IMG/VR virus record: IMGVR_UViG_3300042541_000733
Span: 1 to 63,401 of that record
Reading direction: 5' to 3' (one strand)
Length of the DNA stretch: 63,401 bases
From: a virus
Lineage: Duplodnaviria; Caudoviricetes
In this document: piece after piece, positions 1 through 63,401 of the stretch
Layout of the letters: the number at the start of each line of letters is the position of its first letter
Position numbering within the stretch: position 1 is the first letter of the stretch
Program-made: the position numbers and the translations under genes
Notes under the pieces: model-generated
What the model saw: only the letters and a program-made list of their open reading frames with translations
Database searches by the model: none
What the model was told of the DNA's origin: nothing

Positions 1-126
1 AAAAGGTGATACTGGTAATACAGGTGCAACTGGTGCCACTGGTGCACAAGGATTACAAGGTATAAAAGGTGATACTGGTAATACAGGTGCAACTGGTGCC
101 ACTGGTGCACAAGGATTACAAGGTAT
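1..126 (+). repeat. Two exact 63-bp tandem repeats in the collagen-like region
   Basis: 1-63 is identical to 64-126. Confidence 0.95.
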
Positions 127-727
127 ATTAGGATCTCAAGGTATACAAGGTGTATTAGGTTCTCAAGGTGTTGTTGGTGCCAATGGCGCTCAAGGCACAC
201 AAGGTTTGCAGGGTCCTATTGGACTTCAAGGTGCTCAAGGTATATTAGGCGGACTAGGGCCTCAAGGACCACAAGGTATATCAAGTCAAGGCACGACAGG
301 CGCTTCTGCATCAATTACTACAGATTCTACAAGCGCAGCCAGAAATGTCTTGTTTACAGATCAATCTTCTGGTTTCCTAAGCACAACGTATGTGAATAGT
401 AGCAGCTTAACATTTAACCCAGGTACGGCAACTCTTACAGCAACGAACTTCAATTCAAGTTCAGACAGATCAATGAAGTACAATATCAAAAATGTAAATG
501 GTGCGTTAAATAAATTAGAAATGTTAAACGGTGTAGAATTTACATGGAAAAATACAAATCTAGAATCGATAGGTGTTATCGCTCAAGATGTCGAAGATGT
601 GTTCCCTGAATTGGTATCAACAACAGATGGAAAGAAGACGGTAAACTATAATGGTCTTATCGGAGTTCTCATTGAAGCCGTAAAGACATTGAATGAAAAA
701 ATTGCAATTCTTGAAAGTAATACTTGA
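2..727 (+). CDS. Tail fibre C-terminal part (5' truncated): collagen-like Gly-X-Y repeats plus C-terminal intramolecular chaperone (peptidase S74-like)
   Basis: Frame is open from base 2 ([21 protein letters not shown]...); [18 protein letters not shown] and [15 protein letters not shown] are typical chaperone-domain motifs. Confidence 0.85.
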
Positions 728-755
728 CACCACCAACCAAAACGTGCTATAAATA
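724..755 (+). promoter_or_regulatory. TTGACA -35 plus overlapping T4-type late promoter TATAAATA upstream of hsp20
   Basis: TTGACA 724-729; TATAAATA 748-755. Confidence 0.65.
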
Positions 756-816
756 GATATGTCTTCGCCTTAATGGGAAGACTACAACAACTAACTTGCA
801 TAAATGGAGTTAACAT

Positions 817-1353
817 ATGAACAAGTCATTTTTCGATCCCTTCTCTTTTGCTTCAGATTTTCCTAAGCAGTTTAACACTACAGTAGGTTTTGAACCTATT
901 CTCAAGCGTCTTGCGGAAATGAGTGAAACTCTTCCTAAGATTTCTGCCTATCCCCCATACAACATAAAGAAGACTGGTGATACTACGTATGTCATCGAAA
1001 TGGCTGTTGCAGGTTTCGGTAGACAAGATTTGGAACTTGAGCTTCAAGACGGAAAGTTAACCATCAAGGGTAACGTTCATACGAATGATACAGATGATAA
1101 TTACATCTTCAAAGGTATTGCTGAACGGGCATTCACTCGTCAATTTGAATTAGCTGATACGGTCGAAGTCAAGAATGCTGATCTTATCAACGGTATGCTT
1201 AAGATTTGGCTTGAGCGTTTCATTCCTGAAGATAAGAAGCCTAAGAAGATTAACATTGGGGAAGAACCTAAGACTGAATCAAAGAAAGAACTTCTTACCG
1301 AATCTGGCAACAATGCCACTAAAGAATATCTACAAGACAGATCGGATAAGTAA
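817..1353 (+). CDS. hsp20: Small heat shock protein (Hsp20/IbpA family)
   Basis: YPPYNI, MAVAGF, GIAERAFTRQF, NGMLKI motifs; GGAG RBS. Confidence 0.95.
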   Translation: MNKSFFDPFSFASDFPKQFNTTVGFEPILKRLAEMSETLPKISAYPPYNIKKTGDTTYVIEMAVAGFGRQDLELELQDGKLTIKGNVHTNDTDDNYIFKGIAERAFTRQFELADTVEVKNADLINGMLKIWLERFIPEDKKPKKINIGEEPKTESKKELLTESGNNATKEYLQDRSDK

Positions 1354-1502
1354 TGATAAGAACACTGAAGAAAATATTCACTCGCAAGAGTGAGCAAGAT
1401 CGCATGTATGATTATCTTTGTCAGGCTACAGATCAGGCTCACTTAGAATGGCTTCAGCGTGAATGGGACCGCAAGTCCTATAATGATAGGAGACATTGGT
1501 AA
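1353..1502 (+). CDS. 49-aa protein, DUF3563-like
   Basis: MIRTLKKIFTRKSEQDRMYDYLCQATDQAHLEWLQREWDR; TAATG overlap with the hsp20 stop. Confidence 0.55.
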   Translation: MIRTLKKIFTRKSEQDRMYDYLCQATDQAHLEWLQREWDRKSYNDRRHW

Positions 1503-1556
1503 TGTTTCCTTATACTAATGAAGAAGCTGATTGGCTATCTGGCCAATGACACTATA

Positions 1557-1590
1557 TATTGAGGGGGAATCAGCTCCCTCAATATTTATT
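1557..1590 (+). terminator. Hairpin, probable terminator before pstS
   Basis: TATTGAGGG...CCCTCAATA followed by a T-rich tract. Confidence 0.5.
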
Positions 1591-1601
1591 ATGGAGTTAC
1601 T

Positions 1602-2576
1602 ATGAACAATAAAACTATGATTACTCTTGCTGCTGCTCTATTTGCTTTTGGCACTAGTGCTGCTTATGCTACCAGCGACCAGATCCGTGTCGTTGGATCA
1701 TCCACTGTTTATCCTTTCACAACCGCTGTAGCAGAACAGTTTGCTAAGAAGAATGGTGTATCTGCACCAATCGTTGAATCAACTGGTACTGGTGGTGGTA
1801 TTAAGTTGTTCTGTGCTGGTGACGGTCCAGAAACTCCCGATGCAGTTAATGCTTCGCGCGAGATGAAGAAGGAAGAACTTGATTTGTGCGCTAAGAATGG
1901 TGTAGAGCATATTGAGCAAGTTACAATTGGTATTGATGCTATTGTTCTAGCAGCATCTAAGGATCATGTTGATATGAACCTAACAACCGAAGACATTTAC
2001 AAGGCTCTAGCCAAGTATGTTTTCGTTGATGGTGGTTTCAAAGAGAATACTTCTAAGACATGGAAGGACATTCGCGCTGATCTTCCTGCTGACAAGATTG
2101 AAGTTCTAGGCCCTCCGCCAACTTCAGGTACCCGCGACTCATTTATTGAGTTGGTATTTGAAAAGGAATGTAAGTCTGTCATTAAGAAGAACAACATCAT
2201 TGCATCACCGGAAGACACAAAGACATTCTGTCATTCTGTTCGTGAAGATGGCGCTTATGTTGAAGCTGGTGAGAACGATAATCTAATCGTTCAGAAGATT
2301 CAGGCTAATCCTAAGGCTTTAGGTATCTTCGGATTCTCATTCCTTGAGCAGAATGCAAACGCAATCAGTGGCACTACTGTTAACGGTGTTGTTCCTGAAT
2401 ACGAAGCAATCGCTGCTGGTCAGTATCCTATCTCACGTAAGCTTTATGTATACTTCAAAACTTCACATCTGGAATCCAATCCAAACTTGAAGAAGTTTAT
2501 GGAAGAATATCAGAGTGATGAGGCTATCGGCTCAGATGGCTATCTTTTGGACAAGGGTCTTATCCCACTTAAGTAA
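1602..2576 (+). CDS. pstS: Phosphate ABC transporter substrate-binding protein
   Basis: Signal peptide; GSSTVYP, STGTGGG, SGTRDSF, YPISRKL. Confidence 0.95.
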   Translation: MNNKTMITLAAALFAFGTSAAYATSDQIRVVGSSTVYPFTTAVAEQFAKKNGVSAPIVESTGTGGGIKLFCAGDGPETPDAVNASREMKKEELDLCAKNGVEHIEQVTIGIDAIVLAASKDHVDMNLTTEDIYKALAKYVFVDGGFKENTSKTWKDIRADLPADKIEVLGPPPTSGTRDSFIELVFEKECKSVIKKNNIIASPEDTKTFCHSVREDGAYVEAGENDNLIVQKIQANPKALGIFGFSFLEQNANAISGTTVNGVVPEYEAIAAGQYPISRKLYVYFKTSHLESNPNLKKFMEEYQSDEAIGSDGYLLDKGLIPLK

Positions 2577-2579
2577 TAG

Positions 2580-2627
2580 TTGACACAACAGAGAGGATGC
2601 TATATAATAGTGTCCTCTCTTCTTTTT
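2580..2627 (+). promoter_or_regulatory. Sigma70-type promoter overlapping a terminator-like hairpin
   Basis: TTGACA 2580-2585, 17 bp, TATAAT 2603-2608; hairpin arms 2590-2603 and 2607-2620 then T tract. Confidence 0.75.
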
Positions 2628-2638
2628 ATAGGTATATT

Positions 2639-3394
2639 ATGAAACTAATCATTGAAAAGTCTGTAGTCGTTATCACGCCAACAATCGGCAAACCTGCTTT
2701 AGCAGATGCAATTCGTTCTGTTCAAGAACAAACATATTCTAACATTCGTCATTTGATTGTTGCGGACGGTCACAAAGAATATTCTGATGCAATGATGGAT
2801 GTTGTTCTGAATACTATAGAAATACCTCCTAAGAAAAATATTCAAACAACAAGCGTTCCTACAAATACCGGCGCAAAGGGTATTAACGGACAGCGCATTT
2901 ATGCCGCGTATCCCCATCTGGTTGATGAGGACTATGTGTTATTTCTAGATGATGATAATTGGTTTGAACCGAATCATGTCAAGTCTCTTGTCGAATTGAT
3001 CGAAGCTGAAAAACTTGATTGGGCACATTCATTGCGTAAAATATATACACCAGATAAGCAGTTTATTGCAGATGACAACTGTGAAGCATTAGGCAAATGG
3101 CCAATCTACTTTACACATGATAATCCACAGTATCTCGTAGACACTTCCGCATATGCATTCAAGCGTGAATTCATTCAGGCAACAAGCTACATTTGGGATG
3201 CAAAGCACTTCGCTTGTGATCGGATTTATTTCAACGCTATTCGAGAACGCAGTAGGTGGAATACAACGAGCAACCATTCTATGTGCTATCGTGTGGATAG
3301 TGGTCCTATTTCTGTGAACGGTGATTTCTTTATCGAAGGCAATCAAAAGCAACTTGAACATTATAAAGGAGAACTACCTTGGGTAAAGACCTAA
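2639..3394 (+). CDS. Glycosyltransferase family 2
   Basis: VITPT, SVQEQTY, IVADG, FLDDDNW (DxD). Confidence 0.85.
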   Translation: MKLIIEKSVVVITPTIGKPALADAIRSVQEQTYSNIRHLIVADGHKEYSDAMMDVVLNTIEIPPKKNIQTTSVPTNTGAKGINGQRIYAAYPHLVDEDYVLFLDDDNWFEPNHVKSLVELIEAEKLDWAHSLRKIYTPDKQFIADDNCEALGKWPIYFTHDNPQYLVDTSAYAFKREFIQATSYIWDAKHFACDRIYFNAIRERSRWNTTSNHSMCYRVDSGPISVNGDFFIEGNQKQLEHYKGELPWVKT

Positions 3395-4284
3395 TTATTG
3401 GTGGTGCATCAAACTACGACTGGAATAAACTGAAGCATTGGGTCAACTCTATTAAGAAGTCTGGCTTTAAGGGTGATATCGTTTTGGTTGCAACGAACAT
3501 TGAAAAAGAAACAATTGAAAAGCTTACAGAAGAAGGACTTATCCTTGAACTTTATGGAGACGTTCAAGAAGATGGTAGTGTTAAGTCTTTTCACAATGGT
3601 GCACCGCACGTAGAACGCTTCTTCTATATCTGGAACTATTTGACTAAGCATGGATCAAAATATGACTTTGTAGTGGCAACTGATACCCGCGATGTTGTTT
3701 TTCAGTCCAATCCTTCTGATTGGTATGATGATGCAATTTTTGAAGGACTTCAAGACCTCATTGTATCGTGTGAAGGTATGAAGTATGAAGATGAACCTTG
3801 GAACAATCAAAATCTGTTGCAATCATTTGGATCATATTTCCATAAGATTTACAAAGAAATGAAAGTCTGCAACGTTGGTATTCTTGCAGGATCACCATCT
3901 CAAATGCGCGACTTGTTCTTCATGATTTTTCAAATGTCGATCAATCGTCCTATTCCTATTGTCGATCAAGTTGTATTCAACATTATTCTTCAGCAGAAGC
4001 CTTATACTGATATAGTGAAAACCACAACGAACAAAGATGCTTGGGCAATCAATCTAGGTATTACGAGAGAAGCAGTCAAGTCGGGTGCAGGTGACCTAGG
4101 AGCTACAATTCAAAACAATCCGTCTAAGATGATTCTATATGAAACTACATACCTTGACGAACAACCGAGTATTACGGATGATGGTATCGTTGTCAATTCT
4201 AAGGGTATACCGTTTGTTATAGTTCATCAATATGACAGAACATTGGCATGGCGTGAAAGCATTGAGGCTAGATATGATCAGTAA
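3379..4284 (+). CDS. Putative GT-A fold glycosyltransferase
   Basis: TDTRDVVFQSNP, DQ and VHQYDR motifs; lies between GT2 and a methyltransferase. Confidence 0.6.
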   Translation: MGKDLIIGGASNYDWNKLKHWVNSIKKSGFKGDIVLVATNIEKETIEKLTEEGLILELYGDVQEDGSVKSFHNGAPHVERFFYIWNYLTKHGSKYDFVVATDTRDVVFQSNPSDWYDDAIFEGLQDLIVSCEGMKYEDEPWNNQNLLQSFGSYFHKIYKEMKVCNVGILAGSPSQMRDLFFMIFQMSINRPIPIVDQVVFNIILQQKPYTDIVKTTTNKDAWAINLGITREAVKSGAGDLGATIQNNPSKMILYETTYLDEQPSITDDGIVVNSKGIPFVIVHQYDRTLAWRESIEARYDQ

Positions 4285-4903
4285 TACAGGCGATATAAGT
4301 CAGTTCTTTGACTTTCTTAAAGAACGAGATGTGAAGTCTATTTTAGACATTGGTGCTAACGTTGGCAACTTCTCAATGATGATGAGACATATATTGCCAG
4401 AAGCTCAACTGTTTATGATTGAAGCTAATCCTTTTTGTGATGGCATACTGAAGAGAACAGGAATTCCATATTCGATTGTGTGTTTGTCTAATGATGTAAA
4501 AGATGTTCAGTTCTATTTTCAAGACGGTAATATGATTGGTACAGGATCATCTTACTACCTTGAAAATACAAATTATTTTTCTATGAAGAACTATTCTTGG
4601 GTTACCACACAAACACTTGATAGTGTGCTTGAACGTGATTGCCCAGATATCGCGTTTGATTTCATCAAGATGGACACTCAAGGTTCTGAAGTGGACATTA
4701 TGAAAGGTGGACAAAAAGCCATTTCTAATGCACGTTATGTTCTTTTGGAAATATCACTTATTCCTTATAACATAGGAGCTCCTTTAAAAGAAGAAGTATT
4801 GGAATACATGAAGAGTATAGGTTTTGTTCCAATCCAAAAAATTGATGAAAGCTATATGAATGGTTCACTTATTCAAGAAGATTGGATATTTGAAAAAGCT
4901 TGA
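4274..4903 (+). CDS. FkbM family methyltransferase
   Basis: LDIGANVG, IKMDTQGSE. Confidence 0.9.
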   Translation: MISNTGDISQFFDFLKERDVKSILDIGANVGNFSMMMRHILPEAQLFMIEANPFCDGILKRTGIPYSIVCLSNDVKDVQFYFQDGNMIGTGSSYYLENTNYFSMKNYSWVTTQTLDSVLERDCPDIAFDFIKMDTQGSEVDIMKGGQKAISNARYVLLEISLIPYNIGAPLKEEVLEYMKSIGFVPIQKIDESYMNGSLIQEDWIFEKA

Positions 4904-4928
4904 CATTCTGTGCTTCCAATGCTATGAT
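4900..4928 (+). promoter_or_regulatory. Sigma70-type promoter
   Basis: TTGACA-17-TATGAT. Confidence 0.7.
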
Positions 4929-4957
4929 TATTAGTAATCTACATTAAGAGAGGAAAT

Positions 4958-5224
4958 ATGCTTAGTAAGTTGGAAATGGAAACTATTTGGCGTGAGCAAC
5001 CTTATGGTGCGTTTAAGTCTATAAAGTCCCGAATGAAAGGACGAAAGAAGTTTACTATTTCCGTTGAACCGTACGTTAAGAATTTTCTTCCTGCACAATC
5101 TTTTGTGGTGTATGCAAAGAATTACAACCATGCTTGTGATGAAGCAAGCATTCAGTTTTGGGCAAAGAATCGTGATACTATCGAAGTTAAGATAGACGGC
5201 TATTCGTTCAAAGAAGTTAGATAA
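4958..5224 (+). CDS. Hypothetical protein
   Basis: ORF with GAGG RBS. Confidence 0.7.
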   Translation: MLSKLEMETIWREQPYGAFKSIKSRMKGRKKFTISVEPYVKNFLPAQSFVVYAKNYNHACDEASIQFWAKNRDTIEVKIDGYSFKEVR

Positions 5225-5235
5225 ATACAAAGAGC

Positions 5236-5309
5236 GCGAGGTTGGTATATGGGTTGTGCCCCAGCCTTCCAAGCTGTAGAAGCGGGTTCGAGTCCCGCAC
5301 CTCGCTCCA
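5236..5309 (+). tRNA. tRNA-Gly(TCC)
   Basis: Cloverleaf, TTCGA T-loop, encoded CCA. Confidence 0.9.
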
Positions 5310-5332
5310 ATCTTTCATTATGAGGTAACACT

Positions 5333-5575
5333 ATGTCCATTTGGTATATTATTCTTTTCACTGTTCTGGCAGACGGTAAGGCTACCGTTGATACCAGATA
5401 TCCTAACACTCCTGAATACAATAACGAGAAGACTTGCAATGAAGTCGGCAACTTTCTTATGGATGAAGAGCAGACTAAGATTGGCACGAATGCTGGTATT
5501 GTCTATTACATCTGTAAGGAAATTACCGGCGAAGAAATCAAGAAGGCAACTAGCAAGACTGGAAGCGGTACCTAA
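5333..5575 (+). CDS. Hypothetical small protein with hydrophobic N-terminus
   Basis: GAGG RBS. Confidence 0.7.
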   Translation: MSIWYIILFTVLADGKATVDTRYPNTPEYNNEKTCNEVGNFLMDEEQTKIGTNAGIVYYICKEITGEEIKKATSKTGSGT

Positions 5576-5742
5576 TGAATAACTTTACTCTAGATGAGTT
5601 TATTGAGAATGAAGATGGTAGTGCGACTATTTCCGTGACTATGGATTACGATACCCTTTTAGTGTTTGCGCGAAAAGGTATCATGGCCACTCTTATTGAA
5701 TCTGCTAATAAGATTATTGAAGAACAGGAAACTAAAGAATGA
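5575..5742 (+). CDS. Hypothetical 55-aa protein
   Basis: MNNFTLDEFIENEDGSATISV...; translationally coupled on both sides. Confidence 0.65.
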   Translation: MNNFTLDEFIENEDGSATISVTMDYDTLLVFARKGIMATLIESANKIIEEQETKE

Positions 5743-6428
5743 AGGTTAAGATCGGCGGATATCCTGATACTTGGTGGACTTGTCAAATCCATTCTAACTA
5801 TATGGACAGGAAGTATGGTATTGAATGGAAAGAAAGTGAAACCAAGTTTGAAAAGTTTCTAGAAAAACTTGAATCTGCTATTCGGTGGTTCTATAACAAT
5901 ACTGTAAATCATGTTGTGAAGCATCGTAAGCGCAAGATCAGTGTTCGTATTGACCGTGAAGATACTTGGAGTATGGATCACACTCTAGCATACATCATTC
6001 TTCCTATGCTCAAACAATTAAAGGCCACAAAACACGGCAGCCCTTATATTGAACCTGAAGATATTCCAGAACATATGCGTTTGACTGAAAGAGAGACTGC
6101 TGTTTTTGATCACGGCTCTTATGATAAGACTCTAAACGCAACTGATGAAGAGATTGAAGCGGCCAGTGAAAAGTTTCATGCCCAGTGGATCTGGGTTCTT
6201 GATCAGATGATTTGGAGCTTTGAGCAAGAGATTGATGAAGAGGACGATTATAAGAATTACTATGATCCTTATGAACCAGGAGAAATCGTTGAGGGAGATT
6301 CTCTCTTCAGTAAAGAAGAGCGACTGAAGACCGGCAAGTTTAATGCTGAAAAGTGTAAGGCATATAATGAGCGTAAGCAACTTGGATTCACGCTGTTCGG
6401 TAAGTACTATCAGAATTTGTGGGATTAA
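5739..6428 (+). CDS. Conserved phage hypothetical protein
   Basis: DTWSMDHTLA and LFGKYYQNLWD motifs typical of T4-like hypotheticals. Confidence 0.75.
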   Translation: MKVKIGGYPDTWWTCQIHSNYMDRKYGIEWKESETKFEKFLEKLESAIRWFYNNTVNHVVKHRKRKISVRIDREDTWSMDHTLAYIILPMLKQLKATKHGSPYIEPEDIPEHMRLTERETAVFDHGSYDKTLNATDEEIEAASEKFHAQWIWVLDQMIWSFEQEIDEEDDYKNYYDPYEPGEIVEGDSLFSKEERLKTGKFNAEKCKAYNERKQLGFTLFGKYYQNLWD

Positions 6429-6431
6429 GAT

Positions 6432-6683
6432 ATGAAGTGTAACACCTGTAAGGTTGAGTTTGAGGATTTGACTGGACGACCGCCTATATTTGGTGTTGGT
6501 TCTGCAATGCTATATCTGAAAGATGATGATTACTACATTCTCGCTTACTTTGGTTCAAAATATGACATGCAAAGATTTGCTCTCAAGAAAGATAAATATG
6601 AGACAGGCATTGTCTGTGATGATTGTATTAGTAAATTTATAAAAGATGGCAAAGCCTGGATGATAGAAGACGGAGTATGGTAA
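6432..6683 (+). CDS. Hypothetical protein with two CxxC
   Basis: CNTC, CDDC. Confidence 0.65.
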   Translation: MKCNTCKVEFEDLTGRPPIFGVGSAMLYLKDDDYYILAYFGSKYDMQRFALKKDKYETGIVCDDCISKFIKDGKAWMIEDGVW

Positions 6684-6705
6684 ACCCCTTATAAGGAATA
6701 GAGCT

Positions 6706-6906
6706 ATGACATATCAGACTATTTCCGAAGAGATTATAAAGCAAGCGGCAGAACTATCCGGACCTAACAGTAGCTTCCACACAGCACTAAAATATGCAGA
6801 TGACTATAGACAAGCAGGATTAAACCCTGTATACTATACAGACGATGAAGAGAAAATGGTATTCGTCACTACCGAAGAAAAAATGAACGGCAATGTATTC
6901 CATTAA
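6706..6906 (+). CDS. Hypothetical protein
   Basis: AAGGA RBS. Confidence 0.65.
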   Translation: MTYQTISEEIIKQAAELSGPNSSFHTALKYADDYRQAGLNPVYYTDDEEKMVFVTTEEKMNGNVFH

Positions 6907-6915
6907 GGAGAGACT

Positions 6916-7098
6916 ATGAATATTCTTGAAACTCAGTTCGTGCAGCGTGCCTATGATGGTAAGTGGGAAAAGCTTGCCAAAGTTATGGACTACGATAACA
7001 AGTATGTCTATAAGAGCGAGTCAGGATCAAACCTGACTTATATTCCAACTAAGTGGATGACAGTTGGTGTTTATGACATGTTAGTGGAACTAGAGTGA
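6916..7098 (+). CDS. Hypothetical protein
   Basis: GGAG RBS. Confidence 0.65.
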   Translation: MNILETQFVQRAYDGKWEKLAKVMDYDNKYVYKSESGSNLTYIPTKWMTVGVYDMLVELE

Positions 7099-7415
7099 TG
7101 GCAGTAAATGTAAAGATCATTAAGTTGATCACGGGTGAAGAATTGCTTGGCGAAGTTGCCGACCATCATATTGAGGATAACATTACTCTTAAGAATCCTG
7201 TTCGTATCGTTGTGATGCCAAATAAGATTGATCCTAAGACTCCAAACATTGGATTTGCTCCGTGGGCAGAATTTACTGATGATAAGACTTTTGTGCTTGA
7301 CAAATCCCACATACTTGCTATAATGAACCCTATTAAAGAGTTCGTCAATCAGTATAATTCCATGTTTGGCGGTCTTGTTCTTCCTACAGGAAATCTTATA
7401 ACCCCAGGAGCATAA
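7098..7415 (+). CDS. Conserved T4-like small protein (Sm-like fold suspected)
   Basis: KIIKLITGEELLG, KNP, PW pattern; directly precedes the polymerase. Confidence 0.65.
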   Translation: MAVNVKIIKLITGEELLGEVADHHIEDNITLKNPVRIVVMPNKIDPKTPNIGFAPWAEFTDDKTFVLDKSHILAIMNPIKEFVNQYNSMFGGLVLPTGNLITPGA

Positions 7416-9967
7416 TGTCTGACTTTTATACCAACGTACAGGTTTTCGGTTCACGTATTCTGTATCGCGGCGTTGAAAACGGTAGGAAAGTTCGTCGCAA
7501 GATCGATTACTTTCCTACCTTTTTTGTTCCCGCTAAAGAGACTACTGAATGGAAAACTATTCATGGAGAGTATGTTGCGGAACTGAAGCCCGGCAACATA
7601 CGTGAAGCCCGAGACTTCATCAAGCAATATGAAGATGTTGATGGGTTTGTTGTATACGGCAACAACAAGTATGAGTATGCTTTCATTGCCGACTCTTATC
7701 CCAAAGAAATTGATTGGGACCTTCAGCATATTAACATTACCAATATCGATATCGAGGTAGGTTCAGAGAATGGCTTTCCTGAACCCATGAGTGCATCTGA
7801 ACCAATCACAGCAATTACATTCAAGAACAAAGACAAGTTTGTGGTCTTGGGTTGTGGCATCTTTCAGAATAAGCGCGATGATGTTTGGTACATTCAGTGT
7901 CGTGATGAAGTAGACTTGCTCAAGCGATTTTTGGACGAGTGGACTTTTGATTATCCAGATATCATTACTGGTTGGAACGTGAAGTTCTTCGATATTCCTT
8001 ATCTTGTTAATCGTATCACGAAGTTACTTGGCGAAGCTGAGGCAAAGCGTCTATCGCCTTGGATGAACATTGATCAACGTACCGCCACTGTGATGGGTCG
8101 TGAACAAACCACATTTATACCTACTGGCATCGCAACCTTAGACTATATTGAACTATATCGTAAGTTTGCACCTGGCGGAGCTTCGCAAGAGAGCTACAAG
8201 CTGGACGCTATTTGTAACGTAGAGCTTGGCGAAAGAAAGTTATCGTATGAAGAATATGGATCACTGCATACTTTGTACAAAGACAATTACCAGCTATTCA
8301 TTGAGTATAACATTCGAGACGTGGAACTGGTAGGTAAGCTTGAAGATAAGCTCCGTCTAATCGAACTTGCCCTCACTCTTGCATATGATTCCAAATCAAA
8401 CTATGATGATGTGTTCGCTCAGGTTCGTATGTGGGATGCTATCATCTATAACTATCTTCTCAATAGAAAGATGGTGGTACCTCCAAAGACGCGCAATCGT
8501 AAAGATGAGGCATACATTGGTGCCTTTGTTAAAGATCCGCAGATTGGCGAACATAAGTGGGTTGCATCTTTCGATTTGAACAGTCTATATCCACATCTTA
8601 TTATGCAGTACAATATCAGTCCAGAAACTCTCATTCAACCAGAGAACTATGATGGTACGATTCGCGAGTTCCTTCTCAACAATACAGTATCAATCGATTC
8701 TTTGTTGAATCGAGAATGTAATACAAGCGTTCTTCAAACAGCAAATGTGACACTGACTCCTAACGGCCAGTTTTTCACAAAAGAACGTCATGGGTTCTTG
8801 CCTGAAATTATGGAGACAATGTACAATGACCGCAGTGTGTACAAGAAGAAGGCTATTGAAGCTAAGAAAGCCCTTGAAAAAGAAACGGATAACTCAAAAC
8901 GGTTTGAGATTGAAAAGAGGGTTGCAAGGTTTAACAACCTCCAGCTTGCGAAAAAGGTTTCTCTTAATTCAGCTTACGGTGCGTTAGGTAACGAGTTTTT
9001 TCGATTCTTCGATGTTCGTCAAGCTTCTGCCATTACAACAGCTGGTCAGCTTTCTATTCGATGGATCGAACACAGAATCAATGAGTGGATGAATAATCTC
9101 CTCAAAACAAAGGATGGTGATTATGTCATTGCGTCAGATACGGACTCGATTTACCTTTCGCTTGATAAACTGGTCAGCGAAACTATTGTTAAGCAGAAGC
9201 CGAATGCAACTACAAGAGAAATCATCGCCTTCATGGATAAGGCGTGTGAAGATAGGATCCAACCGTTTATTGACAAGGCTTATTCTGAGCTTGCTGAGTA
9301 CGTAAACGCATACGAACAAAAGATGCAAATGAAGCGTGAAGCTTTGGCAGATAAGGGTATCTGGACTGCCAAGAAACGCTACATCATGAATGTATACAAT
9401 AACGAAGGTGTTGAGTATGCAAAGCCCAAACCTAAAGTGATGGGTCTTGAGATGATCAAGTCTTCCACTCCTGCATATTGTCGCAAGATTATGTGGGAAG
9501 CAATTGATGTTGTTCTAAACGGTAACGAAGACAAGCTGATCGGTATGATTGAAGCATGGAAAGATGAGTTTAGAACTCAGAACATTGTTGATATTGCTTT
9601 TCCTCGTGGTGTGAATGGACTTAAAAAGTTCTCGGATCCGCAGAGGGTATTTGGTAAAGGTACACCAATTCATGTTCGTGGTTCTCTTCTATATAACAAT
9701 ATGATCATGCGTAGAAAACTCGACAAGACGTATCCTCTTATTCAAGAAGGTGAGAAGATTAAGTTTATCTTTTTGAAAGAACCAAACACTATTCAAAGCG
9801 ATATCATTGCATTCCCAACTATAATGCCAAAAGAATTGGAATTGGATCAGTACATCGATTACGATACACAGTTTGAAAAGTCTTTCATTGATCCTCTTCG
9901 CATTGTGCTTGACAGTATTGGATGGAAAACTGAACAAGTTTCATCCCTTGAAGATTTCTTTTCATGA
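7415..9967 (+). CDS. 43: Family B DNA polymerase (T4 gp43-like), uninterrupted
   Basis: DIE exonuclease motif, SFDLNSLYP, KVSLNSAYG, SDTDS. Confidence 0.98.
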   Translation: MSDFYTNVQVFGSRILYRGVENGRKVRRKIDYFPTFFVPAKETTEWKTIHGEYVAELKPGNIREARDFIKQYEDVDGFVVYGNNKYEYAFIADSYPKEIDWDLQHINITNIDIEVGSENGFPEPMSASEPITAITFKNKDKFVVLGCGIFQNKRDDVWYIQCRDEVDLLKRFLDEWTFDYPDIITGWNVKFFDIPYLVNRITKLLGEAEAKRLSPWMNIDQRTATVMGREQTTFIPTGIATLDYIELYRKFAPGGASQESYKLDAICNVELGERKLSYEEYGSLHTLYKDNYQLFIEYNIRDVELVGKLEDKLRLIELALTLAYDSKSNYDDVFAQVRMWDAIIYNYLLNRKMVVPPKTRNRKDEAYIGAFVKDPQIGEHKWVASFDLNSLYPHLIMQYNISPETLIQPENYDGTIREFLLNNTVSIDSLLNRECNTSVLQTANVTLTPNGQFFTKERHGFLPEIMETMYNDRSVYKKKAIEAKKALEKETDNSKRFEIEKRVARFNNLQLAKKVSLNSAYGALGNEFFRFFDVRQASAITTAGQLSIRWIEHRINEWMNNLLKTKDGDYVIASDTDSIYLSLDKLVSETIVKQKPNATTREIIAFMDKACEDRIQPFIDKAYSELAEYVNAYEQKMQMKREALADKGIWTAKKRYIMNVYNNEGVEYAKPKPKVMGLEMIKSSTPAYCRKIMWEAIDVVLNGNEDKLIGMIEAWKDEFRTQNIVDIAFPRGVNGLKKFSDPQRVFGKGTPIHVRGSLLYNNMIMRRKLDKTYPLIQEGEKIKFIFLKEPNTIQSDIIAFPTIMPKELELDQYIDYDTQFEKSFIDPLRIVLDSIGWKTEQVSSLEDFFS

Positions 9968-9988
9968 TTAAACAGTATTGAGGTAGAT

Positions 9989-10378
9989 ATGACAGACGAT
10001 AGAGATTTTGACCAAATTATGGAAGATATTGTATCACAGCGTAATCAACCATATATTCAAACTGTAAGGCGTACCTGGGGAACGTGGCATGTTCTTGATG
10101 TTGATCAGGGATACAAGGTAAAGCGCCTACACATTCTTCCTGATCAGGCAATCTCACTTCAATACCACAATCATCGTTCGGAACATTGGACGATTGTACA
10201 GGGTGAAGGCAAGGTCATCGTTGATGGTAATATCTTTACTATTAGTAAGGGCGAATCATTTCATGTGCCTCGCATGGCTCTACACAAGATTACGAATACT
10301 CACCTTCATGAAACTTTGATTGCGATTGAAGTTCAGATGGGTGATATATGCAGTGAGGACGATATCGTTCGCTGCTAA
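9989..10378 (+). CDS. Mannose-6-phosphate isomerase type II-like cupin
   Basis: RTWG, SLQYHNHRSEHW, IEVQMG...EDDIVR. Confidence 0.85.
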   Translation: MTDDRDFDQIMEDIVSQRNQPYIQTVRRTWGTWHVLDVDQGYKVKRLHILPDQAISLQYHNHRSEHWTIVQGEGKVIVDGNIFTISKGESFHVPRMALHKITNTHLHETLIAIEVQMGDICSEDDIVRC

Positions 10379-10429
10379 ATACGGCGTCAAGGAGAATCTT
10401 GACGATAATCATAATATTGGAGAATCAAT

Positions 10430-11482
10430 ATGAGTAATATGTTTAACTCCCTACTAAAGGAGATTGATAATGAATACGCAGGAATCGCAGACGAAGGCGT
10501 GGAAGCTGGTGATGTTACTGGGTTCATTGGTACCGGCAGCTATAGTCTCAATGCTTTGCTTTCTGGTAGTATTTACGGCGGCCTTCCTGCTAACAAGGTT
10601 ACCGCGCTTGCAGGTGAACCTTCAACCGGAAAGACCTTTTATGCGATTAACATCGTCCGACAATTCCTCAGAGACAACGAAACAGGATTCGTCTTCTACT
10701 TCGAATCCGAATCCGCAATATCTAAGCAAATGCTGGCAGATAGAGAGATTGACACAAAGCGAGTTGCTGTTGTGCCGGTCGCAACTATCCAAGAGTTCCG
10801 CACTCAAGCCGTAAAGATCCTCGACAAGTATATTGAAAGTAAGAATGAAAAGGATCGTCCTCAGATGCTCTTTGTTCTTGACTCACTTGGCAATCTTTCT
10901 ACTACGAAAGAGATGGAAGATATTGCTGATGGTAAAGACACGCGCGATATGACACGCGCACAGCTTGTTCGTGGTGCTTTCCGTGTTCTCACTCTAAAGC
11001 TTGGCAAGGCCAAAGTTCCTCTCATCGTGACAAATCACGTTTATGATGTTGTTGGTGCTTATGTCCCAACTAAGAAGATGGGTGGTGGTTCTGGTCTTGA
11101 ATATGCTGCGTCTACTATTCTCTTCCTGTCCAAGAAGAAGGACAAAGACAAGTCCGATAACTCCATTACTGGTGCTATCATCACCGCAAATCTCAAGAAG
11201 GCGCGTTTGACAATCGAGAATAAGAAGGTCGAAACTCTCCTTGACTATGCAACTGGTCTTGATCCATACTATGGTCTTCTTGACCTCGCAGAGAAGTTTG
11301 GTATCTTCAAGAAGGTAACAACCCGTTACGAACTTCCTGATGGAACTAAAGCATTCGAATCAGCAATCGAAAAGAATCCTGAGAAGTATTTCACTAAGGA
11401 TATTCTCGACCAGATTGACGAAAAGTGTAAGGATGAGTTCCTCTATGGCAAGTCTAATGTTGCAGCAGTGGAGGAAGAATAA
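10430..11482 (+). CDS. uvsX: RecA-like recombinase UvsX
   Basis: GEPSTGKT Walker A, LDSLG, MGGGSG. Confidence 0.95.
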
Positions 11483-11673
11483 TGAGTTTCCTTGAAAAAG
11501 CTAATGACAAATACGGTGCTATCTTCATGGTTTGTGCCGCAGTAACTCTAATACTACTTCTATTTGTCGGTGTTGGCATTGCAATTCTGACGAATGGTAT
11601 ATTTCTTTTGTTGTTTCCATTAGGATTCATCTACATGCTGTATAAGACCTATCGTGAGGGAGATAATCAATGA
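11482..11673 (+). CDS. Small membrane protein
   Basis: Two hydrophobic stretches; coupled to neighbours. Confidence 0.65.
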   Translation: MSFLEKANDKYGAIFMVCAAVTLILLLFVGVGIAILTNGIFLLLFPLGFIYMLYKTYREGDNQ

Positions 11674-12026
11674 TTTTAGGTGTTGATTTTCGTTTCAGTG
11701 AAGTGTATAATACAGAGACTTCAGCAATTGAGTTGCTGACGGAAGCTTACAAGGGCATCATCTATCGTTATACAAACGTTGGTGTTCGTGAGAATGAGGA
11801 TGACACAGCCACATTGCGATTTGCATATGAGATATTGTCACCTGGCAAATTTAAGGAAGACAAGCTTCGTGAAGATGAGTATTTTCAGCAGCACCTTGGA
11901 TTAGTTCTCAATACCTTAATCATTGATATAGCGGAGATTGATAGTGCAAATAGAGAAGGTAATTCTGAAGAATCTGTTGAAGAACGAATCGTATATGAGG
12001 AGAGTTCTTCCGTTTCTGAAGACTGA
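11670..12026 (+). CDS. gp40-like protein (head vertex assembly chaperone position)
   Basis: Syntenic between uvsX and gene 41 as in T4; similar size. Confidence 0.5.
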   Translation: MILGVDFRFSEVYNTETSAIELLTEAYKGIIYRYTNVGVRENEDDTATLRFAYEILSPGKFKEDKLREDEYFQQHLGLVLNTLIIDIAEIDSANREGNSEESVEERIVYEESSSVSED

Positions 12027-13335
12027 GTATTTCAGTGATGAAGTGGAAAGAATGATCTTTAACGAGATTCATGATTTCACTTTGAAGTACAACAATCTTC
12101 CTACTGCTGACGCACTTTTGATTGAGGTAGATTCTCTACGAAATCTAACTGCTGATCAAGCCAAAGCTGCCAGTGAAGTGATCAAAGAAATCCAAAAGGA
12201 TGCTGTTGACACTAATGGTGACTGGCTTCTTGATTCGACTGAAAAGTTTTGTCAAGAGAAAGCAATCTATAATGCGATTATGCAATCTATCGAAATTATG
12301 AACAACAAGAATGGCGCTCTCACGAAGGGCGCCATTCCCGATCTTTTGACACAAGCTCTTGCTGTGACATTCGATCCTAACGTTGGACATGATTATTTCG
12401 AAGAGTTTGAAGAACGATATGAGTACTATCATCGTGTCGAACATAAGCTTCCTTTCGATCTAGAATTCTTTAACAAGATTACCAAGAATGGTTTTAGCAA
12501 GAAGACATTGAATATCTTTCTTGCAGGTACTGGTGTTGGTAAGTCTCTGACTATGTGTCATATGGCTGCTGCTAATATCTCACAAGGTAGAAACGTTTTA
12601 TACATTACTATGGAACTTGCAGAAGAAGAAGTTGCAAAGCGCATCGATGCCAATCTAATGAACATTGCAATTGATGATCTTTTAGTTCTTCCTGAAGACA
12701 TGTATCTTAAGAAAGCTGCTGCACTTAAGAACAAGTCCAACGGTAAGCTTATTGTAAAAGAATATCCAACTGCCTCTGCATCCACTCTTCATTTCAAATC
12801 ATTGCTGAATGAGTTGAGTTTGAAGAAGTCTTTTGTTCCTGAAATCATCTACATTGATTATCTTAACATCTGTGCATCTGCTCGTATCAAGCCTGGTGGT
12901 AACGTGAACAGTTATACCTACATCAAGAGTATCGCAGAAGAACTGCGTGGACTTGCTGTTGAGTTTGAAGTTCCCGTTGTGTCTGCCACTCAGACAAATC
13001 GTCAGGGCTTTGATAACTCAGACGTTGATCTAACAAACACATCTGAATCGTTCGGTCTACCTGCAACCGCTGACTTTATGGCTGCTCTTATTTCTACAGA
13101 ACAGCTAGAACAGTTAGGACAGATTATGGTAAAGCAGTTGAAGAATCGTTATGCTGATCCTTCATCGAACAAGCGGTTTGTGATTGGTATTGAAAAGGCA
13201 AAGATGAAGCTATTTGATGTGGAACAATCTGCACAAATGGATATCGTTGACAGTGGACAGACCTCTAGTATCTCTAAAATTCCTCAAAAACAATTTGGTA
13301 ATACAAAGGATAAGTTTAGAGGATTAAAAGTATGA
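11944..13335 (+). CDS. 41: Replicative helicase (T4 gp41-like)
   Basis: AGTGVGKS, IDYLNI, SATQTNR, SESFGLPATAD; GTG start after GGAG. Confidence 0.97.
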   Translation: MQIEKVILKNLLKNESYMRRVLPFLKTEYFSDEVERMIFNEIHDFTLKYNNLPTADALLIEVDSLRNLTADQAKAASEVIKEIQKDAVDTNGDWLLDSTEKFCQEKAIYNAIMQSIEIMNNKNGALTKGAIPDLLTQALAVTFDPNVGHDYFEEFEERYEYYHRVEHKLPFDLEFFNKITKNGFSKKTLNIFLAGTGVGKSLTMCHMAAANISQGRNVLYITMELAEEEVAKRIDANLMNIAIDDLLVLPEDMYLKKAAALKNKSNGKLIVKEYPTASASTLHFKSLLNELSLKKSFVPEIIYIDYLNICASARIKPGGNVNSYTYIKSIAEELRGLAVEFEVPVVSATQTNRQGFDNSDVDLTNTSESFGLPATADFMAALISTEQLEQLGQIMVKQLKNRYADPSSNKRFVIGIEKAKMKLFDVEQSAQMDIVDSGQTSSISKIPQKQFGNTKDKFRGLKV

Positions 13336-13355
13336 TAGCAAGGAGAAGAAGTGAA

Positions 13356-13592
13356 ATGAAGTACAATGTTATTGCGTTACGGACTGAGGACAACGATTAT
13401 ATCTGGTGTGTTATGGAACAAGATACCGAACAACTCATTAGAGCATTTGAGTTTGAGGACGATGCCGACAGCTATTGTGAATTTCTAAGCGCGGGTGGGG
13501 CATTTGATGGGTTCACTCCCAGCTTCATTTTGCAGGAAGTTGCAAATTACAGAGATATCAACCGTGAGTTTAGTGCTATTCTCCACGAATGA
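13356..13592 (+). CDS. Hypothetical protein
   Basis: GGAFDGFTPSF motif. Confidence 0.7.
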   Translation: MKYNVIALRTEDNDYIWCVMEQDTEQLIRAFEFEDDADSYCEFLSAGGAFDGFTPSFILQEVANYRDINREFSAILHE

Positions 13593-13624
13593 CGGTCGGA
13601 AAGACCATGAAATAATCCACAAAT

Positions 13625-13785
13625 AACGTGGAGGAACGGGCTGGAGACGGGTCTAGGAGCGGGTTGGAGCAATCATACCCCGTGCCAGAACCCCGCTCCA
13701 GCCTGCTCCTATTGCGTCTGGACAAGTTCTAATAAAATCAAGCACTTAGCTCATTATCAAAACCCAATAAAATCAAGCACTTAGC
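13625..13785. repeat. Intergenic element: GC-rich hairpin plus two 20-bp direct repeats, duplicated at 58140-58236
   Basis: AATAAAATCAAGCACTTAGC at 13731 and 13766; TAGGAGCGGGTTGGAGC pairs with GCTCCAGCCTGCTCCTA. Confidence 0.85.
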
Positions 13786-13824
13786 ACTGCGACAGGTTGT
13801 CGCACTTTTTTGTTGGTCGCGACC

Positions 13825-13860
13825 CTTGAAATTCGACCTTGTCATACTTATCTATAGTAT
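13825..13860 (+). promoter_or_regulatory. Phage promoter family, copy A
   Basis: CTTGAA-N-TTATCTATAGTAT, recurring 7 times in the window. Confidence 0.8.
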
Positions 13861-13878
13861 ATGAGAAGGAAAACTACT

Positions 13879-14085
13879 ATGGCCAGACTTCATTTCGTGG
13901 AACGTCAAGCTTTCCGTAATGCCGTAGAGACCCTTTGGGACACGCGGAAGTTGTTTTGGGATGACCTGCGTTATGACCATCGCGCCCGCAACCAGATGAT
14001 TGCCAATGAGATCCGCAAGTTAGGATATGACGAAGTGACTTGGGTTCGGATCGGGAACCAAATTCAAGCTCAGGTTTACCAGTAA
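13879..14085 (+). CDS. Hypothetical early protein
   Basis: AAGGA RBS; alternative in-frame ATG at 13861. Confidence 0.7.
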   Translation: MARLHFVERQAFRNAVETLWDTRKLFWDDLRYDHRARNQMIANEIRKLGYDEVTWVRIGNQIQAQVYQ

Positions 14086-14088
14086 GTC

Positions 14089-14160
14089 ATGCATTCCGCG
14101 CATATCAGTGTTGCGTTTATCGCTCTTGAAAAACCGACTTGCCGATCTTATCTATAGTAT
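14089..14160 (+). promoter_or_regulatory. Phage promoter family, copy B, with ATGC-N7-GCAT box
   Basis: ATGCattccgcGCAT 14089-14103; CTTGAAAAACCGACTTGCCGATCTTATCTATAGTAT 14125-14160. Confidence 0.85.
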
Positions 14161-14178
14161 ATGATGACGGAGAACACT

Positions 14179-14604
14179 ATGACCCTCGCTGAACACCTCG
14201 CTGCCCTCAATGCTGAGAAGCGGTCTTGGGTGGCTGAAGATCCCGATAACCGCTGGACTGGTCTTTATGTCGAGGAACTCGATTTCTGGGCTGAGATGGG
14301 CGTCACGACCGTGGCTCAGTTCAAGCGATACGAAAACGAAAGTTTCTTCTGGGAGATGTACAAGGATGTTACGGGTTGTCGCCCGCGCCACATCAACCTC
14401 AAGGACATGTCCGACGAGGAACTGGAACACGAGATTAGCCTTCTCAGCCGCATGATGGAAGACGAGATCAAGCGCGAGGAAGAGTGGCGCGCTCAGGAGA
14501 TGATCTACATTCAGGAAGACGCTGAGGAAGAGAACATCAAGCGCGATGAAGCTCCGCTTCCGATTGACTATGTGGCTCACAACTATCAGGATGGATGGCT
14601 CTAA
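14179..14604 (+). CDS. Hypothetical early protein
   Basis: GGAG RBS; YKDVTGCRPR; alternative in-frame ATG at 14161. Confidence 0.75.
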   Translation: MTLAEHLAALNAEKRSWVAEDPDNRWTGLYVEELDFWAEMGVTTVAQFKRYENESFFWEMYKDVTGCRPRHINLKDMSDEELEHEISLLSRMMEDEIKREEEWRAQEMIYIQEDAEEENIKRDEAPLPIDYVAHNYQDGWL

Positions 14605-14838
14605 TGGCCCTTGAAATTTTTGTCCGCGTTTCGCTCTTCATTGCAGTGATTGCATATCTTGTCTGGTTCTGGTCAACGATTTATTCGTGGGTGCTCTAAT
14701 GCTTAGATTTCTACTCGGTATGGTTCTGGGCGCTTCGGCCACGACTGGTCTTGGCTTACAGATTGTGATGGGCACCATCGGCTTCGGCTTCATGGCTTGG
14801 GGCTTCTATTCAATGCTTATGCATGGGGAATTAGAATA

Positions 14839-15057
14839 ATGTTTATTCTGGCATACGAATCGACCTATGAAAACCAAATAATCTTGGGTGTATATTCGTC
14901 CCTTGATACCGCTATGATTGCGGTACAGCGATATACTCGGGATTGCTCGGACTCAATTTTCTACCGTGATCTCGTTATCCGTCAGTTTACCGTTGATGCG
15001 GAACCTGAAATGGATACTGGAATTGTAGTGTGGAGCAACTGGCGTGAGGAAGAATAA
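14839..15057 (+). CDS. Hypothetical protein
   Basis: ILGVYSS motif common in small phage proteins. Confidence 0.6.
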   Translation: MFILAYESTYENQIILGVYSSLDTAMIAVQRYTRDCSDSIFYRDLVIRQFTVDAEPEMDTGIVVWSNWREEE

Positions 15058-15314
15058 TGTTTAGCACCGATAGAAATGCCTATATGAATGGCTTTCACAT
15101 GACCTTCGCAAACGGTTGGACTGTCTCGGTTCAATTCGGCAAGGGCAACTATATCTCGGATCGTGATCATCACGGCCAGAGTGTTGATGCTGAGATTGCC
15201 GCTTGGGACAAGGATGACAACTGGTATTACTTTGACACCGAAAATGGTAAGGTCAAGGGTTGGGTTAAGGCTGATGAGGTCGCGGACTTCATGGCGATGA
15301 TAAAGGCAAAGTAA
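15057..15314 (+). CDS. Hypothetical protein
   Basis: FANGWTVSVQFG; coupled start. Confidence 0.7.
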   Translation: MFSTDRNAYMNGFHMTFANGWTVSVQFGKGNYISDRDHHGQSVDAEIAAWDKDDNWYYFDTENGKVKGWVKADEVADFMAMIKAK

Positions 15315-15503
15315 ATGAAAGTTTATGCTGCGGTTGGTCTAACGGCTCGATTTGATTGGGCTTCTAGATCCGATATCAAAATTCTCGGCTACTACAAAAC
15401 GAGAGAAGGCGCCGAGAGAAAAATTACAAAGATGAAAGAAAGTAATTCATGGTACATGGACTGGGAAGAGTTCGGTATTGATGCAATTACAATTGAGGAC
15501 TAA
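15315..15503 (+). CDS. Hypothetical protein
   Basis: ORF abutting its neighbours. Confidence 0.6.
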   Translation: MKVYAAVGLTARFDWASRSDIKILGYYKTREGAERKITKMKESNSWYMDWEEFGIDAITIED

Positions 15504-15508
15504 AACTA

Positions 15509-16015
15509 ATGGACATTAAGATCATCGGCAAGGCTAAGCACATGTGTAAGGCGGAAATCAAATTCGCTACCGCATTCTTTGCCAACTATGTGATGGGTGA
15601 GCGTTTAGCCAAGAACCTTGATTTCGAAATCCGTATCGAGGATCAGGGAAAAAATGAGGGTTGTTGCAATCCTCTTGATGCTGAACGGCGTCCTCGTTCC
15701 TTTGAGATTGGTATTCGTCCAGGAATGCAGAGGTATAAGATGCTCCAATGCCTCGCGCATGAGATGGTGCATGTGAAGCAGTATGCCCGTGGTGAGTTGT
15801 CTTCCGAGTTGATCACCGCAAAGTGGCAGGGAAAGACCTTCAAGTTGACTAACTCAATGGAAGATTACCTTAACTGGCCTTGGGAAGTGGAAGCTTACGG
15901 CCGTGATCGTTCGCTCTACCTGTTCTATCAGGTATTGTTGAAGACCGAAAAGGTCAAGTTTAAGAACGGAAAACTTTACATCGGTGGAAAACTGATGCGT
16001 TTCAACAAGACTTGA
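15509..16015 (+). CDS. Putative zinc metallopeptidase
   Basis: LAHEMVHVKQY and PWEVEAY. Confidence 0.75.
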   Translation: MDIKIIGKAKHMCKAEIKFATAFFANYVMGERLAKNLDFEIRIEDQGKNEGCCNPLDAERRPRSFEIGIRPGMQRYKMLQCLAHEMVHVKQYARGELSSELITAKWQGKTFKLTNSMEDYLNWPWEVEAYGRDRSLYLFYQVLLKTEKVKFKNGKLYIGGKLMRFNKT

Positions 16016-16046
16016 CAAACCTATTGGATAGTGTTAATATATAAAC

Positions 16047-16274
16047 ATGATGACAAAGCAACGGAATATTCAAGTCGGTGATCTGGTTCATGTTCGTACG
16101 GAATACAAGTACGGTGCACGACACAGTGTCTCCATCAAATCTGGAAAGATAATCAAAAGTGAGCGACATGACCATAAAGATACTTTTCGTTTATACACTG
16201 GCAATCCTCAGTATCCCGTTTCTGTTATCGCATATGAACGGGTCACCGGTCTTAAGCTTCGCGAGGTCGCGTAA
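16047..16274 (+). CDS. Hypothetical protein
   Basis: Preceded by TTGACA(16012)-17-TAATAT. Confidence 0.65.
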   Translation: MMTKQRNIQVGDLVHVRTEYKYGARHSVSIKSGKIIKSERHDHKDTFRLYTGNPQYPVSVIAYERVTGLKLREVA

Positions 16275-16477
16275 TGGTTAAGGCTCGTATGTCTAAGCCC
16301 CAAAAGAGTGTTAGGCGCCGTATTAAATCGATTCAAAATCAAATGTCTATTTGTAATAGACAAAGAAAGTCTGGCGTCACTGAGGATTATGAAGCCTATT
16401 TACTAGGCAAATTAGATGTTCTACTAGAAATGGAAGATTTTTTATATTGGCTAGAAGATGAGGTCGCTAATGGTTAG
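16274..16477 (+). CDS. Hypothetical protein
   Basis: GAGG RBS, coupled. Confidence 0.6.
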   Translation: MVKARMSKPQKSVRRRIKSIQNQMSICNRQRKSGVTEDYEAYLLGKLDVLLEMEDFLYWLEDEVANG

Positions 16478-16658
16478 GTCTTATGATGTAGACTTTTATA
16501 TTCTTGACAATCAGATCGGATTCATGCTATACTGCTTTGAAGAAGATGATTGTGTATGGGAACAGTTCTACCGTAACTCGGATGATGCTCACTTTGTGGG
16601 TCATAAGTTTCTTGACGGATGTTATGTTGAGGGTTATATCCTTGAGGATGTAGCATAA
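16470..16658 (+). CDS. Hypothetical protein
   Basis: GAGG RBS. Confidence 0.6.
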   Translation: MVRSYDVDFYILDNQIGFMLYCFEEDDCVWEQFYRNSDDAHFVGHKFLDGCYVEGYILEDVA

Positions 16659-16670
16659 ATAAAGATTCAT

Positions 16671-16747
16671 GGCTCCGTAGCTCATCTGGACAGAGCAACA
16701 GACTTCTAATCTGTGGGTAGCACGTTCGAGTCGTGCCGGAGTCGCCA
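16671..16747 (+). tRNA. tRNA-Arg(TCT)
   Basis: Cloverleaf with CCA. Confidence 0.92.
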
Positions 16748-16823
16748 GCCCCCTTATCCCAGCGGTAGAGGAAGAGGACTTAAAATCCTTATAGGGTCAG
16801 TTCGAATCTGACAGGGGGCACCA
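16748..16823 (+). tRNA. tRNA-Leu(TAA) with short variable loop
   Basis: GCCCCCT/AGGGGGC acceptor, loop CTTAAAA, CCA; abuts the preceding tRNA with no spacer. Confidence 0.85.
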
Positions 16824-16828
16824 ATCAA

Positions 16829-16904
16829 GCGCCTATAGCTCAATGGTTAGAGCTGACGGCTCATAACCGTCTGGTTCCGGGTTCGAATCCTGGTGGGCGC
16901 ACCA
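16829..16904 (+). tRNA. tRNA-CAT, probably Ile2 (lysidine type)
   Basis: Loop CTCATAA; Ile2-like D arm. Confidence 0.85.
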
Positions 16905-16921
16905 AACAATGAGGAAAAGTA

Positions 16922-17137
16922 ATGAGAGTCCAAATGTCTGTTTTTCGTTCCGATGATATGGATCTTAAGGCTATTGTATATTACAATCCTCATAATGATC
17001 AGTATGAAATCGATTATTGTAAAAATGGATTCTTAGTAACGACCGAATCATATCAAGATCGAGGTCTCATTTACCACGAAGATGCCGCTGAGAATTATGT
17101 ATATGGAATCACAACTCTTGAAGGTAAAATGTCCTAA
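16922..17137 (+). CDS. Hypothetical protein
   Basis: GAGG RBS; EDAAENYV. Confidence 0.65.
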   Translation: MRVQMSVFRSDDMDLKAIVYYNPHNDQYEIDYCKNGFLVTTESYQDRGLIYHEDAAENYVYGITTLEGKMS

Positions 17138-17230
17138 ATGTAAGAAGACTTTCAAAGGAGATGATTATATCGATGCTCTTTTGAATTGTCCATATTGGAC
17201 ATGCGGCTTGAAACAATCTACAGCGAATAA

Positions 17231-17322
17231 CGGAGTGGGTGTTGGTACACGGGAGGGCCTTATAATCCCTTTAGCACTAGATTAGTGTTCTTGACTTGGT
17301 TCGAATCCAAGCACTCCGACCA
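17231..17322 (+). tRNA. Atypical tRNA-Ile(TAT) with long variable arm
   Basis: CGGAGTG/CACTCCG acceptor, loop CTTATAA, CTTGG-TTCGAAT-CCAAG T arm, CCA. Confidence 0.7.
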
Positions 17323-17332
17323 AATTAGAAAG

Positions 17333-17539
17333 ATGATGATGATTACGAAGATGGAAATGAATATCGGTGAGATTTTGGATCTTGCTGCTTGGCTTGAAAA
17401 GCACGGCCTTAAGCGGACACACCGAGTTGTAATCGAACAGGAATGTGGCAACGGTATTGGTACCGCAACACAGGCCAGAGTTAAGACTACTGAATCGGAA
17501 GGCATCTTTATTGATATCACCGATTATGATGTATGGTAA
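17333..17539 (+). CDS. Hypothetical protein
   Basis: GIG and DITDYDVW motif. Confidence 0.6.
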   Translation: MMMITKMEMNIGEILDLAAWLEKHGLKRTHRVVIEQECGNGIGTATQARVKTTESEGIFIDITDYDVW

Positions 17540-17544
17540 TATAT

Positions 17545-17626
17545 GCGAGTGTGGTGAAACGGTAGACACAGTGGTCTCAAAATCCACCGCGTAAGCATGG
17601 GGGTTCAAGTCCCTCCACTCGCACCA
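17545..17626 (+). tRNA. tRNA-Leu(CAA)
   Basis: Type II cloverleaf with CCA. Confidence 0.92.
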
Positions 17627-17641
17627 AACAAAGAAAGCAAA

Positions 17642-18265
17642 ATGAGTAGCATTTTTTACGGAGAACCCAAACAAAAGTTTGTAGGAAACTATAGAGAATG
17701 GAATGGCACTTCTCTTGATGAGAGTAAGTATTATACAGATTTAATCTATCCTCATATTGATCATGCATTAGATCATGTGACACTAGATGGACTCTATATG
17801 GAATTTGGAGTGTACACTGGACGCTCATTGAGACACACCGCAAAGAGATTGCCTAATAAGACTATTTACGGTTTTGATGTGTTCACTACAGGTTTGCCAG
17901 AATCTTGGCATTGTGTGCCACAAGGTATGTTCTCTATACCTGTTCCTGTCTTTGAGGAAAAAAATATTGAGTTGGTCGTTGGTTTATATGATGAAACATG
18001 TCCAACATTTCCTAAATCGAATGTGGCATATATGCATATTGATTGTGATTTGTATAGTTCGACTAAAACAGTGTTTGACAACTTTGCCGACTATATTGTT
18101 CCTGGAACTGTAATTGTGTTTGATGAATATTACAATTACGGAACTTATCAGGACCATGAATACAAGGCATTTAAAGAACTTTTAGAATTTCGAAAGTTGA
18201 GTTGTATTCCTTTAGGTGTTGTCGAAACGGAAGCAGCATGTCCCGCTTCTTTTCTCATAACTTAA
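17642..18265 (+). CDS. TylF/MycF-like class I SAM-dependent methyltransferase
   Basis: EFGVYTG, YGFD, HIDCDLYSST, IVFDEY. Confidence 0.85.
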   Translation: MSSIFYGEPKQKFVGNYREWNGTSLDESKYYTDLIYPHIDHALDHVTLDGLYMEFGVYTGRSLRHTAKRLPNKTIYGFDVFTTGLPESWHCVPQGMFSIPVPVFEEKNIELVVGLYDETCPTFPKSNVAYMHIDCDLYSSTKTVFDNFADYIVPGTVIVFDEYYNYGTYQDHEYKAFKELLEFRKLSCIPLGVVETEAACPASFLIT

Positions 18266-18272
18266 AAAAAGG

Positions 18273-18312
18273 TTGACAAAACTTCAATGTCCGTCTAAAA
18301 TGTATATAAATA
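18273..18312 (+). promoter_or_regulatory. Sigma70-type plus T4-late-type promoter
   Basis: TTGACA-17-TAAAAT; TATAAATA 18305-18312. Confidence 0.75.
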
Positions 18313-18334
18313 GAAATAACACTACAGGAAACAA

Positions 18335-18418
18335 ATGAAACACCGTTATTGCCCCATTGCGAATAATCAACCAAAAGGTCGTCCATCATGGGCAGACAAC
18401 GGGGGTTCTATGATTTGA
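18335..18418 (+). CDS. Putative 27-aa leader peptide
   Basis: AGGA RBS; MKHRYCPIANNQPKGRPSWADNGGSMI; overlaps alternative hairpins. Confidence 0.45.
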   Translation: MKHRYCPIANNQPKGRPSWADNGGSMI

Positions 18419-18446
18419 GTCTTGTTACAGACTTAGATTCTTAAAG

Positions 18447-18478
18447 AACCCCGATGAGGAAACTCTCGGGGTTTTGTT
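18447..18478 (+). terminator. Intrinsic terminator (possible attenuator)
   Basis: AACCCCGA..GAG-GAAA-CTC..TCGGGGTT then TTGTT. Confidence 0.75.
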
Positions 18479-18550
18479 ATGCGCCAAATGCATAGCAGCT
18501 ATGCAAAATAAAACATTGAAAAACAGACTTGCAGGCATTATCTATAGTAT
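18479..18550 (+). promoter_or_regulatory. Phage promoter family, copy C, with ATGC-N7-GCAT-N7-ATGC
   Basis: Direct match to the family. Confidence 0.8.
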
Positions 18551-18576
18551 GTGAGAGATTGAGAGAAGGAGGGGCG

Positions 18577-18771
18577 ATGCTTCACTTCGTAGGGTTTAAG
18601 GGCGACGAATACCTTCGGGCTTGTCGCATTTTCGGACTACCAGATTTCATCCATCCGGGATGGGATCTTCGTGCTCGACGGGAGATAACTCCCGATGATA
18701 CCGTTGTCTTTGCTACTGGCTCTTTTAATCAGGAGCCGCGTAGTCGGTCTTTTAGTGACCTCAAGGAATAA
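18577..18771 (+). CDS. Hypothetical protein
   Basis: AAGGAGG RBS; HFVGFKGDEY...PDFIH. Confidence 0.75.
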   Translation: MLHFVGFKGDEYLRACRIFGLPDFIHPGWDLRARREITPDDTVVFATGSFNQEPRSRSFSDLKE

Positions 18772-18821
18772 CGGTCTGCTGATTTACATTGTTAAGTTCC
18801 TAGAGATAACGAAAGTTATCT

Positions 18822-18916
18822 CTTCCGAGACACACCAGACAGGACGACAGGTTGGTTCGAAACGTCTGCGTCCGATATTAGCTTATCGAACTAAACTAGC
18901 TGGTGTGTCGCGGAAG
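18822..18916 (+). ncRNA. Candidate structured RNA
   Basis: 17-bp terminal stem with one mismatch enclosing two hairpins. Confidence 0.55.
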
Positions 18917-18929
18917 TGATAAGTTTTAT

Positions 18930-19006
18930 TCCCTTGGAGCCGGGTTGGTACCGGCACCTGACTGTTAATCAGGCCGTTATAGGTTCGAATCCTATTAAGG
19001 GAGCCA
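18930..19006 (+). tRNA. tRNA-Asn(GTT)
   Basis: Cloverleaf with CCA. Confidence 0.9.
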
Positions 19007-19010
19007 ATAT

Positions 19011-19085
19011 GCGGGTATAGCTCAGAGGTAGAGCGTCACGTTGCCAACGTGAATGTCGTGGGTTCGATCCCCATTTCCCGCTCCA
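19011..19085 (+). tRNA. tRNA-Gly(GCC)
   Basis: Cloverleaf with CCA. Confidence 0.92.
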
Positions 19086-19089
19086 ATAT

Positions 19090-19164
19090 GCGCCAGTAGC
19101 TCAGTGGTAGAGCAGGGGTCTCTTAAACCCAAGGTCAAGAGTTCAATTCTCTTCTGGCACACCA
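19090..19164 (+). tRNA. tRNA-Lys(CTT)
   Basis: Cloverleaf with CCA. Confidence 0.88.
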
Positions 19165-19169
19165 ATTAA

Positions 19170-19243
19170 GGTCTTGTAGTGAATGGATATCACACCTCTC
19201 TGTCTAAGAGGAGTAACGAGTTTGAGCCTCGTCAAGATCGCCA
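19170..19243 (+). tRNA. tRNA-Asp(GTC)
   Basis: Cloverleaf with CCA; atypical T-loop TTTGAGC. Confidence 0.85.
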
Positions 19244-19335
19244 ATAACAGCCCACCTCTTGACAATGTGGGTGCCTGACATACGGGCTTGGGGAGAGATA
19301 TAAAGTATTAAGGTATGAAACTCCTCCACCATTTA

Positions 19336-19403
19336 GTACGCCGAGCATCCTTCGGGATACGCTGGGTAGGGTTGACGGCACCCTCGCAGTACGAAAGCCG
19401 TTA
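19336..19403 (+). ncRNA. Candidate pseudoknotted RNA
   Basis: ATCC-TTCG-GGAT hairpin; AGGGT-TGACGGC-ACCCT loop complementary to GCCGTTA. Confidence 0.5.
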
Positions 19404-19404
19404 T

Positions 19405-19481
19405 CTAGGTGTGGCGAAGTCTGGTATCGCACTTGCCTTGGGCGCAAGGGGCCGCAGGTTCGAATCCTGCCACCTAGACCA
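19405..19481 (+). tRNA. tRNA-Pro(TGG)
   Basis: Cloverleaf with CCA. Confidence 0.92.
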
Positions 19482-19551
19482 ATTCATGAAGTCTGAGTTG
19501 TGGGTACACTCGTAGTGGCACAAGTAGCTGAAGGAACCCTCGCCTAATTCT

Positions 19552-19626
19552 ATCAGTGTGGTGTAGCGGTAACATGCCGGTCTCCAAAACCGTGCGTCTA
19601 GGGTTCAAATCCTTACACTGATGCCA
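19552..19626 (+). tRNA. tRNA-Trp(CCA)
   Basis: Cloverleaf with CCA. Confidence 0.9.
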
Positions 19627-19629
19627 ATT

Positions 19630-19737
19630 AGAAGAGAAGGTAGCGGGCTGCGAACCTGCAAGAACATTCTGAGTGATCGCACACTCGGCATTAAGTATCC
19701 CATCGCCATTAGTGGCGATGCGTGGAGCTTCTCTTCT
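19630..19737 (+). ncRNA. Candidate 4-way-junction RNA with kissing loops
   Basis: AGAAGAGAAG/CTTCTCTTCT closing stem, three hairpins, complementary TGCGA/TCGCA loops. Confidence 0.6.
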
Positions 19738-19793
19738 TCTTACTTGACTTTGCTAATTGCCTCGTCTATAATATAACAACAATCAACGAGGTA

Positions 19794-19970
19794 ATGATGA
19801 AGCGAAGCGCATTCGAAAAGATTTTTTGGGATTCAGTTGATGCTGGTATCAATCCACATCCTGATACATATACAGAAGAAGAATTATGTGCATACAATCC
19901 TGCCGTGCCGCGTTGGTTCATTAAACAACATGTTGCAAAGCGGGATGCAAAAAAGAAAACGGGGTGCTGA
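19794..19970 (+). CDS. Hypothetical protein
   Basis: GAGG RBS, upstream TTGACT promoter; stop lies inside tRNA-Ala. Confidence 0.65.
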   Translation: MMKRSAFEKIFWDSVDAGINPHPDTYTEEELCAYNPAVPRWFIKQHVAKRDAKKKTGC

Positions 19971-20035
19971 TGATAACGGAAGCATGCCGCCCTTGCAAGG
20001 CGGACGACAGGGTTCGATTCCCTGGCATTCCACCA
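19961..20035 (+). tRNA. tRNA-Ala(TGC)
   Basis: G3.U70 pair, loop CTTGCAA, CCA. Confidence 0.88.
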
Positions 20036-20154
20036 ATTCGATCTAACTACTTACGCCTGAAGCGCCAGTTGCTTGAAACTGGATGACGTTATCAGGATTA
20101 GTCGATGAAATGTTAGAAGACATTCGCGCCAATACGTGCGGCGCAGCAAGTTTC

Positions 20155-20240
20155 GGGTAAGCGGCAACGACGGCGAGTTGCGGCGGACTGTAAATCCCCT
20201 GTCTAGTACTTAGTTGGTTCGAATCCAACCTTACCCACCA
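20155..20240 (+). tRNA. tRNA-Tyr(GTA)
   Basis: Type II cloverleaf with CCA. Confidence 0.88.
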
Positions 20241-20246
20241 AATTAT

Positions 20247-20459
20247 CCAGTATTCTAGAACAGACTGGAGAGACCTCGCAAGACTATCAGAGGGGAATGC
20301 TTGCTAATATCGGATTGCTTACCTCAATAAGCGCAATGGGCTAAACCGATAGGGTGTAAAGAATAAAAATTTGCCGAAAGGCATACGAAGCAGGCCTAGG
20401 GGTCGGTAGAAATGGCAGGGCATGAGCCCGTGCGCTCTGGGTGTAGAAATACCCGACCA
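20247..20459 (+). ncRNA. Candidate structured RNA(s)
   Basis: ORF-free; several stems; ends GGTCGG...CCGACCA. Confidence 0.4.
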
Positions 20460-20469
20460 ATTAATTTAC

Positions 20470-20544
20470 TGGCGCATAGCTCAGAGGTAGAGCACTGTCC
20501 TGATAAGACAGGGGTGGAAGGATCGTTACCTTCTGTGCCAACCA
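20470..20544 (+). tRNA. tRNA-Ile(GAT)
   Basis: Cloverleaf with CCA; atypical T-loop ATCGTTA. Confidence 0.85.
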
Positions 20545-20545
20545 T

Positions 20546-20935
20546 TTACTGCTGACTTGGAGCAATGTCGTATGAAATACGCTTCTTCTTTTTCTTTGTC
20601 GGTTGTGTAGGCTTAGGCACAGGCTTTACAATAGGCTTCTGCTTTGCGGCCTTAAGTTCTTTGTTGAGTTGATCAATAACAAGTCTTTGATCCTCAACCT
20701 TTGTATTAAGATAATCAACATCTTCCGTTAGAGTTGTGATCTGACCTTCAAGATCAGTCTTCTCTTTGATAACAACTTCAAGGTTATGTTGTGCTATCGA
20801 TGCCTGTTCTTGATATTGCTTAGCCGAGGCATAATAGTTTCTCATTTCAAAGAAAAGGTAGAACGTTGTGAAAACTGAAATGGCACAAAGCAAAAGTAAT
20901 AACAGTGTTGGCATAGTTCTAAGTCCTTTATTCAT
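20546..20935 (-). CDS. Membrane-anchored coiled-coil protein
   Basis: N-terminal TM helix, heptad region, Pro/Lys tail; AGGA RBS on the minus strand. Confidence 0.75.
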   Translation of the reverse strand: MNKGLRTMPTLLLLLLCAISVFTTFYLFFEMRNYYASAKQYQEQASIAQHNLEVVIKEKTDLEGQITTLTEDVDYLNTKVEDQRLVIDQLNKELKAAKQKPIVKPVPKPTQPTKKKKKRISYDIAPSQQ

Positions 20936-20978
20936 AATGCTAATCCTGTAGTAGACATTTAAAGTATATAGTTAATAT

Positions 20979-21052
20979 TGGGAGATCGTCTAAAGGTAGG
21001 ACGCAGGATTTTGATTCCTGCTATCTAGGTTCGAATCCTAGTCTCCCAGCCA
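20979..21052 (+). tRNA. tRNA-Gln(TTG)
   Basis: Cloverleaf with CCA. Confidence 0.92.
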
Positions 21053-21055
21053 ATT

Positions 21056-21130
21056 GAACCCTTAACTCAGTGGTAGAGTAGCGGGCTTTTAATCCGTCTG
21101 TCCTGGGTTCGAATCCCAGAGGGTTCTCCA
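21056..21130 (+). tRNA. tRNA-Lys(TTT)
   Basis: Cloverleaf with CCA. Confidence 0.9.
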
Positions 21131-21135
21131 AATAT

Positions 21136-21210
21136 GGTTCCATCGACTATCGGTTAGGTCAGGTCCCTTTCAAGGATCAGAGGCGGGTTCGACTCCCGCT
21201 GGAACTACCA
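21136..21210 (+). tRNA. tRNA-Glu(TTC)
   Basis: Cloverleaf with CCA. Confidence 0.92.
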
Positions 21211-21221
21211 ATCAAGGAGTT

Positions 21222-21356
21222 ATGATGTTCAAACTCACTTCATTATCTGCTATCGGAGCTAAGTCGTTGGCCAAGCAGTATGTGAGATTCGGTTACAAAC
21301 TGGTCTCACAAATTTATGACAAGAAGAAAGAAGTATACATTAGTACATTTAAGTGA
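21222..21356 (+). CDS. Hypothetical 44-aa protein
   Basis: AAGGAG RBS; fills the inter-tRNA gap. Confidence 0.6.
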   Translation: MMFKLTSLSAIGAKSLAKQYVRFGYKLVSQIYDKKKEVYISTFK

Positions 21357-21432
21357 TGCGGGATGGAGCAGAGGTAGCTCGCTGGTCTCATAAGCCAGAG
21401 GTCGTGGCGTTCGATTCCCACTCCTGCAACCA
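21357..21432 (+). tRNA. tRNA-Met(CAT), initiator-like body
   Basis: TGGAGCAG..GGTAGCTCG D arm as in fMet; lacks the three G:C anticodon-stem pairs. Confidence 0.78.
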
Positions 21433-21433
21433 A

Positions 21434-21508
21434 CCCGTTTTAGTTCAATGGTTAGAACGCATGTCTGTGGAACATGATACGGTGGTTCGATTCCACCACT
21501 CGGGACCA
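21434..21508 (+). tRNA. tRNA-His(GTG), no G-1, A73
   Basis: Loop CTGTGGA; two acceptor-stem mismatches; CCA. Confidence 0.8.
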
Positions 21509-21561
21509 CTTTGTTCATTCATTTGTACGCGAAGCGTCTATATGTACAAACAAGTGAACAT

Positions 21562-21635
21562 TGCCGGGTCGTCTAACGGTAGGACGCATGACTCTGACTC
21601 ATGCTATCGTGGTTCGAATCCATGCCTGGCAGCCA
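21562..21635 (+). tRNA. tRNA-Gln(CTG)
   Basis: Cloverleaf with CCA. Confidence 0.92.
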
Positions 21636-21651
21636 GAATAAATAAGTTAAT

Positions 21652-21727
21652 GGAGCCGTAGCAAAACGATTAATGCGCGGGACTGCAAATCCTTGAGGTA
21701 TCAGTTTGAATCTGATCGGCTCCTCCA
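21652..21727 (+). tRNA. tRNA-Cys(GCA)
   Basis: Cloverleaf, U73, CCA. Confidence 0.85.
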
Positions 21728-21732
21728 ATAAT

Positions 21733-21824
21733 GCATTCGTATCCCCCTCCGCTACGAACGGAGAGAAAGGTAACTGGAAATGGTATAACAACTAATGCAG
21801 GTTCGAATCCTGTCGAATGCTCCA
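21733..21824 (+). tRNA. tRNA-like RNA, Arg(ACG) anticodon, no canonical D arm
   Basis: Perfect acceptor, anticodon and T arms plus CCA; 7-nt linker replaces the D arm; 33-nt variable region. Confidence 0.65.
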
Positions 21825-21840
21825 TTAAAGGATAAAATTA

Positions 21841-22188
21841 ATGAAACTTATTAAAACTTTAATTGCCACATCATTTTTATTTGCGGCAATACCTTCTGCT
21901 CATGCTACCGTTGCTTCCTGGTATGATTGTGTGAAACCAGGTGAATGTAGTAAGAGCAAGATAACGGCTAATGGGGAAAAGTTTAATCCCAATGCGTTAA
22001 CAGCGGCGCATAAAACACTTCCATTTGGGACAAAAGTCCGTATTATACATAAAGGAAGATCCGTTGTTGTGAGAATTAATGATCGCGGCCCATTTATTAA
22101 GGGTCGTCATATTGATCTTTCCAGAGCTGCTGCTCGAAAAATTGGATGTCACGGAGTTTGCAGAGTGCAAATGGTTGTGATAAAATAA
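21841..22188 (+). CDS. rlpA: RlpA-like lytic transglycosylase (DPBB)
   Basis: [31 protein letters not shown]; signal peptide. Confidence 0.92.
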
Positions 22189-22287
22189 TATATGTTAGAG
22201 GTTTGTGAGTGGACTGTATTTGACTGGAAACTCTCGTCAATCATAAAAGTGGAGGGCGTAACCACTATAAGAAATCGCATCGAATTT

Positions 22288-22375
22288 GGAAGGTTGGTAG
22301 AGTGGTCTATTGCGCTCGCCTTGAAAGCGAGAGAACCGAAATGTTTCGTGGGTTCGAATCCTACATCTTCCGCCA
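22288..22375 (+). tRNA. tRNA-Ser(TGA), copy 1
   Basis: Type II cloverleaf, G73, CCA. Confidence 0.9.
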
Positions 22376-22456
22376 TTTATGAGGGTGCATTGCCAACAAG
22401 CTTGATGGCTGCTAAATAGAGTAGTGTTTCCAACCCTTACCATTTACGGAGTTGAT

Positions 22457-23047
22457 ATGTATAAAGTCGAAATTGAAAATAATCTGGTGGCTAGATATGA
22501 TAATGTTATACCAGATAATCTATGCGACAGTATTGTCAACTATATGGCAATAAATAAACCAGAAAAACCCGTTATTGAAAAGCAACCTTGGCTACAAAAC
22601 GACAATCTTCCATTCCTTGATATTGAAAACAAAAGATTGCGTTGTCAAATCGATTCTTATAGATTCTTATTGAGTCAACTTGTAGGTAAACATTACAATA
22701 CATTTGTGTATCCAAATTTTTCTGATATTGTTGTCTGGCGAACAGGCATGTATATGGATTTTCATAAAGATGATGGAAACGAAGGCCCAATGAAACACGC
22801 CTTCGCGCCTCGCAAGTATAGTATGATTGCATATCTTAATGATAACTATGTTAGCGGTGAAACAGTAGTTCGATTTGAAGATGGTAGTGAATATACAAAT
22901 GTTCCTAAAAAAGGCTCAGTTTTCTTCTTCAAAGCAAATGAAGAATGCCTACATAAGGTTAATGCCATTTCAAAGGGCACAAGATACACTTATGCAATAT
23001 GGTTTGCAACCAATGCTTTTGAATGTGAATGTGTAGATAGCCATTAA
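22457..23047 (+). CDS. 2OG-Fe(II) oxygenase (prolyl hydroxylase-like)
   Basis: HKD, YLND, HKV, GTRY. Confidence 0.85.
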   Translation: MYKVEIENNLVARYDNVIPDNLCDSIVNYMAINKPEKPVIEKQPWLQNDNLPFLDIENKRLRCQIDSYRFLLSQLVGKHYNTFVYPNFSDIVVWRTGMYMDFHKDDGNEGPMKHAFAPRKYSMIAYLNDNYVSGETVVRFEDGSEYTNVPKKGSVFFFKANEECLHKVNAISKGTRYTYAIWFATNAFECECVDSH

Positions 23048-23053
23048 CAATTT

Positions 23054-23141
23054 GGATAGATGGCCGAGCGGCTGAAGGCGCCAGTCTTGAAAACTGGAGA
23101 ACAGAAATGTTTCGTGGGTTCGAATCCTACTCTATCCGCCA
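23054..23141 (+). tRNA. tRNA-Ser(TGA), copy 2
   Basis: Type II cloverleaf, G73, CCA. Confidence 0.92.
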
Positions 23142-23144
23142 CTT

Positions 23145-23246
23145 TCGGGACGAAGCCAGAGTAACTGAGACAACTGGCTTAATGAGTAACTGCTGGCAAA
23201 GCCGCTAAATGACTTTCTCAGGTCGTGCAGAGGCTCACGTACCCGA
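23145..23246 (+). ncRNA. Candidate multi-stem RNA with kissing loops
   Basis: Six stems; loop CTGAGA complementary to loop TCTCAG. Confidence 0.6.
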
Positions 23247-23267
23247 TCTAATTAAAAGGAAAACAAT

Positions 23268-23414
23268 ATGAGTAAAGATTGTGGATGTGGAAGAAGTCCA
23301 ACTGGAAAGTGTGTTGGATGGCATAACTTGACAAACGAAGATTATTCTGCTAAAATTAGAGAATACGAAAAGAAACAGTTGTCGGAATCTTCTCCTCAAC
23401 TGCTAAAAGACTAA
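23268..23414 (+). CDS. 48-aa CDGSH-like iron-sulfur peptide
   Basis: CGCGRSPTGKCVGWH; AAGGA RBS. Confidence 0.6.
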   Translation: MSKDCGCGRSPTGKCVGWHNLTNEDYSAKIREYEKKQLSESSPQLLKD

Positions 23415-23416
23415 AT

Positions 23417-23492
23417 GTGTTCTTGGTGAAGCTGGTGCTCACGTTTGCCTGAAGAGCGAAAGAACTCTGTTCGATCCAGAGAGAACACACCA
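23417..23492 (+). tRNA. tRNA-Phe(GAA)
   Basis: Cloverleaf with CCA. Confidence 0.85.
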
Positions 23493-23570
23493 AATTTCAC
23501 TTATTATAAATAAGTGTATATACTATGTAGTATGTAACAAATACTTAAACGTGAAAAAAGGAATCTAAAA

Positions 23571-24248
23571 ATGAAGTTCACAATTCTGTTCGGCGCAGTA
23601 GCACTAGCTGCGACTGCTTTCACACCACTTGCTCATGCCAGTGCCGCTCTTAGCGGTCTTGACAAGCAATGCTACAATATCCTTCGTGATGAATGGTCAA
23701 GCTGCAATAAGGGATCAGGTGCAGATAATAAGAATCTTCCTGATTTCAAGTTCAATATGAAGCATCGTGATAAGCCAGGAAAGCCTGACGATAACGACCA
23801 TGGTAATGGCAACGGTAATGGAAATGGAAATGGCCATGATAACGGCCATGATAACGGCCATGGAAATGGCAACGGTAATGGAAATGGAAATGGCAATGGT
23901 CATGATAACGGCCATGGAAATGGCAACGGTAATGGCAACGGTAATGGCAACGGTGGCGATAATGGAGGCGACAACGGTAACGATGGCGACAATGGTAATG
24001 GCAACGGTAATGGCAATGGTAACGGTAACGGCGGCAATAATGGCGGCGATGGTGGTTGCCAAGGAGCTGGCGGCGGTAACTGCGGCATAGGAAACGGTGG
24101 CGGTGGCGGCAACGGAACCGGCAACGAAGGTAACGGCAACGGACCTGGCAATAACAACGGCGGCGGTAATAACAACCCTCGTCAACATAATAGCAATGAT
24201 ATAAATGGTTTTGATCCTTCCAGCGGTCTATACGGACCTGGGACGTAA
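23571..24248 (+). CDS. Secreted Gly/Asn-rich low-complexity protein
   Basis: Signal peptide, (GN)n and GHDN repeats; TATAAATA at 23505; downstream terminator. Confidence 0.8.
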   Translation: MKFTILFGAVALAATAFTPLAHASAALSGLDKQCYNILRDEWSSCNKGSGADNKNLPDFKFNMKHRDKPGKPDDNDHGNGNGNGNGNGHDNGHDNGHGNGNGNGNGNGNGHDNGHGNGNGNGNGNGNGGDNGGDNGNDGDNGNGNGNGNGNGNGGNNGGDGGCQGAGGGNCGIGNGGGGGNGTGNEGNGNGPGNNNGGGNNNPRQHNSNDINGFDPSSGLYGPGT

Positions 24249-24260
24249 TGACAGATAAAC

Positions 24261-24282
24261 GATAAGGGCTTCGGCCCTTATC
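24261..24282 (+). terminator. UUCG hairpin, probable terminator or processing site
   Basis: GATAAGGGC-TTCG-GCCCTTATC. Confidence 0.6.
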
Positions 24283-24285
24283 TAT

Positions 24286-24361
24286 GCCGCTGGGACGGTA
24301 TTGGCTATCGTGCCCTCCTCATAAGGGGGATAACCCAGTTCGAAACTTGGCAGCGGCACCA
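24286..24361 (+). tRNA. tRNA-Met(CAT)
   Basis: GCCGCTG/CAGCGGC acceptor, loop CTCATAA, CCA. Confidence 0.8.
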
Positions 24362-24380
24362 AATTATAAAGAGAACAACA

Positions 24381-24731
24381 ATGTACACATATAATTGCAA
24401 AGTTCTTAATATTGTCGATGGCGATACTATTGATATTGAAATAGACCTTGGATTCAATATCAAAGTTAAGGAACGTGTTCGTCTCCTTGGCGTTGACACT
24501 CCAGAAGTATTTGGACCAAACGCATCGCCGGGCGGTATTGTCGCATCTGATTTTACCAAAGACTGGATCCAACAAAGACAGGCTATCAACAACAAGTTTG
24601 TATATTATAGCATCAAATATAATTCTAGAGATAAGTATGGTCGAAGCCTTGGTGTTATTATGTGGACTGGGTCTTTTCAGTCTGAAAGCTTGAATGAAGC
24701 TATTATTGCATCTGGTAATATCAAGAAGTAG
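24381..24731 (+). CDS. Thermonuclease (SNase-like)
   Basis: VDGDT, RLLGVDTPE, DKYGR. Confidence 0.88.
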   Translation: MYTYNCKVLNIVDGDTIDIEIDLGFNIKVKERVRLLGVDTPEVFGPNASPGGIVASDFTKDWIQQRQAINNKFVYYSIKYNSRDKYGRSLGVIMWTGSFQSESLNEAIIASGNIKK

Positions 24732-24782
24732 CAGCATTCTAAATACTTCACGGTCAATAAAGGCCAATAATGAGGTATTAAC

Positions 24783-24956
24783 ATGCTAAACACACTCGTT
24801 GTATTAGTTCTAGTCGTTGCCGTTCTCTGGGTTCTCTGGGAAATGTGGCAGAACGGTTGGGACCTTAAGAAGGGCGGCGCCGCTATCTTAGCTGCCATTG
24901 CTGCTTGGTGGGTATGGATCCACGATTCAGTAACTTCAATAGTTTCTGGAATGTAA
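24783..24956 (+). CDS. 57-aa membrane protein
   Basis: GAGG RBS; two Trp-rich hydrophobic segments. Confidence 0.65.
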   Translation: MLNTLVVLVLVVAVLWVLWEMWQNGWDLKKGGAAILAAIAAWWVWIHDSVTSIVSGM

Positions 24957-24963
24957 ATAAAGA

Positions 24964-25273
24964 ACCGTCGTTGGCCCGTGACGGTATATAAATCCTCGGG
25001 GTGTAAGTTCCTGCCTTGACCCTTCCATAAGGAATCACTGATCGCAGTAACCGCTAACGGGCCTCCAATTTAAATGCCGATTCCGACGGGAATCGGTCGA
25101 GTGCAAGGAAATGGCTGGACGCAAAGACCGGCTAACTTGGCTAGATGGTGTGGTGCCCGCGCGTGATCTACGAGAGTAGAAGATGTGTCGTCTCCGACCA
25201 AGAGAATCTAGGCTGTCACGTTGAACAGGTATCTGGGCCGTGACTTGTGGGTGTACCCGAATCCCACCTCACC
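24964..25273 (+). ncRNA. Candidate structured RNAs (two units)
   Basis: ORF-free, GC-rich, many stems; first unit ends ACGGGCC-T-CCA. Confidence 0.55.
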
Positions 25274-25295
25274 TTATTAATCAGTAGGAGCATAA

Positions 25296-25793
25296 ATGCC
25301 AGGTCCATTATGGGAAGCAACTAGAGACTTACACCATGCTTGTGAAGCGCATCCTGTTGGTGCTGCTATGGCAAGTGGTAGTCCACCCATGAAATGGTAT
25401 GCTGACTGGCTTTCCGCTCTTTACACTATACACTGGGAAGTTGATCAACATATTCCAGAAGTCATTCGTAGAACGGAAAGAGTTCAAAATGACTTGACAT
25501 CAACCAACTGTCCTGCTAATATAATACGTGCTGCCAACAAATATACTAATTCCTTAATAACGGAAAAAGATATTGCGGGTGCTGCTTATGTGCTTACTGG
25601 AGCGCACCTGATGGGCGGTGAGATTATGCGTAGGCGTCTTGTTGGTTATCCTACCACTCATCTGGAATGGGATGATCGTAAGGCTGCACTTGTGGAACTT
25701 AATAAGTTTAGAGAGCGTGAAGAGATTGCAGAGGAATCTAAAAAGTGTTTTCATGCTCTTCTAAAAATTATGGACGAAATTAAGGCCGATTAG
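25296..25793 (+). CDS. Heme oxygenase-like protein
   Basis: LWEATRDLHHACE (proximal His), AYVLTGAHLMGG. Confidence 0.75.
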   Translation: MPGPLWEATRDLHHACEAHPVGAAMASGSPPMKWYADWLSALYTIHWEVDQHIPEVIRRTERVQNDLTSTNCPANIIRAANKYTNSLITEKDIAGAAYVLTGAHLMGGEIMRRRLVGYPTTHLEWDDRKAALVELNKFREREEIAEESKKCFHALLKIMDEIKAD

Positions 25794-25859
25794 CTCAGTG
25801 GTAGTAGCGTCTCGTTTACACCGAGAATGTCGGGAGTTCGAATCTCTCATCGGCTACCA
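25784..25859 (+). tRNA. tRNA-Val(TAC)
   Basis: Cloverleaf with CCA; overlaps the upstream stop. Confidence 0.9.
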
Positions 25860-25864
25860 ATAAC

Positions 25865-25946
25865 GCGGATATGGTGAAATGGCAGACACGCTAGTCTTAG
25901 GAACTAGTGCTTCGGCGTGGGGGTTCAAGTCCCTCTATCCGCACCA
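25865..25946 (+). tRNA. tRNA-Leu(TAG)
   Basis: Type II cloverleaf with CCA. Confidence 0.93.
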
Positions 25947-25947
25947 A

Positions 25948-26069
25948 TTAGAGAAGTTCAGGCCCGCAAGGTCTGGCGGTAATTACAGTTGGGGCGCGGA
26001 ACCATACTCGTTGGCTCCTTTAGTCCCGGTACACAAGAGTAAAATATGGGTGAGTGTACACTTCTCTAA
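25948..26069 (+). ncRNA. Candidate 4-way-junction RNA with loop-loop pairing
   Basis: TTAGAGAAGT/ACTTCTCTAA closing stem plus three arms. Confidence 0.6.
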
Positions 26070-26078
26070 CTTAACAAA

Positions 26079-26152
26079 GCCTCTATAGTATAGTGGTAGA
26101 ACAATCCTTTGGTAGGGGATTGGCTCCAGTTCGATTCTGGATAGAGGCACCA
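26079..26152 (+). tRNA. tRNA-Thr(GGT)
   Basis: Cloverleaf with CCA. Confidence 0.88.
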
Positions 26153-26167
26153 TATAAATAGTTAAAT

Positions 26168-26254
26168 GCTGGCTTGGCTGAACGGCTGAAGGCAACGGTT
26201 TTGTAATCCGTCGGAGTAATCCCATTGCAGGTTCGAATCCTGTGGCCAGCACCA
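26168..26254 (+). tRNA. tRNA-Thr(TGT) with long variable arm
   Basis: Loop TTTGTAA, G1:C72 and C2:G71, 15-nt variable region, CCA. Confidence 0.78.
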
Positions 26255-26274
26255 TCTTTTTTAGGAACTTAATA

Positions 26275-26769
26275 ATGATTAGAAAGCATCTCGACCTAGA
26301 CGCCGTTCGCGCGTTTATTCATGAACAATCTCCAGAAACAAAGGTATATCTAGGCGGCGACTCAGAACGTTTTCAGATTGACGGTGTGTGGTATGCTGAC
26401 TACATCAACGTGGTAGTTGTTCACAAGAACGGCAAGAACGGTTGTAAGGTGTTTGGTGGTATAGTGCGTGAGCGCGACTATGACCAGCAGAAGGACAAGC
26501 CTCGTATGCGCCTTATGAATGAAGTGATGAAGACCGCGCAGCTATACATAGACCTTGAAGAAGCTCTGGAAGATCGTGTGGTTGAAATCCATCTTGATAT
26601 CAATCCAGATTCAAAGCATGGTTCTTCATGTGTTATAAACGAAGCTGTTGGTTACATTCGTGGTATGTGTAACATCATACCTCTGGTCAAGCCAAATGCT
26701 TGGGCAGCTTCATACTGTGCTGATCGATTCAATGACGCAATTTGGAATGCTAAGAAGGAAGTAGCCTAA
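26275..26769 (+). CDS. RNase H-like YkuK (DUF458) family protein
   Basis: VYLGGDSE, EIHLDIN, ASYCADR. Confidence 0.75.
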   Translation: MIRKHLDLDAVRAFIHEQSPETKVYLGGDSERFQIDGVWYADYINVVVVHKNGKNGCKVFGGIVRERDYDQQKDKPRMRLMNEVMKTAQLYIDLEEALEDRVVEIHLDINPDSKHGSSCVINEAVGYIRGMCNIIPLVKPNAWAASYCADRFNDAIWNAKKEVA

Positions 26770-26966
26770 TGTTTATCAAGCTAACGAATATGGTTCCTGA
26801 ACGAAAAGGTGATCCTCTATATCTCAATGTAAATCATATCAAAGTGGTATATGAGGATCACGTTCCTGGCGGCAGCCTTTTAACTCAAGTCCATGCGGAA
26901 AATGTTACATGGTCAGTCGAAGAAAGTCTTGGTGAAGTAATGAAGTTAATTGGAGAAGCAGTTTAA
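26769..26966 (+). CDS. FlbD-like small protein
   Basis: MFIKLT...LNVNHI...VEESLGEV pattern. Confidence 0.55.
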   Translation: MFIKLTNMVPERKGDPLYLNVNHIKVVYEDHVPGGSLLTQVHAENVTWSVEESLGEVMKLIGEAV

Positions 26967-27392
26967 ATGGCTAGATTTCTCGTTATGGTATGCGTTGTAA
27001 TCTTTGCAATCTATATGTTAGTTGTTGGAGCTAAAGCAGAAGTAGTTATTACTATTGTAAAATCACAACAGATGATGTATGTCGAAACTTTAAACGATAC
27101 ATATGAGTGGCCAATTTCTACGGGTCGAGAAGGATACAATACACCGTCTGGAGAATATCGCCCCTATCTTCTTAAGAAGATCCACTACAGCAAGAAGTAT
27201 GATAACGCTCCGATGCCTTGGTCAATTTTCTTTCATGAGGGATACGCAATTCACGCTACATATGATATACATAATCTTGGATCTCCGGCGTCTCATGGTT
27301 GTGTTAGACTTGCACCTCGTGAAGCTCAGTGGCTCTATAGGCTAGTTAAAGACGAAGGATCTGAAAATACGTTTATCTACATTCATGATTAG
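26967..27392 (+). CDS. L,D-transpeptidase (YkuD domain)
   Basis: ISTG, TPSG, AIH, SHGCVRL; N-terminal signal or anchor. Confidence 0.9.
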   Translation: MARFLVMVCVVIFAIYMLVVGAKAEVVITIVKSQQMMYVETLNDTYEWPISTGREGYNTPSGEYRPYLLKKIHYSKKYDNAPMPWSIFFHEGYAIHATYDIHNLGSPASHGCVRLAPREAQWLYRLVKDEGSENTFIYIHD

Positions 27393-27481
27393 GAAGGTTG
27401 GCCGAGCGGCCGAAGGCACCTCACTGCTAACGAGGCGTACCTTAATCGGTACCGTGGGTTCGAATCCCACACCTTCCACCA
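27392..27481 (+). tRNA. tRNA-Ser(GCT)
   Basis: Type II cloverleaf with CCA; A73. Confidence 0.88.
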
Positions 27482-27485
27482 ACAT

Positions 27486-27517
27486 AATAGGCGTCCATTA
27501 GGGCGCCTATTTTTGTT
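27486..27517 (+). terminator. Intrinsic terminator closing the tRNA array
   Basis: AATAGGCGTCC-ATTA-GGGCGCCTATT then T tract. Confidence 0.85.
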
Positions 27518-27559
27518 ATGCTAAATACTGAAGAACAAAAACTAATAAGAGGTCGACTG

Positions 27560-28861
27560 ATGCGTTCTTTACAGGAAATTTTGACAGAAACAAACAATAA
27601 CCTAAGAAGAAAAATTCTCGGTGAAGCAAAACTAAACGCTAAGGCAGCATCACCTATTGGGGCTCGACACATTGAAAAGTATGTTGATCCGTATCTTCCT
27701 AAAGGTGACAGACATGCGCCTGATACCCATGAGTTGGAAAAAGATCATGATGGTATTCCAAAAGGAACAAGACTTACGGTCAAGCGCAAAGAAATAGATA
27801 AACATGGCGTTACCCACATACATGCTATACCTTCTGGTAGCACAAGAACTGTTAAAATTCCTTTAAGCTCTATTCGTAAGCCAAGCGACAAAGATGGCAA
27901 ACATAATGAAGAACATGCTGTAAAGAAGGTATGGAATCACTTTTCGGGAATGAACGCAAAAGATAAGAGTAAACACAGCCTTGATAGCACGTTAGCTGAA
28001 ATTGATAAGGCAGAAAAAGATCCGAAACATCCTCTACACATCAAGAATGCTGAAGACCACGAGTTTTCTGGTAAGATTTCAGGCAATAACAAAAAAGTAG
28101 GTACTTCGGAATCTCATAATCTTGCAAGAAAGACATACTATCAAAATCTAAGAGATGCTGCACATACTGTACATGGAATGAGAAATCATCCAGACTTTTC
28201 TGATCACTATAAAGATGGTGATTCCATGGAACATTCTGGCAAAGCAAAGCCTAAACTATCTAAGCATTATCTAAGCAAAGGTGTGACTGGAGCCGGAGCA
28301 ACTTCAAAAGGTGATGCTCTGATCATCAGGTCGAAAAAAGGTACGAAAGGTGTTAAAGCCATCTCGTTCAAAAAGACAGGCAACTCACAACTAATGTCTT
28401 CAAGTCCTGCAGAATTTCATGCCATCTATAGCCATGCTATGAAGAAAGGCAAGATCGACACACCTGAAAATGAAGAACACCTGCAGAAGGTCAGAAAACA
28501 TATGGAAGCCGGAGACCACGAACGCGCCCATAAAATTGTACAGAAACTTCACGATAAACATCCAGATCTGATTCATCATGTTGCCGAAGAAGCACTGACA
28601 GGTAATGGCAAGTTTGCAACCGAAGAAGGTCGCGCGACACATATTGCTGAGATTGGTAAAGATGCTAAAGTTATGACTACAAAAGAATTCTTAAAGGCAC
28701 ATAGAGAACCAATCTCTAGATTGAGACCAAGAATTCGAAAGAGTAAGCACCTTGGTGGAACAAAAGCTACCGGAAGCCTTGAAACACCAAAGCTGCCTAA
28801 AAGACCTAAAATTGCAGAAAAAGTCAAAGCTGTCATTAAGAAAAGAATGAAGAAAGATTGA
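27560..28861 (+). CDS. Basic His-rich protein with putative PD-(D/E)xK-like nuclease motif
   Basis: TSKGD...AISFKK...QLMS; N-terminus MRSLQEILTE; GAGG RBS. Confidence 0.55.
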   Translation: MRSLQEILTETNNNLRRKILGEAKLNAKAASPIGARHIEKYVDPYLPKGDRHAPDTHELEKDHDGIPKGTRLTVKRKEIDKHGVTHIHAIPSGSTRTVKIPLSSIRKPSDKDGKHNEEHAVKKVWNHFSGMNAKDKSKHSLDSTLAEIDKAEKDPKHPLHIKNAEDHEFSGKISGNNKKVGTSESHNLARKTYYQNLRDAAHTVHGMRNHPDFSDHYKDGDSMEHSGKAKPKLSKHYLSKGVTGAGATSKGDALIIRSKKGTKGVKAISFKKTGNSQLMSSSPAEFHAIYSHAMKKGKIDTPENEEHLQKVRKHMEAGDHERAHKIVQKLHDKHPDLIHHVAEEALTGNGKFATEEGRATHIAEIGKDAKVMTTKEFLKAHREPISRLRPRIRKSKHLGGTKATGSLETPKLPKRPKIAEKVKAVIKKRMKKD

Positions 28862-30093
28862 TGATCAACTACACAGAATATCTTACTGAGAGTAAAGAAG
28901 GCAAGAATCTCCATCTAGAGCATCTTGAAGATGAGGTACTCAATGGTGGAGTTCTCGGCACACGTGGAGCAATCAACTTTCTACAATCTCTAAGAGACAT
29001 GCTTGCAGGTCACGCTAAAACACATGTGAACATTACAACGAAATGGGATGGTGCACCTTCAATTTTTGCTGGCATCAATCCAGAAAATGGCAAGTTCTTT
29101 GTTGGTACAAAAGGTGTGTTTGCACAGAATGCAAAACTGAACTACACGAAAGCAGACATCGATAAGAATCATCCTGGTGAAGGTCTTAATGCAAAGTTAA
29201 AAATTGCATTGGAGTATCTACCTGAATTAAATATTCATGGTGTTCTTCAAGGCGATATGATGTTTACAAGTTCAGACTTGAAGACTGTACAGATTGATGG
29301 TCAGTCTTTTGTTACCTTTCAACCAAACACTATTGTCTATGCTGTGCCTGTCAATTCAGAGTTAGCGAAGAATCTTCATGCTGCGAAGATGGGTATTGTT
29401 TGGCATACAACTTATGCAGGCAAGACACTAGCAAATATGAGAGCATCATTTGGTGCTAATATTTCAAATTTACGAGCGACTAAGAACGTATGGTTTAGAG
29501 ATGCTTCTTATGTTGATGCTTCTGGTACAGCTACATTTACAGAAGACGAAACAAAAATATTGAATTCTATTCTTGCTCAAGCAGGATCTCTATTTAGAAC
29601 CATATCACCAAAAACGCTCAACATAATCGCAACAAACGATATATACAAGATTCCTATCAAGACATGGAACAATTCCAAAGTTCGTGCTGGACAAGAAATT
29701 ACCAACACTGCTTCTCATGTTGCAGGTCTTATTGCCAGTATTGAAGAGAAGCTTAATCGTAATATTCTTGATGCTAAGAAAGCCGATACAAAGCGAAACC
29801 GTGAGCAGGAAAAGAAAATTATTATGGACTTCTATCGTTCCCATAAAAACGAATTGAAAAAAATATTCGATTTACAGAACATTTTGGTTCGGGCAAAGAA
29901 CATGATTGTTCGTAAGTTGCAAATGGCAAAAGATGCATTCGGAACATATCTACGTGTCGATAATGGATACAAAATTACTAATGCGGAAGGTTTTGTTGCT
30001 ATTGACAAGATCAGTGGTAATGCTGTAAAATTAGTAGATAGATTGGAATTTTCACAGGCAAACTTTAATGCCACAAAGACATGGGACAAATGA
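28861..30093 (+). CDS. Conserved T4-like protein with ligase-type nucleotidyltransferase motifs
   Basis: KWDG (I), LQGD (III), EGFV (IV), VKLV (V). Confidence 0.65.
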   Translation: MINYTEYLTESKEGKNLHLEHLEDEVLNGGVLGTRGAINFLQSLRDMLAGHAKTHVNITTKWDGAPSIFAGINPENGKFFVGTKGVFAQNAKLNYTKADIDKNHPGEGLNAKLKIALEYLPELNIHGVLQGDMMFTSSDLKTVQIDGQSFVTFQPNTIVYAVPVNSELAKNLHAAKMGIVWHTTYAGKTLANMRASFGANISNLRATKNVWFRDASYVDASGTATFTEDETKILNSILAQAGSLFRTISPKTLNIIATNDIYKIPIKTWNNSKVRAGQEITNTASHVAGLIASIEEKLNRNILDAKKADTKRNREQEKKIIMDFYRSHKNELKKIFDLQNILVRAKNMIVRKLQMAKDAFGTYLRVDNGYKITNAEGFVAIDKISGNAVKLVDRLEFSQANFNATKTWDK

Positions 30094-30785
30094 AGCTAGA
30101 TCATTATCTTAAGACTCACAAGAAAGAAATCCGAACTCTCAATGTATGGGACATCGATGACACTCTTGGCAAGACGGATGCTAAAGTTAAGGTTGTAAAG
30201 AATGGCAAAGTCATTCACGTTTTAGATCCAAAAGCCTTCAATCATTATCAACTTCAACATGATGAGGTATTTGATTTCTCAGAGTTCAGATCAGGTAAAG
30301 TATTTCGTAATACATTCAAACCTATCAATAGTATTCTAGATCGTGCAAAAAATATTGTCATGAACCAGACTGAAAACTCCCACTCAATCATTCTGACAGC
30401 TCGGGCTGATTTCGAAGATCATCATGAATTCCTGCAAGCATGGAGAGATCATGGTTTTCCTATCGATCACGTTTACGTAGAACGTTCAGGCAATCTGTCC
30501 AATCTTAATTCTTCTATGCCCGCACATATCAACAAGGGTGTCATTCTCAAAAAGTATCTCGCATCTGGTAAATTTGATCGAATTCGCATGTGGGATGATC
30601 ATAAAGCTAATCTAGACATGCTCTTTAAAGTTGCAGAGATGTTTCCTAACATTGAAGCGATTGGATACCTTGTCAAGGGAGATAAGGTAACGCGATACAA
30701 CCACAGCAAAAAACATGTTGCTGAAGAAGTGAAGTCGGCAGTTCGTAGTGCTGTAAAACGTAAAGCATACGGGATCAATATCTAA
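30090..30785 (+). CDS. HAD-superfamily phosphatase
   Basis: DIDDT, LTAR, K, WDD motifs. Confidence 0.8.
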   Translation: MKLDHYLKTHKKEIRTLNVWDIDDTLGKTDAKVKVVKNGKVIHVLDPKAFNHYQLQHDEVFDFSEFRSGKVFRNTFKPINSILDRAKNIVMNQTENSHSIILTARADFEDHHEFLQAWRDHGFPIDHVYVERSGNLSNLNSSMPAHINKGVILKKYLASGKFDRIRMWDDHKANLDMLFKVAEMFPNIEAIGYLVKGDKVTRYNHSKKHVAEEVKSAVRSAVKRKAYGINI

Positions 30786-30829
30786 GAATACTAAATACCT
30801 CTATAGATATAACATCCTGTAGAGGGACA

Positions 30830-33571
30830 ATGAAAATTAAATCAAAAACGGTACCACAGAAGGTACCTGGTGTAGCGTTCTACGGCAAAGCCCGTATTCC
30901 TCAACGAGGACACAGAACAGCAGTCGATCAGGGCAAGCAACTTGCCCAAAAAGTAGGCGGTAAGCTGACCGTCGGACTGTCAGGTGCAGCAGAACCCCTA
31001 GATATTCTCACAAAGAAAGCACTAGCTGAGAAGCTATTTAATCATCCAGTTCATGTTGGAACACCAGAAACACGAAGCCTTCATCATTTCTTAACACACA
31101 TGAATCAACATCATGATGATCTTCATCTGATAGCAGGTTCTGATCGTGTGCCAGAATACCAAGAATATCTGAAAAAATATAATGGTAGACCTAATAAAAA
31201 AGGTCAAATAGATTTCAACTTCAAAAGTTGGAAAGTTCATACTGCTGGTGGTAATCGCACAGAAAGTAATAAAGATCCTCGCGACATGTCTGAGGATGAA
31301 CTGACATCCACTGTGTCGGCATCTAAGCTTGAAAAATTGGCCAAAGAAGGCAATTGGGAACACTTTAAAGCATATCACGCAGGAGTACCTACTGCACATG
31401 TTCGCAAAGTATACTCTCAAATTCGAAAGTTTCATAGCATTAATGAAGCTGCTACCATTAGAGAAGAAATCACACGCAAAGAACTAGCACCAATGCTGGA
31501 CTCATTCGTAAGCTTTGCATCTAAAAAATTAGGCATCAAATCGCTTCCATCTGTTCGTCATAAAGATGAAAACGACGATTACAATTCATTTGCCGCATAC
31601 AATCCCTCAAAGAATGAACTTTCTATTTCAACGAAGAGCCGTCATCCAATGGATGTGTTTCGTTCGATAGCACATGAGCTTGTGCATCATAAGCAGAATG
31701 AAGAAGGTCGTATTGGCAAAGATATCGCTAAAGAAGGCGATACAGGTTCTGATATTGAGAATGAAGCAAACGCAGAAGCTGGTAAAGTAATGCGTTGGTT
31801 TGCAAAAGAGAACCCACATATGTTTTCCAAAGATCACATTATTGAGGAAACAATCTCTGAAGGAATCAATGATCCAGGTAAGATGAAAGCTATATTCTTA
31901 GCTGGTGGTCCTGGTTCTGGTAAAGATTATGTAATGAACTCTGTTCTTCAGGGTGAAGGATTGCGTGAAGTTAATTCTGACGTTGCTTTTGAATTTCTAA
32001 TGCAGAAGAATGGTCTTGATCTTGAAATGCCAGAAAATGAAAGAGTTGAGCGTGAGGTAATTCGTAAAAAAGCCAAGAAGACTACACGTAAGCGCGAGAC
32101 TGAATATCTAAGAGGCCGTTTAGGTGTTATCATCAATGGCACTGCTGATGATATTGAAAAAATTAAACTCATCAAACAAAGACTTGAATATGGTGGCTAC
32201 GAAACAATGATGGTGTTTGTCAATACATCCAATGATGTATCCAGACAACGCAATGTTGAGCGTGGTAAGATGGGCAAGCGTAAAGTTCCTGATGGCACTG
32301 ACAAGCAAGGAATAGCCGATAACTCACCAGACATTCGTACAGAAAAGTGGAAAGCTGCTCAAGAAAATATTGGTGAACTGCAAAAGATTTTTGGCAATCA
32401 AAAATTTGCTGTCATCGACAATACTGTAGATACCCGTAATGCTTTACCTGACGAGAAGTTAAAAGTACAAGCTGATTTTGATCGCGTTCGTCGTATGGCA
32501 CAACAGTTTGTTCGTGCTGATAACAAGAATCCGCGTTCTCAAAAGTGGATCGAACAAGAAGCAGAGCGCCGTGGTATCACTCAATATCAGGCACCAAAAA
32601 GCTTTAAGACGCTAACACAAATTCGTCAAGATATTACACCAATGCCAAAACATATGCCAGATAACGAAGTAATGGTACAAGCAAGACGGTTAGGTCTTTC
32701 GTACTATGGTTTCGGTAGATTTGGTCGCAAAGTTAACGGTAAGAATCATGTTCTATACCATAGTCAAGGAAATAATCTCGTGAGAGTAATGAATGAAGAT
32801 AAAGATCCATACTGCATACCTGTGAACGAGAAGTTCGAAGAGTTTATGAAAGAAGCAAAAGGCAATAAACCTTCTGAACGTGAAGAAGGTACAAAATCGC
32901 TTGTCAAAGTGTATGCTCAAGAAATACCAGGTCAAGAGATCATTGCAAAAGATGGTGTTGGTCCTGAAATTTCAACATCACAAATACCAACAAGAATTGG
33001 AAGTAGTGTAACAGTTTCAGAAAGCATTCATAGCTGGATGAATTCGAATGCCACACAAATTAAATTTCAAACCAAATATGGAAATGTATGGGAAGAAAAG
33101 CTTGTAGAAGCTGCTCTTCGTTTAGAAAAAGCTGGTTGTGGCTGTGATCACAAAGATATGCCAAAAAGCATTAAGAAGCTTATGGAACGTCATATGACAC
33201 CAGAAGAAATGAAAAAGCGTGAAGAGATTGCAAAAGCTATTCATCGTGATAATCCAGAAATGCCTATGTCTAAGAAGATGCGAATTGCTACTGCTCAAGC
33301 TATGAAAGAAGATTGGAAAAAAGTCAATCAACAAGATAACACAGATGGCATGAGTAAAGCTGCGGTTAAAGCATATCGTCGTGAAAATCCTGGATCAAAG
33401 TTATCAACAGCAGTGACAGAACCTAATCCAACTGGCAAGAGAAAAAATAGACAACATTCATTTTGTGCAAGAATGGGCGGTATGCCCGGTCCTATGAAAG
33501 ATAAAAACGGAGAAGATACTCCTAAGGCAGCCTCTCTTAAGAGATGGAATTGCAGACGCAAAAGAAAATAA
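30830..33571 (+). CDS. Multidomain protein: cytidylyltransferase-like, HExxH, P-loop kinase and C-terminal modules
   Basis: QRGH/AGSDR/SASK; AHELVH; LAGGPGSGKD. Confidence 0.8.
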   Translation: MKIKSKTVPQKVPGVAFYGKARIPQRGHRTAVDQGKQLAQKVGGKLTVGLSGAAEPLDILTKKALAEKLFNHPVHVGTPETRSLHHFLTHMNQHHDDLHLIAGSDRVPEYQEYLKKYNGRPNKKGQIDFNFKSWKVHTAGGNRTESNKDPRDMSEDELTSTVSASKLEKLAKEGNWEHFKAYHAGVPTAHVRKVYSQIRKFHSINEAATIREEITRKELAPMLDSFVSFASKKLGIKSLPSVRHKDENDDYNSFAAYNPSKNELSISTKSRHPMDVFRSIAHELVHHKQNEEGRIGKDIAKEGDTGSDIENEANAEAGKVMRWFAKENPHMFSKDHIIEETISEGINDPGKMKAIFLAGGPGSGKDYVMNSVLQGEGLREVNSDVAFEFLMQKNGLDLEMPENERVEREVIRKKAKKTTRKRETEYLRGRLGVIINGTADDIEKIKLIKQRLEYGGYETMMVFVNTSNDVSRQRNVERGKMGKRKVPDGTDKQGIADNSPDIRTEKWKAAQENIGELQKIFGNQKFAVIDNTVDTRNALPDEKLKVQADFDRVRRMAQQFVRADNKNPRSQKWIEQEAERRGITQYQAPKSFKTLTQIRQDITPMPKHMPDNEVMVQARRLGLSYYGFGRFGRKVNGKNHVLYHSQGNNLVRVMNEDKDPYCIPVNEKFEEFMKEAKGNKPSEREEGTKSLVKVYAQEIPGQEIIAKDGVGPEISTSQIPTRIGSSVTVSESIHSWMNSNATQIKFQTKYGNVWEEKLVEAALRLEKAGCGCDHKDMPKSIKKLMERHMTPEEMKKREEIAKAIHRDNPEMPMSKKMRIATAQAMKEDWKKVNQQDNTDGMSKAAVKAYRRENPGSKLSTAVTEPNPTGKRKNRQHSFCARMGGMPGPMKDKNGEDTPKAASLKRWNCRRKRK

Positions 33572-33601
33572 ATATAAAGAAACCTAAAAAGGAAATCAAC
33601 A

Positions 33602-35830
33602 ATGTTTGACAAAAACGATCCACTAATCGGCGCCGTTCAAAAAGTAATGCAGACGAATGCTGCTGAACGTGAAGCCGTTAAGGCAGTAAACGAAAAATTC
33701 GGTGTTCAAGACCGTAAGGTTTTACCGCATGAAAAGCAGAGTGAGTGGGATGCAGCATATAAGGCTGTATTGACAGAATGTGTGGAATCAATTGATGAAG
33801 CAAAAAATAAAAGTCGTGCACCAGGTGTAAATAGTCCTGAGGCATCTAAGATTAGAAAGATTGCTGGACCAGGTCTAGTGCAACATGCACAACCATGGCA
33901 TGAATCTCAAAAAGGTCACGATGTATTTACCCATCATGACCCTGAAAGTGATAAAGTTAGAGCTTTTAAGGTTCATCAACAAACAGGTAAAATTTCTGAA
34001 ATTAAGAATTATGTTCACGGCATGGGTGAAGAAGCACTTGAAGAAATGTCCCTTAAGCAAAGGATGCTTGCTAGAGTAGGAGCAAAAGTAAATCGAAAAG
34101 ATAATCCAAAAACTATTGGAAAAGATGATTTGGAAGGTGCTCGTCAAGGACACGCTTCACATATCAGAGAAGATGAAACTCCAATGACCAAAATGGGCAT
34201 CAAGAAGCCAGACTATGCGCCCGAAGGAGAAACTCCTGATTATGCAAAGTCTAAGGAACAGACACCAAATCGTACAGCTAAGACTTCACTGCCTGCAGGA
34301 ACCTTAAAGAAGGCTATCAAAGAAAATTCTATCACTTCCATTCAAGAAGAAATTTCATACAACCTAGCTGAAGAAGCTTTTGGCATTTATGAAAATAATG
34401 GAACACAAGATTTTGTTGATTACATCGACTCACTAAATGAAGAGCAGCTTGAGCTACTCGGCATGAATGAAGAGTTTATGCAGTTTGTAATCAATGAAGG
34501 TCTTTGGGACTCAATCTCAGCGGGCGCAAGAGGCGCTTGGGACTCTGCTACATTGGGTGGAGGCAAATATGTTTCAGCGGCAGTCAAACACGGTTATAAC
34601 AAGATAACAGGTAAAAAGTCTTCGTATTCAGATGAAGTTGATAAAGAAGATGCCGCAAATAAGAAAGCCGAAAAAGATAATCCAACAGCTTATAATGTTG
34701 GATCTTATGGAGCTGATGCTGCATTGTTAGCAACAGGTGCTGGTGGCATTGCAAGATTTGCCGCAAAACAGGCTCTTAAAGGTGGAGTAAAGTCTGCGGC
34801 TAAATTAGCTGCAAGTAAGCCAAGTGGTGTTGCAAAAGCTGTAAATTCACTTTCAGGCAAATCATTTGGTGCAGGTATTGCAGGTCATGCAGGAGCTGGC
34901 TTAGCAGGACAACATAAAGGACTTAATGAAGATGTAACTTTATTCAAAGAGCAGTTGTCGGATTATCTTTATGAAAACTATACTCTTGAAGAACTAGACG
35001 CCTTAACAGAAGAACAGGTTGATCAGATTGTCAATGAAAATTTGAAAGCAAATGCTTTAGAATATGGTGGCAAACTACTCTCAAAAATTCCTGGTGGTAA
35101 AACTATTGTGGACAGAGCTTCACAATGGATGTCTAGAGGAACTAAAACTGCTGATACAGCATCTGGAACAACAGCTAAAACTGCTGACACAGTAACAGAT
35201 GCCGCAAAGAAAAGTAAGGCAGATGATATTGCAAGTAGCGCAACAAACAGAACAAATGGATCAAACGGAAAAGCTGTATCAGGATCTGAACCTAAACCGC
35301 CGGCAGCTGCAACAGCACAAACCAGAACAGGTAAAGGTCCAAAACAAAATAAACCTCCTGAAACTAAACCAGCTGCTGAAGCTCCAAAACCTGTAGAACC
35401 GCCAAAAGCTCCAGCCTCAAAGGGTCAAAAGGTTCTTGACGCTGTTAAAAAAAATAAGGGCAAACTTGCTGTTGCTGCAGGTGCTGCTGGTGTGACTGCT
35501 GCTGCACTATCCGGAGATTCTACACCTGATGATGCCACAGCACAACAGCAATCAGGAAATGGAAGTTCAGGTCCAAATCGCGCTTCAGGATCTAATCCTG
35601 CAAATCCAGGTTCAGGTTCTTCATCTAAGTCTTCGGACAAGCCATCAGGTACAGTCAAGAAAAAGAAGATGACTTTGAAGCCTAAAGCGGACAGAAACGC
35701 CCCTGGTTCTAGAGAAGCCAGACGTAGGGTTCTAGCAGGCAAAGATGGTGTTGGACCAGAAGGTAAAAAAATGAGAGATAAAGCGGCAACTACACTTGGT
35801 GTAACAACAGGCAAAACAATAAGAAAGTAA
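33602..35830 (+). CDS. Putative internal virion polyprotein
   Basis: Alternating acidic linkers ending (I/L)xE and basic or Gly-Ala segments; late-type ATAAATA upstream. Confidence 0.6.
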   Translation: MFDKNDPLIGAVQKVMQTNAAEREAVKAVNEKFGVQDRKVLPHEKQSEWDAAYKAVLTECVESIDEAKNKSRAPGVNSPEASKIRKIAGPGLVQHAQPWHESQKGHDVFTHHDPESDKVRAFKVHQQTGKISEIKNYVHGMGEEALEEMSLKQRMLARVGAKVNRKDNPKTIGKDDLEGARQGHASHIREDETPMTKMGIKKPDYAPEGETPDYAKSKEQTPNRTAKTSLPAGTLKKAIKENSITSIQEEISYNLAEEAFGIYENNGTQDFVDYIDSLNEEQLELLGMNEEFMQFVINEGLWDSISAGARGAWDSATLGGGKYVSAAVKHGYNKITGKKSSYSDEVDKEDAANKKAEKDNPTAYNVGSYGADAALLATGAGGIARFAAKQALKGGVKSAAKLAASKPSGVAKAVNSLSGKSFGAGIAGHAGAGLAGQHKGLNEDVTLFKEQLSDYLYENYTLEELDALTEEQVDQIVNENLKANALEYGGKLLSKIPGGKTIVDRASQWMSRGTKTADTASGTTAKTADTVTDAAKKSKADDIASSATNRTNGSNGKAVSGSEPKPPAAATAQTRTGKGPKQNKPPETKPAAEAPKPVEPPKAPASKGQKVLDAVKKNKGKLAVAAGAAGVTAAALSGDSTPDDATAQQQSGNGSSGPNRASGSNPANPGSGSSSKSSDKPSGTVKKKKMTLKPKADRNAPGSREARRRVLAGKDGVGPEGKKMRDKAATTLGVTTGKTIRK

Positions 35831-35834
35831 GATA

Positions 35835-37178
35835 ATGGCAAAAACATTATTGGAAACATATAGATCATTGTATGAGGCAAATAAGTTTCGCGCTCAAGCA
35901 GCTGGATTGGGTGCAGCACCAGCTGCTCCCTCTCCAAACCCTGTTGATGCCAAAGCACAAGGTATTGGTGCAAGACCAGCATCGTTACCTAGTACTAGTG
36001 GAACATCAACATCATTTGGCGGACCTTCTAATGCCATCAATAATCTTAGTCGAGTATCACAACGATCATCTAAACCTGTCGTTGATTTAAGTAAACCTGG
36101 TATAGGTCCTGGATCTCAAGGTGACACTGGTAGAATGAATACTGTTGCTAAACCTATATCCCAAGCAGTTTCAGATACATCTTCATATTCAGCACAGGCA
36201 AAAATTAATAAACCGGCGTTGAGTAATGTTTCAGGCAATCAAAAACCTACAAATAATATACAAACGCCTATAATGGACAAAGCAGTCACAGCAAAAACTG
36301 CGGCAGATAATGCAGCTAGAGTGCAAGCTATTAGAAGACCTGGAGCCCCTGCGCCTGTAAGCAGAACTCCTGGTCGAGGTGGCAACACCGGCGGTAGATA
36401 TGGTATGCAGCGCCCGGATATCGTCAAGCCGGGCGGATCGACTCAACAGCCATATGGTATGAATATTCCAAAGAAGAGTCCTACACTTCAGGCTCAGACG
36501 GATGGTAATATTACAGATAAGAAACCAGCAGATCAAGACATAGCAAGACGAAATGCTAGAATTCAGGCAATCAGAAGACCTGCAGTCAGCAACTCAACCA
36601 TTCCTTTGTCTAATACTCCATCTGTTGCAGCCGCAGAGCCTACAGAACCACTTCAAAAAGCTAAGCCAATTAAACCTACTAAGACGAATAAAGTTGTACA
36701 AAAACCTCAAGTTAAGACAGAGGTACCTGTAGCAAGTAAGACTAAAACAAAACCTAATATTTCTTCTTTTGCACAGAGAGAAGCTAAACGTAGAGTTCTT
36801 TCCGGCAAAGAGGGTGTTGGTCCAGAAGCTAATAAAATAAGAAAGACTTCTGGTGTTAAGCTTGGTAAAACAACAGGCACAACTATACGCCAAAAAAATC
36901 TTGGTGAGATGCTAACAAACTTTATCAACCAGAAGTTGGAAGAGCGTCATACATTTGGAAATGCAGCAAAAAGTTCAAATCATAGCACACTTGGTGAATT
37001 AGGTTCACGCAGGGGTGATGAGAAACAAAAAATGGATCTCAAGAGATATCAAAAAGTTGTGAGAAACCGTCTTGCTGAAGAAGATGCACAAGCTGAAACA
37101 AAACAACCTAAGAAGATCAAGCGCAAGAAGGGAACACCCGTTGTATTTGATCCTGAAACAACAAATCTTACTTACTAA
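35835..37178 (+). CDS. Basic low-complexity putative internal virion protein
   Basis: MAKTLLETYRSLYE leader; shares a module with the upstream protein. Confidence 0.6.
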   Translation: MAKTLLETYRSLYEANKFRAQAAGLGAAPAAPSPNPVDAKAQGIGARPASLPSTSGTSTSFGGPSNAINNLSRVSQRSSKPVVDLSKPGIGPGSQGDTGRMNTVAKPISQAVSDTSSYSAQAKINKPALSNVSGNQKPTNNIQTPIMDKAVTAKTAADNAARVQAIRRPGAPAPVSRTPGRGGNTGGRYGMQRPDIVKPGGSTQQPYGMNIPKKSPTLQAQTDGNITDKKPADQDIARRNARIQAIRRPAVSNSTIPLSNTPSVAAAEPTEPLQKAKPIKPTKTNKVVQKPQVKTEVPVASKTKTKPNISSFAQREAKRRVLSGKEGVGPEANKIRKTSGVKLGKTTGTTIRQKNLGEMLTNFINQKLEERHTFGNAAKSSNHSTLGELGSRRGDEKQKMDLKRYQKVVRNRLAEEDAQAETKQPKKIKRKKGTPVVFDPETTNLTY

Positions 37179-37203
37179 TAAATAGTTTAAAAGGAGAACT
37201 TAA

Positions 37204-37692
37204 ATGACACTTTGGGGTAATACAGACAACGCATCTGGCAATAATAAGCCGAAGTATGCAAACACATCTAGCGTATTCGGCGTTTCTGTCACAGAAGCGG
37301 CTAATACTTCAGGTGATGGAAATAAAGTTGCACATTCTGGTTGGGTAGAGCAGAAGCTCGGCACAGGACCACTTGCAACAATCACAATCGATGATGGTGG
37401 TACAGGATATTCAAATGGATTCTTAACACTAACTGGAGGTAGTGGTTCTGGTGCGAATGCATCGTTTACAGTTAATGCAAACGGAGTAATCAATGCCGTA
37501 ACGATAAATGCAACAGGTTCTGGTTATGTATCAGTACCAACTGTAACAGCAGCAGGATCAAACACTAACGTTGCTTCATTTACAGCAACAACTGGTGGTC
37601 GTTCAGGCCGTCGTCAGTATGAAACACTTGTAGCTACAGGTTCTATCACTGGCGATAATACAGCAGACAATACATACTTCCCAGGCACATAA
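37204..37692 (+). CDS. Gly/Thr-rich putative virion structural protein
   Basis: Repeated ITI..GGTGY / VTI..TGSGY; late-type promoter; AGGAG RBS. Confidence 0.65.
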   Translation: MTLWGNTDNASGNNKPKYANTSSVFGVSVTEAANTSGDGNKVAHSGWVEQKLGTGPLATITIDDGGTGYSNGFLTLTGGSGSGANASFTVNANGVINAVTINATGSGYVSVPTVTAAGSNTNVASFTATTGGRSGRRQYETLVATGSITGDNTADNTYFPGT

Positions 37693-37713
37693 TAGATAGT
37701 GGAAAGCAAGAGC

Positions 37714-38511
37714 ATGACTGATATTCAAGAAAATCATGAATTTATGGCAGACGGCAGAGTAGACATTAAGGATCCGCAAGTGCTTGTAGCACTTAATGCG
37801 GGTCTAGCAGAAGCTACAATGTCTGCTTCAATCACTCCATATACTGCATGGAGTAGAGTGCAGAAAGTTCTTGCAATCTATCACATTCATATTCCAAATC
37901 CTCTTCTAAGAGGATCTGATGGTAATCAAGTTATTCCTATCAGTCAGTTTGGAAATAAATTTGGACAAACGAATGATGGTGATACTGTCGTTAATGACAC
38001 TTCACCATTTTCGTTATACTTCGAATGGGAAATGGATGATCGTGGGTTATTCAAAATCTTTGCAGAGATTGTAAATCAAGATGATCTTGAAGAAATTCTA
38101 GATGATTACGGCAGTGAAGTTGAAGAAGTCAATGAAGCTTACGACAAAGAAGAACTTGCAAAAGGCGCAAATGACGAACATAAAGAACATGGCCTTAGTA
38201 AGAAAGAATCTCTTAAAGTAGCAAAAGATCATCTCACAAAAGTAGATGATCACTACTATTCTAAGCTTGATAAGATCGGATTAGAAGAAATGAAGATCGA
38301 TCCAAAAGTGATGCAAAAAGTTATTGATCGTCGTAAGAAAAAAGCTTATTCAGGTAAAGATCCTAAAAAGAATGCAGCAAACATTGAGCTTATGAAAAAG
38401 CTTATGTATGCGAGAGATAGAATTATGGATAAGCACTATCCTGAAGGTTCTGATAAAGAATGGCGCGATGACATGCAGAAGCGCGAAGATGAAAGATTTA
38501 ATCGGAAATAA
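37714..38511 (+). CDS. Hypothetical protein with DUF5661-like module
   Basis: ELAKG..EH...AKDHL...YYSKL. Confidence 0.55.
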   Translation: MTDIQENHEFMADGRVDIKDPQVLVALNAGLAEATMSASITPYTAWSRVQKVLAIYHIHIPNPLLRGSDGNQVIPISQFGNKFGQTNDGDTVVNDTSPFSLYFEWEMDDRGLFKIFAEIVNQDDLEEILDDYGSEVEEVNEAYDKEELAKGANDEHKEHGLSKKESLKVAKDHLTKVDDHYYSKLDKIGLEEMKIDPKVMQKVIDRRKKKAYSGKDPKKNAANIELMKKLMYARDRIMDKHYPEGSDKEWRDDMQKREDERFNRK

Positions 38512-38897
38512 TGATTACAGATTTAAATGATGATAATTTCTTGATTTTTGCGATGAAAGCTTATGATAGACCTAACGTTCTAATGTCAGAATTTGAAGAA
38601 GACATAAACAGAATTAAGTATGTCAAAAGACTAGTAAAACGATACAGAATTAACGGTGAGTTAAAAGAAAGACTGATACTGAACCACATCATCATTTTAG
38701 GAAATGTATTCGGTGTTGAAGCAACGGTAAGAATGCTGTTTCTCAAACTTGATCCAGAAGACTACACGATACTTAAAACATTTCTACTTTATTTGAACTA
38801 TATGCCTAAATTCGTATCTGTCATTAATGGACATAACATACACTCTAGCGATATCTCTATAGATGTGTTTGTAGGTAAACGACTTAGAGATATTTAA
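38511..38897 (+). CDS. Conserved T4-like hypothetical protein
   Basis: NFLIFAMKAY, ERLILNHII. Confidence 0.75.
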   Translation: MITDLNDDNFLIFAMKAYDRPNVLMSEFEEDINRIKYVKRLVKRYRINGELKERLILNHIIILGNVFGVEATVRMLFLKLDPEDYTILKTFLLYLNYMPKFVSVINGHNIHSSDISIDVFVGKRLRDI

Positions 38898-38925
38898 AAT
38901 TATTCATATCATCGATGGCATAGCC

Positions 38926-38954
38926 ATCATACACTGTTGTCAAGAGGCTGTCAA
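38926..38954 (-). promoter_or_regulatory. Antisense sigma70-type promoter
   Basis: Minus strand TTGACA-17-TATGAT. Confidence 0.6.
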
Positions 38955-38961
38955 GAAGAAA

Positions 38962-39828
38962 ATGAATATCAAAGAAGAAGCACCAACAACGAGCGTAGCA
39001 AGTGGCGCAGTGGAAATGCTTCCAGTAGTACGTAAACGTGGAAAATTTGCAGGCAACAAGACTGTTATTCTCGCGCGTGAGACATTCAATTCCCTTCGTG
39101 TAGCCAGATCAAAGCATAAGCACTGGCGCAAATATCTCAAAGACGATCCTATGTTTGAGGAAGTGAGGCAGATTGCCTATTCCACAAAGGGTCCAATTGT
39201 TGTAGAATGTGACACAACGGGTGCTTGCATGTTTGTCCGTTTTGGTGAAGGAGATTCCCTCTTTGAAGCAGTAGAAAACAATGTTGGAAATACAAAAGAG
39301 TGGAAGTCCGCTCTTGGTGATGCTGGTAAAGATGCTCCAACTCTTCGTAGAGATGTAAAGAATAATTACGGTAAAGAGAGTTATCTCGGATCATTGAAAG
39401 GACATCATGTTCGCAAAACAGTAGAAGGTAGTATCACTTCATATCATTTGCAACATCCTGAAACGAGAGAAATTACACACTCAGTAAACGGTCGTCTAAG
39501 AAACGGTGTTCTAAAAATCTATGGTGCAGCATCTACGGGCAACTCACCAATCAAAATGCATCACTTTTACCATCATCTCCTAAAAAAGCATTTGAAGGCT
39601 GTTGAGAGTGATAGTCAATCTGCAGGCGCTATAAGCATGTGGCAGAGACTAGCAAAAGAGCGTGGAGTGTCTGTTCATGGACACGTTGATGGTAAAGCAG
39701 TAAATGTTGATCCCCAAGATACTTCAGAAACACACGCAAAAAGAGACGATAAAACACCCGGTAGCGGTAAGATTAGAAGAATGAGAATGGTAGCATCATA
39801 TCATAAGAAAGGTGCCAAAAAACTATGA
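38962..39828 (+). CDS. Hypothetical protein (putative internal virion protein)
   Basis: MNIKEEAPT start; internal LFE junction. Confidence 0.65.
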   Translation: MNIKEEAPTTSVASGAVEMLPVVRKRGKFAGNKTVILARETFNSLRVARSKHKHWRKYLKDDPMFEEVRQIAYSTKGPIVVECDTTGACMFVRFGEGDSLFEAVENNVGNTKEWKSALGDAGKDAPTLRRDVKNNYGKESYLGSLKGHHVRKTVEGSITSYHLQHPETREITHSVNGRLRNGVLKIYGAASTGNSPIKMHHFYHHLLKKHLKAVESDSQSAGAISMWQRLAKERGVSVHGHVDGKAVNVDPQDTSETHAKRDDKTPGSGKIRRMRMVASYHKKGAKKL

Positions 39829-40346
39829 CAAACTGGCCATTACAGCGCGAATGTGATTCCTTCTATGGTAATCCACGCGGCAAGAATGTAACACAACCAT
39901 CAGCGAAGTGGGAATCAGCATATCTGGTTCCATTTAAACCACCATTTCGAATCACATATGCTGGTAAGCATGTTGCTCAATTCAAAGTCAATAAGAACTG
40001 TCTAGTTGGTTTTCAAGAAGCATTCAATAACTTGCTTAAGGCCGCAGGCGGTAAGCAGAAGACTTTAGATCACTGGGGCGTATCAATCTTTGCTGGCTGT
40101 TACAACTATCGCTTGATGCGTGGTGGTAACAGTCTATCAATGCACTCATGGGGTTGCGCTATCGACCTCGATCCTGCTAACAATTCACTCTCAGATAATA
40201 CTCCACGTTTTGCTCAGTTCCCAGAAGTTCTGGATGCATGGTCAAGAACAGGTGCATTATGGGGCGGTGATTGGGATGGCGATAAGGACACATTAGATGA
40301 ACGTCGTTGTGATGGAATGCATTGGCAGTTTGCTAGACTAAGATGA
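39825..40346 (+). CDS. Endolysin, peptidase M15 family
   Basis: YNYR, SMHSWGCAIDLD, DGMHWQ. Confidence 0.88.
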   Translation: MTNWPLQRECDSFYGNPRGKNVTQPSAKWESAYLVPFKPPFRITYAGKHVAQFKVNKNCLVGFQEAFNNLLKAAGGKQKTLDHWGVSIFAGCYNYRLMRGGNSLSMHSWGCAIDLDPANNSLSDNTPRFAQFPEVLDAWSRTGALWGGDWDGDKDTLDERRCDGMHWQFARLR

Positions 40347-40642
40347 AAGAAGATCCTTGGCTGAAGACATATTGGAGACCGGCAATTGCATGGCAGTATT
40401 TGATTGTATGCGTTTGCGACTTCATTATATTTCCTTCGGTATTCATGTATATTGTTAGAGAGCCGTGGGATCCTATTACACTAAAAGAGGGTGGATTCTA
40501 TCATCTGGCCATGGCAGCAATTATAGGTGTTGCAGCATGGACAAGAGGTCAAGAGAAGATTGTTCAATTGATGGATGGTAGTGAAGAAGTACAGAAGACA
40601 ACTACAACCATGACGCCCACACAGACTAAACGAGGTAAATAA
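40343..40642 (+). CDS. Putative holin
   Basis: WRPAIAW, TM segments; follows the endolysin. Confidence 0.65.
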   Translation: MKEDPWLKTYWRPAIAWQYLIVCVCDFIIFPSVFMYIVREPWDPITLKEGGFYHLAMAAIIGVAAWTRGQEKIVQLMDGSEEVQKTTTTMTPTQTKRGK

Positions 40643-41220
40643 TGTTAGCAATTTTATCCTTACTATCACCACTTTTTGGTATTTTAGGAAGCCTTTTACC
40701 TTCCGTTGTGAAAATATTTGAGCGTAAGCAGGAGATTAAATATGAACTTGATATGGCAAAGATTACCGCTGAGGCAGGGAAGTACACTGCCGAAGTACAG
40801 TATGATATTGAGGCTATCAAGGCTAATGCTATCGAGAGACAATCTCTTTATGATCATGATAAGTCTCTTGATGGTGGAAAGTTTATTAACGCACTACGCG
40901 CTTCTATTCGCCCCATCATCACTTATTCATTCTTTCTTCTTTTCGTTGCAGTAAAAACTGCCGCAGCATACGTAATGATCAAGAATGGTCAAGATATACC
41001 AACCATGCTTGACGCTGTATGGGACGTTGATACAATGTCGCTGTTCTCAACCATAATCGCATTCTGGTTTGGTAGTCGTGTTATGGAAAAACAGAGCAGA
41101 ATTAATGCTGTCGTTTCTTCGTCACAACCACAAATCATAGTAAAAACTAAAGTGCCTACACAACCACAACCACTTCCATCAAAGCCAAAAAGACCGGCAG
41201 GGATGGGAAGAGATAAATAA
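40642..41220 (+). CDS. Putative holin-like membrane protein (3TM type)
   Basis: IRPIITY, IIAFWFGSR. Confidence 0.65.
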   Translation: MLAILSLLSPLFGILGSLLPSVVKIFERKQEIKYELDMAKITAEAGKYTAEVQYDIEAIKANAIERQSLYDHDKSLDGGKFINALRASIRPIITYSFFLLFVAVKTAAAYVMIKNGQDIPTMLDAVWDVDTMSLFSTIIAFWFGSRVMEKQSRINAVVSSSQPQIIVKTKVPTQPQPLPSKPKRPAGMGRDK

Positions 41221-41235
41221 AAAAGGAGTGGTAAA

Positions 41236-41712
41236 ATGTCTGATGATATAGAAAATAAAATAGAAATTGAATTATTGAAAAAAGATGTGGTTACAATGTC
41301 GGCACTTCTTACGAAGTTCGATGCCGCACTTGATAAGATGCAAGAAATTGCATCAAGTCTGTCTCGAATGGTATCTTTGCAAGAGCAGAGACTTGAAGTA
41401 CAAGAAATAGCTACAAAAGAATTGCAAAGCGTGCTGGAAATGAGAAGAATAGAAAACAATCAAGAAATAAAAGACTTACATTCAAGAATTACTACGATCA
41501 ATAGAGAACTAACAGAAAAGATAACAGAAACAGAAAAGACCATTCTTACCGAAATTCAAACACTACATGCTGAATTGAAAACCGATCATAAAAGTATTGG
41601 AACTAGACTTTCAAGCATTGAATTATGGAAATATGGAGTTGCTGCTATAGTTGCAGTTATGATATTCTTAGTTACTAGGAACGCAATTAATATTGACAAT
41701 TTGTTTAAATAA
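41236..41712 (+). CDS. Coiled-coil protein with C-terminal TM helix
   Basis: Heptads; IELWKY followed by a hydrophobic tail. Confidence 0.7.
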   Translation: MSDDIENKIEIELLKKDVVTMSALLTKFDAALDKMQEIASSLSRMVSLQEQRLEVQEIATKELQSVLEMRRIENNQEIKDLHSRITTINRELTEKITETEKTILTEIQTLHAELKTDHKSIGTRLSSIELWKYGVAAIVAVMIFLVTRNAINIDNLFK

Positions 41713-41713
41713 A

Positions 41714-42490
41714 ATGAGAACTTTTCTACAACATCTCGTTGAAAATAAAGAAGTTGAAAAAGAACTTCCTAATTCACGAGGTGTACTTATTCATGGCAGC
41801 AAGTTGTTTGTTGGGGTCAGCCATGGTACACCACCAGAACTGACACCGCAAGTTCATGCTATGGTCAAGCACCATATTAAACAATACGGACATTGGAATG
41901 AAGGTGATGGCGGTGATGCAAAAGTCACACGCAACATTACTGGAAAAGCTAAAGCTCATGGATCATTTGATACGGATATGATCGACAAGGCCTTATATAC
42001 CGATAAGAAGGGTAGACGCTTTCTTGCTCCACATCACATATCAAATCTATTTGGTAATTTGCCTAAAAGTCCACAAGAAGCAGGTGTTATAAATCATCTG
42101 ACTAATCCGAATATGACACTAAGAGATTCTGTTGTCGCAAATCATGAAAAGATTTTCGGATCAAGAGCATCACCAGAAAACATTGACACGTTCTTTAAGC
42201 AAGCAGGTCCTCACTTTGAAAGAATGTCACAAAAGCCTGCAGATCAACGCAATGTGCAGAGATTTATTCGTAGAGGTACTAAAGATGGTTGGAAGGGTAA
42301 TGAGAACCCAGATACTGGTGTAGGTAATATGATTAGACAAGCTCAACTCGAAAGAGAAAACTATCTTTTAGATAAGGCGCCACCGGGTGTATATTTTATC
42401 GGTTCAGGACATTTGCCGTCAATGTCAGAAACAGTCAGAAGCAGAGGAATTAAACCTCGTTTGATTGGCGGCTCTCACGCTCACTTATAG
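41714..42490 (+). CDS. Hypothetical protein (putative internal virion protein)
   Basis: MRTFLQHLVE leader; GVSHG, EG and GSGHL motifs. Confidence 0.65.
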   Translation: MRTFLQHLVENKEVEKELPNSRGVLIHGSKLFVGVSHGTPPELTPQVHAMVKHHIKQYGHWNEGDGGDAKVTRNITGKAKAHGSFDTDMIDKALYTDKKGRRFLAPHHISNLFGNLPKSPQEAGVINHLTNPNMTLRDSVVANHEKIFGSRASPENIDTFFKQAGPHFERMSQKPADQRNVQRFIRRGTKDGWKGNENPDTGVGNMIRQAQLERENYLLDKAPPGVYFIGSGHLPSMSETVRSRGIKPRLIGGSHAHL

Positions 42491-42501
42491 GGAAATCAAA
42501 A

Positions 42502-43140
42502 ATGGACATTAGAGAAAATTTTTACAACAGACTACATGAAGCAAGAAATCCTGAATTAAAGAAACTTATTAGAAATTATGCAGGCCATAAAGCCGCCGCT
42601 TATGATTCTGGCGATTCTGGAGATGATGAAAGTATGGATCATCATGAAGATGAGGCCAAAAAGATATTGAAGGTTATCAAAAAGAATCATGGACATGAAG
42701 CTGCTAATCATGCAGAGATGTCTGCCGACTCAAATATTTTTGGAACAGAGCGCAAACGCGCACGAAGACCCGACTCTCTAGAAGGCGGACTAAGAGCAAA
42801 TTTCCGTAAAGACCTAACTAAAAAGGGTGTAATCCCTAAGAATACACAAAAGGCCATGCAGGGAGTTGCGGCTTCCGGTGAAGGTAAATTAAAGAGAAAA
42901 ATTAGCAAACCTAAAGGTATTATACCTGAAGAAACTCTTAACGAACTCCGCGGTAAGTCCAGTCTTTCGGATGATGAAAGAAAGGAACTTAAAGATCGTA
43001 TCCGTAAAAAGCACGGCAAAGCATGGAACGACACGATAGATATTAGAAAAGAAAAGAAGTCCTCTGGTCCAGCTGATACCAGAGATATGGACAAATTGAG
43101 AGATCGTCTAGCCAGAATGTATAACAAGTTAGACAAGTAA
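42502..43140 (+). CDS. Basic hypothetical protein (putative internal virion protein)
   Basis: FYNRLHE leader; internal TLNE. Confidence 0.65.
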   Translation: MDIRENFYNRLHEARNPELKKLIRNYAGHKAAAYDSGDSGDDESMDHHEDEAKKILKVIKKNHGHEAANHAEMSADSNIFGTERKRARRPDSLEGGLRANFRKDLTKKGVIPKNTQKAMQGVAASGEGKLKRKISKPKGIIPEETLNELRGKSSLSDDERKELKDRIRKKHGKAWNDTIDIRKEKKSSGPADTRDMDKLRDRLARMYNKLDK

Positions 43141-43143
43141 CCG

Positions 43144-43200
43144 TTGACTTTTTAAATCCACCTGATATAATGCCATCTATGTAACATTAGGTGGCATTAT
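43144..43200 (+). promoter_or_regulatory. Promoter plus RBS-sequestering hairpin of the primase gene
   Basis: TTGACT-16-TATAAT; ATAATGCCATCTA pairs with TAGGTGGCATTAT. Confidence 0.65.
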
Positions 43201-44203
43201 GTCTTTGTATATTGATCGGAAATACATATCTCTCGTTTCAACTAAACTGGAACGTTTTAAGCAGAAGTCGGAATTTCTCTGGAACTTCCGTTGCCCTATC
43301 TGCGGAGATTCCCATAAGAATAAGTTGAAGACGCGCGGCTATTTCTACCGCCGCAAGTCTGATCTATTCTTTACATGTCATAATTGCGGAACAAGTCTAT
43401 CGATTGGTAGCTTTCTAAAGACGATTGATCCGTCACTATATCGTGAGTATCAATTGGAACGATTCAAGAATGAATCGACGGGAAACGTTCCAAAACCAGA
43501 TTTCACTTTAGTGAAGACGAAGCCCATATTCAAGACCGCAATCGATCTTCCTACAATAGCATCCTTACCGAACGAACATATCGCAAAGCGTTATTTGCTT
43601 GAGCGAAAGATTCCGCGTGAAAAACTGAGTGATATATACTATGCTGAGAACTTCAAATCATTCGTGAAAGAAGTTCTGCCAGATTATGATAAATCTTTAT
43701 ATGATGAATCTCGTATTGTATTCCCGTTCTACGACAAAGAAAAGAAACTGTTAGGTTTTCAAGGTCGTGCAATCGGTAATAGCAAAATCAAATACATCAC
43801 AATCAAATTGGAAGAAGACGGCAAAAAGTTGTTTGGAGCGGATCGTGTAGATATTTCCAAACGCATCTATGTTGTCGAAGGTCCTATTGATTCTATGTTC
43901 TTACAGAATTCACTTGCAACAATGGATGCTTCGTTGTATAATATTACTCTTTTGTTCGGTAATCATGATTACGTGTTCATTCATGATAATGAGCCACGAA
44001 ATGCTGCGATTGTAAAGCAAATGAGTAAGACAATTAGTCACGGTAAAAATATTTTTATTTGGCCTCAAGGTGTAGCTGCGAAAGACATAAACGACTGGAT
44101 CCTGATGGGAACGACAGCCTCAGAGATTCAGCGTATTATAGATACTAACACGTTCGCTGATCTAAGGGCAAAGCTGGAGTTTGAGAGATGGAAAAAGGTG
44201 TAG
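43199..44203 (+). CDS. 61: DNA primase (T4 gp61-like)
   Basis: CPICGDS...CHNC zinc finger, EGPIDSMF, DNE, KDIND. Confidence 0.96.
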   Translation: MSLYIDRKYISLVSTKLERFKQKSEFLWNFRCPICGDSHKNKLKTRGYFYRRKSDLFFTCHNCGTSLSIGSFLKTIDPSLYREYQLERFKNESTGNVPKPDFTLVKTKPIFKTAIDLPTIASLPNEHIAKRYLLERKIPREKLSDIYYAENFKSFVKEVLPDYDKSLYDESRIVFPFYDKEKKLLGFQGRAIGNSKIKYITIKLEEDGKKLFGADRVDISKRIYVVEGPIDSMFLQNSLATMDASLYNITLLFGNHDYVFIHDNEPRNAAIVKQMSKTISHGKNIFIWPQGVAAKDINDWILMGTTASEIQRIIDTNTFADLRAKLEFERWKKV

Positions 44204-44454
44204 TTAGAAAGTTTCGTAAGAAGCCTGTAACAATTGAAGCAATGCAATTAACAGATGCAAAATCTGTTTTAGATATCGAAGAATGGATGGACAGTAGTGA
44301 TACTGGTTATAGCACATCACCACCTACAATTTGGATCAAGACAAAAGAAGGCATCATGGAAGCATCTGCTGGCGATTGGGTAATCAAAGGCGTTGAAGGT
44401 GAGTTTTATCCTTGCAAGCCAGCAATTTTTATCAAGACATATCAGGAAGTATAA
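44188..44454 (+). CDS. Conserved phage protein
   Basis: FRKKPVTIEA, GDWVIKGVEGEFYPCKP. Confidence 0.8.
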   Translation: MEKGVVRKFRKKPVTIEAMQLTDAKSVLDIEEWMDSSDTGYSTSPPTIWIKTKEGIMEASAGDWVIKGVEGEFYPCKPAIFIKTYQEV

Positions 44455-44456
44455 TT

Positions 44457-45155
44457 ATGAATAGTGTGAAGTTGATCGGCATGACACAGCCGACTATTTT
44501 TATGGCCAATATGAATGATCTGCCTGAAAAAGCAAGTGATATTCCTAACATGACCGCAGAACAGTTGATTGCTTACTGTGCCCGCGTATCTAATCCTGCT
44601 AATCAGGACAATCCAGATAGCGAACGTCTTCTTAAGTATCTTGTGAAGAACAAGCACTGGTCGCCATTTGAAATGGCACATGTTATCATGGAGATCCAGA
44701 CTACCCGTGATATCGGTAGACAGATCCTTCGTCATCGTTCTTTCTCGTTTCAGGAATTTTCACAGCGTTATGCGGAAGTTCAAGAGATGAGTGAACCGCG
44801 CGAAGCACGATTGCAGGATACAAAGAATAGACAGAATAGTATTGAAACAAATGATTTGGGTCTGGCATTCGATTGGATTACCGTTCAAAACGATTTAATG
44901 CGAGACGCGCAAAATGCATATGAATGGGCAATAGAAAATGGCATCGCAAAGGAAGTTGCTCGTTCTGTTCTTCCTGAAGGTCTCACTATGTCACGCATGT
45001 ATATGTCAGGATCACTCCGTTCATGGATCCACTACTGTGAACTTCGTATGGCCAACGGAACGCAGAAGGAACATAGAGAATTAGCTACCCAGTGTTGGAA
45101 TATCATTACTGAACAATTCCCCTCACTTAAGAACGTATTAGAAAACAATCAATAA
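44457..45155 (+). CDS. thyX: Flavin-dependent thymidylate synthase
   Basis: HWSPFE, RHRSFSFQEFSQRY. Confidence 0.96.
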   Translation: MNSVKLIGMTQPTIFMANMNDLPEKASDIPNMTAEQLIAYCARVSNPANQDNPDSERLLKYLVKNKHWSPFEMAHVIMEIQTTRDIGRQILRHRSFSFQEFSQRYAEVQEMSEPREARLQDTKNRQNSIETNDLGLAFDWITVQNDLMRDAQNAYEWAIENGIAKEVARSVLPEGLTMSRMYMSGSLRSWIHYCELRMANGTQKEHRELATQCWNIITEQFPSLKNVLENNQ

Positions 45156-45175
45156 AAATTTAGGAGACTACACGT

Positions 45176-47110
45176 ATGTCAGGCAGTAATATGTTACCGA
45201 CACTATATCAAGAGTTCATTTATAAGAGCCGCTATGCTAAGTGGTTATGGGATGAAAATCGTCGTGAAAACTGGGATGAAACAGTTGCTCGTTATTTCAA
45301 CTTCTTTGATGAACACATCAAGGAAAATACTGGATACACTGTTACCAAAGAAGAACGTAAGCAACTTGAAGATGCTGTATTGAACCTTGAAATCATGCCA
45401 TCTATGCGCTGCTTGATGACTGCTGGTGAAGCTCTCAAGCGCGAGAATGTTGCTGGTTACAATTGCTCTTATGTTGCTGTAGATAATCCTCGCTCATTCG
45501 ATGAAATTCTTTATGTTCTTATGAATGGCACTGGTGTTGGTTTCTCTGTTGAGTCTAAGTTTGTTGATCAACTGCCTATCGTATCGGATTCATTTCATGA
45601 TACTGAAACAAATATCGTAGTGGCAGACTCAAAGCTTGGTTGGGCAAAGTCTCTTAAGGAACTTATTCATCTTCTTTATGCTGGCCAAGTTCCTCGTTGG
45701 GATCTTTCTAAGGTTCGTCCCGCTGGCGCACCGCTCAAGACATTTGGTGGTCGTGCTTCTGGCCCAGCACCGCTTGAAGACCTATTTAAGTTTTGCGTAT
45801 CAACATTCAAAAAGGCTGCTGGTCGTCGTTTGACCACATTGGAGGCACATGATATCGTTTGTAAGATCGCTGAAATCGTGGTTGTTGGTGGTGTTCGTAG
45901 AAGTGCTCTCATTAGCCTTTCTGATTTGTCTGACGACCGTATGCGCGTTGCCAAGTCTGGTGACTGGTGGAAAGAAAATGTACAACGCGCTCTCGCTAAC
46001 AACTCATTTGTGGCTAAAGAGAAGCCTGATGTGGGCATCTTCATGCGTGAGTGGCTTTCCCTCTATGAGTCGCGCTCTGGCGAACGCGGCATATTCAGTA
46101 GAGCGGCGTCTAGGAAGCAGGCCGAAAAGTTTGGACGAAGAGATCCGGATCACGATTTCGGCACCAATCCATGTAGTGAAATCATTCTACGTTCCAGAGA
46201 ATTCTGTAATCTCACAGAGGTTGTCGTTAGAGGAGATGACACCCCAGAAAGTCTCAAACGAAAAGTCAAACTCGCAGCTATACTTGGTACATTCCAATCC
46301 ACACTTACCAACTTCAAATACTTGAGCAAGAAGTGGTCTGAGAATTGTGAAGAAGAGCGTTTGCTTGGCGTGTCACTGACTGGTATCATGGACAATGAGT
46401 ATACGAATGGTACTGGGGCTAAAGTAATACTTGATGGCGCACTCGAATCAATGTTGGAGGATCTACGCAATGAAGCAGTCAAAACTAACGCTACTTGGGC
46501 TGCGAAACTTGGTATTCCTGTATCTGCTGCTATTACTTGCGTCAAACCTTCTGGCACCGTATCTCAGTTGGTCGATTCGGCTAGTGGTATTCATGCTCGT
46601 CACAGTCCCTATTATATTCGTACTGTTCGCGCAGACAAGAAAGACCCACTAGCACTAATGATGAAGGACATGGGGTTCCCTTGTGAGGATGATGTGACGA
46701 AGCCTCAGCACACTTATGTCTTCTCATTCCCACAGAAGTCTCCTGATCATGCTGTGTTCCGTTCTGAGATTAGTGCAATCTCACAACTTGAAATGTGGTT
46801 GACTTATCAGCGTCATTGGTGTGAACATAAGCCATCTGTTACTGTGTCTGTTAAGGAAGAAGAATGGCCAGAAGTTGGTGCTTGGGTTTACAATCACTTT
46901 GATGAAATGTCTGGCGTATCATTCTTGCCATTCTCAGACCATGTCTACAAGCAGGCACCTTATCAAGATTGCACCAAGGAAGAATACGAAGCTCTTGCTG
47001 CTAAAATGCCTAAAGAAGTTGACTGGACAAAGTTAGCTACATATGAGAAGCAAGACGCAACAACCGGCTCACAAGAATTAGCGTGTGTAGCCGGTGGTTG
47101 TGAAATTTAA
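45176..47110 (+). CDS. nrdJ: Class II (B12-dependent) ribonucleotide reductase
   Basis: NPCSEI, CNL, VKPSGT, C-terminal CVAGGC; no adjacent beta subunit. Confidence 0.9.
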   Translation: MSGSNMLPTLYQEFIYKSRYAKWLWDENRRENWDETVARYFNFFDEHIKENTGYTVTKEERKQLEDAVLNLEIMPSMRCLMTAGEALKRENVAGYNCSYVAVDNPRSFDEILYVLMNGTGVGFSVESKFVDQLPIVSDSFHDTETNIVVADSKLGWAKSLKELIHLLYAGQVPRWDLSKVRPAGAPLKTFGGRASGPAPLEDLFKFCVSTFKKAAGRRLTTLEAHDIVCKIAEIVVVGGVRRSALISLSDLSDDRMRVAKSGDWWKENVQRALANNSFVAKEKPDVGIFMREWLSLYESRSGERGIFSRAASRKQAEKFGRRDPDHDFGTNPCSEIILRSREFCNLTEVVVRGDDTPESLKRKVKLAAILGTFQSTLTNFKYLSKKWSENCEEERLLGVSLTGIMDNEYTNGTGAKVILDGALESMLEDLRNEAVKTNATWAAKLGIPVSAAITCVKPSGTVSQLVDSASGIHARHSPYYIRTVRADKKDPLALMMKDMGFPCEDDVTKPQHTYVFSFPQKSPDHAVFRSEISAISQLEMWLTYQRHWCEHKPSVTVSVKEEEWPEVGAWVYNHFDEMSGVSFLPFSDHVYKQAPYQDCTKEEYEALAAKMPKEVDWTKLATYEKQDATTGSQELACVAGGCEI

Positions 47111-47120
47111 GGATAGAAAA

Positions 47121-47282
47121 ATGACAAAAGAAGTAGATAAAATAAAATGTAACTACTGTGAGTCATCATACAAGGTGCTTTATGATTATGAAGAAACGCA
47201 GGGTCAACCTCGCTTCTGTTCTTTCTGCGGTGAAGAGTGTTTTGATGGCGATGAAGTGGAGTTAGAAAGTGATGATGAGTAA
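47121..47282 (+). CDS. Small zinc-ribbon protein
   Basis: CNYC, CSFCG. Confidence 0.7.
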   Translation: MTKEVDKIKCNYCESSYKVLYDYEETQGQPRFCSFCGEECFDGDEVELESDDE

Positions 47283-47428
47283 ACTATGGAGATTGGTATT
47301 TCAACCGTATATGGAAGATGAATACGGTGCATACTATCATAGTGGAATAGGATACACAGGCGTTTCATATAGTCCAGATAAATATGCTAGAAGAAAACAC
47401 TATGGTATTGGATATACAGGAGTTTATA

Positions 47429-47752
47429 ATGAATGAAGATTGGACAGAAGGTTTTAAAGAAGGTTTTAAAATCGGTTTAGAAGAAGGTAAGAGACATCAA
47501 AATCTTAATCCCGTTCCATATACTCAACCTTATGTACCTTTAAGCTTGATGAAAGACAAGTGTCCAAAGTGTGGCATTACAATTAGTGGTGTTATGAATT
47601 ATACTTGTAGTAGCATTAATTGTCCAACATTCTATCAAGTAACATCTTATGGTGCTGTAGGTGCTGTAGGTTCTACTGCTCTTGACACAGATGCTCTTGG
47701 CGCTAACGGTCCGTGTGGACCAACTGAACCGATTGACTACTCTAAGAGGTAA
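47429..47752 (+). CDS. Hypothetical protein
   Basis: AGGAG RBS; CPKCG. Confidence 0.65.
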   Translation: MNEDWTEGFKEGFKIGLEEGKRHQNLNPVPYTQPYVPLSLMKDKCPKCGITISGVMNYTCSSINCPTFYQVTSYGAVGAVGSTALDTDALGANGPCGPTEPIDYSKR

Positions 47753-47781
47753 CATACATACTCTCGAAAGGGAGTTTCGGT

Positions 47782-48186
47782 ATGTGGCTTTACAACGAAA
47801 AAGAGATTGGTGATGATGAGATTGAAGGCTATGCCTCATTCGTGTACATCATCACCAATCTCGAAACAGGAAAGAAATATATTGGCAAAAAAATCTTCAA
47901 GTCGATCCAAAGAAAAAAAGTCAAAGGCAAAACGCGAAGAAAAAAAGTTGAAAAAGACAGCGGATGGAAATCGTATTTTGGATCTAACATCGTCCTGCTT
48001 GGAGATGTTGAGAAACTGGGACAAGATAGATTCCGACGCGAAATCCTAAAACTCTGTAAGACACGCGGAACAGCCTCTTACTGGGAAGCCAAATATCAGA
48101 TGGAACATCAGGTATTGGAAAAACCAGATGAATACTATAATGAATGGATTATGGTAAAAGTTCATCGCTCTCACATTAAGAGCTAG
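47782..48186 (+). CDS. GIY-YIG-like endonuclease domain protein
   Basis: FVYIITN...KYIGKK, YFGS, YYN. Confidence 0.8.
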   Translation: MWLYNEKEIGDDEIEGYASFVYIITNLETGKKYIGKKIFKSIQRKKVKGKTRRKKVEKDSGWKSYFGSNIVLLGDVEKLGQDRFRREILKLCKTRGTASYWEAKYQMEHQVLEKPDEYYNEWIMVKVHRSHIKS

Positions 48187-48357
48187 TTATTTCTTAACAT
48201 CAACATTCATTGAAGCCTTAACAGGCTTACCTGAGATCGCAGCACAAAGTTCTTCCGCTCTGATCAAAACCGATACCTCAACACCATTACTAGTCATTGT
48301 CAATCTTCCACCACGAAGAACGATTGATACCTGTTCATTTCTAATATTAGCTTCCAT
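48187..48357 (-). CDS. Hypothetical 56-aa protein
   Basis: Minus strand AAGGAG RBS, MEANIRNEQVSIVLRGG..., ATAAATA upstream. Confidence 0.65.
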   Translation of the reverse strand: MEANIRNEQVSIVLRGGRLTMTSNGVEVSVLIRAEELCAAISGKPVKASMNVDVKK

Positions 48358-48463
48358 AGTAATCTCCTTTTCAGATATTTATCTGCGACAATAAAACATC
48401 TTGTGGAAATGTTGCGGCGCATATATACTAGTGTTCAGAACATTAGAGAGAAGGAGTCCTACC

Positions 48464-48646
48464 ATGATTGCATGGGGAAGAGCAGTAATAGGCGCTATGA
48501 ATGGTTTTAAAGATACCGGAGAAACTGGATTGACCAGAATGTTCCGTACAGAATACTCAAAAGAGTATCAAATGATGAAAAAGAACGGTTATGAAATTAA
48601 TGACAGTTTTGTGAGAACATTCTTAGACATGAGAAAGCATTCATAA
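48464..48646 (+). CDS. Hypothetical protein
   Basis: AAGGAG RBS. Confidence 0.7.
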   Translation: MIAWGRAVIGAMNGFKDTGETGLTRMFRTEYSKEYQMMKKNGYEINDSFVRTFLDMRKHS

Positions 48647-48696
48647 AAGTCAAAATGTAGTCTTCGTACTACTTTAAGTCGTTTAATGTAGCAGGT

Positions 48697-48768
48697 ATGC
48701 ACCAAAAGCATATCTGCTATTCGTTTTTAACCCTTGAAAAACCGACTTGCCGTTCTTATCTATAGTAT
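48697..48768 (+). promoter_or_regulatory. Phage promoter family, copy D
   Basis: ATGC-N7-GCAT plus core promoter. Confidence 0.85.
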
Positions 48769-48822
48769 ATGATGCTGACCCACTCCCTCTATCGCAAGTT
48801 GTATCGCTTCTTTATTGGACCC

Positions 48823-48894
48823 ATGCGTCCGATGCATAGCAGATATGCGTAAACTGCCCTTGAAAAACCGACTTGCCGATCTTATCTATAGTAT
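48823..48894 (+). promoter_or_regulatory. Phage promoter family, copy E
   Basis: ATGC-N7-GCAT-N7-ATGC; core identical to copy B. Confidence 0.85.
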
Positions 48895-48915
48895 ATGACA
48901 ATGAATGAGGATACC

Positions 48916-49206
48916 ATGAGCTTCGTAGTTTTCGAGACTGCCACCACCCGCTACGCTGGGAAAAAGGCCAAGTATGACGATCCGATTTTCCCGACCATGG
49001 CTGCTGCCAAGTCTCACATGACGCGATTGATCAAGTCTGGGAAGTATACGGCCGAACAGATTGCCGTTGCCGACCGCAGCTACTTCCATGATGAGATTGA
49101 AGCGATTGTGGAGCGTACCAACCTCATGAGCGGGAAGCCGTTCTTTGAGCGTATCAATGTCCCTTACTACTGCTCGCCGTCGAGCGAAACTTACTGGAGC
49201 ATGTAA
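48916..49206 (+). CDS. Hypothetical early protein
   Basis: GAGG RBS; PYYCSPSSETYWSM; alternative ATG at 48895. Confidence 0.75.
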   Translation: MSFVVFETATTRYAGKKAKYDDPIFPTMAAAKSHMTRLIKSGKYTAEQIAVADRSYFHDEIEAIVERTNLMSGKPFFERINVPYYCSPSSETYWSM

Positions 49207-49269
49207 TGCTCTTCTGGGCATACCTTCTTCTACTATTCTTCATCTTTCTGTTTATCACTGAGGACACAA

Positions 49270-49392
49270 ATGTCTAACGCCGAAATTCGTGATTTGTTTG
49301 ATTCGAATCCCAACTTGTCTGTCGCGCACATTGCGCGCCGCACAGGCAAGTCTATCGCACAGATTGTCAAGATCCTTATGGAGAAGAACTAA
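49270..49392 (+). CDS. 40-aa HTH-like protein
   Basis: NPNLSVAHIARRTGKSIAQIVKIL; GAGG RBS. Confidence 0.6.
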   Translation: MSNAEIRDLFDSNPNLSVAHIARRTGKSIAQIVKILMEKN

Positions 49393-49393
49393 T

Positions 49394-49669
49394 ATGGAAC
49401 GCCGCGAATATAACGGTTGGACTAACTATGAAACTTGGCTCGTCAACATGTGGTTCGGCGATATCTTTACCGATATGCAGAACGAGCGTGAAGACACCTC
49501 GGCTCAGTCCCTGGAAGACTTTGTGACTTCCATGCTTGAAGATCAGGGGCAGCTTCCCGAGACTGGTTTCGCTGCGGACATTATGAATGCCGCAATGAGC
49601 CAGGTTGACTGGGACGACCTTGCTTCTCATTATGAACTGGAAGAGGAAGATGAAGAGCAAGCCGCGTAA
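49394..49669 (+). CDS. Hypothetical acidic protein
   Basis: YNGWTNYETW motif. Confidence 0.7.
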   Translation: MERREYNGWTNYETWLVNMWFGDIFTDMQNEREDTSAQSLEDFVTSMLEDQGQLPETGFAADIMNAAMSQVDWDDLASHYELEEEDEEQAA

Positions 49670-49772
49670 TCACGTGGCAAAAACCTTGTGGACACCAAAA
49701 TTCCGTCCGCAAGTGACGAAGAACCCTAAGGCATATACTCGTAAGGAAAAGCACAAGGTGAAGTATGCGTAA
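49650..49772 (+). CDS. 40-aa basic ArfA-like peptide
   Basis: RNHVAKTLWTPKFRPQVTKNPKAYTRKEKH; GAGGA RBS. Confidence 0.55.
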   Translation: MKSKPRNHVAKTLWTPKFRPQVTKNPKAYTRKEKHKVKYA

Positions 49773-49947
49773 GCCCTATATTACCTATAATGAAATTCCT
49801 CAGTTGATGCGTGAATATCTCTTGACCGTGGCCGAAAAGCGCGATATTATGGAGATACCGATTGAAGATATCAATTCCTATCTAGTGGGTCTTCATTCGT
49901 ATTACAGCACACAGAAGGAAGAGTATTCGGAAGGTTGGATTGAGTGA
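49765..49947 (+). CDS. Hypothetical protein
   Basis: AAGGTG RBS. Confidence 0.6.
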   Translation: MRKPYITYNEIPQLMREYLLTVAEKRDIMEIPIEDINSYLVGLHSYYSTQKEEYSEGWIE

Positions 49948-50289
49948 TGGTTTCATATTTTTGGGAGTTACAGCCAAATGCTGTTGACATGGAATGGGTT
50001 ACCATATATACTCCTTACTATAGACACTTTTTGTTCTACGGAAGTAACGAAGGTGTTATGTTCGTTCCTGGTACCTATGCTGAAATGATAAAGGATTATG
50101 ATTGATGACTAAGCTCCGCGAGAAGATTATCCTCAAGGCCAAAGGTAGTGCTTATATTGTCCAGTCACTCGAAAATCGAATTACGCCATTTGTCGGCAAT
50201 GTTCTAAACGAGGGTGAAGTGACGAAGCTCCTGCTCGAAGCAAAGGTTTCTGGCGCTCTTACTGTCAAGGTTATCTAAGGAAAAATAAA

Positions 50290-50652
50290 ATGGTTGATGT
50301 TTACGAAGGTTCCTTCTCTTCTTGGGAAGATGTTTGCCGTCAGTTTGAGGAATCTATACCTGAACCGGATGAAGTGATATTTGCGGTTTATGATCAGGAA
50401 ATGTACGAAGGTTCGGCTGATGTGATTTATCGCGTTGGTGAACGCTTCTACTGGGCGTCTGGCTCTCACTGTTCCTGCTACGGTTTGGAAGAGCAGTTTG
50501 ATCCTGAAGAGTATTCTGCTGAGTTGCTTATAGCGGCTTTGCGGCGCGGCCATCACTTTTATTGGGCAGGAGATCATGCTGACGCTCTCCGTAAGGAAAT
50601 CATAGAGCGGGTTATCTCTTCCGCGTCTTATCATTGTGGGTATTGGGGCTAA
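50290..50652 (+). CDS. Hypothetical protein
   Basis: YEGSA, GSHCSCYGLE. Confidence 0.7.
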   Translation: MVDVYEGSFSSWEDVCRQFEESIPEPDEVIFAVYDQEMYEGSADVIYRVGERFYWASGSHCSCYGLEEQFDPEEYSAELLIAALRRGHHFYWAGDHADALRKEIIERVISSASYHCGYWG

Positions 50653-51014
50653 TGGCACTCGTCTACACCAAGACCTCTTCAGGTCGCAAAAAGCCATCTA
50701 AGAAGGTCTTGCGTCTCCGCGAGGAGCGTAAGACTTTTTTTTCAACCATTCTCAAGGACAAGCCGCGCAAGGAACGCACCCTAAATATTCCTGAGCGTGA
50801 AGTGAAGAAGCTGCCACCTCTTTCTAATTCGGTCGGTAATGGCTTCAAGCGGTCAGTAGATGACTATAAGTGGAAGCGCGACCGTGAGGAAACTGTTGCG
50901 ACTATCAAGGAAATCGAGCGCAAGAAGACGCGGGTTGCTCCTGCATACAACAAGGGCGCTGTTCAATACTTGACAGATGGCACCGATCCTGCTACAATTG
51001 GACGTAAGATATGA
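50652..51014 (+). CDS. Conserved basic T4-like protein
   Basis: APAYNKGAVQY. Confidence 0.7.
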   Translation: MALVYTKTSSGRKKPSKKVLRLREERKTFFSTILKDKPRKERTLNIPEREVKKLPPLSNSVGNGFKRSVDDYKWKRDREETVATIKEIERKKTRVAPAYNKGAVQYLTDGTDPATIGRKI

Positions 51015-51298
51015 GTGATTGGGGAAGTGAAGTTGAGGTTGAGCGGCGCAACCGTATCCGCTTGACCTTGGCTGCATATGCATATGAGTTTGATGATAAT
51101 CCGATCATGTCCGATGCTGAGTTTGATGACATATCACGCAAGATCAATCCGGATATTGCGACAGGCAGCAAACGACATGACAAATTCTTTAGGGAAAAAT
51201 TTGATCCAGACACTGGCATGTGGATTCGCCAGCATCCATTTCTTCGCGCAGTAGAACGGGCATATCGTTGGAATCTATCTAAAGGTTATTATAAATGA
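51011..51298 (+). CDS. Stand-alone NAD-ligase domain-Ia-like protein
   Basis: AYAYEFDDNPIMSDAEFD. Confidence 0.55.
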   Translation: MSDWGSEVEVERRNRIRLTLAAYAYEFDDNPIMSDAEFDDISRKINPDIATGSKRHDKFFREKFDPDTGMWIRQHPFLRAVERAYRWNLSKGYYK

Positions 51299-51960
51299 AG
51301 TTTGGTATTATCTCAGATTTGCATATGGAATTTCAACCGTGGCTTTATGAGCCTGAACCGGATCTATTTTATCTGAATGCAGGCGACACTCATCCGAATC
51401 CGTTGATGCGAGACTATTTTGAGTCACTGTATAATGGTAAAATCTTTTCAGTTAAGGGCAACCACGACTATTACGGACACTCTTTTAGGAATGCCGATAT
51501 AGATTTTCCTGATCCGATAGAAGTTGAAGGTATCAAGATTGCTGGTGCCACGCTTTGGACTGAAATCTCTCCCGTTCGCTGGTGGAACTTCAAAGAGTAT
51601 ATGGTAGATTGTCAACAGGTTGCCGGTATGAACTATGATCGGTATATGAATGCCCATACAGTACATAAGCATCACTTGTTTGATTCTGGTGCTGATATCT
51701 GGGTCATTCATCACTTGCCGTCATATCAGTCGGTTCATGAAGAATATAGGAATTCTGATGGCAATGACTTCTTTGCTACTGAATTGTCACCAAAGATTCT
51801 TGATATGGTAAAGCCACCAAAGCTGATCGTTCATGGTCATACTCATAAGCAATGTGATTATATGATTGGCAATACTCGCGTTGTCTGTAATCCTCGTGGC
51901 TATCCGAATGAGAATGAATGGTACCAGAACTATAAACCTTTAATTGTGGAGATTGAATGA
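51295..51960 (+). CDS. Metallophosphoesterase
   Basis: SDLH, AGD, GNHD, HGHTH. Confidence 0.9.
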   Translation: MKFGIISDLHMEFQPWLYEPEPDLFYLNAGDTHPNPLMRDYFESLYNGKIFSVKGNHDYYGHSFRNADIDFPDPIEVEGIKIAGATLWTEISPVRWWNFKEYMVDCQQVAGMNYDRYMNAHTVHKHHLFDSGADIWVIHHLPSYQSVHEEYRNSDGNDFFATELSPKILDMVKPPKLIVHGHTHKQCDYMIGNTRVVCNPRGYPNENEWYQNYKPLIVEIE

Positions 51961-52214
51961 TGGACATTCGAATCTATACTAAGGACAACTGTTCTTGGTG
52001 TGTTAAAGCGAAAGAACTTATGAACAACATTGGAATTCCATATACGGAACTCAAGCTCGGTGTGGAATTTACACGCGAAGAACTGCGGGAACTTATTGGT
52101 GAACATTTACCCTTGACAGTGCCGCAAATTTTCGTGTATAATAAGCGTATTGGAGGTTATGAAGACTTCCTTGAGTATTGTGAAAATCATGGAATAATTG
52201 GAACAACGGAATAA
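51960..52214 (+). CDS. Glutaredoxin
   Basis: CSWC, TVPQIF, IGG. Confidence 0.92.
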   Translation: MDIRIYTKDNCSWCVKAKELMNNIGIPYTELKLGVEFTREELRELIGEHLPLTVPQIFVYNKRIGGYEDFLEYCENHGIIGTTE

Positions 52215-52217
52215 AAC

Positions 52218-52466
52218 ATGTATAAGATTGAAAAGAACGTGCCTATGACTAACAACCGTATTGACCTTATTGATGACTCTACCCGATATACTCAATACTA
52301 TCCTTTGGATCACATGAAGGTAGGAGATTCGTTCCTCGTGCCTTTTACCAAGAAGCGGTTTACTCCGAAGAAGATTTGTGTCCCGTATGAAAAGGCCCGC
52401 GAGAAGGGTATTGAAATCTCATGTCGTACGGAATCACGAGGTGTTAGGATTTGGCGAATTGAATAA
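52218..52466 (+). CDS. Hypothetical protein
   Basis: KIEKNVP, MKVGDSF, VRIWR. Confidence 0.7.
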   Translation: MYKIEKNVPMTNNRIDLIDDSTRYTQYYPLDHMKVGDSFLVPFTKKRFTPKKICVPYEKAREKGIEISCRTESRGVRIWRIE

Positions 52467-52649
52467 GTATGTAAGTGATTCGAATACTAAATATACTATA
52501 TACATGATGCCCAAACAGTCCGATTGGCAATGCACTCTTATCGGTGGTCCAAATGGTGCTGTTTATAATCCTACAGAGGGTAATGAGCCCAATTGGTTCC
52601 ATCGCAAGATGCAAGAACTTTGTTTTGGTTTTAAATGGAGAAAGATTAA

Positions 52650-53003
52650 GTGAAGAAGTTTCTGCTTACAATCTCAATGGTTGCATTGTTTGTTTCTCCT
52701 GCAATTGCGGGCAACAAGAATAATGTTAACCAGTTTGAAAACTGGCAGCACAACCAAGAGCAAACTTACAATTATAATTACAACTATAATTACAAGTACA
52801 AGAACAACAACGGCGATTGGTATGAGAACCCAAATGTTTGGGCGCCAATCGTTGGAGGTCTTCTCGGCGGTCTTGTAGAGCGTTCGGCACCTCCTCAACA
52901 ATACTATGAGTATGAGTACCCACCTTGTCGGGCAGTTATCATGCCTGTATTCGTCCCCAGTTTAGGAGTTTATCGTAAGATGCCAGTACAGGTGTGCGAC
53001 TAA
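52650..53003 (+). CDS. Secreted hypothetical protein
   Basis: Signal peptide, (YN)n run. Confidence 0.65.
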   Translation: MKKFLLTISMVALFVSPAIAGNKNNVNQFENWQHNQEQTYNYNYNYNYKYKNNNGDWYENPNVWAPIVGGLLGGLVERSAPPQQYYEYEYPPCRAVIMPVFVPSLGVYRKMPVQVCD

Positions 53004-53305
53004 TGACCAAGAACCAGATTCGCGAACTTTTGCAAGAAACTATTGCAACTGTTACATTTGAGAAGACTGATGGTACAATTCGAGCAATGAACTGTACCTT
53101 AATTCCAGCCCTTATTCCTGTTGCATCTACAGAAGAAGGTTTGATTCCTCGCACTAAACGTGAGGAAAATTCTAATCTACTTGCTATATGGGATCTTGAG
53201 AAGGGCGATTGGAGATCGTTCAAGATTGATTCTATAAAGAAGATCGGTATTATGTATCCATTTGACAGAGAAGGAATTGTTTATGCCTCACCCACACAAG
53301 AATAG
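53003..53305 (+). CDS. WYL-like/SH3-fold small protein
   Basis: VTFEKTDGTIRAM, WDLEKGDWRSF. Confidence 0.7.
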   Translation: MTKNQIRELLQETIATVTFEKTDGTIRAMNCTLIPALIPVASTEEGLIPRTKREENSNLLAIWDLEKGDWRSFKIDSIKKIGIMYPFDREGIVYASPTQE

Positions 53306-53372
53306 GCCTCGCAAGGGTCGTCGTAAGATTGGTAGTGCAAAGAGAAAGTCTCGCAACAAGAGGAAGTAACTC

Positions 53373-53633
53373 ATGAGCAAGAGTCGAGCCGAAAGAAGAC
53401 ACCATCATCAGCGTATGTTAGATCGTGTTAAGTCTTTTCACTGGTTGAAAAAGAAGTTTTGGAACGGCACTGACGAAGATCGAGAGTTACATTACAAGAA
53501 GATGGCAGAAACACGACAAAAGTGTTCATGTCATATGTGTGGGAATCCACGAAAGTATTGGAAAGAAGAAACTATGCAAGAGAAGCGCGTAAAGGAAAAT
53601 GAAAAGTTTGATGAGGATGAAAATGTCTTCTGA
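53373..53633 (+). CDS. Basic hypothetical protein
   Basis: CSCHMCGNPRK. Confidence 0.7.
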   Translation: MSKSRAERRHHHQRMLDRVKSFHWLKKKFWNGTDEDRELHYKKMAETRQKCSCHMCGNPRKYWKEETMQEKRVKENEKFDEDENVF

Positions 53634-53949
53634 TAACGGAATCTACATTCTTTCCACACGAGGTCCCGAATACAGGGTCGCGCATCATCAAAACATCGAA
53701 GAGATATATGGAACTTTTAATGATGATACATATACATGGAATGGTGATGAACAGGAGATGTGGAATTATTTCCATAATGCCCGAATGTTTACCAATCTCG
53801 AACAAGCCCTTGACTATGCCGAATTGATCAGCTATAATTATGAATATCTTGAGTATGGAATTTGTGTAATTTCCGATTTTACCAAGATTGACTTTGAAAG
53901 GCTGAAGGAAAAATATGGCAAAGAAGAAGCAGAAGACGATTCGCGGTAA
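53623..53949 (+). CDS. Hypothetical protein
   Basis: SDNGIYIL, EYGI; GAGG RBS. Confidence 0.7.
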   Translation: MSSDNGIYILSTRGPEYRVAHHQNIEEIYGTFNDDTYTWNGDEQEMWNYFHNARMFTNLEQALDYAELISYNYEYLEYGICVISDFTKIDFERLKEKYGKEEAEDDSR

Positions 53950-55069
53950 GTTTGCGGACGAAAAGTATCTTGGTCAAGAACCAGATCTTCGTGGCGAAGT
54001 TACAAATGCTCAGATCATTTCAGCTTACAACTGGTACAATTATTTTTATGATGGTGACCAAGCTAAGGTTTGGATCGTTGAATACCTGAAAGAGTTTTAT
54101 AAAACAGAAAAGGAACTTATCAAAAATGTCAACAGAATTAATTCTAATCTTTGCCGCACTAGCGGTTGGAATTGTCGTATATTACTATTGGGCGGCAACC
54201 TCCCACAAGACCTCCAAGATCGAAACATTGCCCGAATCAAAGCCCTTGCCGCCGGTGCAGCCAATGCCAGCACCGACTCCAGTTCCAGTAGCGGAGAAGG
54301 CATCAGCAAAGAAGAAGACGGCATCGAAAAAGAAGTCAAGCAAGTAATTTCAGTTCAGGAGCGTGTGACTAATCGCGCTAATGATTTGATTGCTGATATC
54401 GAAGGTCACTTGGACAATTTCTATCGCAATGGTACTATGTTCAAGCCCGTAGATTGGCTCTCTGCACAAGATGTTAAGCCGATGATCGCTCAGAAGATCG
54501 CGGATTATTATAAGCCTCTTTATGCTGAAATCTTTGATGCCCTTAACGGCAAGAACGATCAGCTTAGAGAGGCTTATTCTTCTTGGAAGAAGCCGAAGCT
54601 GAAAGCTTACATGGAATTTGTTAGGTCTATCATTTCGGCTGCTGAAACTCGCACAACTATTGTTAAGGCAACTCGCAAGCCTCGTAAGAAGAAAGAGAAG
54701 CCTGCATCAGCTCTCGTATCGAAACTCAAGTATAAGGTAAAAGATGAAACACTCAAGTTGGACTCAGTCGATCCGAAACAGATCATCGGATGCAATCAAC
54801 TCTGGATCTTCAATACTAAATATCGAACCCTTGGTGTCTATAATGCTATGGGTCCTGCTGGTTTGTCTGTCAAAGGCAGCACTCTTGTAGGCTTTGATGA
54901 AAAGACCTCTCAGATCAAGACGCTGCGTAAGCCTGCCGAACAACTTAAGAAGTTGCAAGAGGGTGGCAAGATTGTTCTGAGAAAGTTTATGGACGAAATC
55001 AAATGTAAGCCCAAGACTGCAACTGGTCGCATAAATAATGAGACAGTTCTAGTAAGGATCATCAAATAA
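53915..55069 (+). CDS. Conserved T4-like hypothetical protein
   Basis: Long ORF; NWYNY, KTLRKP, GRIN. Confidence 0.8.
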   Translation: MAKKKQKTIRGKFADEKYLGQEPDLRGEVTNAQIISAYNWYNYFYDGDQAKVWIVEYLKEFYKTEKELIKNVNRINSNLCRTSGWNCRILLLGGNLPQDLQDRNIARIKALAAGAANASTDSSSSSGEGISKEEDGIEKEVKQVISVQERVTNRANDLIADIEGHLDNFYRNGTMFKPVDWLSAQDVKPMIAQKIADYYKPLYAEIFDALNGKNDQLREAYSSWKKPKLKAYMEFVRSIISAAETRTTIVKATRKPRKKKEKPASALVSKLKYKVKDETLKLDSVDPKQIIGCNQLWIFNTKYRTLGVYNAMGPAGLSVKGSTLVGFDEKTSQIKTLRKPAEQLKKLQEGGKIVLRKFMDEIKCKPKTATGRINNETVLVRIIK

Positions 55070-55449
55070 TGACCACTATCGTCCAATTCCCTTCCAATCG
55101 TATCGTCCGAGAAGTAGCACCCAACATTGAAGAGATAGAGAAGGCAAAAGAAAAAAGCCTTCAGAAACATGCCGAAACGATTGTTGAAGATTTGATTCTC
55201 AACATCATGGATGCACTTGAAAATTATGGTATTGATACAGATGGCGATACTTTTGAACGAGACTTCACATTCGCTGCCGATGGCTTGAGGGCTACTGTAT
55301 ATCGCTCATTTAACATTGAGCATCCTCTTCATTCGTTTATAGATACAAACGTAACGGTAGTTAAGGCTGAAAGCTTTGATGACTTGAAAGAAAAAATCAA
55401 GAAAATCATTATTGAAGATGCCGAAGAAGTAGTTGACACAAACGAATAG
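55069..55449 (+). CDS. Hypothetical protein
   Basis: IVQFP start; coupled. Confidence 0.75.
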   Translation: MTTIVQFPSNRIVREVAPNIEEIEKAKEKSLQKHAETIVEDLILNIMDALENYGIDTDGDTFERDFTFAADGLRATVYRSFNIEHPLHSFIDTNVTVVKAESFDDLKEKIKKIIIEDAEEVVDTNE

Positions 55450-55461
55450 CTACTATATAAT
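55433..55461 (+). promoter_or_regulatory. Sigma70-type promoter of rnh
   Basis: TTGACA-17-TATAAT. Confidence 0.8.
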
Positions 55462-55480
55462 AGTATGCTAAAGGTGATAA

Positions 55481-56332
55481 ATGATACTGATTGATTTGAA
55501 CCAAGTTCTAATTTCCAATCTCATGCAGCAACTTGGATTTAATTCCAAAATGCAGCTTGATGAGGATCTCATTCGACACATGGTACTAAAGTCTTTGCAT
55601 TCCTACGCAAAGCAGTTTCGCGCAAAGTATGGACAGATTGTCATTTGCTGTGATAGTAAGAAGTACTGGCGAAGAGATGTTTTTCCATTCTATAAGGCTG
55701 GACGTAAGAAAGAACGTGACAGGTCCAATCTTGATTGGAATACAATCTTTGAATGTCTGAACAAGATACGTGATGAGCTAAAAGAGTATTATCCTGGTCG
55801 TGTAATTGAGGTTGAAGGTGCTGAGGCCGATGATATCATTGGCACTCTGACTGTTCGATTTGCTCCAAATGAAGAGGTCCTGATTCTATCGTCTGATAAG
55901 GATTTCGTTCAGCTTCAAAAATATCCCAACGTGACACAATACAGTCCCATCCTCAAGAGATATATCCAGTCTGATAATCCCCACCAATATATTAAGGAAC
56001 ACATTATCCGCGGTGATCGTGGTGATGGCATTCCTAACTTCCTGTCTCCAGACAATACTTTTGCAGCTGGCTCTAGACAGAAAGTTCTAAATAGTAAGAA
56101 GGTGACTGAATGGATTTCTAAGTCTCCAGAAGAGTTCTGTGAGAATGATGTAATGCTGCGTGGATATAAGCGTAATCAGTTGCTTGTTGACCTTGACTAC
56201 ATTCCCGTTGATCTTCGCAATAACATTATGGAAATGTATGACACTGTGAAGATTGGCAACAAACAAAAGCTAATGAACTATTTTATTGAGAAGAGACTAA
56301 GAAACATGATCGAAATTTTAGGTGAGTTTTAA
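55481..56332 (+). CDS. rnh: T4-type RNase H (5'-3' exonuclease)
   Basis: YWRR..YK, EADDII, SSDKDF, GDRGDGIPN. Confidence 0.95.
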   Translation: MILIDLNQVLISNLMQQLGFNSKMQLDEDLIRHMVLKSLHSYAKQFRAKYGQIVICCDSKKYWRRDVFPFYKAGRKKERDRSNLDWNTIFECLNKIRDELKEYYPGRVIEVEGAEADDIIGTLTVRFAPNEEVLILSSDKDFVQLQKYPNVTQYSPILKRYIQSDNPHQYIKEHIIRGDRGDGIPNFLSPDNTFAAGSRQKVLNSKKVTEWISKSPEEFCENDVMLRGYKRNQLLVDLDYIPVDLRNNIMEMYDTVKIGNKQKLMNYFIEKRLRNMIEILGEF

Positions 56333-56760
56333 TGGCCAAAAATATGTACGAAATCTTTGACGAGTTTGAATCCGCAAAGACGAAGCAAGAGAAGATCGAA
56401 ATCTTGCAAAAGAATAAGAACTTTGCACTAACGAACGTTTTGATGTATGCCTTCGATCCAAATATCCATTTTGTGTTTGACAAGGTACCATATTATAAGG
56501 CAGAAGATGTGCCTCCAGGTATGAGCTATTCGTCCATTCATCACGAATTGGATCGGATGTATCTGCTGATAAAGGATCATCCACGCACGTCTCCTAATTT
56601 GACAATGCAACGCCGTGAGCAACTTCTTATCCAGATGCTTGAAGCATTAGAACCACGTGAAGCTATCATTCTTATCAATATGATTCTCAAGAACCTTAAG
56701 ATCAAGGGTCTTGATGCGAAGATTGTTAAGGAAGCTTTTCCAGGCTTACTTCCCGAGTAG
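56332..56760 (+). CDS. Conserved T4-like hypothetical protein
   Basis: RREQLLIQMLE, VKEAFP. Confidence 0.75.
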   Translation: MAKNMYEIFDEFESAKTKQEKIEILQKNKNFALTNVLMYAFDPNIHFVFDKVPYYKAEDVPPGMSYSSIHHELDRMYLLIKDHPRTSPNLTMQRREQLLIQMLEALEPREAIILINMILKNLKIKGLDAKIVKEAFPGLLPE

Positions 56761-56817
56761 TTTACAGTATGATCTATGGTCGAAATATGTTATGTGAGAC
56801 TTTAACGAGGAACTCAT

Positions 56818-57225
56818 ATGTCACGAAAGAGACAAAGATCAAAACTTGCGAAGATAATGCAATCGAATGATGATGCAGCATACTATACAACCATCGAAGA
56901 CTGTGTTAAATGGTTCAATATCATTAACCGCGAAATCTTCGATGGCACTCTTGCACCCCTTCACGAAATCGACATTCGTTGGAGACGCGGCGCCCACGCA
57001 TACTATGAATTCTGGCTCGACACAAAAGATCCAGATTACATGTACGGAAAACTGTGCATGAACAAGCGATACAATTCCAAAAAATTTTTTGTAGAAGTCT
57101 TAGCACATGAGCTTGTGCACCATTACCAGTTCCATAAGGATCGCAAGGTAACCCATGGTGACACTTTCATGTGCTGGACGGAAACATTCAACAAGAGAGG
57201 ACTACGTTTAGTAAAGGCTTATTGA
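56818..57225 (+). CDS. SprT-like metalloprotease
   Basis: N..IFDG, LAHELVH, HG..F. Confidence 0.75.
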   Translation: MSRKRQRSKLAKIMQSNDDAAYYTTIEDCVKWFNIINREIFDGTLAPLHEIDIRWRRGAHAYYEFWLDTKDPDYMYGKLCMNKRYNSKKFFVEVLAHELVHHYQFHKDRKVTHGDTFMCWTETFNKRGLRLVKAY

Positions 57226-57407
57226 CATGAAATACACAAAGAAGATGCGAGACTATGATGATGAAGAACAGGCCGAGCGTGAGCTTAAGAAGCGTCGGCC
57301 AATCCGCAATTGGACCAAAATGTATAGCGAACATGCGGATGACATAGACGAATATGATGATTTTCATAATCACAGATTAAAGTCTTAACTTACGTAGTTT
57401 CACATAT

Positions 57408-57480
57408 ATGAGGTCGGTGCATGACAGATATGCAGGGGTTTACCCTTGAAATCCGCCGGTGCCGATCTTATCTATAGTCT
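57408..57480 (+). promoter_or_regulatory. Phage promoter family, copy F
   Basis: ATGA-N7-GCAT-N7-ATGC plus CTTGAA...TTATCTATAGT. Confidence 0.8.
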
Positions 57481-57501
57481 ATCAGAAACGGAGACTATCG
57501 C

Positions 57502-58137
57502 ATGGCTATCGCTTGGACCGAGCAACACAAGGGTTTTTACGATTCCCAGTCAAATTGGGAAGGTGTAACACTTAAGGTTGAGCACGACCGAAACTACCGG
57601 ATCATGTCCGACGTATGGGGTTCCGCAGACTGGGCCACAGTCTGGGATGAGGCCACAGCGTCTCCCAAGACCATTCTTGTCAATGTATACGATATGAATG
57701 GACCCGACTGGAAGCCCATCCAGATCATGGTGGACGCGACCGACAAAATCCGCGAGAAATACAAGCAATGGAAGATCAACCTGGAGTTTAAGGATCTGCT
57801 GGAAAAAGCCGAAGATGCGGCAATGCGGATCGAGAAAAATTGTATCGCAAAGGTTGTACGTGGCAAAAGCGGCAAAGGTACTATCGGGAAAGTTGTAGTG
57901 AAGATGGATGCAACTTACGGTATGGGCTTTCGCTCTTCCGTTGAACCGAAGCTGGCAATTGCCACCTCTGACGTTAAGGTAAAGAAGGCCTTACGCTCTG
58001 GTAAGGTTGCGGAAGTCTATCAGGACGTAGTTTGGGTTTGGGCTCGCAACTGCCAGCGGGTTGATGTCGTCCAGATTGACAAGGAAGCTCTCCTCCAGCA
58101 AGCTCAGGAGCGGGTGGTACGTACCCTCGCAGCCTGA
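57502..58137 (+). CDS. Hypothetical early protein
   Basis: GGAG RBS downstream of copy F. Confidence 0.8.
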   Translation: MAIAWTEQHKGFYDSQSNWEGVTLKVEHDRNYRIMSDVWGSADWATVWDEATASPKTILVNVYDMNGPDWKPIQIMVDATDKIREKYKQWKINLEFKDLLEKAEDAAMRIEKNCIAKVVRGKSGKGTIGKVVVKMDATYGMGFRSSVEPKLAIATSDVKVKKALRSGKVAEVYQDVVWVWARNCQRVDVVQIDKEALLQQAQERVVRTLAA

Positions 58138-58139
58138 GC

Positions 58140-58236
58140 GACCCGTCTCCAGCCTGCTCCTCCGCGTTCCTAGAGAACCCCAATGAAATCAAGCACTTAG
58201 CTCAGAATGAAAACCCAACAAAATCAAGCACTTAGG
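58140..58236. repeat. Second copy of the 13625-13785 element
   Basis: CTCCAGCCTGCTCCT plus AAATCAAGCACTTAG twice at 35-bp period. Confidence 0.85.
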
Positions 58237-58247
58237 AAAAAGCAGGT

Positions 58248-58329
58248 ATGTTCTGGATGCATACCTACCATGCAAAAAAACATGGATTCCGCCCTTGAAA
58301 AAGTGGGTTGCCGTTCTTATCTATAGTAT
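58248..58329 (+). promoter_or_regulatory. Phage promoter family, copy G
   Basis: ATGT-N7-GCAT-N7-ATGC plus core promoter. Confidence 0.8.
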
Positions 58330-58350
58330 ATGACAATGAGAAAGAGTTCC

Positions 58351-58575
58351 ATGAAGACCTACCGCCCGATCAAGACTGCCCGCGAAAAAGCAAAGTTTCA
58401 CGCTACGGTTGCAAATCATCCTAATGCTAATATTCGATTGGCTGCCAACTATATCGCTGAGGCTTTTCAAGCGGCTCGCAAGGGAGATGTTTCCGATTTT
58501 ATGACTTTCATTTCCCTCGCACAAAAGTTTGCTGAGGATGTTGACTTCTGCAACCCCGAAAGGAACCTTCGCTAA
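58351..58575 (+). CDS. Hypothetical early protein
   Basis: Downstream of copy G; alternative ATG at 58330. Confidence 0.65.
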   Translation: MKTYRPIKTAREKAKFHATVANHPNANIRLAANYIAEAFQAARKGDVSDFMTFISLAQKFAEDVDFCNPERNLR

Positions 58576-58862
58576 TGGCCAAGTTTCGCAAGACCATTCC
58601 CGTTGACGCTTTGCTTGATTATGCCAACGGTTATCTCGCGGCCGATTATCAGGGCGGCGATGATCCCGCTTCGGTCGCTCGGCGCACAGGCATGATTGAT
58701 CTGCTCGAAGCGGCTCTGCTCTCGGCTGGCCGATATTGCGGATACTCTTATCTTGATGATAAGGTGATCACCAAGTCCAAGCCCGGTATTCGCTGGGTTG
58801 AGGGTCAGGCACCGAAACACACCTTCCATGAAACCGATTGCACTCGACGGAGATATGCATAA
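58575..58862 (+). CDS. Hypothetical protein
   Basis: AAGGA RBS, coupled. Confidence 0.7.
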   Translation: MAKFRKTIPVDALLDYANGYLAADYQGGDDPASVARRTGMIDLLEAALLSAGRYCGYSYLDDKVITKSKPGIRWVEGQAPKHTFHETDCTRRRYA

Positions 58863-59026
58863 TGACTGACAAAGTACGGGTATTCGATTACCTAAACGCC
58901 CTGCGTGATTCCGGGATCACCAACATGTTTGGTGCCACTCCCTATGTTCAGCGGGTATTTGATATTCCGCGCAAGGAAGCAATGGATCTGTTGGTCGAGT
59001 GGATGAAAACCTTTGATGACCGATAA
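58862..59026 (+). CDS. Hypothetical protein
   Basis: LRDSGITNMFGA motif. Confidence 0.7.
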   Translation: MTDKVRVFDYLNALRDSGITNMFGATPYVQRVFDIPRKEAMDLLVEWMKTFDDR

Positions 59027-59095
59027 TCTGCTTGACTGTATCCACGGAATGTCGTATAATACCTATATTGCCAGTTAACGAAAGGAAATCATTAC

Positions 59096-59611
59096 ATGGC
59101 TAGAACTAATGGCGTGCCTGCTCACCTTCGTGCCCTTGAGTTGTTCAAAACTCAGGTTACGGTAACTCCAGCCGAACTCGACAAGTTTGTTGGTGCCGGC
59201 GCATATGCGTCCAAATACGTTTGCTACCTGAAGAATGACGGTCATGAGATTACCGTCAACAAGCAGGGTCGCACGGTTGTGTCGTATACCTACGTGAGTG
59301 AGGGTGATTCGGCTTCTCGCTCTAACAAGTGGGTCGCGCCTGCAAAGCGCGGTGCTGCTCCCGCTGCTCGTAAGCAGAAGGCCACCGTTGTCAAGACTGC
59401 AAAGCCTGTTAAGGTGCGCCAGTCGAAGCAGACTGCACCCGCAGCTAAGGCCGCACGAAACGTTCTTCAGGAACGTGCGGATAGGGAAGCAGACGCTATC
59501 CTCGCTCAACTTGGAATGAAGGATGCCGGTGAAATCTCGCATGGTTCCTACTCTGTTGATCCTGATTGGGACTCGATGGACGGTATTGATGTGGCCAACT
59601 TCCTCAAGTGA
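59096..59611 (+). CDS. Hypothetical protein, possible DNA-binding N-domain
   Basis: TTGACT(59032)-17-TATAAT promoter; AAGGA RBS; Ala/Lys-rich linker. Confidence 0.75.
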   Translation: MARTNGVPAHLRALELFKTQVTVTPAELDKFVGAGAYASKYVCYLKNDGHEITVNKQGRTVVSYTYVSEGDSASRSNKWVAPAKRGAAPAARKQKATVVKTAKPVKVRQSKQTAPAAKAARNVLQERADREADAILAQLGMKDAGEISHGSYSVDPDWDSMDGIDVANFLK

Positions 59612-59645
59612 GACTAAATATCTCTATAATAATCGGAGAAAAGAA

Positions 59646-59867
59646 ATGCTAAGACGCTCGCTTTTAGCAGGGTTAACGGCCCTGCCTTTTTTTGCTATTG
59701 TGGCCAATGCTGCTACAACTCAACGCAATAACGCAACATGGAAGGTGCCTTCGGGCGTCAAAAAGATCCGTGTTCGTTCATGGAATCCAGACGGTAGTGT
59801 TGATTTGGATCGTACACTGAATGTTTCACCCAATCAAGTTTTTCGTATTGACGCAATTGAGGATTAA
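59646..59867 (+). CDS. Small exported protein (Tat-like signal)
   Basis: MLRRSLL plus hydrophobic helix. Confidence 0.6.
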   Translation: MLRRSLLAGLTALPFFAIVANAATTQRNNATWKVPSGVKKIRVRSWNPDGSVDLDRTLNVSPNQVFRIDAIED

Positions 59868-60208
59868 GCTATGAATGAACTAGATTTGCTTATTGGCAAG
59901 GTAACATCGCGCGCCTTCGCTATAGGTTTTGGACTTGGTGTTTTGTTTGTACTCTTCGCCGCGATGATAGGTTTTGGACTGCTAAGTCTTATTAATTGAG
60001 GACTAAATTATGCAATGGGTATTGATTGTTTTTGTACATGTTGGTATGTGGGGTAATACAGACTCAGTATCATTGACCAATGTGCCGATGGCTTCTCAGG
60101 AAGTTTGTGAAGCTGCTGGATCTCAACTTGGTGCTCTTGTTAGTGGTACCAAAAAGGAAATAGCCTACGTTTGTGTGAAGAACCAATAATTATGTAAAGG
60201 ATTTTATT

Positions 60209-60400
60209 ATGAAAAATAAATCATTAATTGTTGCCAGTTTGTTAACTGCTGTGACAGGTACTGTTATGCTTGGCGCTACGCCTGCCGTAGCGGCTGAGCA
60301 GGAATCTATTGAAGATTACTGTGATTACCCTCTTGTGAATCCTCGTTTGCCAGAAGACCCTTGTCTTCACGAAGATCATGGCGGTAACTATACATCGTGA
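60209..60400 (+). CDS. Small secreted protein
   Basis: Signal peptide; AAGGA RBS. Confidence 0.6.
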   Translation: MKNKSLIVASLLTAVTGTVMLGATPAVAAEQESIEDYCDYPLVNPRLPEDPCLHEDHGGNYTS

Positions 60401-60933
60401 ACATTTTCGCAATCGATAAAGATCCAATCCAGTCTGCGATGTGGATGGTGGACAAGCATGTGGTCAAGATGATCCTTGAGACCGCACAACTTTTGTCCAC
60501 CGCTCATCGCGTTCTTGATGGCGAACAATATATTGACAAGACCAAGACTGGTCGTAATGTCAAGCGTTGGCGTTTGCCTGATGAGCGTGAGCAACACCTA
60601 TATTCGGCCACGCATGTATCGCATCCTTCGGCTGTGTGGTGCCGCTCATCCAACAACAACTATAACTGGCTCTATTGTCATTTCTTAGGATTGCTGGCCG
60701 AATACACTCATCGATATGGCAAGGTACATAAGTGTGATAGCATGAGTGAATGGCTCATGAGAACACCTCATAACATTCGCGTGTTCTATCTAACACCTGT
60801 AACACCAGCAATGCCTGACGAATACAAAGTGCCAAACGATTCTGTCGCATCCTATCGCAACTACTATCGTGTGGCTAAGGCAAGGATGCACAAATGGACA
60901 AAGCGTGAAACACCGGAGTGGATCAATGACTGA
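60397..60933 (+). CDS. Pyrimidine-dimer DNA glycosylase (DenV-related) family protein
   Basis: MNIF, DKHVVKMILETAQLLSTAH, HP..W, EYTHRYGKVH. Confidence 0.8.
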   Translation: MNIFAIDKDPIQSAMWMVDKHVVKMILETAQLLSTAHRVLDGEQYIDKTKTGRNVKRWRLPDEREQHLYSATHVSHPSAVWCRSSNNNYNWLYCHFLGLLAEYTHRYGKVHKCDSMSEWLMRTPHNIRVFYLTPVTPAMPDEYKVPNDSVASYRNYYRVAKARMHKWTKRETPEWIND

Positions 60934-61369
60934 CTATGAAACAATACGCAAGGACATCTATGAGAGTTTCCATGACACATTTCATAAACTCTATATATCG
61001 GAGTTGAAGGATCAAATCGCTGATAAGGATGAGGTCATCACATCAAATGATCATGTGATTGCTGAACAACAGGCCGAAATCGAACGGCTGAATAATATCA
61101 TTCAGACCATGCGGTACGCGGAAGATGAAGACAAGATAAATGTCTCTATGGAAAACGAGCGGTTGAAAGAAAAGTGTGACAAACAAGCTATGGTTATTCG
61201 TAGAATGTTTGTTGAAGAATTTCCAGACACTTGGTTTGCATGGCATGGATATGGAGAGAAAGATCGAAATGGTCTTCCTCAGTACATCGAGGTTGTACCA
61301 GCACATGGTGTGGGTTGGACTCAGGTATATGAACGAACCGAACGAACAATCAGTATGGAAGGTTCGTGA
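60926..61369 (+). CDS. Hypothetical protein
   Basis: GGAG RBS; coiled coil. Confidence 0.7.
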   Translation: MTDYETIRKDIYESFHDTFHKLYISELKDQIADKDEVITSNDHVIAEQQAEIERLNNIIQTMRYAEDEDKINVSMENERLKEKCDKQAMVIRRMFVEEFPDTWFAWHGYGEKDRNGLPQYIEVVPAHGVGWTQVYERTERTISMEGS

Positions 61370-61551
61370 TGTATGAAGAACTTAACAATAGGGGTCTAGA
61401 TGCTACAGAAAAATTTCTGGATCGTCGGGCCCTTATATTTCTTGAAGAAGCCATTGCTCATTATATTGGTCGATATGGTGTAAAAAAGACACAGGACTAT
61501 CTTCGTTATCAATTGGAATATTTGGATGAGTTTCGCACAGAAGACAAATGA
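61366..61551 (+). CDS. Hypothetical protein
   Basis: Coupled ORF. Confidence 0.6.
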   Translation: MMYEELNNRGLDATEKFLDRRALIFLEEAIAHYIGRYGVKKTQDYLRYQLEYLDEFRTEDK

Positions 61552-61572
61552 CGTTTGCTAAATACAGACAAG

Positions 61573-61830
61573 ATGACAGAACAACCAAGTAACACAAAAC
61601 CAAGCTCAAGAACTAAAAATCTTGTCACAGGCATTTTAATCAGCGGATGGATTCTATCTGTCTTACTGATACTCTCTATTGTATCTGCTTCTGTATATCT
61701 CCAAACAGTATATCCTAATACACCATTGCCTGATACTCTACGAGAGTGGTCGGGCATATCTATTGGATTCTTGTTTGGCAACTTTTTCACTATTATAAAA
61801 GAATATGTGACCGCTAATAACGATTTTTAG
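61573..61830 (+). CDS. Small membrane protein
   Basis: Two TM segments; CTAAATA upstream. Confidence 0.6.
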   Translation: MTEQPSNTKPSSRTKNLVTGILISGWILSVLLILSIVSASVYLQTVYPNTPLPDTLREWSGISIGFLFGNFFTIIKEYVTANNDF

Positions 61831-61854
61831 AATGAAGGATTTATAAATAGTAGC

Positions 61855-62109
61855 ATGATTTACAGTTTCGAAGACCAAGATACTGGCGACGAATTTGAGT
61901 TGGAAATGACATATGATCAACTCAATGAATTCCTTACCAACAACCCTAAGGTCAATCAGACGTTCAGAATCAATCTAGGCGATTCAGTTCGAATGGGCGT
62001 CACTAGACCACCATCAGATTTCTCTAAGTATGTTTTGGGCCGCGTTAAAGAAAACAATCCTTTAGGCGGTGCAGTTGAAAGACGTTATACAATTCCAAAA
62101 GAAATATGA
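61855..62109 (+). CDS. Conserved hypothetical protein
   Basis: TATAAATA at 61842; precedes phoH. Confidence 0.7.
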   Translation: MIYSFEDQDTGDEFELEMTYDQLNEFLTNNPKVNQTFRINLGDSVRMGVTRPPSDFSKYVLGRVKENNPLGGAVERRYTIPKEI

Positions 62110-62135
62110 AATCCAGAAGAAGACTACTATTTTTG

Positions 62136-62177
62136 AAAGGGAGCAATCATTCAGGTGATCCGCTCCCTTTTGTTTTT
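62136..62177 (+). terminator. Intrinsic terminator
   Basis: AAAGGGAGC...GCTCCCTTT then TGTTTTT. Confidence 0.65.
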
Positions 62178-62189
62178 AAAGGAGACAAC

Positions 62190-62906
62190 ATGTCTAGAAA
62201 GCCTAAGAACAAGAAACAACCACAACCAGAAGCACAACAGAAGCAGGCTGCTCATTTCGAATTGAGAACAATCAAGCCTCTCACATCAAATCAGGAGAAA
62301 GCGTTCAGTTCATATCGACAAGGCTATCATCTAATGCTACATGGTTTTGCTGGAACAGGAAAAACATTCTGTGCTTTGTATCTTGCTCTAAATGAAATCT
62401 TGACAGGCAACTCAATATATAATAAAATAATCATTGTTCGCTCGGTTGTACCTTCCAGAGATATGGGATTTCTTCCAGGTTCAATGAAAGAAAAAGCCGC
62501 TGTCTATGAAGAACCATATCGTGAGATTTGCGATAGTTTGTTTGGAAGAGGTGATGGTTACGATATACTCAAGATGAAGGGAATTGTCCAGTTCACAACC
62601 ACTTCATTCTTGCGTGGTATCACATTCAACAAAGCGATTGTAATATTGGACGAAAGCCAGAACTTGACTTTTCAAGAAGCAGACACAGTAATGACACGCA
62701 TGGGTGATGAATCTCGTATCATCGTTTGCGGCGACTTTAGACAGACAGACTTACTAAAGAGACACGAACAAGAAGGCATCACACAGTTGATGGCCATTAC
62801 AAAGCGTATCAATACATTTGAGCATGTGGAATTCATGAAGGAAGATATTGTTCGCTCTGGTTTGGTGAAGTCATATATAATACAGAAAGATGCAATGGGT
62901 TTATGA
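62190..62906 (+). CDS. phoH: PhoH-like ATPase
   Basis: GFAGTGKT, GFLPG, RGITF, DESQN, GDFRQTD. Confidence 0.95.
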   Translation: MSRKPKNKKQPQPEAQQKQAAHFELRTIKPLTSNQEKAFSSYRQGYHLMLHGFAGTGKTFCALYLALNEILTGNSIYNKIIIVRSVVPSRDMGFLPGSMKEKAAVYEEPYREICDSLFGRGDGYDILKMKGIVQFTTTSFLRGITFNKAIVILDESQNLTFQEADTVMTRMGDESRIIVCGDFRQTDLLKRHEQEGITQLMAITKRINTFEHVEFMKEDIVRSGLVKSYIIQKDAMGL

Positions 62907-63401
62907 AGAAATTTAATTTTGTCGAAGGAATGCCCGAGCTTAAACAGCTTGAGGTGGATGAAAGCACTGGAGAGAGGTTTTATATCTCTCCCAACGGTGT
63001 GAAACTTCCATCTGTCACAACTGTCCTCGGGCATTTCAAAAAGAAGGCTATGATCGAGTGGCGCAATCGCGTTGGTCATGAGGAAGCTGATAGAGTTTCT
63101 ACACGCGCGTCCCTGCGTGGAACTAAGTTCCATAATATGATGGAAAGTTACATTCGTGGTGAAGATGGATTCTTGGATGGTGTAATGCCTGACATGAAAC
63201 AATCTTTCAACGATATGAAAGAAACACTTGACTTGATCGACAATATACGCTATATTGAGAGTCCGCTATACAGTGAGAAGCTTGGCGTTGCTGGAAGAAC
63301 AGATGTTATCGCCGAGTTTGGAAAGACACTCTCAATCATCGACTTCAAAACTTCCAGAAAAGAAAAGAAGGAAGAGTGGATAGAAAATTACTTTGAGCAA
63401 T
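62903..63401 (+). CDS. PD-(D/E)xK exonuclease (3' truncated)
   Basis: PSVTTVL, RGTKFH, AGRTD, IIDFKTS. Confidence 0.85.
   Translation, partial: MKKFNFVEGMPELKQLEVDESTGERFYISPNGVKLPSVTTVLGHFKKKAMIEWRNRVGHEEADRVSTRASLRGTKFHNMMESYIRGEDGFLDGVMPDMKQSFNDMKETLDLIDNIRYIESPLYSEKLGVAGRTDVIAEFGKTLSIIDFKTSRKEKKEEWIENYFEQ

Follow-up and report, generated by a model that had tools for sequence, protein, structure and literature searches.

A conserved leader ORF with a putative terminator/antiterminator switch ahead of a tRNA gene block in uncultured T4-like phages

The trpL, hisL, pheL and pheST leaders share a simple architecture, in which a short promoter-proximal ORF is followed by an intrinsic terminator, an antiterminator uses the 5' arm of this terminator, and the stop codon is placed such that a ribosome can mask the antiterminator strand. 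Other leaders, such as those of bmrCD and erm, are attenuators that respond to translation stress, and in the case of TnaC it is Rho-dependent termination that is affected by stalling at the stop codon. To our knowledge, the control of tRNA-array expression in large phages is hardly known. In B. subtilis, vmlR is preceded by a translation-stress, antibiotic-responsive leader attenuator (PMC9226507), and the rnTrpL/peTrpL attenuator of Sinorhizobium meliloti senses Trp via tandem Trp codons (PMC6614838 and PMC7968998). A full-text literature search, covering main texts, returned no leader-ORF attenuator ahead of phage tRNA genes.

The DNA analyzed here, hereafter called the window, is one 63.4-kb contig of a T4-like phage, the family-B DNA polymerase of which shares 50% identity with its cyanomyovirus counterpart and which also encodes UvsX and ribonucleotide reductase. 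A DNA search among known phages gave one match, which was irrelevant. The window carries 31 tRNA genes on the + strand. Within this tRNA region, with tRNA-Met and tRNA-Val on either side, a manA RNA motif (RF01745) is found at 25079-25275 (+) with a score of 59.2 bits for a gathering score of 55.2. At 17231-17322 (+), ARAGORN calls a tRNA-Ile gene with the anticodon TAT that is unusually long for a tRNA (92 nt); it is matched in Rfam by the tRNA-Sec model alone, and weakly (27.9 bits), and it is also kept in relatives.

The element of interest is located between a TylF-like methyltransferase gene and a gene of 64 codons followed by a tRNA block (Table 1). An initial annotation of this region had described a dual promoter, a ribosome-binding site, a 27-aa ORF and three pairings named 1:2, 2:3 and 3:4, the last followed by a U-rich tail. 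The ribosome-binding site, the ORF, the three pairings and the tail are all found in the window. The comparison with relatives presented below indicates that the phage tRNA block is preceded here by a real RNA switch, which is conserved and has maintained its leader ORF, and we lean, with some reserve, toward a ribosome-dependent, two-state transcription attenuator as its function.

Table 1. Features of the leader element and of its surroundings (window coordinates)
Feature	Position	Strand	Remarks
TylF-like methyltransferase gene	17597-18265		Upstream neighbour of the leader element
Sigma-70-type promoter P1	18273..18301	+	-35 TTGACA 18273-18278, 17-nt spacer, -10 TAAAAT 18296-18301
TATAAATA octamer	18305..18312	+	Homologue of the -10 box of relatives
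Shine-Dalgarno-like AGGA	18326..18329	+	5 nt upstream of ATG
Leader ORF, 27 codons + TGA	18335..18418	+	Frame kept in 18/18 distinct versions
Helix 1:2	18343-18354 with 18390-18402	+	In the MFE fold of the window
Trp-codon hairpin, 5 bp	18381..18393	+	3' arm holds the invariant Trp codon 18389-18391; overlooked by the initial annotation
Segment 2, antiterminator 5' strand	18402..18409	+	Last sense codons of the ORF
Central hairpin, 11 bp, 6-nt loop	18412..18439	+	Stop codon 18416-18418 in 5' arm; overlooked by the initial annotation
Segment 3	18445..18452	+	Common to antiterminator (with segment 2) and terminator (with segment 4)
Intrinsic terminator (predicted)	18445..18480	+	GC-rich stem, GAAA loop, U-rich tail
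Candidate internal promoter P2	18516..18544	+	TTGAAA, 17 nt, TATCTA, within conserved spacer
64-aa ORF	18577..18771	+	Strong RBS; first gene past the terminator
tRNA block Asn-Gly-Lys-Asp-Pro-Trp	18930..19626	+	Downstream of the 64-aa ORF

Relatives were gathered from viral and metagenome contigs by searches with the 64-aa protein and with a pattern derived from the leader peptide, yielding 257 loci. An nhmmer profile of the element, run on the window and these 257 loci (1.43 Mb), detects one copy per positive contig and no other copies. The positives are the window and 39 locus records, which represent about 23 uncultured-phage contigs and, once duplicates are removed, 18 distinct versions including the window. 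These distribute into class A (ten versions: window, L001, L003, L005, L006, L007, L026, L179, L180 and L181), a class-A-like variant (L015), class B (five versions: L008, L142, L143, L145 and L146) and class C (two versions: L147 and L148). From the 201 relatives of the 64-aa protein found in the metagenome scan, 80 loci were kept, and the element is present in 7 of these only, without any new class; the back-translated peptide pattern contributed one new locus only, L026. A search of viral contigs with a 14-mer from the central hairpin was discarded, its matches (at least 115) being mostly due to chance. The initial annotation had named the loss of the ORF and of the antiterminator in relatives as evidence against its reading, and conservation before tRNA arrays as a check. 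The comparison comes out in favor of this reading: 18/18 versions have retained the ORF and the place at which it stops, as well as antiterminator and terminator, with compensatory changes, and a tRNA block follows in the window and at every locus with enough downstream sequence.

P1 matches 11 of the 12 consensus positions in a sigma-70 promoter scan, and its transcript would start near 18308. Relatives inspected by reading possess TTGACA and a -10-like box at 17 nt. The proposal of a dual promoter holds in part, namely for one full promoter (P1), the supposed second one being an orphan TATAAATA octamer. This octamer also fits the T4-type late-promoter motif; its frequency in the window (5 copies, 3.4 expected) shows no enrichment and lends no support to a late-promoter role. 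By eye, a GGA or GGAG is found within about 10 nt of the start codon in 12 of the 18 distinct versions, a Shine-Dalgarno motif is missing in four, and the two class C versions, in which the start lies 7 nt past the -10 box, look leaderless. The -35 box of the leader promoter has, in classes B and C, inverted repeats on both sides (8-12 bp; L147, about 1255-1300; L142, about 1265-1310). These repeats differ in sequence and have an A-run ahead of them; they could serve as a terminator upstream of the leader, as an operator or as an element working in both directions.

In each of the 18 versions the leader ORF, of 26-31 codons, has its start codon in place and stops at the conserved position. Its indels are all multiples of 3 (class A has four gap columns, class B one). 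At the peptide level, L008 of class B is 26% identical to class A. Variable sites of the class A ORF are spread over codon positions 1, 2 and 3 as 10/9/10, with 25 amino-acid and 7 synonymous variants, so that there is no coding signature other than the frame itself. Such a kept frame with a mostly free sequence is the pattern expected of a regulatory leader ORF and, from sequence comparison, appears to fit a free functional peptide poorly. The window peptide gives no match to Pfam or NCBIfam families, nor do the class B and C peptides to NCBIfam. A short core is nevertheless found in all classes, consisting of an Arg, two to three residues and then an invariant Trp, and it largely overlaps the Trp-codon hairpin; the pattern FEGR..W.D is common to classes A and C. 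Each version contains one Trp codon and one Arg (CGY) codon.

The leader ORF has no codon run for a sensed amino acid, in agreement with the initial annotation, which had added that the leader samples many amino acids; this latter argument is void, as any 27-residue peptide does so. The idea that the leader is enriched in the residues of the downstream tRNAs was rejected: by hand count, these make up 13/27 residues in the window but 7/29 and 7/31 in the other two classes. The conserved Arg codon (18380-18382 in the window, with equivalents in all 18 versions) is CGT or CGC, and the only tRNA-Arg encoded in the window and at the loci of relatives has the anticodon TCT. A tRNA-Arg with this anticodon is not expected to read CGY codons, and decoding of the conserved codon would thus depend on the host.

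The terminator stem extends over 18445-18475 in the MFE fold (10 + 3 pairs), or over 18446-18474 by helix walk (12 pairs), and is followed by the tail TTTTGTTAT, in which the U-tract of the window is short (TTTTGTT). A hairpin of 12-15 pairs with a GNRA loop and a U-rich tail is found in all 18 versions, and the counterparts in L015 and L147 pass a terminator scan. The whole RNA of 178 nt folds at -50.3 kcal/mol, with z = -3.6 and none of 200 shuffles as good. Helix 2:3 has 8 bp and is the best partner of the terminator arm across the upstream transcript, with -13.9 kcal/mol against a shuffle mean of -7.1 (p = 0.003, 1000 dinucleotide shuffles), this duplex being weaker than the terminator hairpin (-20.0 kcal/mol). 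Furthermore, the best partner of the terminator 5' arm is the end of the ORF in 17/17 versions tested, with p values per sequence (1000 shuffles) from 0 to 0.18, class B lying between 0.05 and 0.18. In these 17 versions the antiterminator strand begins 8-10 nt downstream of the Trp codon and ends 2-6 nt upstream of the stop codon, a position at which a terminating ribosome would hide the antiterminator.

The antiterminator helix occupies the same place in all classes, with letters that differ from class to class. Indeed, in a MAFFT alignment that was not fitted to any structure, 90.1% of its 152 cells are paired and four of its nine pairs have changes on both sides. None of 500 shuffles reaches this value, and sliding the partner by 1-3 columns lowers it to 26-68%; these shuffle controls make the result look more significant than it is, as the 17 versions represent three or four independent lineages only. 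The outer helix of the terminator behaves similarly (91.4% paired, 4/9 double changes), and RNAalifold, run unprompted on the same alignment, returns a consensus made of the Trp-codon hairpin and helix 2:3. In this consensus the Trp-codon hairpin pairs columns 54-58 with 66-70, one pair being changed on both sides. A hairpin is located at or just past the stop codon in all 18 versions, and at least two bases of the stop codon are within its 5' arm in 16 of them; the 3' arm of this central hairpin is nearly invariant across class A.

Helix 1:2 is of a different nature. Its outer five pairs are intact in the window only, the closest relatives having one or two mismatches and the L005 group none of these pairs, and in other classes segment 2 pairs with other upstream pieces, which in class B is the start-codon region. 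The pairings 1:2 and 2:3 had been described as mutually exclusive; they have only G18402 in common, and both occur in the MFE of prefixes ending at 18453-18470. Judged from the aligned versions, a conserved anti-antiterminator is thus not part of the element, and the trp-like four-segment logic is unsupported. The layout of ribosome-controlled attenuators that had been recognized at this locus stands for the short ORF behind a promoter, the intrinsic terminator before genes and the antiterminator using the terminator 5' arm, and falls for a 1:2 helix excluding 2:3 and for a regulatory codon run, leaving a two-state arrangement. As there is no conserved 1:2 helix, an untranslated leader is predicted to read through, the opposite of a trp leader.

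The consequences of this arrangement were examined by folding with a ribosome simulated by keeping the nucleotides -15 to +12 relative to the A-site codon unpaired, a footprint assumed from general knowledge. Before the 3' arm of the terminator is made, 6-9 of the first 10 bases of its 5' arm pair with the end of the ORF in 18/18 versions, whether the ribosome is left out or placed at the Trp codon. Placing it on the stop codon abolishes this pairing completely (18/18), a result that follows from the chosen mask and shows only that the geometry fits. The full-length naked RNA adopts the terminator fold in all 18 versions.

We propose that, during elongation from P1, segment 2 would pair with segment 3 around the central hairpin before segment 4 exists. 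A ribosome reaching the last codons or the stop would cover, with a footprint of about -15 to +12 around 18416, segment 2 together with the central hairpin's 5' arm; segment 3 would then be freed, the GAAA-capped terminator would form and a leader RNA of about 165 nt would be released. When a ribosome lags behind, pauses no further than the Trp codon or is missing altogether, the antiterminator would hold for a time, and its persistence would let the polymerase continue through the 64-aa ORF to the tRNA genes. Overall, good translation would give less read-through into the tRNAs and poor translation more. The parts on which this scheme is built, their conservation, their covariation and their geometry are observed in the sequences; translation of the ORF, termination at the hairpin and a deciding role of the ribosome position are inferred from them.

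Downstream of the terminator, class A possesses a nearly invariant spacer of about 100 nt with a promoter-like block. In the window, P2 fails the promoter scan because of a rule on the last -10 base, and the P1 -10 box of relatives, TATAAA, fails likewise. Its counterpart in L015 (TTGACT/17/TATATT, 10/12, the site being matched by reading the sequences) is the sole one of class A type to pass. A promoter-like element after the terminator reduces the dependence of the tRNAs on read-through in class A; the window tRNAs may, as far as the sequence goes, have a second and independent promoter, in which case control by the attenuator would be limited to RNAs started at P1 or further upstream. The spacer also contains a repeated ATGCAAAA-like motif (window 18479-18576; L001 2909-3000; L015 5280-5400). 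Classes B and C have no spacer, the U-tract running into the ribosome-binding site of the 64-aa ORF, and in L147 the scan detects no promoter between the terminator and the next gene. Without a promoter there, the 64-aa gene of these classes and the tRNAs behind it would need read-through.

Searches of Pfam, PHROG and NCBIfam place the 64-aa protein in no family, and the Atlas gave no usable match either. Its confident model is a beta-alpha-beta-alpha-beta fold (pLDDT 89.3) for which no fold match was found in the PDB, the best Foldseek E-value being 4.3. The family is widespread: the metagenome scan yielded 201 relatives, and many of these come from high-GC contigs. Distant homologues (L166-L177, about 50% identity) are preceded by another conserved RNA, a long imperfect hairpin of about 130 nt without leader ORF, located about 150-20 nt upstream of the match (e.g. 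L169 1330-1480), which may be another structured leader for this gene family. Neither L026 nor L015 has the 64-aa ORF after the element (in L015 it is located 2 kb upstream), and in both loci the element has a tRNA-Leu(CAA) before it and a tRNA-Asn after it. The element therefore precedes tRNA-Asn even without the 64-aa ORF, and its stable partner is the tRNA block. The interval between the 64-aa ORF and tRNA-Asn (window 18772-18929) contains a conserved motif shared with L026 (1696-1763) and L015. At this place in L026, ARAGORN calls a defective tRNA-like gene, so that the stretch could be either the remnant of a tRNA or a signal for processing. Finally, contigs from RNA libraries (four runs) cover the leader, the 64-aa ORF and the tRNAs, and one such contig of a relative spans the terminator tail into the spacer; these are assembled contigs, which cannot show transcript ends and for which DNA carry-over is possible.

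About 170 nt enclosed by a promoter and a terminator could also be a self-contained small gene, in which P1 would drive a 27-aa micropeptide or a dual-function small RNA ending at its own terminator, the downstream genes being served by a promoter of their own (P2 in class A) or by leakage, and helix 2:3 acting in mRNA stability or processing. The peptide core that crosses classes, with Arg 3-4 residues ahead of the invariant Trp and FEGR..W.D in A and C, points in this direction, as does the promoter-like element past the terminator of class A, the L015 counterpart of which passes the scan. Trans-acting leader RNAs and peptides are moreover known, namely rnTrpL and peTrpL (PMC6614838, PMC7968998). 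However, the peptide evolves fast, being 26% identical between classes and counting, within class A, 25 amino-acid variants for 7 synonymous ones, and it belongs to no Pfam or NCBIfam family. Such a gene would need neither the covariation between the last codons and the terminator arm nor a stop codon fixed 2-6 nt past the segment, and classes B and C leave no space for a promoter before the next gene. We consider this explanation, the main rival of the attenuator, rather doubtful.

A covarying pair of alternative helices is equally what would be seen if the terminator/antiterminator switch were real but set by something other than a ribosome, such as a protein encoded by phage or host, a small ligand or tRNA, temperature, or folding kinetics as such, with an incidental ORF and with helix 2:3 and the stem of the central hairpin possibly forming a processing site. 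The core of the ORF is conserved at the nucleotide level with little freedom at third positions, which fits a constraint on the RNA, and the nearly invariant 3' arm of the class A central hairpin goes in the same sense. Against this, an untranslated RNA would not require a frame, a start and a stop position kept in 18/18 versions with in-frame indels only, and a search of Rfam 15, T-box included, gave no match in 18273-18478 at E up to 1, the same search detecting the tRNAs and the manA motif. This makes a switch of that kind improbable in our view. Least credible is the absence of any regulation, that is a constitutive and partly leaky terminator behind a chance ORF, with coincidental complementarity. 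The modest p values of class B sequences (0.05-0.18) and the small number of independent lineages leave some room for it, but the constant position of the antiterminator site in 17/17 versions, the compensatory changes in four of nine pairs, the conservation of the ORF and of the central hairpin across classes and the fold z of -3.6 render it highly improbable.

Should the element be the ribosome-dependent attenuator that we favor, it might serve, as a more tentative extension, as a sensor of translation capacity providing feedback on the phage's own tRNA supply. Prompt completion of the leader would stop transcription from P1 and from upstream before the Asn-Gly-Lys-Asp-Pro-Trp block. Slowed decoding, for instance when infection leads to the degradation of host tRNAs or anticodon nucleases cleave them, would let the antiterminator persist and more phage tRNA be made, with the CGY Arg and the Trp codons as perhaps preferred stall points. 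If the two-state switch operates as suggested, tRNA-gene transcription would be tied directly to ribosome performance in a simple feedback circuit. This bears on the current debate over the reason for tRNA genes in phages, the explanations under discussion being codon usage, host shut-off and evasion of tRNA-cutting defences. The sensor reading would mean a ribosome-mediated attenuator over tRNA genes, and this in a virus. Even without a ribosome trigger, the element would be a new covariation-supported family of RNA switches from uncultured T4-like phages.

As compared with the trpL, hisL, pheL and pheST leaders, the phage element likewise comprises an ORF, a terminator, an antiterminator sharing an arm with it and a masking position of the stop codon. 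In contrast to them, it has neither a codon run nor a conserved 1:2 helix, and its predicted default when untranslated is read-through and not super-attenuation. The genes concerned are also different, with the tRNA genes of a lytic T4-like phage here and biosynthetic genes behind the trpL-type leaders. The short leader peptide, with an invariant Trp about 7-8 residues from the stop codon, recalls TnaC and SecM, but the terminator of the phage element is intrinsic and not Rho-dependent as for TnaC. As with rnTrpL/peTrpL, the leader RNA released by termination and the leader peptide may each have a separate function, for which the conserved Arg..Trp core leaves room here, although there is no sequence relation to that system and the phage leader has a single Trp codon. 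By analogy, the logic of the element seems closest to that of translation-stress leaders such as vmlR (PMC9226507). Leaders of this type control drug-induced cellular resistance genes and have no sequence homology with the element, which precedes a phage tRNA array; in both cases, however, a short ORF without codon run would allow a general slowing of ribosomes to be read as a signal for read-through into a stress-relieving gene, the phage tRNAs being here the proposed ones.

What the first reader, a model, noticed from the sequence alone, without database searches (positions are those of the whole stretch)
21733..21824. tRNA-Arg(ACG)-like RNA with no D arm and a D-loop-like sequence relocated 3' of the anticodon arm
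Seen: perfect 7-bp acceptor (GCATTCG/CGAATGC), anticodon arm CTCCG-CTACGAA-CGGAG, canonical T arm and CCA. Only TATCCCC lies between acceptor and anticodon arm, while 33 nt containing GGTAACTGGA follow it. Established: D-armless tRNAs are mainly mitochondrial. Inference: all other arms are intact, arguing against decay. The CC run might pair with the downstream GG runs to rebuild the core with different connectivity, giving a functional tRNA or a decoy for anticodon nucleases.
Basis: partly seen in the sequence, partly recalled or inferred. Interest (0 to 1): 0.8.

Follow-up and report, generated by a model that had tools for sequence, protein, structure and literature searches.

The report
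Rewired arginine tRNA of phages
This is a real, conserved phage gene for an arginine tRNA whose D-arm pieces sit in a different order along the chain yet still seem able to build the normal tRNA core, a layout that standard tRNA finders miss and that we could not find described in print.

Summary
An independent metagenome run assembles the same sequence. The RNA belongs to a large family of tRNA genes in phage tRNA arrays: 111 distinct relatives aligned, and 123 uncalled candidates in 2.70 Mb of phage arrays.

In this family the bases after U8-A9 run straight into the anticodon stem. They pair with the bases just 5' of a D-loop-like TAAYTGGA placed after the anticodon arm. Two of these pairs hold in 111 of 112 sequences each, with 4 and 5 pair types. 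The R15-Y48 Levitt pair also covaries.

Anticodons are Arg in 107 and Ile in 12 of the 123; 4 are doubtful. Identity elements follow the anticodon class: an A after GG in 106 of 107 Arg members, and discriminator A in 12 of 12 Ile members.

I read it as a working tRNA-Arg(ACG) with a transposed D segment, charged by the host ArgRS. Expression and charging are not shown. ARAGORN and Rfam mostly miss these genes, and five GenBank phages leave them unannotated. Eight literature searches found no description. This scan met the class before on other DNA (note e1-284878).

The parts
21733..21739 (+). Acceptor stem, 5' strand (GCATTCG, tRNA positions 1-7)
   Evidence: Pairs 7 of 7 with 21814-21820. 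All 7 pairs show changes on both sides across 111 relatives, and 100% of cells are paired.
21740..21741 (+). U8-A9 equivalents (TA)
   Evidence: TA in 112 of 112 parsed sequences, and in 54 of 54 sequences collected without any D-loop requirement.
21742..21745 (+). X strand (T10 C11 C12 C13): one strand of the rewired D stem, read as the equivalent of canonical positions 22-25
   Evidence: C11 and C12 pair with G38 and G37. The family pairs hold in 111 of 112 each, with 4 and 5 pair types; shifted registers pair in 3-70%. C13 faces A36 as a C.A mismatch here. That position is a standard pair in 42 of 112, 41 of them Watson-Crick.
21746..21746 (+). Hinge base C14 (equivalent of position 26)
   Evidence: It can pair with G33 (21765), leaving A32 bulged. 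The family pair holds in 64 of 91 sequences with the 7-nt linker, against 0.60 expected from shuffles, so support is weak. The pair appears in the constrained fold.
21747..21763 (+). Anticodon arm CTCCG-CTACGAA-CGGAG; anticodon ACG at 21754-21756
   Evidence: 5-bp stem and 7-nt loop. All 5 pairs covary across the family, with 96.8% of cells paired. Loop CTACGAA occurs in 74 of 112.
21764..21767 (+). A-rich hinge (AGAA) between the anticodon stem and the Y strand
   Evidence: The hinge is 3-5 nt long in 111 of 111 members and 58% A overall.
21768..21770 (+). Y strand (A36 G37 G38): partner of the X strand, read as the equivalent of canonical positions 10-12
   Evidence: See the X strand. On the MAFFT alignment, which was not fitted to any structure, these two pairs hold in 100 and 94 of 111.
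21771..21778 (+). Relocated D-loop-like segment T-AACTGGA (read as 13, then A14 A15 C16 U17 G18 G19 A20)
   Evidence: TA[AG]N0-3GGA occurs in 54 of 54 sequences collected without requiring it. Canonical tRNA-Arg genes of the same arrays carry the same motif in their D loop. An A follows GG in 106 of 107 Arg-class members.
21779..21796 (+). Spacer with an extra (variable-arm-like) hairpin, T49-A62 at 21781-21794; the final AT at 21795-21796 ends in T64, the Y48 equivalent
   Evidence: The hairpin covaries in the 21 long-form relatives, but the target's own copy is weak at -0.7 kcal/mol. Ten bases inside 21779-21793 are absent from a near-identical contig in run X15. T64 with A41 is the Levitt-type pair: A-T 107, G-C 3, G-T 1 of 111.
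21797..21813 (+). T arm GCAGG-TTCGAAT-CCTGT
   Evidence: 5-bp stem and a canonical T loop; 100% of cells are paired across the family. The 18 bases 21796-21813 recur at 26226-26243 in another tRNA of the array.
21814..21824 (+). Acceptor stem 3' strand CGAATGC, discriminator T (21821), encoded CCA (21822-21824)
   Evidence: CCA is encoded in 85 of 112 parsed sequences; discriminators are T 63, G 26, A 23.

Best explanation
The stretch 21733-21824 is a gene for a working arginine tRNA (anticodon ACG) with a transposed D segment.

In a normal tRNA the order is: acceptor, U8-A9, D-stem strand 10-13, D loop, D-stem strand 22-25, position 26, anticodon arm, variable loop, T arm. Here the order is: acceptor, U8-A9, a strand equivalent to 22-25 plus 26, anticodon arm, a short A-rich hinge, a strand equivalent to 10-13, the D loop (AACTGGA, with G18, G19 and A20), a spacer ending in Y48, T arm.

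The two D-stem strands still pair, now around the anticodon arm and stacked on it. The D loop can still reach the T loop, and R15 can still pair with Y48. The usual L-shaped core can therefore form from a differently threaded chain.

Shown: the sequence; the family; the pairings, by covariation; the array context; the restriction of anticodons to Arg and Ile; and identity elements that follow the anticodon class.

Inferred: that it folds into an L shape; that it is cut out of the array transcript like its neighbours; that the host ArgRS charges it through A20 and C35; that A34 is deaminated to inosine; and that it reads CGU, CGC and CGA on the host ribosome.
For: 1. Family. There are 111 distinct relatives with the same layout. 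The family model separates them cleanly from canonical tRNAs: the target scores 87.5 bits against 32.1 or less, and 7 copies in 5 named phage genomes score 70-88 bits against 35.9 or less.

2. Structure. On an alignment not fitted to any structure, 93.8% of cells pair against 66.7% in shuffles, and the covariation score is 0.644 against 0.176; 0 of 500 shuffles reach either value. Sliding the partners gives 32-49%. The two core X-Y pairs hold in 111 of 112 each, with 4 and 5 pair types. The Levitt-type pair reads A-T 107, G-C 3, G-T 1 of 111.

3. The relocated motif is an Arg-type D loop. It occurs in 54 of 54 sequences collected without requiring it. Canonical Arg tRNAs of the same arrays carry the same motif. 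An A follows GG in 37 of 57 canonical Arg tRNAs against 63 of 953 non-Arg tRNAs.

4. Identity elements follow the anticodon class. In the Arg class an A follows GG in 106 of 107. In the Ile class the discriminator is A in 12 of 12, and the base after GG is T in 9, C in 1 and G in 1. PMC9976931 (passages read) names A20 as the main determinant for E. coli ArgRS together with C35. For E. coli tRNA-Ile it lists the discriminator among the strong determinants and D20 among the D-loop determinants.

5. Context. There are 148 copies in 133 loci. The nearest tRNA is on the same strand in 145 of 145 cases, at a median gap of 8 nt, with a median of 12 tRNAs per locus. A canonical Arg tRNA with the same anticodon is present in only 9 of 133 loci.

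6. This window. No other Arg(ACG) gene is among the 31 ARAGORN tRNAs. CGT, CGC and CGA make up 61% of 412 Arg codons in 19 long ORFs, and AGA makes up 33%; AGA matches the canonical UCU tRNA at 16671.

7. No phage ArgRS was found in 0 of 5 named phage genomes, while the control was found in 14 of 14 genomes. Charging, if it happens, is by the host enzyme.
Against: There is no direct evidence for a stable RNA, for processing, for charging or for inosine. Contigs of RNA-labelled libraries cannot show transcription.

The short X-Y helix rests on covariation alone. RNAalifold predicts only the acceptor, anticodon and T helices. The helix appears in the minimum-energy fold of 28 of 111 members, and not in the target's. 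By comparison, 14 of 21 canonical tRNAs of the window show a D stem in theirs.

In the target the third X-Y pair is a C.A mismatch and T10 faces T39, so only two Watson-Crick pairs are certain.

The shuffle controls ignore the relatedness of the sequences.

The discriminator is T here and in 62 of 107 Arg-class members, while PMC9976931 gives A/G73 for arginine identity.

DLP_6 and Zooman also carry a canonical Arg(ACG) gene, so the rewired copy is not always the only one.

The equivalence of positions with the canonical three-dimensional core is my reasoning from recalled tRNA geometry. No model was built.
Confidence: 0.72

Rival explanations
1. It is a tRNA mimic that does not decode. It would act as a decoy or sponge that draws off a host nuclease aimed at tRNA-Arg anticodon loops, or titrates an enzyme such as ArgRS or the A34 deaminase.
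For: The anticodon loop is kept canonical: CTACGAA in 74 of 112. Some phages hold a canonical copy with the same anticodon as well: 9 of 133 loci, including DLP_6 and Zooman. Phage tRNAs are reported to counter tRNA-targeting defences (PMC10264068, search listing and abstract only).
Against: A decoy needs no acceptor-end or D-loop identity elements, yet these follow the anticodon class. Four Arg anticodons and two Ile anticodons occur, often several in one phage; L135 has four. That pattern looks like a decoding set. In 124 of 133 loci no canonical gene with the same anticodon was seen.
Confidence: 0.13
2. It is a working tRNA, but it is not an L-shaped isomer. On this reading it is a flexible, truly D-armless tRNA like those of animal mitochondria. 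The X-Y pairs merely lengthen the anticodon helix, and the GGTAACTGGA segment is a long variable region that serves only as an ArgRS handle.
For: Only two X-Y pairs are certain in the target, and energy-based folding does not find the helix. E. coli can use a designed tRNA that lacks the D arm (PMC11551756, abstract and passages).
Against: The T loop is fully canonical, and the GG of the relocated motif occurs in 54 of 54 sequences. The base equivalent to R15 covaries with the base before the T stem, with 3 double changes and 111 of 111 paired. This is expected only if the D-loop segment sits in the canonical core. U8 and A9 are invariant.
Confidence: 0.1
3. It is a processing signal or an integration-site remnant. 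A tRNA-shaped acceptor and T-arm module would be kept only so that RNase P or an integrase recognises it.
For: The acceptor and T arm are the best conserved parts. The gene ends 16 nt before the start codon of an ORF at 21841.
Against: This does not explain the covarying anticodon stem, the restriction to Arg and Ile anticodons, the conserved D-loop motif or the identity elements. Neighbouring tRNAs lie a median of 8 nt away and already provide processing sites.
Confidence: 0.03
4. It is a decaying pseudogene or an assembly artefact.
For: Standard finders reject it. The target's extra hairpin is weak.
Against: An independent assembly agrees. There are 111 distinct relatives with compensatory changes in every helix. 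Named cultured phages with hosts in three bacterial classes carry it.
Confidence: 0.02

Closest known systems
Canonical bacterial and phage tRNA-Arg (Rfam RF00005 tRNA)
   Same: 7-bp acceptor, 5-bp anticodon stem with loop CUACGAA, canonical T arm, encoded CCA, U8-A9, an Arg-type D-loop motif with A after GG, and an R15-Y48 pair.
   Different: No D hairpin lies between position 9 and the anticodon stem. The D-stem strand and D loop follow the anticodon arm, and the D stem closes around that arm. Rfam scores the target at 29.5 bits and reaches its threshold for only 2 of 12 relatives tested.
D-armless mitochondrial tRNAs of animals, for example tRNA-Ser(AGY/UCU) (reviewed in PMC7609411, passages read)
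   Same: A short linker joins the acceptor stem and the anticodon stem in place of a D hairpin.
   Different: According to the review, those tRNAs have lost the D arm and are flexible. Here a D-loop motif, a canonical T loop and a covarying Levitt-type pair are all kept. The genes lie in phages of bacteria, not in organelles.
Circularly permuted tRNA genes of red and green algae and some archaea (PMC3978253 and PMC3218864, search listing and abstracts only)
   Same: tRNA segments are encoded in a non-standard order.
   Different: From recall, in those genes the 3' half precedes the 5' half, and processing through a circular intermediate restores a canonical mature tRNA. Here the ends are normal and an internal segment is moved. 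I saw no splice-type motif by eye and did not search for one, so the mature RNA presumably keeps the new order.
Class II tRNAs (Leu, Ser, Tyr) with a long variable arm
   Same: The long form, which includes the target, has a covarying extra hairpin between the anticodon arm and the T arm.
   Different: Class II tRNAs keep a normal D arm. Here the hairpin is optional: 21 of 111 members have it, and it is absent from a near-identical contig.
Designed D-arm-less 'mini HisT' used by evolved E. coli (PMC11551756, abstract and passages read)
   Same: It shows that bacterial EF-Tu, the ribosome and a synthetase can accept a tRNA without a standard D arm.
   Different: That tRNA is artificial and lacks the D arm altogether. 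Its abstract states that all known bacterial tRNAs are canonical.
Small stable RNAs in the phage T4 tRNA cluster (species 1 and 2; recalled, and named in scan note e1-6126518)
   Same: They are non-standard RNAs encoded among phage tRNA genes.
   Different: They have no anticodon arm with a sense anticodon and no known decoding role (recalled). This was not compared by any search.

Membership tests
tRNA (Rfam RF00005, cloverleaf) | Score at or above the curated gathering threshold of 29 bits | tested here: inconclusive
   29.5 bits when only 161 bases are scanned. Not listed in the whole-window scan at the gathering threshold. Only 2 of 12 relatives reach the threshold.
tRNA (Rfam RF00005, cloverleaf) | 7-bp acceptor stem, anticodon arm (5 bp plus a 7-nt loop) and T arm (5 bp plus a 7-nt loop) | tested here: met
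   All three helices covary in the family.
tRNA (Rfam RF00005, cloverleaf) | D hairpin between position 9 and the anticodon stem | tested here: not met
   Only 5 bases lie between A9 and the anticodon stem. The Rfam alignment deletes 15 model positions there.
Elongator tRNA-Arg (charged by ArgRS) | Arg anticodon with C35 | tested here: met
   ACG at 21754-21756. C35 is named as a determinant in PMC9976931.
Elongator tRNA-Arg (charged by ArgRS) | A20 in the D loop | tested here: inconclusive
   An A follows GG at 21778, as in 106 of 107 Arg-class members. That this base occupies the spatial place of A20 is inferred.
Elongator tRNA-Arg (charged by ArgRS) | Discriminator A or G at position 73 (PMC9976931) | tested here: not met
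   T at 21821, and T in 62 of 107 Arg-class members.
Elongator tRNA-Arg (charged by ArgRS) | Aminoacylation with arginine and decoding on the ribosome | not testable with these tools
   Needs bench work.
   87.5 bits, E 2e-19, against 32.1 or less for canonical tRNAs. The target is one of the 111 sequences the model was built from.
   C11-G38 and C12-G37 pair; the third position is C.A.
   TA at 21740-21741, TAACTGGA at 21771-21778, AT at 21795-21796.
Mitochondrial-type D-armless tRNA | Loss of the D loop and of the D-loop/T-loop core contacts | tested here: not met
   The D-loop motif is kept in 54 of 54 sequences. The T loop is canonical, and the Levitt-type pair covaries.
Circularly permuted tRNA gene | The 3' half is encoded upstream of the 5' half, with ends joined by processing | tested here: not met
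   The acceptor 5' and 3' strands lie at the two ends in normal order, followed by CCA.

The most novel reading that the evidence does not exclude
Phages carry a second natural solution to the tRNA fold: a chain-rewired isomer that host synthetases (ArgRS, IleRS), EF-Tu and ribosomes still accept. On this reading the rewiring persists because it makes these tRNAs invisible to something that recognises the standard D arm of tRNA-Arg and tRNA-Ile. That could be a host anti-phage tRNA nuclease or modification-based defence, or a phage-made weapon against the host's own tRNAs. The phage would then keep translating while canonical tRNAs are being destroyed.
Probability: 0.2. Interest if true: 0.95.

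Novelty: new variant of a known kind. Interest (0 to 1): 0.85.

Why it matters
The cloverleaf is among the most conserved shapes in biology. [quoted passage not shown]

A widespread natural tRNA class in bacterial viruses that keeps the parts but changes their order would matter in several ways:

- **Fold.** It would show that the L-shaped core tolerates a different chain topology.
- **Recognition.** It would give a natural test of which contacts ArgRS, IleRS, EF-Tu, RNase P, modification enzymes and the ribosome really need.
- **Annotation.** It would explain 'missing' Arg and Ile isoacceptors in phage tRNA sets. Five GenBank phages leave these genes unannotated, and in two of them a predicted CDS start overlaps a copy.
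- **Engineering.** It could offer a scaffold for orthogonal tRNAs.
- **Testability.** Cultured phages carry the gene, for example Microbacterium phage Zooman, so the question can be tested directly.

Tried and rejected
- **Close relatives in GenBank phages.** Megablast found none. The blastn search with 2 kb found tRNA-sized pieces only.

- **Expression.** Contigs of RNA-labelled runs X17 and X20 contain the target type (X20 record 19, 21736-21881, 7 differences) and an L009-type relative (X17 record 16, X20 record 20). Contigs cannot show transcription, ends or strand, and DNA may be present in such libraries. I count this as no evidence either way.

- **'Arginine only'.** I held this reading after and then rejected it. 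A scan with a non-A base after GG and a motif-free structural search found 12 Ile members.

  - 112 rows are tRNA-Ser variable arms.
  - 4 rows are other chance matches.
  - 4 rows are true members. These lie in phage-like tRNA clusters: 18, 13 and 17 tRNAs per 8 kb, and 3 tRNAs in the 641 bases of the fourth.
  - So I saw no case in an ordinary cellular tRNA set, but the scan was not exhaustive.

- **De novo structure prediction of the X-Y helix.** RNAalifold does not find it, and it appears in the minimum-energy fold of only 28 of 111 members.

- **A pair between the hinge base and the first base after the anticodon stem (26/44-like).** There is no signal in the 7-nt-linker group: 5% paired against 14% in shuffles.

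- **Pairing of position 10 with the first base after GGA in the 7-nt-linker group.** The signal is weak: 59% against 44%.

- **A phage-encoded ArgRS.** None in the 5 named phage genomes.

- **Sequences dropped before counts.** From the 120 unique parses I dropped 9.
  - ARAGORN of them canonical tRNAs.
  - The ninth, L135:7422-7506, reads by eye as a class II tRNA-Ser-like gene.
  - L029 was still included in the n = 112 counts.

- **Literature.** Eight searches found no description of this layout. Subscription journals and supplementary files were not searchable, so a description could exist there.

Full report
**What is there**

The window is a 63,401-base IMG/VR virus record, about 38% complete by CheckV. 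It comes from a large lytic lake-water phage. Its ORFs include a family B DNA polymerase, a RecA-like protein, a DnaB-like helicase, a primase, a ribonucleotide reductase and PhoH. At least 14 lake-water runs hold half or more of the sampled words of 19000-24000.

ARAGORN finds 31 tRNA genes between 5236 and 27481, all on the + strand. None of them is Arg(ACG). The finding lies 5 nt after tRNA-Cys (21652-21727).

- a perfect 7-bp acceptor
- TATCCCC
- the anticodon arm CTCCG-CTACGAA-CGGAG
- 33 bases holding GGTAACTGGA
- a canonical T arm
- discriminator T and CCA

ARAGORN and the whole-window Rfam scan do not report it. A permissive scan of 161 bases gives the tRNA model 29.5 bits, with the D arm deleted and a 30-nt insert. 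Folding energy alone is unremarkable, z = -1.23.

An independent DNA run assembles the same sequence: record 23 covers 21024-21962 without gaps, and its 2 differences lie outside the RNA. This is not an assembly error.

**A family, not a one-off**

I ran two pattern scans of IMG/VR. The other was anchored on the D-loop-like motif placed too close to the T loop for a normal tRNA (114 loci).

Together they gave 120 unique parses. I dropped 9 of them: ARAGORN canonical tRNAs, and the ninth reads by eye as a class II tRNA-Ser-like gene. That left 111 distinct sequences with the same layout.

Five named GenBank phages carry it, and none annotates it:
- Xanthomonas phages X1 and BUDD
- Stenotrophomonas phage DLP_6
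- Rhizobium phage RHph_I1_18, where locus tag EVB91_035 is skipped at exactly that place
- Microbacterium phage Zooman

A covariance model built from the 111 sequences scores the target at 87.5 bits and the window's canonical tRNAs at 32.1 bits or less. In the five phage genomes it finds 7 copies at 70-88 bits, and the next hit scores 35.9. The two extra copies are Arg(UCU) genes in Zooman and RHph_I1_18. In both records the start of a predicted CDS overlaps the copy.

**The structure**

I aligned the sequences on landmarks that do not depend on the proposed pairing: the start of the anticodon stem, and the T before AA..GGA.

| Pair | Result |
|---|---|
| Base 4 before the anticodon stem with the base just before that T | Watson-Crick in 111 of 112 (CG 98, AT 9, GC 2, TA 2) |
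| Base 3 before the stem with the next base back | paired in 111 of 112 (CG 88, GC 17, AT 3, TA 2, GT 1) |
| Third position | a standard pair in 42 of 112 (41 Watson-Crick); C.A in 49, including the target |
| Shifted registers | 3-70% paired |

A subgroup of 20 sequences has an 8-nt linker. There, two further bases pair with the two bases right after GGA (18 of 20 and 13 of 20), so the D-loop-like segment is a bulge within a helix.

The second base of the motif (R15) and the base before the T stem (Y48) read A-T 107, G-C 3, G-T 1 of 111. U8-A9 is TA in 112 of 112.

On the MAFFT alignment, which was not fitted to any structure, the standard tool gives 93.8% of cells paired against 66.7% in shuffles. 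The covariation score is 0.644 against 0.176, and 0 of 500 shuffles reach either value. Slid controls give 32-49%.

Twenty-one members, all ACG with the 7-nt linker, have an extra covarying hairpin. The target is one of them, but its own hairpin is weak at -0.7 kcal/mol. A near-identical contig in run X15 lacks 10 bases of it, so the hairpin is dispensable.

Results against the model, or not in its favour:
- RNAalifold on its own predicts only the three classical helices.
- The X-Y helix is in the minimum-energy fold of 28 of 111 members, and not in the target's. Enforcing it in the target costs 0.8 kcal/mol.
- The shuffle controls ignore the relatedness of the sequences.

**Reading of the topology (inference)**

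From A9 to the anticodon loop there are 10 bases, the same count as canonical positions 22-31. The strand before the relocated loop, together with that loop, reads like canonical 10-20.

So the segment '10-21' appears to have moved from before '22-43' to after it. The three new joins (9 to 22, 43/44 to 10, and 20/21 to 48) all connect places that lie close together in the canonical L shape. That last point rests on recalled tRNA geometry; no model was built.

**Identity and function**

The relocated motif is the D loop of canonical tRNA-Arg genes from the same arrays. An A follows GG in 37 of 57 canonical Arg tRNAs against 63 of 953 non-Arg tRNAs. The motif is present in 54 of 54 sequences collected without requiring it.

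At first I believed the layout was confined to arginine. I then ran a motif-free structural search over 309 viral loci plus the window, 2.70 Mb holding 2,673 ARAGORN tRNAs.

| Group | Count | Anticodons |
|---|---|---|
| Arg | 107 | ACG 79, UCU 18, UCG 7, CCU 3 |
| Ile | 12 | GAU 5, UAU 7 |
| Doubtful | 4 | CGA 2, TTA 1, AAA 1 |
| All uncalled candidates | 123 | |

Identity elements follow the class:

| Class | n | Base after GG | Discriminator |
|---|---|---|---|
| Arg | 107 | A in 106 | T 62, G 23, A 22 |
| Ile | 12 | T in 9, C 1, G 1 | A in 12 of 12 |

PMC9976931 (passages read) names A20 as the main E. coli ArgRS determinant, together with C35. [quoted passage not shown] A decoy would not need these elements, which is why I favour a charged tRNA.

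Context agrees:
- 148 copies lie in 133 loci.
- The nearest tRNA is on the same strand in 145 of 145 cases, at a median gap of 8 nt.
- A canonical Arg gene with the same anticodon is present in 9 of 133 loci.

In this window, CGT, CGC and CGA make up 61% of 412 Arg codons and AGA makes up 33%. That matches the rewired ACG gene plus the canonical UCU gene at 16671. None of the five phage genomes encodes an ArgRS, while the control was found in 14 of 14 genomes, so the host enzyme would do the charging.

Still against: the discriminator is T here, where the review gives A/G73. Some phages also hold a canonical ACG copy. And nothing shows a stable, charged RNA; contigs of RNA-labelled libraries prove nothing.

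**Distribution**

Of these, 112 are tRNA-Ser variable arms, 4 are chance matches and 4 are true members. All four true members lie in phage-like tRNA clusters. I saw no case in an ordinary cellular tRNA set.

**Why the gene goes unannotated**

ARAGORN overlaps 3 of 148 copies, and calls only one of those Arg. Rfam's tRNA model reaches its threshold for 2 of 12 copies tested, at 34.0 and 39.5 bits.

**Known or new**

Eight full-text searches found no description.
- The 2020 review of non-canonical tRNAs has no phage case and no permuted case.
- A 2024 abstract states that all known bacterial tRNAs are canonical.
- Subscription journals and supplementary files could not be searched.

This scan noted the class earlier on another genome (e1-284878). 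I reached the same reading before seeing that note (my note) and tested it here.

**Verdict**

- It is a member of an apparently undescribed class of rewired tRNAs in phages.
- Most likely it is a working tRNA-Arg(ACG) (confidence 0.72).
- Expression, charging and three-dimensional fold remain to be shown.

Noticed in passing
window 17231-17322: ARAGORN's 92-nt 'tRNA-Ile(tat)' has a very small D arm, a mismatch at the loop-closing pair of the anticodon stem and a 7-bp variable arm, by my reading of the sequence. Similar sequences (74-97% identical over at least 70 nt) occur in 10 other loci, and L212 has a 91-nt Ile(tat) call. Which amino acid it accepts is open.
   Followed up: partly
window 26168-26254: ARAGORN's 87-nt 'tRNA-Thr(tgt)' has a Ser/Leu-like D loop and a long variable arm. 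It shares an 18-nt T arm with the target. It could be a class II tRNA with a Thr anticodon. Identical copies lie in L017 and L082.
   Followed up: partly
L343, L372, L367, L083, L050, L380, L028, L048, L345 (coordinates): Twelve rewired tRNAs carry Ile anticodons (GAU 5, UAU 7). All have discriminator A, and most have T after GG. UAU differs from the Arg anticodon UCU by one base, which suggests an identity switch within the rewired class.
   Followed up: partly
window 25079-25275: A manA RNA motif (RF01745, 59.2 bits) lies inside the tRNA array.
   Followed up: no
window 28858-30093 and 30830-33571: Just after the array lie a DUF6267 protein (E 1.3e-107) and a 913-aa protein with a Zeta-toxin/AAA_33-type P-loop kinase domain plus DUF6321. 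A link to RNA repair is only a thought.
   Followed up: no
OK040793.1 95085-95528 (gene 160) and MN988519.1 87099-87623 (EVB91_148); MN988519.1 near 15119-15199: In both records the start of a predicted CDS overlaps a rewired tRNA-Arg(UCU) copy, so those start sites may be wrong. Locus tag EVB91_035 is missing exactly where the ACG copy lies.
   Followed up: partly
L277 about 800-900; L127 (sequence shown): Two rewired members appear to have an 8-nt anticodon loop: CTACGAAA in L277 and a TCT-type loop in L127. They may be errors, or frameshift-type tRNAs.
   Followed up: no
L335, L346, L348, L350, L352, L374, L379, L385, L392, L425: Ten distinct tRNA-like elements of 124-128 nt have an acceptor-like stem (TGGAAAG/CTTTCCG), a T arm and a CCCGG-N5-6-CCGGG hairpin whose loop differs between copies. 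ARAGORN does not call them.
   Followed up: no
L122 944-1216 (Rhizobium phage RHph_I1_18): Rfam finds a two-piece (permuted) alpha-proteobacterial tmRNA in the phage, next to the tRNA array.
   Followed up: no
window 21779-21793, compared with run X15: A near-identical contig (1 other difference over 21558-21815) lacks 10 bases of the extra hairpin. That would turn the long form into a short form.
   Followed up: partly
window, gaps of the tRNA array (for example 20545-20978 and 21211-21356): Scan note e1-6126518, on a near-identical lake phage, reports several unrelated structured small RNAs in tRNA-sized gaps of the array. I did not examine them here.
   Followed up: no
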